A DNA stretch of 32,000 nucleotides from Candidatus Nanobsidianus stetteri (GCF_003086415.1 NZ_QEFP02000006.1:9133-41132); one strand, 5' to 3'. Shown: positions 1 to 32,000, counted from the stretch's first letter. Made by a program: numbers and translations. The notes: generated by a model from the sequence alone, not told the origin.

Positions 1-797
1 GAAATATTTCCATTCAAATTAGCTTCTAATATTGAATATTTAACTGGTTGATATTTTGCCAATGTATCTATTGAATTTATTCCAAATATTCCTAATAATA
101 ATATTGATAAGAATAATATGGGAATTACCAATTTCAAAGCTTTTCCATATATTTTTATATTTTCAATATCCTTTTCTTTCAATATTTTATATGAAATAAT
201 TAATACAAATATTGATAAACCAAATTCTAATGATGCTAAAATTCCATGGGATACTTCAATAAATTCTATTGGAGTAAAAAATATGGAATATGGATTTATA
301 TCAATATATTGACCATTCAAATATTCAATTCCTACAGGATAATTCATAAAGGCATTTAATGTTATTATTAAAAAACCAGACATAGTTGCAAATATTCCAA
401 TTAAATACATAAATATTGGATGTAATATAGAATTACTATATTTTTTAAATGAGTAGAAATATATACCAACAAATAAAGATTCCAAAAAGAATGCTAAAAT
501 TTCTATATATAATGATATAATTGCTGTATTACCCACTATTTGCATAAATTTTGGAAATAATATATACATTTCAACAGCAACAATTGTACCAGACAATGTT
601 CCTATTGCAAATAAGACTAATATTAATGTTGATATTCTTTGAGCTAAATTTTTTATACTTTCATCTTTCTTTAATATTCCATATAATTCTAATGTTCCAA
701 CTGCAAAAGGCATTCCAATTGTAATTGATGCTATTATAATATGTATAGCAAGAGAAGATGCAAAAACAATCCTATCAATATCATATACAGATAACAT
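1..797 (-). CDS. cydA: cytochrome bd-type quinol oxidase subunit I (CydA), N-terminal ~265 codons; the rest of the gene lies beyond the window start
   Basis: Absent from the ORF track because it is truncated. Hand translation of the minus strand from the ATG at 797..795 gives MLSVYDIDRIVFASSLAIHIIIASITIGMPF...ISLYIEILAFFLESLFVGIYFY...LNAFMNYPVG...FIEVSHGILASLEF...DTLAKYQPVKYSILEANLNGNI. The helix-1 His, the AFFLE motif, the second conserved His and the QPxK...EA Q-loop entry motif are CydA hallmarks. The frame stays open to position 1. Confidence 0.8.
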   Translation of the reverse strand, partial: MLSVYDIDRIVFASSLAIHIIIASITIGMPFAVGTLELYGILKKDESIKNLAQRISTLILVLFAIGTLSGTIVAVEMYILFPKFMQIVGNTAIISLYIEILAFFLESLFVGIYFYSFKKYSNSILHPIFMYLIGIFATMSGFLIITLNAFMNYPVGIEYLNGQYIDINPYSIFFTPIEFIEVSHGILASLEFGLSIFVLIISYKILKEKDIENIKIYGKALKLVIPILFLSILLLGIFGINSIDTLAKYQPVKYSILEANLNGNI

Positions 798-834
798 AAA
801 ATATTTATAGTTTATATATTTAAAAAAATTTTAT

Positions 835-1320
835 TTAAAGAATAAATATTGCTGCTGATATAACAGTAGTATATTTTTCTACCTTTGCTTTTCTAAATAT
901 TTCAAATTCCTTATCTATTTCTATATTATATATAGATTTTAACATACTTTTTGCCATGTCTTTTGCATATCCTTCTTCTTTTCCAGTATAATATCCATGA
1001 TATTCTGTAAAATATCCATTATATTTTTTATCTTTAGGTAATGCTACTCCAACTGATGAAAATATTTCTTTACCCTCTTCATTAGAAGTAAATCTAGATA
1101 AAACACAAAATACAATTTGACCCGCCTTTAAATATTTTAATCCTTCATCTATATCTATAATTTTTACATTTGGTGGTGCTATACTAGATACTGGAACTAA
1201 ATTAAACCTCTCTATTTTTGCATCTCTCAATGCATATTCAAAACTCAACAATGGGTCATCCGCTATACCTACACCAGAAGTAAAGAAAACCTTCTTTGGT
1301 ACCAGACTCCGCGGGGTCAT
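835..1320 (-). CDS. pdaD: pyruvoyl-dependent arginine decarboxylase (PdaD)
   Basis: 161 aa. VPKKVFFTSGVG...LLSFEYALRDAKIERFNLVPVSSIAPP matches the PdaD family N-terminal core, including the SS self-cleavage region. The size is typical. Confidence 0.85.
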   Translation of the reverse strand: MTPRSLVPKKVFFTSGVGIADDPLLSFEYALRDAKIERFNLVPVSSIAPPNVKIIDIDEGLKYLKAGQIVFCVLSRFTSNEEGKEIFSSVGVALPKDKKYNGYFTEYHGYYTGKEEGYAKDMAKSMLKSIYNIEIDKEFEIFRKAKVEKYTTVISAAIFIL

Positions 1321-1351
1321 AAAATAAAAAATTAATTTTATTATTTATAAG

Positions 1352-1957
1352 TCATCTAGAAGATGATGCCAACCTTTCTAACTCTAATTTTTTCTGTATT
1401 GCAAATGATTCTACAGAATTTTTATATGCATTTATTATTTCTTTTGCCAATGCACTTGCCATATCCTTTTTATTCCTAGAACTATGATATGCTCCCCAAA
1501 CAATATGTCTTATAGCTAAATCAATCCTTCTTAAAGGAGAAATATCAACTGCTTTTGGATATCTTGCACCACCCATTTCTATATTTGTTATTTCTTCTCT
1601 TGGAGCAGCATTTTCTATTGCCTTTGTCAATACCTTTATTGGATTTTGTTTTGTTTCCTTTTCAATTATTTCAAATGCCTTTATTAATATTTTTAGTACT
1701 TTATGATATTCTCCAGAAGCATAATATGATGTAAATTTATGTTTTCCACCATAATGACCTGGTGTCATTAATCTACCAATTAATCTCTCTATAATTGGAA
1801 TATTTCTTCTTCCAAATCTTCTATTTTGATATCTACCATTTGTTTTTGGAACAATATATGGCTTCAAATTCATAAATGCCCTTAATGTTTCATCTTCTAC
1901 ATCTACTTCATATTTCCATCTTCCAAGAAATTTCAAATCATTAATATCATTCACCAT
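1352..1957 (-). CDS. rps7: 30S ribosomal protein S7 (uS7)
   Basis: 201 aa. PIKVLTKAIENAAPREEITNIEMGGARYPKAVDISPLRRIDLAIRHIVWGA is the canonical uS7 core. Confidence 0.95.
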   Translation of the reverse strand: MVNDINDLKFLGRWKYEVDVEDETLRAFMNLKPYIVPKTNGRYQNRRFGRRNIPIIERLIGRLMTPGHYGGKHKFTSYYASGEYHKVLKILIKAFEIIEKETKQNPIKVLTKAIENAAPREEITNIEMGGARYPKAVDISPLRRIDLAIRHIVWGAYHSSRNKKDMASALAKEIINAYKNSVESFAIQKKLELERLASSSR

Positions 1958-1988
1958 TAAAAATAATATTAAAAGATAAATTAAAAAA

Positions 1989-2804
1989 TTATTCTGATTC
2001 TCTTATTGCCTTAACTAAAACTGGTATTAATGTTAGTACAAACAATATTACAAATCCCCATGCAAATATACTTTCTACACTTGCTGAAATATTTGAATAT
2101 CCAACAGTTAATACTGATAATGATGAAATAACAAATATTGAATATATAAATACTTCAATAAATGGTCTTACATTTTTATAATATGCATTTTCACTTATAT
2201 TTTCTGTTATATACTTCATTACAATTAATCCAATTGATAATATTACAAATACACCTATTATATTATCAAACAATGTATATTGGAATCCTAACAATTCTAA
2301 AGAATAATATGTTATTATCCATACAAATCCTAAGAATAATAATAATTTCAATAATTCTGCTACATATGAATTATATCCTTCAATTAATATATATAGATAT
2401 GATGTAAAGAATATTGAAAATATTATACCAGCTGCTATTATTAATACAACTACTGATATTAATAATAATGTTGAAGAAACTGTCATTGTCAATTGCAATA
2501 TATTTGATACATAACTATATTGTGTTGCTGTTAATATATTTGGCATCAATGATAATACACTATTAAATACTAATATTCCCAATATTATTCCAGCTAAATA
2601 TGATAATAAGGCTGCTACATTTATTTCTGGCATTTTGCTAAATGTTGACTTTAATTTCTCATATATATTCTCTATCTTTATATATTTCGCAAATAGCCAG
2701 CTCAATACTTTATATACTATCCATCCAACAAAATAACCTATTATACCACCTAATACTAAAAAACCAATAAAATAACCTATAGATATCAATAAGTCATATA
2801 CCAT
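1989..2804 (-). CDS. hypothetical polytopic membrane protein (about 7-8 TM segments) inserted between rps12 and rps7
   Basis: 271-aa ORF, hydrophobic throughout with periodic charged loops. No family recognised. An A/T-rich TATA-like stretch lies about 20-30 nt upstream of its ATG. Confidence 0.6.
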   Translation of the reverse strand: MVYDLLISIGYFIGFLVLGGIIGYFVGWIVYKVLSWLFAKYIKIENIYEKLKSTFSKMPEINVAALLSYLAGIILGILVFNSVLSLMPNILTATQYSYVSNILQLTMTVSSTLLLISVVVLIIAAGIIFSIFFTSYLYILIEGYNSYVAELLKLLLFLGFVWIITYYSLELLGFQYTLFDNIIGVFVILSIGLIVMKYITENISENAYYKNVRPFIEVFIYSIFVISSLSVLTVGYSNISASVESIFAWGFVILFVLTLIPVLVKAIRESE

Positions 2805-2841
2805 TTATTTTTTATGTATTAAAATTATATAAATATTGATT

Positions 2842-2861
2842 TCGTTATCAAAAAATAACGA
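2842..2861 (-). other. perfect 7-bp stem / 6-nt loop hairpin (TCGTTAT-CAAAAA-ATAACGA) between the rps12 stop and the membrane-protein start
   Basis: The inverted repeat is read directly from the sequence. It lies 28 nt downstream of the rps12 stop on the minus strand. Its function (terminator, processing site or binding site) is unknown. Confidence 0.4.
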
Positions 2862-2888
2862 CTATCTCTTTATAATTTCTTTAAAAAG

Positions 2889-3317
2889 CTATCTTCTGGC
2901 TTTTTCTATCTTACCCTTTCTTAATAATTCTAAGGGTTGTCCATTTACTAGTATTACCTTATATCTTACCCCCGGTATTGAACCTATAGTTCTTCCCTTT
3001 GGTCCACCTATTCCAACTATTAATACTTCATCGTGCTCATCAATATATTTTATTGCCTTATCTCCTGGAGCAAAGGCTGTAACAATTTTTCCATTTTTCT
3101 TTAATTGAACTTTTACACATTTTATCATTCCAGAATATGGCTGTCTTTTTTCAATCTGTACTTTTTCTAATACAATTCCAGATGCCATTGGACTTCCTTC
3201 CAAAGGATCATATTTCTCTTTTAACTTTAATATCCTTCTTTTCCACTCTTTCTTACTCCATCTAAACTTTTTTCTATTTTCAATTAATTTCTTAGCAGCA
3301 AACAATCCATTAGCCAT
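2889..3317 (-). CDS. rps12: 30S ribosomal protein S12 (uS12)
   Basis: 142 aa. [62 protein letters not shown] is the canonical archaeal S12 sequence. Confidence 0.95.
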
Positions 3318-3582
3318 TCTTTAATATAGATATAACAGAAATTTTAAATGGCTTTTTCAATAACAAACCTACCTCTTCATTTGAATAATTCAATACCTCT
3401 ATTTCAAAATTTCCCAATTTCTGATAGTATTCTATATCCTTTTTTATATTTTCTGGAACATTTTTTGCTAAAAATATCTTTTCTACTTTTCCCCTTTTAA
3501 TCATTTTCAAAGTTCTATTATACCCAATAACTATTTTTTTCTCATCAACAATTTTCTTTCTTAAATCATCAAATGTTACCAT
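3310..3582 (-). CDS. rpl30e: 50S ribosomal protein L30e (eL30)
   Basis: 90 aa. [41 protein letters not shown] fits the L30e pattern. It sits directly downstream of rpoA'', as in other archaea. Confidence 0.8.
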
Positions 3583-3608
3583 AAAATCTATCTATATAAA
3601 AAATATTT

Positions 3609-4703
3609 TTATTCCTTATCTTCCTTCCTATTTCCTACAAAATATACATCATATAAACCTGTACCTAAATATATTGGTTGATTCATTATAACATTATCTA
3701 TTCCACTCAATACCTTATCAGATTGTCCCATTATTGAAGATCTAACAAATATAGAAACTGGAGTTTCAAACGCTGCCTTTGATAATGTAGATTCTTTTTC
3801 TGCATGTAGTCCATATCTATTTATACCTAAATATATTCCATACCATGTTAACATATCTGCTACCAACATAAAATGCCTTACATCTACACTAAGACCTTGT
3901 TGTTCATATAATTTAACTAATTCTTGTAATATAGCAGCTCTGGCAGCTTCTATTCCCAATACCCTTTCTATTTCTCTTATATCATTTGTATATATTTTTG
4001 TATAATCTACCTCTGGTATTTTCATAACTTCCAATAGATTAGATCCAATAGTATATATTACATATTCATTATCTTCTTTATGTATAGTTACATCCTTAAT
4101 TCCCTTTATTCCTTTTATTAATATCTTCTTTATCATTTCTTTAAGCAAATATAATTCCTTTGCAGATAATTTGGGAGCAATTATATATATATTTTGTTTA
4201 TCATTCTCAACCTTATATTTCTTTATTTTCTTTTTTATTATTCTAAATACTTCATCAAATGTTAATTCTTCCTTTTTCAATTTTTCTTTATCCAAAGTAA
4301 TTATTATCTTATTTTCAAATACATCTATTGTTATTGATGACAATAGATCTTCTAATAATAATTCCTTTATCTTTTTTGCAACACTTTGAGCCACATTTAA
4401 ATCATTTTTATATTCATCCAATAACCTTATTATCATATATTTTCTTTTCATTTTCTTTTTTGCATCTGTTATTTCTGTTAATCTAGGTAAACCTAAAGAA
4501 ACCTGTTGAGCAGATATACCTACAAAGTGAAATGATCTTAATATCATCTGTGTTGTTGGCTCTGCAATTGATTGAGCAGCAACTATACCAACAGGTTCAC
4601 CTGGATCTATTATAAATTTATATGAAAAATCTTCTACTTTTTTTCTTAATTTTTCATCTTCTATTTTTTCTAGATCCTTTTTTATTTTTTCCGGTAGTTC
4701 CAT
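3609..4703 (-). CDS. rpoA2: DNA-directed RNA polymerase subunit A''
   Basis: 364 aa. DPGEPVGIVAAQSIAEPTTQM and C-terminal FETPVSIFVRSSIMGQSDKVLSGIDNVIMNQPIYLGTG match the Rpo1C family. Confidence 0.95.
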   Translation of the reverse strand: MELPEKIKKDLEKIEDEKLRKKVEDFSYKFIIDPGEPVGIVAAQSIAEPTTQMILRSFHFVGISAQQVSLGLPRLTEITDAKKKMKRKYMIIRLLDEYKNDLNVAQSVAKKIKELLLEDLLSSITIDVFENKIIITLDKEKLKKEELTFDEVFRIIKKKIKKYKVENDKQNIYIIAPKLSAKELYLLKEMIKKILIKGIKGIKDVTIHKEDNEYVIYTIGSNLLEVMKIPEVDYTKIYTNDIREIERVLGIEAARAAILQELVKLYEQQGLSVDVRHFMLVADMLTWYGIYLGINRYGLHAEKESTLSKAAFETPVSIFVRSSIMGQSDKVLSGIDNVIMNQPIYLGTGLYDVYFVGNRKEDKE

Positions 4704-7326
4704 CTTTATTATTTTCTACATAAGGTTTTAAAATTTGGGCCAGTAAATCTACGTTTAATTTTCCATTTATTGACTTATGTACTGCAACTCCATCTCCTCC
4801 ATATACAAATTGTACAATTCTATTATATGCGTCTCTAACAGTTAAATCATCATTTACATGAAGATCATATAAACTTAATACCAATCTTCTATAGAAGTAT
4901 CCGGATTGAGCAGTTCTTATTGCAGTATCCATTAAAGAGTCTCTACCAGGTAATGCATGGAAGAACATTTCCCATGGTTTTAATCCCTCCCTGAAAGAAC
5001 TTATTACCCAACCATGATATTTTGGATGATATATATTTCTCTCAAATATTGATAAATTTCTTCCCCTATAACCAAAGTCTATAAATCTCCCTCTAAATGC
5101 TTGAAATCCTAAAGACCCAGCCATTCTAACAGCATTTTGCCAATCACCTCTTGCACCAGTTACAGACATAATATATGTACCTGTATCTTTTTTCATATAT
5201 TTTCTAAGAACGTCTTGTATTTTTGTAACACTTTCAGATACTACCTGCATAGATTTTAATTCATATGTTTCCTGTAAACTTCTACCAGCAATCCTTTCAA
5301 GGGTTCCTTCAGTATATTGTTTATATAAATCTTCTACTGCTTTTTCTGTATCATCTATTATCTTTTTTATTTCCTCTTTTGCCTCTTCTGGTAAATCAAA
5401 ATCAGAAATGGACATTGTAATTCCCAAATTATATTGATAATATATTCCTAATAAACTATATTTTTCTAATAAATCATTTACATATTCTTTTCCATATAAT
5501 TTATATAATATAACAAATAATCTTCCCTTTTCTGCTTTTATTAAACTTGAATCCAAATATCCTCTAACAATCATTCCATTTTCTATCTTTATTTTATCAT
5601 TTTCAAAATTAAAGTCATCTGGTAAGAATACTGAAGCAATTTCTTTTCCAGTTAAATAATCTCTTCCTTCCTCTTTTGCTTTTTTAATAATATTAGACAA
5701 CTTATCTAAATCTTTATCATTGGCATTTGACATATATATTAACTGTGCAGCCTGATTAATCGGTATTTTTACATCATCTTGTGTTATTAAATATAATCCT
5801 GTTATCATTTCTTGGATCATACCGACAATAAAATCTCCATATCTTGGAGTAATATAATTATTTGATATTTCTGTTAAAAATTCTGCTTCTGCTCTTGCTT
5901 CTTCGCTTCTTGGTAAGAATACATTCATTTCATCTCCATCAAAATCTGCATTATATGGTCTACATATTATTGGATTTATCCTAAAGGTATTTCCAGGAAG
6001 TACTCTAGCATAATGACCCATCATTGACAATCTATGTAAAGATGGATATCTTAATAATAATACAATGTCTCCATCCGTTAAATGTCTTTCAACAATCCAT
6101 CCTGGTGCAATCATTGAAGCAAGTGTTTCTTTATTTTCTTCAGTAATTATTCTTTTTCTTCCATCTGGAGATATTACATAATTTGCGCCTGGATATTTTT
6201 CAGGTCCATTCAATATATATTCCTTCATTTTTTCAATATTCCATTCAGTAACCCTTTCAGGAACTGTCAATGTTTTTGCAACATATAATGGTATTCCAAC
6301 CTCATTTGGTTTTATTTTTGTGTCTGGAGTAATAACTGCCCTTGAACTATAATTTATTCTCTTTCCAAGTAAATATCTTCTAATTATTCCTTCCTTTCCA
6401 GAGATTCTTTCAACCAATGATTTTAATGGCTTTCCAGATCTCTGTTGAGCCTTTGGAACATATGGTAAAGTATTATTAAAATACGTAAATATGTGATATT
6501 GTAATAAATTATATATATCATCTACAATAACCTGTGGAGCCCCTGTTGTTATATCTTCTTTTAATCTTTGATTTGTTCTTACAATATCAACTAATTTGTG
6601 AGTTAAATCATCTTCTGCTCTTTCACCAGTTTCCAAAACTATTGAAGGTCTCATTGTTACTGGAGGTACTGGTAAAACTGTTAATATCATCCATTCTGGT
6701 CTAGAATATGAAGGATCAAATCCAATTAATGGTAAATCTTCATTTGGTATTTTTTCAAATATTGCTCTAATTTCGACGGGATACATTCTTCTTTCATTTT
6801 CCTTATCTTTAACATAGAAGTAAAATGGTTTTCTAAATTCAACTTTTGGATTTTCATATCCGCATACAGGACATTTTGATCTTTTCTTAGCTTTGGAATA
6901 TACAAACTTAGCTATAAATTTATATAATCTATTCCATCTTCTTGAATGCCTATACTTTTCTATTTTATTTAATGCAAATTCTCTTTCTTCTTTTGTTAAT
7001 TTTACATGACCGCAATTATGACAAACAGCATTTACCAATTCTTTAACAATTGGTAAAAATTCCGGATGCAATACTGGTCTTGCCAGTTCAATATGACCAA
7101 AATGTCCCAAACATTTTCCTGCAGTTTTTCCGCATGTTTCACATACATAACTTGGATCTACTACTCCCAATCTTAAATCCATCAATCCACCCCTTATGGG
7201 AGTTCCATCTTCATCATATAATTCTGATACAATTATTTTTGCTGCAGACATTTTTCTTATTGCATCTGGACTCAATAAAGAATATTGAATTTCAGAAATT
7301 CTTTTGAAAAATATATCTTTCATCAT
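4654..7326 (-). CDS. rpoA1: DNA-directed RNA polymerase subunit A'
   Basis: 890 aa. It has the zinc motifs CETCGKTAGKCLGHFGHIEL and the catalytic NADFDGDEMN motif. Its 3' end overlaps the rpoA2 start by 50 nt. Confidence 0.97.
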   Translation of the reverse strand: MMKDIFFKRISEIQYSLLSPDAIRKMSAAKIIVSELYDEDGTPIRGGLMDLRLGVVDPSYVCETCGKTAGKCLGHFGHIELARPVLHPEFLPIVKELVNAVCHNCGHVKLTKEEREFALNKIEKYRHSRRWNRLYKFIAKFVYSKAKKRSKCPVCGYENPKVEFRKPFYFYVKDKENERRMYPVEIRAIFEKIPNEDLPLIGFDPSYSRPEWMILTVLPVPPVTMRPSIVLETGERAEDDLTHKLVDIVRTNQRLKEDITTGAPQVIVDDIYNLLQYHIFTYFNNTLPYVPKAQQRSGKPLKSLVERISGKEGIIRRYLLGKRINYSSRAVITPDTKIKPNEVGIPLYVAKTLTVPERVTEWNIEKMKEYILNGPEKYPGANYVISPDGRKRIITEENKETLASMIAPGWIVERHLTDGDIVLLLRYPSLHRLSMMGHYARVLPGNTFRINPIICRPYNADFDGDEMNVFLPRSEEARAEAEFLTEISNNYITPRYGDFIVGMIQEMITGLYLITQDDVKIPINQAAQLIYMSNANDKDLDKLSNIIKKAKEEGRDYLTGKEIASVFLPDDFNFENDKIKIENGMIVRGYLDSSLIKAEKGRLFVILYKLYGKEYVNDLLEKYSLLGIYYQYNLGITMSISDFDLPEEAKEEIKKIIDDTEKAVEDLYKQYTEGTLERIAGRSLQETYELKSMQVVSESVTKIQDVLRKYMKKDTGTYIMSVTGARGDWQNAVRMAGSLGFQAFRGRFIDFGYRGRNLSIFERNIYHPKYHGWVISSFREGLKPWEMFFHALPGRDSLMDTAIRTAQSGYFYRRLVLSLYDLHVNDDLTVRDAYNRIVQFVYGGDGVAVHKSINGKLNVDLLAQILKPYVENNKDGTTGKNKKGSRKNRR

Positions 7327-9128
7327 TAAAACTTATAATCTAACTTAAGTCTAGGCCAAATTCCAAGAGAGATTAATTCATTTAATAATAAATGGAACGC
7401 ATAAGAAACTTTAACTTTTGATATTTTTTCAGTTTCACCACAAATAGGACAATAAACCCTATTTCTTATATTATCTTCAACAGCAAGAGAACCACATTTT
7501 TCACAAACATAAATAGGTGTATCATCAGAAGAATACATTTCTCTTAATAATATAGAAGCACCATGAGCAGCAAGGACTTCATGTTCCATTTCACTAAACT
7601 TCAAACCACCCTTCTTTGATTTACCTTCCGTTGGTTGTCTTGTTAATAATGTAACAGGACCTGTTGCTCTTGCCTGTAATTTATTCTTTGCCATATGCTT
7701 TAATCTTAAATAATAAATGCTTCCAATAAATATTTTAACTTTAAATTCATCTCCGGTTAAAGGATTATACAATGTTTCTGTTCCATCTTCTCTAAATCCT
7801 AAAGATAGTAATTCTTTCCTTAATTCTTCCTCACTTTCTCCATACCATGGTGTTCCGTCAACATATCTTCCATTTAAACTTCCAACCTTTCCAGCAAGCA
7901 ATTCTAATAATAAACCGAAAGTTTCTCTTGAAGGAATTCCAGCGGGAGAGAATATTATATCTGGAACAAGACCTGAAGATGACCATGGCATATCTGATGG
8001 ATCAACAATCATTCCCAAAACACCTTTCTGTCCATGTCTTACAGAAAATTTATCTCCAAGTTCTGGGATTCTTAAGTCTCTTAATTTTATCCTAACAAGT
8101 AAATTTCCATCATCAGATTCTGTTATTACAACCCTATCTACCCATCCTTCCTCCCCACCACCAGTAGTTAATGAAGAATCTTTCTTTCTTAAACCTGTTA
8201 CAATAGATTCAGAAGTTAAACCAATAAATCTTGGAGGTGATACCCTACCAACAAGTACTTCTTCTGGTTTTACAAATGATTCGACAGCAACAATCCCATC
8301 TTCTTCTAAATTTTTATATTTATCCTTTCCTCTATATAATTCTACAGAAGGATCTGGAATTGTAATTTCATCTTGTAATCCTCCAGAATATCTTAATCTT
8401 TCTATTTCATAAGATCTAAAATATACAGATCTAAATAAACCCCTATCTATTGAACCTTTATTCATGATAATTGCATCTTCAATATTATATCCTTCCTGTG
8501 TCATTACGGCAACAATTACATTTTGTCCTATTGCATAATCATCCTTAAATATATTAAAAGAAAATGTCCTAGTAATCGGGTATTGTGGATAATATAATAT
8601 TGATATATCAGTATCAAATCTATTATGGAAGTTTAAAGAATATATAGCATGAGCCTGCCTCTGTGGTCTAACACCTCTATTTAATCTTGCAGATTGATTT
8701 CTATTTGAAAATGGAACTAAAGATGTAGCTATACTAAATATTACTAAAGAAGATAATTCTAAGTGAGTTGTATTTTCCTTTATATCTTCAGGATATAACG
8801 CAACATTTAAATTTTCTTCTTCTGCAGGATCAACCCATTCAATTATACCTTCCTTTTCTAAATCTGACCATTTTATTTCTCCTTTCTTTAATTTTTCAAT
8901 ATGTTCTTTTGTTAATAATGGTTTTCCATCTTTTACAACAATTAAAGGTCTTAAAATTCTTCCCTTTCTAGTTAATATTTCTACAACATTTCTTGTTTCA
9001 TCAAAATATATGTTTACAAAATATGGGATAATACCTTTTCTTCTTTTTTCCTTAAATTCTTCGATAAATTTATTAGCATCATCCACATATCCAACAAAAA
9101 TACCATCTATATAAACCTCATATGCCAT
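7326..9128 (-). CDS. rpoB1: DNA-directed RNA polymerase subunit B' (C-terminal half of a split RpoB)
   Basis: 600 aa. GDKFSVRHGQKGV, FSEMEHEVLAAHGA and the C-terminal zinc ribbon CEKCGS...CPICG are present. ATGA overlap with rpoA1. Confidence 0.97.
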   Translation of the reverse strand: MAYEVYIDGIFVGYVDDANKFIEEFKEKRRKGIIPYFVNIYFDETRNVVEILTRKGRILRPLIVVKDGKPLLTKEHIEKLKKGEIKWSDLEKEGIIEWVDPAEEENLNVALYPEDIKENTTHLELSSLVIFSIATSLVPFSNRNQSARLNRGVRPQRQAHAIYSLNFHNRFDTDISILYYPQYPITRTFSFNIFKDDYAIGQNVIVAVMTQEGYNIEDAIIMNKGSIDRGLFRSVYFRSYEIERLRYSGGLQDEITIPDPSVELYRGKDKYKNLEEDGIVAVESFVKPEEVLVGRVSPPRFIGLTSESIVTGLRKKDSSLTTGGGEEGWVDRVVITESDDGNLLVRIKLRDLRIPELGDKFSVRHGQKGVLGMIVDPSDMPWSSSGLVPDIIFSPAGIPSRETFGLLLELLAGKVGSLNGRYVDGTPWYGESEEELRKELLSLGFREDGTETLYNPLTGDEFKVKIFIGSIYYLRLKHMAKNKLQARATGPVTLLTRQPTEGKSKKGGLKFSEMEHEVLAAHGASILLREMYSSDDTPIYVCEKCGSLAVEDNIRNRVYCPICGETEKISKVKVSYAFHLLLNELISLGIWPRLKLDYKF

Positions 9129-9130
9129 TT

Positions 9131-10648
9131 TTATTTTTTATCTGAAACATTTTTAACTATTGGCCTTAATCCTATATCCTCTAACTTTCTAATCAATTCA
9201 TTTTTATCAACCTCTTCAAAACTTATCTTTGATAATATTGTTTTATTTTTTCTCAATCCAGTTTCATGACCTTCGGGTGTTTCTATTAAATCCAATCTAC
9301 CCCAATGAGTACCATGAGCCATTCTTGCTTCTAACAATTCAGCTTCGCCAGATATTGAAGAAACAACCCTTGTTAAATGAGATAAAACAGAAATCTTGTT
9401 TGTTCTATCAAGAGCCTGTGAAATTCCTGTTCTATTTCTTGTCCATTTTCCAATAGCCATTACATTTTCAAATCTTTCAGTAAATATTTTTGATCTAAAT
9501 ATAGAGGTATATGAAGGTATTTTTCCTCTTTTTACTAACCTTTCATATTGATACATTGCATCTGTCATCAATGTTCTTAAAGTAACAAGGAAATATTCCC
9601 TAATTAATTCCCCAGGCGTTCTAACTATTTTATTTGCAAAGTGATCCTTTATATCTTCATCAATTTTTTCATGGGCTAATAATAATAATTTTCTTGCCAT
9701 CTTTAATAAATTGTATGCTTTTAATAATCTATCATTTGGTGATGTTCCAATATTGGGTAATAATAAGTTATCTAATATTGATAATAATTTTTCTCTTTTA
9801 ACTTCTGGAGAGCCTGATAATTTTAATTTATCAGCTAAATATCTTATTGCATCTTCAGAAGTTTTTATATTTTGGAATTCCAATAAATTAATATATACTT
9901 CTTCAAATTCTTCCCCTTCAGAAATTAATTGATTTATTTCAACATCCTTTTCTAAACCTAGAGCCCTTACCAAAGGTATTAACGGAACCTTTTTATATTT
10001 CTCAAATGATAAATATAATAAACCATCTTTTGTCATCTCCATTCTATGAGCCTTTAATTGAGTTAAAGATTCTGATAATAAATATCCACTATATTTTATA
10101 GAACCAGTTTCCCTTTGAACATAAAATTTATTTGTACCAAGTTCCTCAGATAATATAATTAATTTTTCATTTCCGTTAATAATAAAGTATCCACCTCTAT
10201 CTGTCGGATCTTCACCAATTCTTATTAATTCTTCTTCAGATAATCCATAAGTATTACAATATTTTGATCTAACCATTATTGGCAATCTACCAATTGGTAC
10301 CTGATATTTACTCTTAAATGTTTCATTTTCATATACAGAAAATTCCATAAATACTGATCCAGAATATGTAAGTTTTCTAATTCTAGCTTCTATCGGATAT
10401 ATTAATCTAGAAACTCCCTCCTTCTCCATAAAATCTGCTTTTTCCAACCATAATTTTTCTATTTTAAATTGCAAATCCCTTAATCCTGGAGCTAATAATC
10501 TTGGAGAAAATGTTCCCAATTCTCTTCCAATCTTTGTCATTTCTACATCAACAAAATATTCAAAAGATCTCAGTTGTACTCCTAACAGATCATTTTCCTC
10601 CAAATATTTATAAAATAAGATATAATTGTCTGTATTATTATTAGCCAC
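9131..10648 (-). CDS. rpoB2: DNA-directed RNA polymerase subunit B'' (N-terminal half of a split RpoB)
   Basis: 505 aa. GGYFIINGNEKLIILSE and the HGTHWGRLDLIETPEG region are present. Its stop is 2 nt from the rpoB1 start. Confidence 0.97.
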   Translation of the reverse strand: MANNNTDNYILFYKYLEENDLLGVQLRSFEYFVDVEMTKIGRELGTFSPRLLAPGLRDLQFKIEKLWLEKADFMEKEGVSRLIYPIEARIRKLTYSGSVFMEFSVYENETFKSKYQVPIGRLPIMVRSKYCNTYGLSEEELIRIGEDPTDRGGYFIINGNEKLIILSEELGTNKFYVQRETGSIKYSGYLLSESLTQLKAHRMEMTKDGLLYLSFEKYKKVPLIPLVRALGLEKDVEINQLISEGEEFEEVYINLLEFQNIKTSEDAIRYLADKLKLSGSPEVKREKLLSILDNLLLPNIGTSPNDRLLKAYNLLKMARKLLLLAHEKIDEDIKDHFANKIVRTPGELIREYFLVTLRTLMTDAMYQYERLVKRGKIPSYTSIFRSKIFTERFENVMAIGKWTRNRTGISQALDRTNKISVLSHLTRVVSSISGEAELLEARMAHGTHWGRLDLIETPEGHETGLRKNKTILSKISFEEVDKNELIRKLEDIGLRPIVKNVSDKK

Positions 10649-10680
10649 TTTTTATTTATATATATGATATCTTTATAAGC

Positions 10681-10995
10681 TTAATCTTCTACAACAACTC
10701 TATAATATATTTCTTCTCCAATCCATGGATTATTTCTTATGATCTTAACAATATCTCCTGGTTTAGCATTTAAATTCTTTAATGCTGGATCTGAGATTTT
10801 AATCTTTGGTAAATCTGATAAGGATACTTTATACTTTTCTAACAATTCTTTCTTTTCTTCTTCAGATAATATTATATCTTTTGGTACTAAATAATGTTTT
10901 GTTATATCAATTTCAGATAATTCTCTTAAACTTTCTTTAGGTTTATTATCCTTAGAAACTTTTTTAGATTTAGACTTTTTAGTAGATTTAGCCAT
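10681..10995 (-). CDS. rpoH: DNA-directed RNA polymerase subunit H (Rpb5 homologue) with a Lys-rich N-terminal extension
   Basis: 104 aa. [54 protein letters not shown]...YYRVVV is the RpoH core. It is the first gene of the rpo operon, as is usual. Confidence 0.9.
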
Positions 10996-11045
10996 TTATT
11001 TATTTTTTATAAAAAACTTATAACTTTACCTCTTAGATATTAGGA

Positions 11046-11897
11046 ATGGGTAGAATAGCTATATTCACAAAAACAAATTTACAAGATTATAGAATAATAA
11101 AATTAAAGGAGGAAATAAAAAATTATAATAACATTAGCATTATTGATATAGAAAAAGAAAATATATTTCCATATAATGAAAAAATATTAAACTATGATCT
11201 ATATTATTTTTTCGTTGGATCAAATTTTTTATCTGATATCCACTTTCTAGCAAAATATCTTGAACAAAATGGGAAAGAAGTAATAAATAAAATACATGTC
11301 AAAGAATCTATAATATCAAAAACTCTATTTTATAGTATCTTAAATAAATATGTAAAAATTCCAGAATTTGTAAAAATATATTCAATAGATAATATAGAAT
11401 ATGTAATAAATAAGATTGGATTTCCAATGATAATAAAGCACCAATTTATTCATAGAGGGGAATTTGTACATAAAATAGATAATGAAAAAGAATTATATAA
11501 TTTTTTAGAAAAATATTTATTAGAAAAAAGAATAAATATAAAAAATTTAATATTTCAAAAATATATACCTTATGAGAAAGATATAAGGATAATTTTCATA
11601 GGAAAACCGATTGGCGCAATGGAAAGGATTAATAAAAATAGTTTTAAGGCAAATATTAGTCAGGGAGGATATGGAAAGCAATATAAATTGGATCAAGAAA
11701 TAATAGATATTGGATATAAAATTATGGAAAAATGTGATTTACAAATATTTGCATTTGATCTATTATTAAAAGATAATCAATATTATTTGATAGATTTACA
11801 TCATATATTCCAGTATGAGGGATTTGATAAGTATTTAAATAAAAATATTACAAAAGAAATATTAAATTACTTAAATGAAATTAGTAATAAAAGCTAA
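11046..11897 (+). CDS. ATP-grasp ligase, RimK-like (alpha-L-glutamate ligase family); substrate unknown
   Basis: 283 aa. IIKHQFIHRGEFVHKI...IFQKYIPYEKDIRIIFIGKPIGAMERINKNSFKANISQGGYGKQYKL...FAFDLLLKDNQYYLIDLH follows the RimK/ATP-grasp C-terminal domain pattern. Confidence 0.8.
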   Translation: MGRIAIFTKTNLQDYRIIKLKEEIKNYNNISIIDIEKENIFPYNEKILNYDLYYFFVGSNFLSDIHFLAKYLEQNGKEVINKIHVKESIISKTLFYSILNKYVKIPEFVKIYSIDNIEYVINKIGFPMIIKHQFIHRGEFVHKIDNEKELYNFLEKYLLEKRINIKNLIFQKYIPYEKDIRIIFIGKPIGAMERINKNSFKANISQGGYGKQYKLDQEIIDIGYKIMEKCDLQIFAFDLLLKDNQYYLIDLHHIFQYEGFDKYLNKNITKEILNYLNEISNKS

Positions 11898-12282
11898 AGG
11901 GAACAAATTAATAAAGGCAACACATAAAAGTACTTTAGAAATTACTAAAGATAATTATTTAACTGAAAGAGGAGATTGTATAATTGGTATAAGTGCAAAT
12001 TACTCTGTAAAAGATTTACCAGAAGATCTTAAAGATCATTTATTAAATGAAGGAAAGATAAAGATTGTAATTAAAGTTGATGATTTAATAGATAATATAA
12101 TTGCATATGGTTCTAAAAAATTATTGTTAACAAATGATAGAAGTATTGTTATAAGAAAAAGCAATTATATTGATGATAGAACTTTAGCAATAAATTCAAA
12201 CAAGAGTGCTATTGATATTGATAGAAGATTAATAGAAAGATTGAAGAATGAGAGAGATATGGAATTTATTATATACTACTAA
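11875..12282 (+). CDS. DUF371-like protein
   Basis: 135 aa. IKATHKSTLEITKDNYLTERGDCIIGISAN matches my recollection of the DUF371 signature (H..T.E.T....T.rGDCI.G). It overlaps the ATP-grasp gene by 23 nt. Confidence 0.55.
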   Translation: MKLVIKAKGNKLIKATHKSTLEITKDNYLTERGDCIIGISANYSVKDLPEDLKDHLLNEGKIKIVIKVDDLIDNIIAYGSKKLLLTNDRSIVIRKSNYIDDRTLAINSNKSAIDIDRRLIERLKNERDMEFIIYY

Positions 12283-12535
12283 AATATTTATAAAGAATAA
12301 AATGTTTATCCTTAATTATAAAAAGAAGAGTATAAATATGGCTGTACAATTAATATTTATAATAATATAGTGGTAGTTATTGTAATTAAGTTATTTCAGC
12401 TACAAACATCAGAGATCGGTCAAATATCAAATACATAAATACAATAGGCAGTTTTAGATTGTTCAAGTTATTGTTCAAGCCCATATACATTTTGTACAAA
12501 TTATGAAAATACTTCAAACAGACTTTTTTATTTTT

Positions 12536-12560
12536 ATTTCCAACAAATTTGTCTGGAAAT
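12536..12560. repeat. 25-nt imperfect dyad ATTTCCAACAAA/TTTGTCTGGAAAT (one bulged base) preceded by T-runs, inside the long non-coding gap
   Basis: Read directly from the sequence. The outer arms are TTTCCA...TGGAAA. Function unknown. Confidence 0.5.
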
Positions 12561-12723
12561 ATAACATGTACAGAAAATACCAACGTAGATATTATATGTA
12601 ATTATATAACATGCTATTCAGTAAATAATATTATGTTTTATCAACTTGTAACAGTATATTTAGAAAGAGTTAATCAAACATATTTTAGAATTGCATAAAA
12701 GTTTTAATGGATTTTTATATATA

Positions 12724-13809
12724 ATGGGTGAAACTATTATAGATAAATTAATTGACGAAAACAAAAATATCAATAAACACATACTTATATTATATTTAAT
12801 AATATTTCCAATATCTATATTATTTTTTACAAATTTATATTATATCTTATTTGGAATATTTTACTTCTTTGCTTTATATTATTTCTTGAAAAATACAAAA
12901 TTCAATATGATAAAAATTTTATATTTATTAATTTTTATATTGCCTATATTAAATATTTTTAATAATATTTTATTTAAATATTTTGTTTATGTATTTTTTT
13001 CATTTATTTTATTTTATTTCTTTGGAAATTTTGTCGCAGAGAATAAATTATCTATAAATAGAAAGCAAATAATAATATTGATAATTTCCCTAATTTATGT
13101 TTTATTTATAACATCATATAATATTATAAATATTTATTCTTTATTTTTTATATCTCTCCTAGGTTTTTTATTCAATTTAGATGATAAAAAAATATATCAT
13201 TTAACTTCATTAAATTTTTTAAACAAATATAGCCAAATTATCTTCTCCATAATTTCTATTTTTTTATCTATACAGTTAATACTTTCCTTAATTGTTCAAA
13301 ATATTTTAATATTATTTAATATATCTTCATCTTCAATATCAGAACCTATTTTAATGTTAATATTATTTACTATATCCTCATTTTCAATATTAGAATTTAT
13401 TTTAATGCTGATGATTAAAAAAATATTTAATAAACCAGAGGGATTCACAATGTATATTTTAATATTAATAATATTTTTATTTATCTTCTTCACAATCCTA
13501 TTTTTCTTAATAAAAAATAATATAATTTACATTATTCAAAATATTATAATTATGTTTTTATTTTTCTTTACCGCAATTCACGCTTATTTGTATCATAGGT
13601 TTCCAGACAGTAAAAAAATAATTTTGGGAATTGTTTCAGGAATACCATTTATATTAATGAATTTCGTAAATTATTTCTACTATATTAATCCAGGAACTCT
13701 ATTTAATTTTCCCTTATTTATAATTTTATTTTCAATAAACTTACTAATATTGGCAATTATAGGATTAGTATTAATTTATATACATTCAATATATAAAAAG
13801 CATATCTAA
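12724..13809 (+). CDS. hypothetical polytopic membrane protein (about 10 or more TM segments)
   Basis: The ORF track begins at a TTG (12691). The first in-frame ATG is at 12724 and I prefer it. The protein is extremely hydrophobic and Ile/Phe/Leu rich, with no family recognised. It contains a diverged in-frame 51-nt internal duplication (13332..13433). Confidence 0.6.
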   Translation: MGETIIDKLIDENKNINKHILILYLIIFPISILFFTNLYYILFGIFYFFALYYFLKNTKFNMIKILYLLIFILPILNIFNNILFKYFVYVFFSFILFYFFGNFVAENKLSINRKQIIILIISLIYVLFITSYNIINIYSLFFISLLGFLFNLDDKKIYHLTSLNFLNKYSQIIFSIISIFLSIQLILSLIVQNILILFNISSSSISEPILMLILFTISSFSILEFILMLMIKKIFNKPEGFTMYILILIIFLFIFFTILFFLIKNNIIYIIQNIIIMFLFFFTAIHAYLYHRFPDSKKIILGIVSGIPFILMNFVNYFYYINPGTLFNFPLFIILFSINLLILAIIGLVLIYIHSIYKKHI

Positions 13810-13824
13810 ATTTCCCAAAGATAA

Positions 13825-14655
13825 CTATACTTTATTATTAAACATTGCAATAGTTTCTATTACTATTTTTGATGCTAAATTATCACATACTTCATTTGAA
13901 AATAATTCTACTAAATCAAAACCAATTAGATTAATATTTCTTAATTCCTTTATAATCTTAAAATAATGATATGGTCTAATTCCAATACCTTCTAACCAAT
14001 GTCCACATCCAGTATCAAATACATCTATATCAATTGAAATATATAAATTCTTATTTTTCAATATATCTGATATTTCTTTTGAAATTTCCTTTATATTATC
14101 CCAAACATCCAAAGGATTATAATATTTTATTCCCCATTCTTTTATTATATTCTTTTCTTCAAATGATAGATTAGATATACCAACAAAAATAATCTTTTCA
14201 GGTTCAATATAATTTTCCTTTATTAAATGATAAATAAGGCTTTGATAATTTGGATATGGATCTGGATGAATATCAGGATGAGCATCAAAATATAATAAAT
14301 AAAAATCCCTCCAATTTTCTTTAATAATTTTTAATATTGGATATGTTATTGAATGATCTCCTCCCAAAAATATATATTTTTTATCTTTCCTATATATTTT
14401 TTTAATTTCATTATATATTTTTTCATATAATTTATCTAGATCTTTTATATCTTCTAAATCTATATCACCATAATCATATATTTCTTCCATATTTATTTCT
14501 CCAAATATTGGAGAAAATATTCTATAAGATGCATCTCTAATTGATTCAGGTCCTTCAATATAATTTTTTATATGAGATAAACTACCAATTTCGGATGGGA
14601 TTCCTACTATTATCCATTTTGATTTATCATATTCACCCTGAGCATGTGCAAACAT
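13825..14655 (-). CDS. speB: agmatinase / arginase-family ureohydrolase
   Basis: 276 aa. The metal-binding motifs FLGGDHSITYP, YFDAHPDIHPD and YISIDIDVFD are typical of the arginase/agmatinase fold. The size is typical of archaeal SpeB. Confidence 0.8.
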   Translation of the reverse strand: MFAHAQGEYDKSKWIIVGIPSEIGSLSHIKNYIEGPESIRDASYRIFSPIFGEINMEEIYDYGDIDLEDIKDLDKLYEKIYNEIKKIYRKDKKYIFLGGDHSITYPILKIIKENWRDFYLLYFDAHPDIHPDPYPNYQSLIYHLIKENYIEPEKIIFVGISNLSFEEKNIIKEWGIKYYNPLDVWDNIKEISKEISDILKNKNLYISIDIDVFDTGCGHWLEGIGIRPYHYFKIIKELRNINLIGFDLVELFSNEVCDNLASKIVIETIAMFNNKV

Positions 14656-14688
14656 TAAACTAAAATAATTATCATACTTATATTTTTA

Positions 14689-15303
14689 ATGGATAAAGAA
14701 AAAATGATTGAAGAATTAAATAATCAAATATCAAAATGTACAAGATGTCCTTTATATAAATTTAAAACAAATTATGTTCCAGGTGATGGTAATCCAAATT
14801 CAAAGATATTATTTATAGGGGAAGCACCTGGTAGAGAAGAGGATAAACAGGGAAAACCTTTTGTTGGAAAAGCTGGACAAGTATTAACTGAAAATATAAA
14901 AAATATATTAAATATGGATAGAAAAGATGTATATATAACAAATGTTGTTAAATGCAGACCACCAGAAAATAGAGAACCTGAAGAAGAAGAAATAAAAGCA
15001 TGTTCCATTTGGCTAGAAAAGCAATTAGAAATAATTCAACCAGATATAATAGTAACTCTAGGTCATTATTCGACAAAATGGATTTTTGATTACTTTAAAT
15101 TAAAATTTTCTTCAATAACAAAATTGAGAGGAAAAATATTTAAAGTAAATAAATGGGGAAAAATTATTACAATAATTCCAACATTACATCCAGCATCTAC
15201 ATTATATCATAAAGAATGGAGAGAATATTTTGATCAAGATTTTAAAACAATAAAAGAAATATTAAATAAAGATAAAAGGGAGGGAATATTAAAATTTATA
15301 TGA
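14689..15303 (+). CDS. udg: uracil-DNA glycosylase, family 4 (thermophile-type, Fe-S)
   Basis: 204 aa. CTRCPL, GEAPGREEDKQGKPFVGKAGQVL, VYITNVVKCRPPENREP and HPAS are all present. Confidence 0.9.
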   Translation: MDKEKMIEELNNQISKCTRCPLYKFKTNYVPGDGNPNSKILFIGEAPGREEDKQGKPFVGKAGQVLTENIKNILNMDRKDVYITNVVKCRPPENREPEEEEIKACSIWLEKQLEIIQPDIIVTLGHYSTKWIFDYFKLKFSSITKLRGKIFKVNKWGKIITIIPTLHPASTLYHKEWREYFDQDFKTIKEILNKDKREGILKFI

Positions 15304-15352
15304 TGATGTTGCGCGCGACTGAATAAATGATGAATACACCTCCTCCCTGAAA
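15298..15352 (+). ncRNA. C/D box sRNA (2'-O-methylation guide)
   Basis: The elements are C box ATGATGA (15300..15306), a 12-nt guide TGTTGCGCGCGA, D' box CTGA (15319..15322), a 4-nt spacer, C' box ATGATGA (15327..15333), a 13-nt guide ATACACCTCCTCC and D box CTGA (15347..15350). The box order and the 12-13 nt spacers are canonical for archaea. It forms a GC-rich island in AT-rich surroundings. The ends are approximate. Confidence 0.75.
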
Positions 15353-15383
15353 AAATATAAAATAGTTAAAATATTAATTAATT

Positions 15384-15770
15384 ATGGATAACATTCAAGA
15401 TTTAGAAAACCAATTATTAACTCAAATAAGAAATTTATTATCACAAATAAATAACTATGTTTTACAATTACAAAGTTTAAATGAATATGAAAAAAATATT
15501 AGTGGAAATCCATATATTTTATATAATTATCAAATGCAAGAAATTAATAATTTAATAAATTTAATGAAATTGTTAATAAGTATTCTAGAAAGTATAAAAG
15601 ATTATATAACTTTATATTATAAAGAAATAAGTGGAAATACATATATAACACCAAATATAAAAGTTGAAATAATTGGACAAATAAATAATGGAATAAAAGA
15701 AATAAAAAGCATGATTGATAAATTATTTGTAGAAATAGAAATATTAACTAATAATTTACAGAGATTTTAA
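15384..15770 (+). CDS. hypothetical helical protein with two ~43-aa internal repeats
   Basis: 128 aa, rich in Asn/Ile/Gln/Leu, with a heptad-like pattern. The motifs ISGNPYI and ISGNTYI are spaced 129 nt (43 codons) apart. Confidence 0.5.
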   Translation: MDNIQDLENQLLTQIRNLLSQINNYVLQLQSLNEYEKNISGNPYILYNYQMQEINNLINLMKLLISILESIKDYITLYYKEISGNTYITPNIKVEIIGQINNGIKEIKSMIDKLFVEIEILTNNLQRF

Positions 15771-16076
15771 ATATTCTATTGTATAATTCAACATATCCTC
15801 ATTTATATCTAAACCCTCAATTATATACCTAAATTTTTTCTTTGGAATTATAATCTTAAATGGTTTTAACTTTTTATGATATTGAATCAATTCAAAATTT
15901 GAATTATATAGATAAATATCCAATGGTTTTAAACAAAAAAATGTATGAACAAATCCATCTTCAACATCCTTTTTTAAATCTAAAATATATATTGTATTTT
16001 CTTTTGGTAATTGAAACATTAAACCAATAAAAGATCTAAGAGGACCAAAATATTTTATATTATACTTGTATTCCAA
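15756..16076 (-). CDS. DUF192-like protein
   Basis: 106 aa. RSFIGLMFQ...[21 protein letters not shown]...FRYIIEG resembles the DUF192 pattern (rGLM...fwM...pLDi.f.d..g.v...yvlE), recalled from memory. It overlaps rps27ae by 17 nt. Confidence 0.55.
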
Positions 16077-16263
16077 TTTCTTTTATGTATCTTTTTTCTA
16101 TATTTTGCTTAAATTCTGTATATCCACAATATCCACAATGATACCTATCTTTATGTTCTGCCATAAATCTTCCACATTTTGGACATATCTTTTTTAATCT
16201 AACTACCTTATTATCTTCAACCTTATATAATCTTAATATTTTCAAATCTTTCTTTTCGCTCAT
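16060..16263 (-). CDS. rps27ae: 30S ribosomal protein S27ae (eS31)
   Basis: 67 aa. Zinc ribbon [23 protein letters not shown]. It follows rps24e, as in the conserved archaeal pair. Confidence 0.9.
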
Positions 16264-16544
16264 TGTATAATTTTATTCCTTTTTAATATATGTTTTGGCT
16301 CTAATTTTTTCATATCTTCCTCATTCTGATATACATTTATAAATGCTTTTGATCTCTGTTTTCCAAATTCTGTCAATATTTTTTCTACTACAATTAAATT
16401 CTTGTCTTTTCCAATCATTGCTGAAATTTTTTCCCTTATATCATCCCTCTTTGGTGTTGGTTCATTTTTATGATCTATTAAAACAATAATTTCTTCTCTA
16501 TTTAATAATTGATTATTTTCCCTATTTATTATTTTTAGATCCAT
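16260..16544 (-). CDS. rps24e: 30S ribosomal protein S24e (eS24)
   Basis: 94 aa. [35 protein letters not shown]...[31 protein letters not shown] is the S24e core. Confidence 0.9.
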
Positions 16545-16598
16545 GTAAATAATTTATATGATATAATTTTTTAAAATGATGAATAGAAATAGTATAAA

Positions 16599-16910
16599 AT
16601 GAACGATATCACTATAATGACTTATGGTCTATCATTCATAATAGGATATTTCTCAGCAGAATACATAATTAAGAAATTTTCACCAGAATTCTTTATTGAA
16701 ATTAGAACAAAGACAAGGGAATATAGAGCAAAAATTCATCATTTATATTTATCAATATTTGGAATAGTATCAATAATAATTGGAACAATTACATATTTAT
16801 ATGAATTATATATATTAACAACATTATTTTTAGGTGCAGCAATTCATGATGCGGTATTGGAAATAAGAAAAAGATTAAAAAAATTAGATTATATTAAACA
16901 AAGCAAGTAA
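16599..16910 (+). CDS. hypothetical small membrane protein (2-3 TM segments)
   Basis: 103-aa ORF with hydrophobic segments and a basic C-terminus. No family recognised. Confidence 0.45.
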   Translation: MNDITIMTYGLSFIIGYFSAEYIIKKFSPEFFIEIRTKTREYRAKIHHLYLSIFGIVSIIIGTITYLYELYILTTLFLGAAIHDAVLEIRKRLKKLDYIKQSK

Positions 16911-17191
16911 TCCTACTATTAAACCTCCAATTCCAATTAAATCTGTTGGAGATACCTTTTCAGATACTACTATTTGAGATTGTGTATAGTTTGCTATTAC
17001 ATTGTTTGGTCCTAATACATATATTGGGACTTGAGTACTAAATGATGAAGAACCATATGTAGAATTACATATTATACCATATAATAAACTACTTATACCA
17101 CTAGAAGCTCCTAGAATATTTATATCTAATTCTGCAGATCCATAAGAATAAAATAAATGATAATAAGTATATTTTTCTCATAAAAATTCAT
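16884..17191 (-). pseudogene. candidate frameshifted small surface/membrane protein gene (N-terminal signal/TM segment in one frame, body plus C-terminal TM anchor in the -1 frame)
   Basis: Hand translation of the minus strand. The ATG at 17191 gives MNFYEKNILIIIYFILMDLQN followed by a stop. The -1 frame is open from 17177 to the TAA at 16886..16884 without any ATG. It reads EKYTYYHLFYSYGSAELDINILGASSGISSLLYGIICNSTYGSSSFSTQVPIYVLGPNNVIANYTQSQIVVSEKVSPTDLIGIGGLIVGLLALFNII. Confidence 0.3.
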
Positions 17192-17204
17192 TCATAAAAA
17201 CTTT

Positions 17205-19067
17205 TTAAATCTTATTACCAGTTGCAATTTCTATAACTTCATCTATTGTTTTTACAGGTGTTATCTTTATCTTATCAAATAAGTCTTCAGGTATATCATT
17301 ATAATTACCCTCTGGTACTATAACTTCTTTTAATTTAGATTCAATTGCAGCTTCCACTTTTGCTATTATACCTCCAACAGGTAATACTTCTCCCCTTATT
17401 GATAAAGAACCTGTCATTGCTAGATCTTGTCTTACTGGCCAATTCTTTAATGCGGATATTATTGCAGTTGCAACAGTTATTGAAGCTGAATCTCCTTCTA
17501 CACCTTCATATGTTTGTAAAAATTGAACATGAACCTTATATTTCTTCAAATCTTCTCCAAATTTCTTTTTTACTACTGCAGATACATTTACTATTGCCTC
17601 TTTTGCAATTTTTCCTAAATTTCCGGTAGCAGTAATTTCTCTACCACCCTTTCCAGGTACAACCTCTGCCTCTACAGGTAATACCAATCCTGAATAATAT
17701 AACCTTGATCCAATTACTGCCAATCCATTTACCCTTCCAATTTCATATCCCTCAGTTTTTATTATTTGATATTCTTTCCTTCTTTCAATATAATATTTAG
17801 ATATTTGTTCTTCAATTGTTAATGCCTTTTCCTTTGCTTCTATAACATCTTCAGGTTCTACATATTTTTTTCCTTTTGATTTTGCAATATCTCCAGCTAA
17901 TCTTACCAATCCTCCCAAATCTCTTAATCTTAATGTTAAATAACTTTTTCTTCCAGATCTCCTTTGAGCTTCTCTAATAATTTCTATTACAGCTTCTTTT
18001 GTAAAATGCGGTATATTACCCGTTTTCTTAATTTCCTGTGCAACAAATTGAGCAAATTTATTTGCAGTTTCTTCTGTAAATAATATTTCAGAATTCATAA
18101 ATACTTCATATCCATACCCTCTTATTCTTGATCTAAATGCTGGATGCAATTTTTCTAATGTTTCTAAATTTCCAGCTGCTACTAATACAAAATCGGCAGG
18201 AGCTGGTGTAGTTCTTACCATTGCACCAGCAGATCTCTCAGATCTTCCAAATATTGGATATTTCTTTTCTTGTAAAACGGATAATAATTCTATCTGAACC
18301 TCTGGTCTTAATGTTCCAATTTCATCTATAAACAATACCCCTTTATTTGCCTTATGTATTGCACCTGCAATTACCCTTTGATGTGGTGGAGTTTCAAGAC
18401 CTCCAGATTGAAATGGATCATGTAATACATCCCCAAATAACATACCTTCAAATGCACCTGTAGCATCTACAAATGGTACAGAAGTTCTATTTGAATTATC
18501 TACCAATAATTTTGGTATATTTTTCATTATTTGCTTCTGCATTACCTGGAAAGAAAATGATAAACTAGCCATTAAAATCATAAATCCAATAAATGTTGCA
18601 CCGGCCATTATATAATTTCCTACATAGTAAAAGTACATTGGAGTAAATGCTGATATAAGTAATAATAAAATATAGAAATATTGGAAAACTTTTGTTTGTT
18701 CCAATACTTTCTTTCTCATTTCTTCTACAATTTTTTTACCAGTTCCCATTGGTACTGTCTTTATTATTGGTTGATATTCATCATTTGGATTTGGGAATAC
18801 CAATATATCTTCTAAATTTCTGACTTGTTCTTTATCTTCTGATAATATTTCTGCCAATGCCTGTGCTAGCATAGATTTACCAGTACCAGGATCTCCTATC
18901 AATAAAACATGTCTCCTCTGTTTAGCAGCTTTTTTAATTATATCCAACGCTTTATCTTGTCCAATAATTTGATCTGATATCTTTTCAGGTACATTTATTT
19001 CTTCCGTAGTCTTAAATTTGAATATATTATATAGATCTTTTATTGATATTATTGTATTTTCGGGCAT
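17205..19067 (-). CDS. lonB: archaeal membrane-bound Lon protease (LonB)
   Basis: 620 aa. Walker [17 protein letters not shown], a TM hairpin inserted in the AAA+ module ([21 protein letters not shown]...[13 protein letters not shown]) and the protease-domain catalytic Ser motif [17 protein letters not shown]. Confidence 0.93.
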
Positions 19068-19105
19068 AATACATTTTATAAAATTAAAAAATATAAAGAT
19101 GAAAT

Positions 19106-20071
19106 ATGTTTGAATATATAAAAATAGATAGAAGAGTAATATATTATTTAATGATTATAGGTTTTTTCCTATCCTTTAATCATTGGGATAATTTATTTAT
19201 TGGATTGGCTAATTTATTTTTCTCAATAATTTATACAATAATTTCATACTTTATACTTTTATTTATATTTAATTTAGTTTCATCATTTTATGGTTTATAT
19301 ATTTATCTAGATAATGTTATTGCAGAATTAAAAATATTATTTTATAAAAAGAGATCTTATGCATTTTTTTATTATTTATTAATTATTTTAGAAATAATAC
19401 TATTCTTTATATTTAGAAATAACCTGTTTTTATATGTTATGATATCTCTTTTTATAATATTATTCTTTTATAATTATATAAAACAATTAAAGATAAAAAG
19501 TTCAAAGAGTGAACAATTAAACTTTACATACATACATAGATATAATTTAAGTTATATAATTACAATTATAGTATCAATAATTACACTTGGTTTATTTGTT
19601 CCAGTAATATTTTCTATGAAGCCAATAGTAATAGAATATAAAAGGCTTGGAAGAAGTAAAAATATAGAAGTAAGAAATGACGAATTATTAAGGATATTTT
19701 TCATTTCTACAATAATATTATGGATAATATATTCATCAATAAAATATATATCATCTTATTCAACAATATTGTATGGTTTTGTTTATTATTTCTTTAATTT
19801 CTTATTTTTCTTTACATATTCATCAATAATACCAATAGGGATATTATTATCCCCATACTTATCAATTAGAAAGGGATATGTATATTCAAATAAATTTATT
19901 GGAGATACATTAATATTATCAAATACACCATTTTATCTTGCATCTATTGTAACTATCGCTCTATTGCCAATATTTTCAATAATATTTAGCCCAATAGAAG
20001 TAATAATATTTTCTCTAGCTATATTTTCTATAATATGGATTAGAAAGCAATTTGACGTTCTAACAAAATGA
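19106..20071 (+). CDS. hypothetical polytopic membrane protein
   Basis: 321-aa ORF with multiple TM segments. No family recognised. Confidence 0.55.
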
Positions 20072-20168
20072 TATAAAAATTATTAAGGTCCATATTCATT
20101 GATTAATAGTAAAAAATTAATAATATTTAAAAGGTTAACTTTATAAACATAATATTTAAAAATTTATT

Positions 20169-21095
20169 ATGGTCCAAAAGCTTATAAAAAATCCAGAATT
20201 AAAATGTCCAGTATGTGGAAGTACAGAATTTATATACAATGAAAAGACAGCAGAGCTAGTATGTGCAAAATGTGGTTATGTAATTGAGGAAGTTCCATAT
20301 CTAGGAAAGGAATACAGGACAATAAATTCAGAAGATGCAGAAAAATTATCAAGAACTGGTAGTGCAATGAGGTATACAAATATACCAAGTATGATATCAA
20401 CAGAAATTGGAAAGGCAGAATCAAAAGATGAAGATACAACATTATCAAGAAAATTAAAGAAATGGCAACAAAGATCCACAAGTTCTTATGAAAGAAATTT
20501 AAAATTAGCACAACAAGAATTAAGAAGAATTTCTTCATTCTTACAATTGCCAAAACAAGTAGAAGAAACAGCATTGAAATTATATTTAGATGCTGTTGAA
20601 AAAGGATTAATTAGAGGAAGATCTGTAGAAACAGTCATTGCTGCATGTACATATATAGCATGTAGAATACATGATGTTGCAAGAACAATAGATGAAATAG
20701 TTAAAGCATCAAATATACATAAAAAAGAATTAGGAAGGACATATAAACATCTATTACAAGCATTAAAGATAAAAATACAACCAATAGATGTTACAGAATA
20801 TGTACATAGATTTTCATCATTATTGGGTTTACCACCAGAAGTTGTATCTACAGCAATAGAAATTGTTAATAAAGCAAAAGAATCTGATATAACTGCTGGT
20901 AGAGGTCCAGCAGGAGTTGCAGCAGCTGCAATATATTTGGCATGTGTAAAGCATGGAATACAAAAGACACAAAAAGATATAGCAGAAGTTGCTGGAATAA
21001 CTGAAGTTACAATAAGAAATAGATATAAGGAAATGTTAGAAAAATTAAATCTTAAAGATATTGAAGCAAAAATGAATAGCGCTGAGGAATGGTAA
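20169..21095 (+). CDS. tfb: transcription initiation factor IIB (TFB)
   Basis: 308 aa. N-terminal zinc ribbon CPVCGSTEFIYNEKTAELVCAKCGYV followed by two cyclin-fold repeats (RGRSVETVIAACTYIACR; GRGPAGVAAAAIYLAC). Confidence 0.95.
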   Translation: MVQKLIKNPELKCPVCGSTEFIYNEKTAELVCAKCGYVIEEVPYLGKEYRTINSEDAEKLSRTGSAMRYTNIPSMISTEIGKAESKDEDTTLSRKLKKWQQRSTSSYERNLKLAQQELRRISSFLQLPKQVEETALKLYLDAVEKGLIRGRSVETVIAACTYIACRIHDVARTIDEIVKASNIHKKELGRTYKHLLQALKIKIQPIDVTEYVHRFSSLLGLPPEVVSTAIEIVNKAKESDITAGRGPAGVAAAAIYLACVKHGIQKTQKDIAEVAGITEVTIRNRYKEMLEKLNLKDIEAKMNSAEEW

Positions 21096-21367
21096 TACTA
21101 CCAAAGGCTCTAAAAATTAAAAATAGATATATTTTGATAGATTTTTTTGATGAAGAAAAATTAAAAAATGATTTTATTAAATATTTTGGATATATAAATT
21201 ATTATGATTTACATTTAAATAAAATAGAAATAAATAAGAGGATAATCTTGTCAATAAACAAAAAACATTTGTATAAAATTATTTTTTTATTATATTTACA
21301 AAATATAAAAAATTTTAAAATATTTAAAACATTAAAAGGTGCAAAATCTTTTTTAAATATATCTTAA
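21089..21367 (+). CDS. rnp2: short Pop5/Rnp2-like protein (putative RNase P protein component 2)
   Basis: 92 aa. N-terminal LPKALKIKNRYILIDF resembles the Pop5 LPptLR.k.RYi.f start. KRIILSINKKHLYKIIFLL...IKNFKIFKTLKGAKSF resembles the gIIRc.r.hv..v...l...i.vlg.SGTik end (patterns recalled from memory). It sits immediately upstream of psmA-SBDS, the conserved Pop5 slot of the archaeal exosome superoperon. It overlaps the tfb stop by 7 nt. Confidence 0.6.
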   Translation: MVILPKALKIKNRYILIDFFDEEKLKNDFIKYFGYINYYDLHLNKIEINKRIILSINKKHLYKIIFLLYLQNIKNFKIFKTLKGAKSFLNIS

Positions 21368-21378
21368 ACTTTATCTTT

Positions 21379-22095
21379 ATGGAAACTGATATTGGACAAT
21401 TTGGACCAATGGATAGAGGATGGGCAATATTCTCACCAGAAGGAAAATTAATATTAGTAGAATACGCAAAACAAGCTGCAAAAGCTGGATCAACAGCAAT
21501 TGGAATATGTACAACAGATGGTGTATTAATAATTGCAGATAAAAAAATACCAAGCAAATTAATTATAACAGATTCTATTGAAAAGATTATGGAAATTGAT
21601 GATAATATAATTGGAACATTCTCCGGATTTATACCAGATGGTAGGGTATTAATAGATTATGCAAGGGAAATTGCTCAACAACATAAATTACAATACGGAA
21701 AACAAATAGATATAGAATTATTAGTAAGGGAAATAAGCGATATAATGCAATCTTATACAAGATTTGGTGGAGTAAGACCTTTTGCCGTATCATTAATAAT
21801 TGGTGGAATAGATAAAGATGGTGAACCAAAGTTATTTTCATTAGACCCATCCGGAATATTTTATAGATATAAGGCTGTTGTAATTGGAGAGGGTGAGGAT
21901 AAAATTACACCAATATTGGAAGAAAGATATAAAGAGATGGACTTAAATGAAGCAATTAAATTTGGAATAGATGTATTAAAAGAATATTTGGGAAATAATT
22001 TTGCATATGAGAGATTAATATTATCATATGTAAAGAAAGGTGAAAAAGTTAAAACACTTGAAAATCATGAAGTAAAAGAATTGTATGAAGGATAA
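21379..22095 (+). CDS. psmA: proteasome subunit alpha
   Basis: 238 aa. MDRGWAIFSPEGKLILVEYAKQAAKAGSTAIGI matches the alpha-subunit N-terminal signature YDR..t.FSP.GrL.QVEYA. Confidence 0.95.
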   Translation: METDIGQFGPMDRGWAIFSPEGKLILVEYAKQAAKAGSTAIGICTTDGVLIIADKKIPSKLIITDSIEKIMEIDDNIIGTFSGFIPDGRVLIDYAREIAQQHKLQYGKQIDIELLVREISDIMQSYTRFGGVRPFAVSLIIGGIDKDGEPKLFSLDPSGIFYRYKAVVIGEGEDKITPILEERYKEMDLNEAIKFGIDVLKEYLGNNFAYERLILSYVKKGEKVKTLENHEVKELYEG

Positions 22096-22774
22096 AGATA
22101 CAGAAATAAGTATAAAATATAAAAAGGAAGGCTATAATTTTGAAATAATTGTATATTTAAAAAAGGCTTTCGAATATAAAGAAGGAAAAATAAAAGATAT
22201 AAGGGAAGTATTGGCTGTAGAAGAAATTTTTAAGGATTCTAAAAAGGGAGAAAGGGCATCAACTGAATCTTTAAAGAAGGCTTTTGGAACTACGGATGTT
22301 CTTGAAGTTGCTAAACAAATATTAGAAAATTCTGAGATTCCATTACCAACAGAATATAAGAGAGAATTAATTGAAGAAAAGAAAAAACAGATTATTGAAT
22401 ATATAAGAAGAATAGCATACGATAGTAAAAATAACATGCCATTAACATATGAAAGAGCAAAAGAATTATTTGAAATGGTAAAATATAATGTAGATATAAA
22501 CAAACCAGTAGAAAAACAGGCTGAAGAAGTTTTAAAGGAAATAAGAAAGAAATATCCATTAAAGATAGAATATAAAAATATAAAACTTATAGTATATCCA
22601 AATAAATTCAGGATAATTGGAATAATAAAAAATAAATATAAAATTATAAAAGAGAATTGGGGAGAAAATTATGAAGCAATATTGGAAATACCAATTGGAT
22701 TATTATCAGAATTTTATTCAGATATAGGAAAATTATGTGGGGAAGATTGTATAGTTGAGGAAATAAAAAAGTAA
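22085..22774 (+). CDS. sdo1: SBDS-family ribosome maturation protein (Sdo1)
   Basis: 229 aa. The FYSH-domain pattern is present (EIFKDSKKGERASTESLKKAFGTTDVLEVAKQILENSEIPLPTEYKREL). It sits after psmA, in the conserved position. Confidence 0.9.
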   Translation: MKDKDTEISIKYKKEGYNFEIIVYLKKAFEYKEGKIKDIREVLAVEEIFKDSKKGERASTESLKKAFGTTDVLEVAKQILENSEIPLPTEYKRELIEEKKKQIIEYIRRIAYDSKNNMPLTYERAKELFEMVKYNVDINKPVEKQAEEVLKEIRKKYPLKIEYKNIKLIVYPNKFRIIGIIKNKYKIIKENWGENYEAILEIPIGLLSEFYSDIGKLCGEDCIVEEIKK

Positions 22775-23443
22775 TTATTGGGATTTTCCTTTATCTCCGC
22801 CCTGTTTTTCAGATCCTTTTCCACCTTCAGAACCAACACTAGTACCGGAAAATATCAAAAATATTCCTATTAAAATAAAGAATATCATTGCAAACAATAT
22901 ATAAGGATTAAAGGTTATTATATAATTTTGTGCCTGTGGAGATGTACCTAAAGTTATTGATAAAAAGTAACTTTGATATGCATAATACATAGATAGTAAA
23001 GCAAATAGAATAATAAATACTACTATTATTATTGGTAAATATCTAGCACCACTTGGTCTTCCTTCACTTGAAAATAATCTTTTTTCTATTACTTCAAATA
23101 TTTTACCATTTGTTAAGAAAGATCCTATAATTATGAAGAAAAAGAATACCAAAATCATTGATACTGTAAAAGCTACAAAATATTGAGTATATAATACAAA
23201 ACCAGTAAATGTTGTTAACAATATTGATGCAGAAACCGATATAATAAATGCTAATATACTATATATATCTTTCTTTGATCCCCCTTCATCTTTCTTTTCC
23301 CCTTTTTCACCTGCTTTTACCATACTATCCATTAAAAATTTTATTAGAAAATATAATATTCCAAAATAGAATAGAAAAACAAATATTAAATTTATTCCCA
23401 ATACATTTACTACATTTATTATAAAATCTGCAAATGATGTCAT
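22775..23443 (-). CDS. hypothetical membrane protein with Gly/Lys-rich loop and tail
   Basis: 222 aa with about 6 TM segments. It has the loop KAGEKGEKKDEGGSKKD and the tail GSEGGKGSEKQGGDKGKSQ. Its stop codon directly abuts the SBDS stop codon (22774/22775). Confidence 0.55.
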   Translation of the reverse strand: MTSFADFIINVVNVLGINLIFVFLFYFGILYFLIKFLMDSMVKAGEKGEKKDEGGSKKDIYSILAFIISVSASILLTTFTGFVLYTQYFVAFTVSMILVFFFFIIIGSFLTNGKIFEVIEKRLFSSEGRPSGARYLPIIIVVFIILFALLSMYYAYQSYFLSITLGTSPQAQNYIITFNPYILFAMIFFILIGIFLIFSGTSVGSEGGKGSEKQGGDKGKSQ

Positions 23444-23476
23444 ATATAAAAATTTGCTTTTATTACTTTTAAATTA

Positions 23477-25096
23477 TTACATAGAATCATAAATATTTAT
23501 ATATTCGTTTATATTATTTTTCCAATCAAATTTTTTAGATATTTCATACATTTGCTTTTTTATTTCCATTTTATCATATAAATCCAAATTATAATATTGT
23601 AAAAATTTATTATATATAAGTTCTTTATCCAAATTATTTGGATCTACATTAATTATATATTCATGATTTATGTTTTTACTTATTAGATTTCTATAAAATC
23701 CTGTTTTATTAGATAAAACAATTGGAACAAAATTGTTCAATGCTTCTAATGGTGTATATCCATAAGGTTCGTATCTTGATAAAAATACACCAAAATCAAA
23801 TGCTGGTAATATATATTCTGGATCTAAACTAAATAAAATATCATTTCCAAGATAAACTGGAACATATATAACTTTTACATAATTATTTTTATCATTATTT
23901 AAATTGTTTTCCTTCAATTTTTCAATTATAATATTATTTTCTACATCATGAGTACATATTGGAGGGCTTCTATTCTTTATTCTATCTAATTTATCCAATA
24001 CATTTTTTCCGTTATATAAAGATCTAATAATTAAATGTATATTTTCCTCTATATTTTCCTTCAATTTAATATACTCTTTATAAGATCTTATTATATCACT
24101 ATTTTGTCCTTTAATATTATAGGGAACAAAAATAAATGCAATAGTATTTAATCTCTTTTCATCTAAATATTTTAATAAATCAATAAATAAATCTAAACCC
24201 TTATTATATGGTTCATATCTTCCAATAGTATATATTAGTAAATATTTTTCTGGTAAATCATAATATGGATGAAAATACCATGTTAAAAATTCATCTATCC
24301 ATTTCTTCGAAATTTTATAATAATTAAATAATTCTTTTTCTTTTACATTTATATAATTGTATGTTATATAATCTGGTTTTCTTTTGTATATTTTATATGC
24401 TTCCTCTCCTAAATTATCTGATACTACTGTAAATATATCAGAATTTAATATTGCCTGTTTTTCCAATTGATATTTTGAATTTATTCCCAATCTATATGAA
24501 TCTTTATCTGGATCTATTATATTCAATGCATTTTCTACATTTACATTTTTTTCAGATAATGTTCTTCCAATAACTGTTCCATGGATTGTTAATATTGTTT
24601 TATAATTTAGATTATTTTTCTTTATATATAATATTGTACCGCCAGATAACCATTCATGTGCATGTAATATTTTCTTCTCATTAAAATATTTATCCAATTT
24701 TTCTAAAAATATACCAACAGCAACAGACCATAATAATGGTTCATCAAAAGTAAAATCAGAATTTAAAGAATCTATTTTATACCATTCCCAATATTTATAT
24801 TTCCATAAATTTCTTTCTTTATTAAAAAATTCATCAAATTCTATTAAAAATACATTTGGCTTTGATTCAATATTCCAATATCCATAATGTACTTTAATTC
24901 CATCCAATTGATAATTTATTTCTTTTATATAATCGGGAGGATCTAATTCAATAAATTCTGAACTATTTTTATATGGACCAATCAAAAAATATTTATCCTT
25001 ATATCTTTCTTTTATATATTTTGCTTTAGTAGATATTACAGTATATATTCCTCCTACTTTATTGCATACTTCCCAAGATTGTTCAAATAATATCAT
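23477..25096 (-). CDS. glycogen synthase, GT3 (eukaryote-like Glycogen_syn family)
   Basis: 539 aa. The N-terminus ILFEQSWEVCNKVGGIYTVISTKAKY is nearly the eukaryotic GT3 signature LFE.SWEVANKVGGIYTV. HAHEWLSG and the C-terminal YEPYGYTPLEA are also present. Confidence 0.85.
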   Translation of the reverse strand: MILFEQSWEVCNKVGGIYTVISTKAKYIKERYKDKYFLIGPYKNSSEFIELDPPDYIKEINYQLDGIKVHYGYWNIESKPNVFLIEFDEFFNKERNLWKYKYWEWYKIDSLNSDFTFDEPLLWSVAVGIFLEKLDKYFNEKKILHAHEWLSGGTILYIKKNNLNYKTILTIHGTVIGRTLSEKNVNVENALNIIDPDKDSYRLGINSKYQLEKQAILNSDIFTVVSDNLGEEAYKIYKRKPDYITYNYINVKEKELFNYYKISKKWIDEFLTWYFHPYYDLPEKYLLIYTIGRYEPYNKGLDLFIDLLKYLDEKRLNTIAFIFVPYNIKGQNSDIIRSYKEYIKLKENIEENIHLIIRSLYNGKNVLDKLDRIKNRSPPICTHDVENNIIIEKLKENNLNNDKNNYVKVIYVPVYLGNDILFSLDPEYILPAFDFGVFLSRYEPYGYTPLEALNNFVPIVLSNKTGFYRNLISKNINHEYIINVDPNNLDKELIYNKFLQYYNLDLYDKMEIKKQMYEISKKFDWKNNINEYINIYDSM

Positions 25097-25755
25097 CTGA
25101 ATAAAATATCAAATATGCTTCTTCTCTTTCTATTACCAGTTATACAATATGCTAGCTCATCTATATATTTCAATGCCTTTGATTTTTCATTATAAAATGC
25201 GATTGGTTGATATTGAAATTGATAATTAATAAAATCTTTAATTACTGGAATAACTACATATACTTCTTTATTATATACATCCTCTATAAAATCTATTTCA
25301 ATACTCTTATCATATTTATTTAATACTATTTTAACTTTATTTTTATCTAAGAGATCGTATAATTTTTTATTTACATATAAAGAATAGAAATCTGGATTTA
25401 TTACTAAAAAATTTATATCAGATACTTTTTCAATATTTAATATATAATTTATATTCGGAAGTACATCAAAAATAATTACATCATAATACCTTTTCAAATA
25501 ATTTAAATCATTAATATTAAAATCTAAATTATCTATAATTTTTAAATGGAAGTATGGTAATACCTTTATTCCTTGATATATTTTATTTCCAAATAATTTT
25601 TCATTATTTAGAAATATTAGATTCGAAGAATAAATTCCATTTGTATCTATTATCAATACTTTATAATTATATTCCTTTTTTAAATATGCTGCAAGATTAT
25701 TTGCTAATGTAGTTTTTCCAACCCCGCCCTTTAATGATATAAAAGATACTATCAT
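25093..25755 (-). CDS. ParA/MinD-family P-loop ATPase
   Basis: 220 aa. Deviant Walker A with the signature Lys: SLKGGVGKTTLANNLAAYL...VLIIDTN. The C-terminus RKRRSIFDILFR is a basic amphipathic tail. ATGA overlaps occur at both ends (25093..25096 and 25752..25755). Confidence 0.85.
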   Translation of the reverse strand: MIVSFISLKGGVGKTTLANNLAAYLKKEYNYKVLIIDTNGIYSSNLIFLNNEKLFGNKIYQGIKVLPYFHLKIIDNLDFNINDLNYLKRYYDVIIFDVLPNINYILNIEKVSDINFLVINPDFYSLYVNKKLYDLLDKNKVKIVLNKYDKSIEIDFIEDVYNKEVYVVIPVIKDFINYQFQYQPIAFYNEKSKALKYIDELAYCITGNRKRRSIFDILFR

Positions 25756-26066
25756 AATCCTAATAATTTTGAAAATTTTATTTCAGCTTCTTCTTTTGAA
25801 ATTTTTTTCTTTACATATATTTCATGAATTTTTAAGAAATTTCCTATAATTTTTATATATTCATCCTTATCTTTTGCTTCCTTTATTTTTTCATATAAAC
25901 TTTCCTCCTTTAATGAATTTTTTATCCATTCTGGAAAATGATTTTTATGATAATTAAATTTATCTTGATCTGCATTGTATAACCAAATTAACAAATCTTG
26001 AAGACCATATAATTTTTGTCCATCAATAGTAATAAATGCTTGTTTTTCATCATCAACTTCAATCAT
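25752..26066 (-). CDS. hypothetical 104-aa protein, first gene of the ParA/glycogen-synthase operon
   Basis: The ORF has an ATGA overlap with the ParA-like gene. FITIDGQKLYGLQDLLIWLYNADQDKFNYHKNHFPEWIKNSL is followed by a Lys/Glu-rich helical tail. It vaguely recalls a small domain I have seen next to archaeal alpha-glucan genes, but I cannot verify that. Confidence 0.5.
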   Translation of the reverse strand: MIEVDDEKQAFITIDGQKLYGLQDLLIWLYNADQDKFNYHKNHFPEWIKNSLKEESLYEKIKEAKDKDEYIKIIGNFLKIHEIYVKKKISKEEAEIKFSKLLGL

Positions 26067-26103
26067 ATTAAATTTTATATTGTTATATCTTTAAAAGATA
26101 TTT

Positions 26104-27279
26104 ATGACAGGCATTGTATTTTATTTCCATGCACATCAACCAAGAAGAATAAGATATTATTCTTTTTTTGATATTGGATCAAAAAATTATTTCAACGATG
26201 ATTTAAATAAAAGAATATTAGATAGGGTTGTATATAAATGTTATAAGCCAGCATTAGAAATGATATATGATAATATTACAAAATATGATATAAAAGTATC
26301 ATTTTCAATTTCTGGAACATTAATTGAGCAATTAGAATTATACCATCCAGAAATTTTGGAATTATGGAAAAAATTGGTAGATACTGGAAATGTAGAAATT
26401 GTATCTGAAACTTACTACCATTCATTGGCATATTTAATTGATAAAGATGAATTTATTAACCAAATAAAATTGCATAGAAAGAAAATAAAAGAAATATTTA
26501 ATTATAAATCTAAAAGCTTTAGAAATTTTGAGCTTGTATTTAATAATGAAATAGGAGAAATTGTATATTCTTTAGGATATAAAGTTGCATTAACTGAAGG
26601 AACTGAAAAAATTTTAGGAAATAGAAGTCCAAATTATGTTTATAAATTAAAAATAAATAATCTAAGATTATTATTAAGAAACTATAGATTATCTGATGAT
26701 ATAGGATTTAGATTTACAAATAAGAATTGGTCGGAATATCCATTAACTGCGGATAAATATTATTTATGGCTAAAGAGTACTCCGGGAGATATAATAAATA
26801 TATTCATGGATTTTGAAACAATTGGGGAACATATATGGAAAGAATCTGGAATATTTGAATTTTGGAATAAGTTATTTGAATATATTGGAAAAGAAAGATA
26901 TTTTGAAACATATAATATAACTGAAGCTGCAGAAGAATTTGATTATAAAGGTGAATTAGATATTCCAGAATTAATATCATGGGCTGATATTGAGAGAGAC
27001 TTGTCTGCATGGATTGGGGATAGTATACAAAGAGAAGCTTTAGATTATTTAAGAGAATTATATAAAAAATATAAGAATGATGAAAAGATACTAAATATAT
27101 TAAGATATTTATCAACTTCAGATAATTTCTATTATATGAGTTTAAAATATAATAGCGATGGAGATGTACATAAATATTTTAGGGAAGAAGCTTTTGCAAC
27201 CCCATATGATTCTTTTATATCATATATGAATATTCTAAAAGATATAGAATTAAATGAGGCTATTGAAAATAGAAATTAA
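26104..27279 (+). CDS. glycoside hydrolase family 57 (alpha-amylase-like)
   Basis: 391 aa. GH57 conserved regions are present: FHAHQP, GNVEIVSETYYH, FRNFELVFNN and FMDFETIGEH. Confidence 0.85.
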   Translation: MTGIVFYFHAHQPRRIRYYSFFDIGSKNYFNDDLNKRILDRVVYKCYKPALEMIYDNITKYDIKVSFSISGTLIEQLELYHPEILELWKKLVDTGNVEIVSETYYHSLAYLIDKDEFINQIKLHRKKIKEIFNYKSKSFRNFELVFNNEIGEIVYSLGYKVALTEGTEKILGNRSPNYVYKLKINNLRLLLRNYRLSDDIGFRFTNKNWSEYPLTADKYYLWLKSTPGDIINIFMDFETIGEHIWKESGIFEFWNKLFEYIGKERYFETYNITEAAEEFDYKGELDIPELISWADIERDLSAWIGDSIQREALDYLRELYKKYKNDEKILNILRYLSTSDNFYYMSLKYNSDGDVHKYFREEAFATPYDSFISYMNILKDIELNEAIENRN

Positions 27280-28446
27280 TTTTTCTACAGAATCTTTCCA
27301 AGATAAATTTTTTATATCATCTAAACATAGTTTTATCTCATATTCTCCCAATTTTGGATAAGATAACAATGCCAATATATAATCTGCCATTTTATTTACA
27401 TCCCAAAAATCAACTGCCATTGCATTTTTTAATACTTCATATACACCCGTTTGTTTTGATATTATAATAAAGTCTTTATATTTTAAAGCTTCGAAGGGAG
27501 TTAAACCAAAAGGTTCTGATACGGATGGCAAAACAAATATATCTGCTATTGAATATAAATATTCTGCTAAATCATCATCAACCCATCCAGTAAATATTAC
27601 ATTTTTTGATATATTTAAATCTGCAGCCATTTTTATTAATTGTTCCAACATTTCTCCAGTTCCTGCAAATATAAATAATACATCCTTTCTTTTTTCTAAA
27701 ACTCTTTTAGCTGCTCTTAATAAATAATCTGGACCTTTATGCATTGTCATTCTCCCAAGATATAATACTATTTTATATTTCTCCTTTATTTTACTATTTA
27801 TTTTTTCTTTTATACTAAAATCATCATCTGGGGCGTTATATATTACATCAATCTTCTTTTCATCACAATTATAATATTTTACCAATATATCCTTTTCCCT
27901 TTTACTTACTACTATAACCTTATCAGCATATTTACAAGCTTCCAACTCTATTCCATAATCATAATCAAATAAATATTTTAATATATCTGGATTTCCTCCA
28001 ACTCTATCATATACTAAAGAATGAAAATGAATAACCAATGGTTTTTTATATATTTTCTTTATTTCTATACCTGCTAAAGCTGTTAACCAATCATATGCAT
28101 ATATAATATCAAAATCCAATTTCATATTCTTCAACACATCTAATATTCTATCTTTATATTCAATTACCGCTCTTTTATAATCTATAATTTTTCTTTTATA
28201 TAATGTAAAAGACTCATATTTAAAATAATCTATATATGATTGATATACTTTCATATTTAATCCGAAGATTTTTGAATTCTTTAATTTATTATTCCAAAAA
28301 GATTTTACATCATCAGTCAAGTTTAAAATAAATAAATAAACATTGTTATTAAAATAATCAAGATATTTTAAATAATAATATGTTACTTTTTCCAATCCGC
28401 CACCTTTTTGAGGAAACACTCCCCATGATAAAAAGAGTATTTTCAT
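27250..28446 (-). CDS. GT-B glycosyltransferase with KxGGL motif (GlgA-like GT5/GT4 alpha-glucan synthase candidate)
   Basis: 398 aa. N-terminal MKILFLSWGVFPQKGGGLEKV carries the KxGGL starch/glycogen synthase signature. C-terminal VLPSVSEPFGLTPFEALKY is present. Its 3' end overlaps the GH57 3' end by 30 nt (convergent). Confidence 0.8.
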   Translation of the reverse strand: MKILFLSWGVFPQKGGGLEKVTYYYLKYLDYFNNNVYLFILNLTDDVKSFWNNKLKNSKIFGLNMKVYQSYIDYFKYESFTLYKRKIIDYKRAVIEYKDRILDVLKNMKLDFDIIYAYDWLTALAGIEIKKIYKKPLVIHFHSLVYDRVGGNPDILKYLFDYDYGIELEACKYADKVIVVSKREKDILVKYYNCDEKKIDVIYNAPDDDFSIKEKINSKIKEKYKIVLYLGRMTMHKGPDYLLRAAKRVLEKRKDVLFIFAGTGEMLEQLIKMAADLNISKNVIFTGWVDDDLAEYLYSIADIFVLPSVSEPFGLTPFEALKYKDFIIISKQTGVYEVLKNAMAVDFWDVNKMADYILALLSYPKLGEYEIKLCLDDIKNLSWKDSVEKLISIFNSLI

Positions 28447-28497
28447 AATTAAAAGATAAATAAAAATAATTATAAATCTTTTAACAAAAATATTTGT

Positions 28498-30102
28498 ATG
28501 GAAAATGTAATTGAATTGGATATTTTTGATTATGCTATTATAAATAATAAAGGTTCCTTTTTGTTTTTACCTTTACTATATAACAGTAGATATTTTGGTT
28601 TATTACAATATTATAATAACAATTTTATCAAAATAATAGAAAAAATAGAAAATAGGGAGATAAATTATAATGAAATTGAAAAAGTAATATTAAAAGATTA
28701 TAATGATTTAAAAATAATTTATAAAAATGGATGGGAAGAATATAAATTAATAGACAATAAATTAATATATAAAACAAATAAATATTCTACTTTGAATGTT
28801 TATTTCGATATAAGATATTTATATGATATAGATGAATGGGGAAGGATATATAATAATGAAAAAAATAAAGATTATGTAAAGATAAAATTTAATAAAGGTG
28901 ATTTAAACTATGAAGTAATAATAAAGGGATTTGAAGTTTATCAAGAATTAAATAAATGGATAAAGGTAAATTATAATTATGATTTATATAGAAAATCTCC
29001 TCCATTTGAAAGATATATATATTTACCATTTTCCTTTTATGCAAAAGAATTGGAAATAATATATAAAAATGATAAGGAAAATTTAAATGGAAAGAATTTA
29101 ATTGAAAATAGGTTATTATCCTTTATTTATGATAATAATATCTCTGCAGGTTTTCCATGGTATTTTCAAGAATGGAGTAGAGATATATTAATTTCATTAA
29201 AGGGATTATATTATATTAATAAAGATATTGTAAAGAATAAGTTAATTGAATATTCAAATTATTTTTTACTAGATGGAAGATTAAAAAATATAAAAAATGA
29301 AAATGTTGGAAATTCTGATGGAATTGGATTATATATTTTTAGATTATTTCAATTTAAAGATTTGTTTGAAAAAGAAATATTTGATAAATTAATAGATAAT
29401 ATAATTGAAAAGTTAAAATTATTTGAAGAAAATTATTTAGATGAAAAATTATTCTTATTTAAAGCATATCCAAATGAAACATGGATGGATACATTAAATA
29501 GAATTTATCCAATAGAAATACAATTCTTAATGGCAAATGCATATGATAACTTATATAATTATACAAAAAAAGATGAATATAAAGAAAAATTGGAAAAAAT
29601 AAAGAATTCAATTAGAAAAAATTATTTATCAGATTATTCTTTATATGATGATATAAAAAATAAAAAGATAAGATGTAATATATTTTTATCCTATTATTTT
29701 TATCCGAAGATATTTTCAAATTATGAGTGGGAAAATATTTTTGATTATTCATTAACTCATTTATATCTAAAATGGGGAGGAATTAGTAGTTTATCTATAT
29801 TTGATAAAGAATTTATTCCATATAGTAATGAGGATAATTATTTTAAAAATGAGGGAAAGTCAATGCATAATGGAGATTCATGGATTTTTATAAATAACAT
29901 TGCTGCTATTGATTTATATAATTTAAATAAGGAAAAATACGGAAATATAATAAATAGTATTTTAAAATCTAATGAAAGATTGATAAAAATGATAGGAACA
30001 TTACCAGAAAGATCCAGCGCATATGAATTAAAACCAGCAGGGGCTTTACATCAACTATGGTCAATATCAACTTATATAGAATTATTAAATAATATAAAAT
30101 AA
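28498..30102 (+). CDS. amylo-alpha-1,6-glucosidase / glycogen debranching enzyme (GDE C-terminal domain family)
   Basis: 534 aa. GFPWYFQEWSRDILISLKGL, HNGDSWIFINN and LHQLWSISTYIELL match the GDE_C pattern (w..wGRD..i.l.Gl; hNG..W.w; .WS.a). Confidence 0.8.
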   Translation: MENVIELDIFDYAIINNKGSFLFLPLLYNSRYFGLLQYYNNNFIKIIEKIENREINYNEIEKVILKDYNDLKIIYKNGWEEYKLIDNKLIYKTNKYSTLNVYFDIRYLYDIDEWGRIYNNEKNKDYVKIKFNKGDLNYEVIIKGFEVYQELNKWIKVNYNYDLYRKSPPFERYIYLPFSFYAKELEIIYKNDKENLNGKNLIENRLLSFIYDNNISAGFPWYFQEWSRDILISLKGLYYINKDIVKNKLIEYSNYFLLDGRLKNIKNENVGNSDGIGLYIFRLFQFKDLFEKEIFDKLIDNIIEKLKLFEENYLDEKLFLFKAYPNETWMDTLNRIYPIEIQFLMANAYDNLYNYTKKDEYKEKLEKIKNSIRKNYLSDYSLYDDIKNKKIRCNIFLSYYFYPKIFSNYEWENIFDYSLTHLYLKWGGISSLSIFDKEFIPYSNEDNYFKNEGKSMHNGDSWIFINNIAAIDLYNLNKEKYGNIINSILKSNERLIKMIGTLPERSSAYELKPAGALHQLWSISTYIELLNNIK

Positions 30103-30103
30103 G

Positions 30104-31018
30104 ATGTGGTGGAAAAAATATGGGTTCTTTAAGAATCCCTTGGATATAAGACCAAATGAAGATTTGGTAGGAGTAGATGATATAATAAAAAAGGTAAAAG
30201 ATTCTATAATAAATGGTGAAATATTTCTATTATATGGTCCAATTGGTTCAGGGAAAACATCTTTAGCATTTAAAATTAAAAAAGATCTATCAGATGATTA
30301 TAATGTAATATATATAAATGGAGAATATGAAAAGGATAAAGACATAAATTATATAATTGAAAAAAATAAGTATATTAAGTTTTTATTTTTTAAATTTGAA
30401 AATAAATTACCCATAGTATTAATATTAGATGAATTTTATAATTTTCCAGAAGATGTATCTAAAAAACTAAAATATTTATATGATAATAGAATTGTTCATT
30501 CAATAATGTTAATTCAACCATCCCCACAAATAATGAATGCTTCTTTATCTTTCTTGAATAGATTATATAGAAAGATTGAAATGAAATTCCCTCCAGAAGA
30601 TGAAATATTAAAATTAATAAATAAGAAATTAAAGGGAAGAGTAAATATAGATGAAAAAATATTGAGAAATTTAATAAGAAAAAATAATAATAATGTTAGA
30701 CAGATATTTATTGAATTAAATAATTTATTGGAGGAGGGAATAAATAATATAAATAAGGAATTAGAAGAAATAAAGAATTTTGAAGGCGATATAAAATTAT
30801 CAAATACACAAATAAAAATTCTAGAAGTATTATATAAAAATAAGATGTCTTCAAGAGAAATATCAAGAATATTAGATCTTCCAAGAAATACTGTATCAAA
30901 ATATTTGAATAAAATGTATAAAAAAGGTATATTAATAAGAGAAGTAAATAACAATGAATATATTTATAGTATAAATCCACAATATATAAATATTATATCA
31001 AAGAAGATTGGAAAATAG
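30104..31018 (+). CDS. AAA-type P-loop ATPase with a C-terminal winged-helix DNA-binding domain
   Basis: 304 aa. An ExeA/ORC-like N-terminus (YGFFKNPLDIRPNEDLVG), Walker A LLYGPIGSGKTSLA, Walker B VLILDEF and a C-terminal HTH (SSREISRILDLPRNTVSKYLNKMYKKGILIRE). It starts 1 nt after the debranching-enzyme stop. Confidence 0.7.
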   Translation: MWWKKYGFFKNPLDIRPNEDLVGVDDIIKKVKDSIINGEIFLLYGPIGSGKTSLAFKIKKDLSDDYNVIYINGEYEKDKDINYIIEKNKYIKFLFFKFENKLPIVLILDEFYNFPEDVSKKLKYLYDNRIVHSIMLIQPSPQIMNASLSFLNRLYRKIEMKFPPEDEILKLINKKLKGRVNIDEKILRNLIRKNNNNVRQIFIELNNLLEEGINNINKELEEIKNFEGDIKLSNTQIKILEVLYKNKMSSREISRILDLPRNTVSKYLNKMYKKGILIREVNNNEYIYSINPQYINIISKKIGK

Positions 31019-31090
31019 CCACCGTAGCTCAGCTGGTAGAGCGCTACCCTGGTAAGGTAGAGGCCCCGGGTTCAAATCCCGGCGGTGGCA
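31018..31090 (+). tRNA. tRNA-Thr (anticodon GGU), 73 nt, no intron, CCA not encoded
   Basis: Hand-folded cloverleaf. Acceptor GCCACCG/CGGTGGC, D stem GCTC/GAGC, anticodon stem CTACC/GGTAG, loop CTGGTAA, variable AGGCC, T stem CCGGG/CCCGG, T loop TTCAAAT, discriminator A. All stems are G+C rich. Confidence 0.93.
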
Positions 31091-31355
31091 CTGGCTTTTC
31101 ATTTAATTTTTCAAAAGATATACTTAAAATTTAATAAATTATAATTATTTAATGTGGAATAAAATTGTTAATAATGGTTATTTAAACAATAAAGATAATA
31201 CTTTATCTATTATTATTAATATTACTAATTTAATTAGCAATAAATACTTAATAAGAGGAAATTATTTACAAATAATTGTAAAAAACTTTAATATGCTAAT
31301 AATCAAAATATTCTTAAGTATTAGAAAAATAATTAAATCATTAATAATTATTTAT

Positions 31356-32000
31356 ATGAGACATAGGCATCATAGAAATCATAATGGATTTCGAAGACAT
31401 AAACACTGGTATAACAATTATTATTATGATATTTATAAATATAATAATGTAAGTAGAAGCAAACCTAGAAGAAGTAGAATTATTAAAAATATTGTTCGTA
31501 TAATAATAATTTTATTAATAATATTTGTAGTCTTTGATAATCTATCATATATAAAACAAATTCTAAAAACCCTACAAACAAGTATTAATAACATTTCAAC
31601 AACTATACAATCAATAACCACATCTACACAACCCACAATAAATTCAACATGGGTTTTTCAATTCTTTAGCATTGTAAATCAATATAGACAATCAATTGGT
31701 GCTCCACCATTGCAATATTGTCCTTGGCTAGACAACTTTGCCTATATTAGATTTGAAACAATGATTCAAAATCCCGCAATAAGTCACTATGGTTTTGATC
31801 AAGACTTTAATGAATACTTTAGTCAATATCAAAATTACTTATCTCTGTCAATTGGAGAAGAGGTTCTGCATCCAGATGGTTATACACCAGATGAATATGT
31901 ACAAGATATGCAATCAAGCGCACCAATCCATTGGGAGGGATTGATAGATGCTAATTATACATATTATGGATATTACATTGGTTACGGACCAGATTACGTA
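31356..32000 (+). CDS. membrane-anchored CAP/SCP/PR-1-like domain protein with a His/Arg-rich N-terminus; partial, runs off the window end
   Basis: Absent from the ORF track because it is truncated. Hand translation gives MRHRHHRNHNGFRRHKHWYNNYYY...SRSKPRRSRIIKNIVRIIIILLIIFVVF (TM), then TSTQPTINSTWVFQFFSIVNQYRQSIGAPPLQYCPWLDNFAYIRFETMIQNPAISHYGF...SIGEEVL...MQSSAPIHWEGLIDANYTYYGYYIGYG. This follows the bacterial SCP/YkwD pattern (N.yR...G..PL...L...A..r...m....sH...GE.....S..H...l.d..yt..G). Alternative in-frame starts lie at 31293 and 31152; the frame opens at 31107. Confidence 0.7.
   Translation, partial: MRHRHHRNHNGFRRHKHWYNNYYYDIYKYNNVSRSKPRRSRIIKNIVRIIIILLIIFVVFDNLSYIKQILKTLQTSINNISTTIQSITTSTQPTINSTWVFQFFSIVNQYRQSIGAPPLQYCPWLDNFAYIRFETMIQNPAISHYGFDQDFNEYFSQYQNYLSLSIGEEVLHPDGYTPDEYVQDMQSSAPIHWEGLIDANYTYYGYYIGYGPDYV

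Follow-up and report, generated by a model that had tools for sequence, protein, structure and literature searches.

The secretion of cellulose by enterobacteria requires BcsRQ, a complex of the 7-kDa protein BcsR and the MinD-like ATPase BcsQ, in which the catalytic Asp is substituted (D39C/S) and which forms a stable ATP dimer (PMC7840130). BcsR2Q2 has weak ATPase activity, contacts the glycosyltransferase domain of BcsA and is needed for the function or stability of the synthase; the role of the water-activating Asp and its replacement in BcsQ have also been described (PMC7840130). The general logic of cargo positioning by ParA-family ATPases is set out in a separate account (PMC11588486). 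No ParA or MinD system for glycogen was found to have been described in the literature searched, in agreement with what the initial annotation of the present locus had supposed. According to a review, DPANN GT3 glycogen synthases are closer to eukaryotic and PVC-group sequences, with no known priming partner and no known glycogenin (GT8) homologue in DPANN.

The locus lies in a 32,000-nucleotide stretch of DNA from Candidatus Nanobsidianus stetteri (Nanopusillaceae), hereafter the window, in which an ORF check confirmed three minus-strand genes encoding proteins of 104 aa, 220 aa (the ATPase) and 539 aa (the GT3 synthase). The organism is a tiny parasitic archaeon with a genome of 0.6 Mb, and gene overlaps are common in a genome so compact. 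The features discussed below are as follows, with positions counted along the window.

22775..23443, minus strand: membrane protein of 222 aa with five predicted TM segments, its gene probably the fourth of the operon (orthologues Nps_00390 and Nst1_590)
23477..25096, minus strand: 539-aa GT3-family glycogen synthase, eukaryote-type (PF05693; orthologues Nps_00385 and Nst1_591)
25093..25096, minus strand: ATGA stop/start overlap of the ATPase and GT3 genes (coding-strand sequence)
25093..25755, minus strand: 220-aa derived MinD-like ATPase of the ParA/MinD superfamily (orthologues Nps_00380 and Nst1_592; arCOG00589)
25096..25137, minus strand: C-terminal tail of the ATPase, GNRKRRSIFDILFR, in which a short hydrophobic helix comes after a basic cluster
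25639..25647, minus strand: Switch I of the ATPase, D37-T38-N39, with Asn for the second (water-activating) Asp of the MinD/Soj 'DxD'
25708..25737, minus strand: deviant Walker A motif of the ATPase, SLKGGVGKTT (from the translation)
25752..25755, minus strand: ATGA stop/start overlap of the small gene and the ATPase gene (coding-strand sequence)
25752..26066, minus strand: 104-aa OrfY-like / DUF5752 single-repeat protein (orthologues Nps_00375 of N. acidilobi and Nst1_593)
26104..27279, plus strand: GH57 glycoside hydrolase (PF03065, E=8e-74)
27250..28446, minus strand: GT4/GT5-type (GlgA-like) glycosyltransferase (Pfam Glycos_transf_1, Glyco_transf_4 and Glyco_transf_5)
28498..30102, plus strand: amylo-alpha-1,6-glucosidase (GDE_C) debranching enzyme (PF06202, E=1.5e-18)
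30104..31018, plus strand: 304-aa AAA+ ATPase fused to an HTH domain (ORF; orthologues match AAA_14 and TrmB/HTH_5/MarR)

The two ATGA overlaps by which the initial annotation had joined the three genes are present exactly as it placed them, and in seven further orthologous loci both junctions likewise overlap, as ATGA (4 nt) or TAATG (1 nt). This conservation (8/8 loci in total) upholds, at the level of sequence, the proposal of a coupled unit. With regard to relatives, which the initial annotation had also raised, the DUF5752-ATPase-GT3 triplet is kept across the Nanopusillaceae: wherever a contig carries a member of this ATPase clade, even at identities as low as about 42-50%, the triplet is there. 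The wider neighbourhood (SBDS, proteasome, TFB and Lon) is likewise syntenic in this family and, since the whole region is retained, conservation of the triplet within the Nanopusillaceae is weak evidence alone. All four genes are under purifying selection: in comparison with the closest relative, the small gene has a dN/dS of 0.09, GT3 one of 0.07, the ATPase 0.15 and the gene of the downstream membrane protein 0.27.

The gene for the 5-TM protein lies on the same strand as GT3, 33 nt downstream. In every Nanopusillaceae locus it follows GT3, at a distance of -4 to 33 nt, and in locus L005 it overlaps the GT3 stop by 4 nt; it is absent after GT3 in L044, a locus discussed below. The protein contains hydrophobic segments and matches no Pfam family, and its N. 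acidilobi orthologue is listed with five TMD in the table of Wurch. Because of its conserved position and the overlap in L005, the operon probably comprises four genes.

The 539-aa protein is identified by its sequence as a GT3 glycogen synthase, matching PF05693 (Glycogen_syn) over residues 5-527 with E=1.3e-75 and 255.7 bits against a cut-off of 27. Beyond the operon, the neighbouring GT4/GT5-type glycosyltransferase, for which glgA-type NCBIfam matches fall under the cut-off, is a putative second glucan synthase of the locus. In the N. acidilobi proteome (Wurch table), the GT3 orthologue was detected at 0.18% of spectra (rank 148), as were the orthologues of the GT4/GT5-type enzyme (Nps_00365), of the debranching enzyme (Nps_00360) and of the AAA+-HTH protein, the last listed as 'AAA+ fused to ArsR family HTH', while the orthologues of the small protein and the ATPase appear without values, which counts against the reading preferred below.

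The 104-aa protein, which has a single repeat, is homologous to OrfY of Thermoproteus tenax (PDB 4cso) and to Pfam DUF5752. It has no Pfam match itself, as it does not reach the PF19027 gathering score of 23 bits, and four of its orthologues give sub-threshold DUF5752 matches in Pfam (E 0.004-0.04, 13.6-17.1 bits). A search with a family profile (A1) gave 602 representatives (E<=1e-3), and when 60 of these were sampled, 42 proved to match PF19027 (5e-14 at best); a broader profile (A9), with the window protein as its first row, matches OrfY in 4cso across two repeats (E=9.2e-8). The AF2 model of the small protein (pLDDT 88, with residues 1-80 above 93) has 4cso as its top Foldseek match in the PDB (prob 0.96, rmsd 2.1 A, 82 columns). 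The two proteins have the same fold and also agree in the region of the H-x(3)-N-D/H-F-x(2)-W motif, and H40 and W47 are invariant, whereas OrfY has two repeats in 216 aa and the window protein a single repeat and a basic C-terminal helix.

DUF5752 is found in 19/39 other archaeal GT3 loci versus 0/37 bacterial ones, and 36 DUF5752 ORFs occur in 444 kb of archaeal GT3 loci versus 3 in 577 kb of background. The copies number one to three in tandem. Elsewhere in DPANN clusters, a GH57 gene stands immediately before the DUF5752 gene or genes, or else GH57 itself carries the domain as a fusion, as in two loci; fusions of the domain to other P-loop ATPases also occur, such as that to KaiC in P0169. 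The initial annotation had cast the small protein as a ParA-specific adaptor, a role that does not fit a protein of OrfY/DUF5752 type present in many DPANN GH57/GT3 clusters without the ATPase. The OrfY-like protein is instead a general component of DPANN glycogen clusters, to which the ATPase is an optional add-on.

The deposition of 4cso as 'ORFY PROTEIN, TRANSCRIPTION FACTOR' raises another reading of the pair, in which an OrfY-like DNA-binding regulator is modulated by the ATPase so that expression, and not enzyme location, is controlled. FleN, an anti-activator of FleQ, would be the model for such an arrangement, and the structures that match the AF2 model of the ATPase include FleN-type MinD-like ATPases. 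The small gene, moreover, adjoins a 37-bp divergent promoter region that separates it from the GH57 gene. However, no publication on the function of OrfY, or backing the deposited label, was found in the literature searched, and neither Pfam nor the fold search revealed an HTH domain or any other fold that binds DNA. A basic pI of 8.5-10, found in many DUF5752 proteins that stand alone, would favour the reading, but the core of the window protein is acidic (pI 5.1); tandem copies and fusions to GH57, KaiC and other non-DNA proteins would be unusual for a specific repressor. The intergenic region contains an 8-bp inverted repeat, but the orthologous loci do not retain it. A distinct AAA+-HTH gene, whose product is a possible local regulator, is already present in the cluster. 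Control of transcription by the pair therefore seems quite improbable.

The 220-aa protein matches Pfam CbiA and AAA_31, of the ParA/MinD superfamily. The deviant Walker A motif with signature lysine that the initial annotation had recognized is indeed present at residues 7-16 (signature Lys9 and P-loop Lys14), and K9, G10, G11, V12, G13, K14 and T15 are invariant in the alignments examined (A2 and A8); D97 of the Walker B motif (YDVIIFD) is also invariant. The fold is genuinely that of ParA/MinD: the AF2 model (pLDDT 92) has TM-scores of 0.72-0.78 to MinD and ParA structures, with MinD (4v02, 1g3q and 1hyq) as its best PDB matches and ParA, FlhG, SegA, Soj and BcsQ near behind. In Switch I, the HMMER alignment sets 'DTN' opposite 'DAD' of Aquifex MinD and 'DLD' of SegA. 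The asparagine, N39, is nearly invariant in the window clade and in the parent DGN-type family, and as D-x-N is family-wide it is therefore not a special adaptation to glycogen; it is a catalytic variation that does not exclude the protein from the ParA/MinD fold superfamily.

By descent the ATPase belongs to an archaeal MinD-like family, of which it is a shortened and highly derived paralogue; it does not come from partition ParA, which is a correction to the initial annotation. It scores 43.2 bits against NCBIfam minD_arch (TIGR01969; cut-off 201.75), a profile to which its parent DGN-type relatives score 164-181 bits over their full length, also below the cut-off. Within the clade, identity runs from 100% down to 46% and then drops to about 30% for DPANN MinD-like proteins, the nearest outgroup. 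Archaeal MinD-like proteins (TIGR01969; DPANN DGN-type; Haloferax MinD2/MinD4) have the fold, Walker A motif, D-x-N and basic hydrophobic tail in common with the window ATPase, but the parent group is longer by about 40 aa and the window protein is a second paralogue, fixed within a glycogen operon. N. acidilobi has a further arCOG00589 gene elsewhere, Nps_03280, which adjoins DPH2; the ATPase is accordingly a dedicated paralogue and not the sole MinD/ParA of the organism.

Other families were considered and rejected. Mrp/NBP35 proteins have a conserved C-terminal CxxC motif, and the window ATPase has a single cysteine, C204, and no CxxC, with 21 bits against MrpORP NF041136 (cut-off 450) and 26.4 against 27.1 for PF10609. 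BY-kinases have a C-terminal tyrosine cluster; there is no Tyr in the tail GNRKRRSIFDILFR, and TIGR01007 gives 17 bits against 108. Membership of BcsQ is not indicated by TIGR03371 (36 bits against 158) or PF06564 (26.6 bits over residues 3-49, with no domain passing), and the lysines are kept. A Pfam scan of the 32-kb window revealed no MinC or MinE domain in the neighbouring genes.

Partition ParA was likewise rejected, with 43.8 bits against ParA_partition NF041546 (cut-off 180), as was SegA; the adjacent protein has no ParB or SegB match in Pfam or PDB profiles. The notion that the two proteins form a SegAB- or ParAB-like pair that segregates the chromosome, with no connection to the synthase, draws on Sulfolobus SegA (7dut, 220 aa) as the best PDB sequence match (E=2.3e-6) and on a small partner of about the size of SegB, which is roughly 109 aa. 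In segAB, however, the small gene is downstream, whereas here it is upstream and encodes an OrfY/DUF5752-like protein of a family that tracks glycogen genes; SegA also keeps DxD where the window ATPase has DxN, and the latter has a MinD-type tail and MinD-like descent. Such a role is scarcely credible.

The tail GNRKRRSIFDILFR is a candidate membrane-targeting sequence, judged from its composition. Its pattern, G-x-[KR][KR]-x-[KR]-[SG]-[IL]-[FL]-x-x-I-[FL], is conserved in the clade, in which the last 16 residues of the ATPase carry a net charge of +2 to +5, and in the AF2 model residues 214-218 form a detached helix with pLDDT about 55. The initial annotation had described a basic amphipathic MinD-like tail; the basic and hydrophobic character holds and is conserved, but the hydrophobic moment of 0.40 ranks at the 71st percentile when every 11-mer of the ATPase is considered, so that the amphipathicity is unexceptional.

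Outside the Nanopusillaceae, there are at least three lineages in which a member of the MinD-like family comes after a DUF5752 gene, and in two of these cases the pair lies in a glycogen operon (L038/L044 and L132). Both L038 and L044 have the order GT5-GH57-DUF-DUF-ATPase-GT3, with the ATPase start overlapping the DUF stop. In L044, GT3 is followed on the same strand by ORFs of 328 aa and 451 aa, which we take to encode a GalT-like transferase and a phosphoglucomutase, and then by GDE, the ATPase being the fifth of nine same-strand glycogen-operon genes. L132 has GT5-GH57-DUF-ATPase-DUF and then a 651-aa ORF, presumably a glucoamylase, and L138, a short contig, has DUF followed by the ATPase. 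The ATPases of these loci are 50-58% identical to DPANN MinD-like proteins and only about 30% identical to that of the window; in the independent lineage of L038/L044, a related ATPase occupies the same DUF5752-ATPase-GT3 slot. In L142 a degenerate DUF-like gene is paired with the ATPase away from any glycogen context. In a neighbour-joining tree, the glycogen-linked members of the MinD-like family are interspersed with unlinked ones. Both of these observations speak against a role in glycogen synthesis.

How far this recurrence ties the ATPase to glycogen has to be weighed against the prospect that it has hitch-hiked in the operon while performing a generic archaeal MinD-type job, with archaellum, division proteins or some other cargo, unrelated to glycogen. 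The parent family is archaeal MinD-like, as its full-length scores against TIGR01969 attest, and members of it stand in housekeeping contexts (P0089 and P0090, the latter, of the general family, close to a diphthamide-synthase gene); DUF5752 followed by a MinD-like ATPase is a minority arrangement (3/69 family loci), the remaining 66/69 having no DUF5752 or glycogen neighbour, and 37/39 archaeal GT3 clusters are without a MinD-like ATPase. Haloferax MinD homologues are reported to affect the positioning of the motility machinery and cell shape, and not division; the full synteny of the region in Nanopusillaceae also accords with hitch-hiking. On the other side, the second arCOG00589 paralogue is available for housekeeping roles, L038/L044, L132 and L138 repeat the DUF-ATPase order, with stop and start overlapping, and the L044 ATPase is embedded in its nine-gene glycogen operon. 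The strong divergence of the window clade, in score and in length, is moreover as expected after neofunctionalisation. Hitch-hiking is hence regarded as unlikely, and an association of the ATPase module with glycogen as likely.

Gene context alone suggests that the locus may be an undescribed ATP-controlled accessory module for glycogen synthesis. The preferred reading, which is held tentatively, is of a glycogen operon with a specialised MinD-like paralogue that would act, much as BcsRQ does, as an ATP-dependent switch for assembling or tethering a glucan synthase. The DUF5752, ATPase, GT3 and 5-TM genes would be co-transcribed and, given the conserved overlaps, the first three translationally coupled. 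From the intact Walker A and Walker B motifs and the MinD fold, the ATPase is predicted to bind ATP and to form a sandwich dimer through the signature lysine. Its intrinsic hydrolysis is probably slow, since the water-activating Asp is replaced by Asn, and MinD D40 and Soj D40/44 mutants are analogues for this behaviour. By analogy with these mutants and with BcsQ D39C/S (PMC7840130), the ATP dimer is probably long-lived. The two basic, hydrophobic C-terminal tails of the dimer, the pattern of which is conserved, could then bind the membrane, and the dimer may engage both the OrfY-like protein and GT3 or other glycogen enzymes, the latter either directly or by way of the former, as recurrent adjacency would lead one to expect. 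Such engagement would control where or when alpha-glucan is made, by membrane tethering or by regulation of the synthase.

The initial proposal of ParA-style positioning, in which the ATPase coats the nucleoid or membrane and a granule-bound small protein stimulates hydrolysis, so that a gradient spaces or partitions granules in the manner of McdAB, accounts for the ParA/MinD fold with its signature lysine and for the small partner gene directly upstream. It fits poorly with the replaced Asp, which argues against fast cycling, with grouping of the ATPase among MinD-like and not partition ParA proteins, and with cocci just 100-300 nm across, which leave little room for a gradient. The presence of DUF5752 in most clusters without the ATPase, together with the GH57 fusions, further indicates that the small protein is not a dedicated cargo adaptor, and gradient-based positioning is considered very improbable. 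Family-wide N39 and the size of the cells make an assembly factor, or a slow switch formed by the ATP dimer, more plausible than a granule-partitioning gradient; a BcsR-BcsQ-like switch is thus most likely, and partitioning of cargo by a ParA gradient less so.

Among described systems, McdAB of carboxysomes, ParABS and SegAB resemble the window in having a deviant Walker A ATPase and an adjoining small partner gene. The window ATPase differs from theirs in its MinD-like descent, its replaced catalytic Asp and a tail resembling a membrane-targeting sequence in place of a DNA-binding surface, and whereas their adaptors are dedicated, its partner is a widespread glycogen-cluster domain. Eukaryotic GT3 glycogen synthase, which operates with glycogenin, shares its GT family (PF05693) with the window synthase, but glycogenin is a GT8 protein and DUF5752 a helical domain of roughly 80 aa without a glycosyltransferase fold. 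The closest functional precedent is BcsR-BcsQ-BcsA, of which the window ATPase is an analogue and not a BcsQ family member. In bcsR-bcsQ-bcsA, as in the window triplet, a small protein is followed by a MinD-family SIMIBI ATPase and a glucan-forming glycosyltransferase, and the water-activating Asp is substituted in both ATPases (D39C/S in BcsQ and N39 in the window). BcsQ has, however, lost both Walker A lysines, which the window ATPase keeps, and BcsR belongs to DUF2629, which has no relation to DUF5752; beta-glucan is made in that system by BcsA, a membrane GT2 synthase with a PilZ domain and control by c-di-GMP, whereas the GT3 enzyme of the window is a soluble-type alpha-glucan synthase.

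The 104-aa small gene, the ParA/MinD-type ATPase gene and the GT3 glycogen synthase gene were found on the minus strand where the initial annotation had placed them, with the ATGA overlap that it had described present at both junctions (small gene/ATPase and ATPase/GT3). The genes of the region, counterparts of Nst1_590-596 (Nanobsidianus) and Nps_00360-00390 (N. acidilobi) as tabulated by Wurch et al. (2016), are arranged as follows:

26066..25752, minus strand, small gene, 104 aa, ORF with no Pfam match
25755..25093, minus strand, ATPase, 220 aa, Pfam CbiA/AAA_31 (ParA/MinD superfamily)
25096..23477, minus strand, GT3 glycogen synthase, 539 aa, PF05693 (E=1.3e-75)
23443..22775, minus strand, predicted 5-TM protein, 222 aa, 33 nt after GT3
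26104-27279, plus strand, GH57, divergent from the small gene with 37 bp between
27250-28446, minus strand, GT4/GT5 GlgA-like transferase, beyond GH57
28498-30102, plus strand, GDE_C debranching enzyme (GDE), glycogen flank
30104-31018, plus strand, AAA+-HTH gene, 304 aa, AAA+ ATPase fused to an HTH domain
31018-31091, plus strand, tRNA-Thr(GGT)

The window is very AT-rich (GC ∼19-31%), with the lowest GC (0.19-0.22) at 11000-16000, where the sign of the GC skew flips relative to the flanks together with a switch of coding strand. The GH57 and GT5-like genes are convergent and their 3′ ends overlap by 30 nt (27250-27279), and comparable convergent overlaps are present in loci L001, L003, and L006. 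The starts of the small gene and GH57 are separated by 26067-26103, a spacing of 34-37 bp being found in most orthologous loci. A perfect 8-bp inverted repeat within this interval, ATATCTTT-T-AAAGATAT, was rejected as an operator; it is not kept in six orthologous loci and hence is probably a chance occurrence in AT-rich DNA. The AAA+-HTH gene, a candidate regulator of the glycogen cluster, starts 1 nt past the GDE stop and ends on the first base of the tRNA gene; it adjoins GDE in most Nanopusillaceae loci read and is missing in L014/L015.

Conservation of the neighborhood in related archaea, which the initial annotation had put forward as a check, is borne out in every readable contig, where the order small gene, ATPase, GT3 and Pfam-less membrane protein is retained and adjoined by GH57, GT5, and GDE. 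Both junctions always overlap in the relatives, by a 4-nt ATGA or a 1-nt TAATG, and purifying selection acts on each of the four genes (dN/dS relative to L016, the closest relative, of 0.09 for the small gene, 0.15 for the ATPase, 0.07 for GT3, and 0.27 for the membrane protein). The ATPases form a tight clade, in which the window protein is 100% identical to one from Candidatus Nanobsidianus stetteri, with 91-100% identity in Nanopusillus followed by values of 73, 71, 63 (Nanobdella aerobiophila), 58, 50, 49, and 46%, below which identity falls to ∼30% for DPANN proteins annotated as MinD. The genes for SBDS, proteasome alpha, TFB, and Lon are likewise syntenic in Nanopusillaceae, so conservation within the family carries little weight as an argument that the genes are functionally linked. 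In the N. acidilobi proteome, GT3, the GT5-like enzyme, GDE, and the AAA+-HTH protein (Nps_00355) were detected; the table holds no values for GH57, the small protein, the ATPase, and the 5-TM protein, as for many other genes.

The small protein belongs with OrfY of Thermoproteus tenax and the domain DUF5752 (Pfam PF19027). Four of its orthologues match PF19027 at sub-threshold level, and a profile of the family recovered 602 representative proteins at E<=1e-3 (among 1.84 billion), PF19027 being matched by 42 of 60 sampled hits (best 5e-14). The domain is found on its own (∼100 aa), in duplicate, or within fusions such as that with KaiC in the homologue P0169. The AF2 model of the window protein (pLDDT 88 overall, >93 for residues 1-80) predicts a beta-hairpin followed by a helical bundle, and its best PDB match is OrfY (4cso; probability 0.96, rmsd 2.1 Å over 82 columns), which is also hit, at E=9.2e-8 and in two repeats, by a wider profile whose first row is the window protein. 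The core of the window protein is acidic (pI 5.1). OrfY is labeled a "transcription factor" in the PDB, and literature searches on DUF5752 and T. tenax OrfY found no paper; that the small protein and the ATPase form a transcriptional pair like FleN/FleQ is considered quite unlikely. The archaeal oscillatory system described in a preprint (PMC13228585) is based on GTPases, is unrelated, and was set aside.

The distribution of DUF5752 was examined by scanning GTDB species genomes with a GT3 alignment, which gave 80 loci whose ORFs were then scanned locally with HMMs. DUF5752 was present in 19 of 39 archaeal GT3 loci from outside Nanopusillaceae (36 ORFs in 444 kb) and in none of 37 bacterial GT3 loci (0 ORFs in 464 kb); the background, estimated from loci of MinD-like ATPases, was 2 of 84 (E<=1e-5; three ORFs in 577 kb, each flanking the ATPase). 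The bacterial loci are mostly from Bacteroidota (L054, L056, L057, L062, L063, L066, and others, none with DUF5752), and their GT3 domain is N-terminal in an ORF of ∼1,400 aa. The usual archaeal order is GT5, GH57, DUF5752 (one to three copies), GT3, and GDE, with a DUF5752 gene abutting or overlapping GT3 in L031, L033, L034, L042, L048, and L051. In L041 (4047-5633) and L058 (3106-4503), single stop-to-stop ORFs carry DUF5752 fused to the C-terminus of GH57, a Rosetta-stone fusion that ties the OrfY-like domain to GH57 in DPANN-type clusters, and the metagenomic DUF5752 protein P0143 is encoded directly 3′ of a GH57 gene. The Woesearchaeota homologue P0141, found beside an H+-PPase and a weak PGI match with no ATPase, was uninformative.

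In DPANN glycogen clusters DUF5752 usually occurs as tandem pairs, and in three copies in L022; tandem loci comprise L018, L019, L020, L022, L023, L029, L033, L034, L035, L038, L039, L044, L045, L048, L051, and L082. One copy of a pair is short (∼100 aa) and the other often longer, the second copy in L044 reaching 369 aa with an acidic C-terminal extension. DUF5752 thus belongs to the core of DPANN glycogen clusters. The initial annotation had taken the small protein for a ParA-type partner, a view that does not hold up, since DUF5752 tracks archaeal glycogen loci that mostly have no ATPase; the small protein is therefore a component of glycogen clusters in its own right. The association of DUF5752 with glycogen genes is the wider and better-supported result.

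Pairing of DUF5752 with an ATPase is nevertheless found elsewhere. Loci L038 and L044 have the order GT5-GH57-DUF-DUF-ATPase-GT3, the ATPase start overlapping the DUF stop. Their ATPases are 70% identical to each other and 50-58% identical to P0090, P0105, and P0088, members of the DGN-type (DPANN MinD-like ATPases, the nearest outgroup of the window clade) that are ∼30% identical to the window ATPase. On the same strand after GT3 in L044 are a 328-aa ORF taken for a GalT-like transferase and a 451-aa ORF taken for a phosphoglucomutase, and GDE closes the run. Contigs L019, L024, L025, L029, L033, L036, L038, and L044 are titled 'uncultured Methanosarcinales archaeon'; their glycogen clusters and MinD-like genes are nearest to Woesearchaeota or other DPANN, and the labels may be unreliable.

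A metagenome scan with a DGN-type alignment gave 80 loci, to which four further MinD-like loci were added. Among the 69 loci whose sequence extends 500 nt or more beyond the ATPase on its upstream side, DUF5752 was directly upstream in only three (L132, L138, and L142), and the idea that it is a general upstream partner of MinD-like ATPases was rejected. L132 has the order GT5-GH57-DUF-ATPase-DUF with no GT3, followed by a 651-aa ORF taken for a glucoamylase, and the short contig L138 has DUF then ATPase. In L142 (5634-6804), a MinD-like ATPase has its start overlapped by a degenerate DUF5752-like gene (123 aa, E=2e-5); the surroundings are not glycogen genes but an unassigned 204-aa ORF on the upstream side and, downstream, genes that look like 2-oxoacid:ferredoxin oxidoreductase subunits, which hints that the two can form a unit of their own. 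Adjacency of DUF5752 to a following MinD-like gene is thus a minority arrangement, albeit recurrent and commoner than chance, in which the constant neighbor of the ATPase is DUF5752 rather than GT3. P0089 and P0090 lie in housekeeping contexts, and in a neighbor-joining tree of 126 ATPases glycogen-linked members are interspersed with unlinked ones; because the tree carries no support values and the Nanopusillaceae clade is a long branch, it does not discriminate between a single recruitment into glycogen clusters and repeated ones. ParA genes ∼2.6 kb upstream of GT3 and just before GDE in the Aenigmatarchaeota-type loci L050 (2542-3327), L064 (2625-3383), L075 (2622-3389), and L083 (2623-3390), where no DUF5752 was detected, were not counted as further examples; they belong to a different family, being ordinary Soj-type proteins (DLDPQANAT) 41-43% identical to bacterial ParA in L095.

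The window ATPase retains K9 and K14 of Walker A and D97 of Walker B. Its D37-T38-N39 aligns to the DAD of Aquifex MinD and the DLD of SegA, so that Asn (N39) takes the place of the second Asp in the DxD switch of MinD/Soj, at the position of the catalytic water-activating residue, which is Cys or Ser in BcsQ (PMC7840130). N39 is almost invariant in both the window clade and the DGN-type outgroup. The latter scores 164-181 bits over its full length against archaeal MinD (TIGR01969) and 52-63 bits against partition ParA; the window ATPase, ∼40 aa shorter, reaches only 43 bits against TIGR01969. Its AF2 model (pLDDT 92) best matches MinD structures (4v02, 1g3q, 1hyq), with ParA, FlhG, SegA, Soj, and BcsQ close behind; a SegAB-like role in DNA segregation is judged extremely unlikely. 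The conserved C-terminal tail, a candidate membrane-targeting sequence in which a short hydrophobic helix comes after a basic cluster, is modeled with low confidence as a detached helix and has an unremarkable hydrophobic moment. A second arCOG00589 gene of N. acidilobi, Nps_03280, lies beside DPH2 (and is preceded by the uncharacterised Nps_03275; Wurch et al., 2016, Supplementary Data 1), and P0090, of the general family, is close to a diphthamide-synthase gene, from which it follows that the window ATPase is a specialized paralogue. That it instead performs a generic MinD function and hitch-hikes in the operon is unlikely.

On the reading with the best support, both the ATPase and the OrfY-like protein are probably accessory components of glycogen metabolism. 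As to mechanism, the ATPase would form an ATP-dependent MinD-type dimer with slow hydrolysis, tethered to the membrane through its C-terminal tails and acting with the OrfY-like protein on the GT3 synthase; taken as a whole, this proposal is tentative and has somewhat less than an even chance of being correct. Positioning or partitioning of granules, as suggested in the initial annotation, through a ParA-style gradient is less likely in view of the D-to-N substitution, the MinD ancestry of the ATPase, the independence of the small protein from it, and a cell diameter of only 100-300 nm (Wurch et al., 2016), and is now regarded as improbable. According to a 2024 review of alpha-glucan enzymes (PMC11046441), no GT3 enzyme from archaea has been characterised, and how such enzymes prime a chain in the absence of glycogenin is still a question. 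An equally improbable, speculative reading is that OrfY/DUF5752 serves as a glycogenin-like primer-presenting or scaffold partner nucleating GT3 alpha-glucan, with the MinD-derived switch holding the initiation complex at the membrane, possibly close to the 5-TM protein and the site of host contact; the ATP switch may then be limited to Nanopusillaceae and a few other DPANN lineages. OrfY/DUF5752 would on this view be the accessory factor that archaeal GT3 synthases have so far lacked, and the whole a new kind of machine for initiating glycogen under spatial control in these very small cells.

Regulation of glycogen metabolism in archaea is largely unexplored, and the locus and its relatives point to two uncharacterised families that travel with DPANN glycogen enzymes: OrfY/DUF5752, widespread and of solved structure with no function published in the literature searched, and the MinD-derived ATPase, a rarer family and dedicated paralogue. 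In the same literature no paper ties ParA/MinD proteins or DUF5752 to glycogen, in keeping with the initial annotation's statement that no described ParA system for glycogen was known. Retention of two extra operon genes by obligate ectosymbionts of ∼600 genes suggests that these cells depend on controlling glycogen synthesis, perhaps in order to survive away from the host (Wurch et al., 2016). The small size and solubility of the proteins bring assays of binding, ATPase activity, and liposome association within reach.

The novelty would lie in a switch of the MinD/ParA family being coupled to a partner and a pathway that are new for it. The closest working precedent for the proposed mechanism is the bacterial cellulose secretion system BcsR-BcsQ-BcsA, which likewise comprises a small protein, a MinD-like ATPase, and a synthase (PMC7840130), although the window ATPase falls outside BcsQ by the tests for membership of that family. 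If the pair does act on the synthase, no earlier module of the ParA/MinD family would be dedicated to a storage polysaccharide, and the pair would be an archaeal counterpart of the control exerted by BcsRQ over cellulose synthase.
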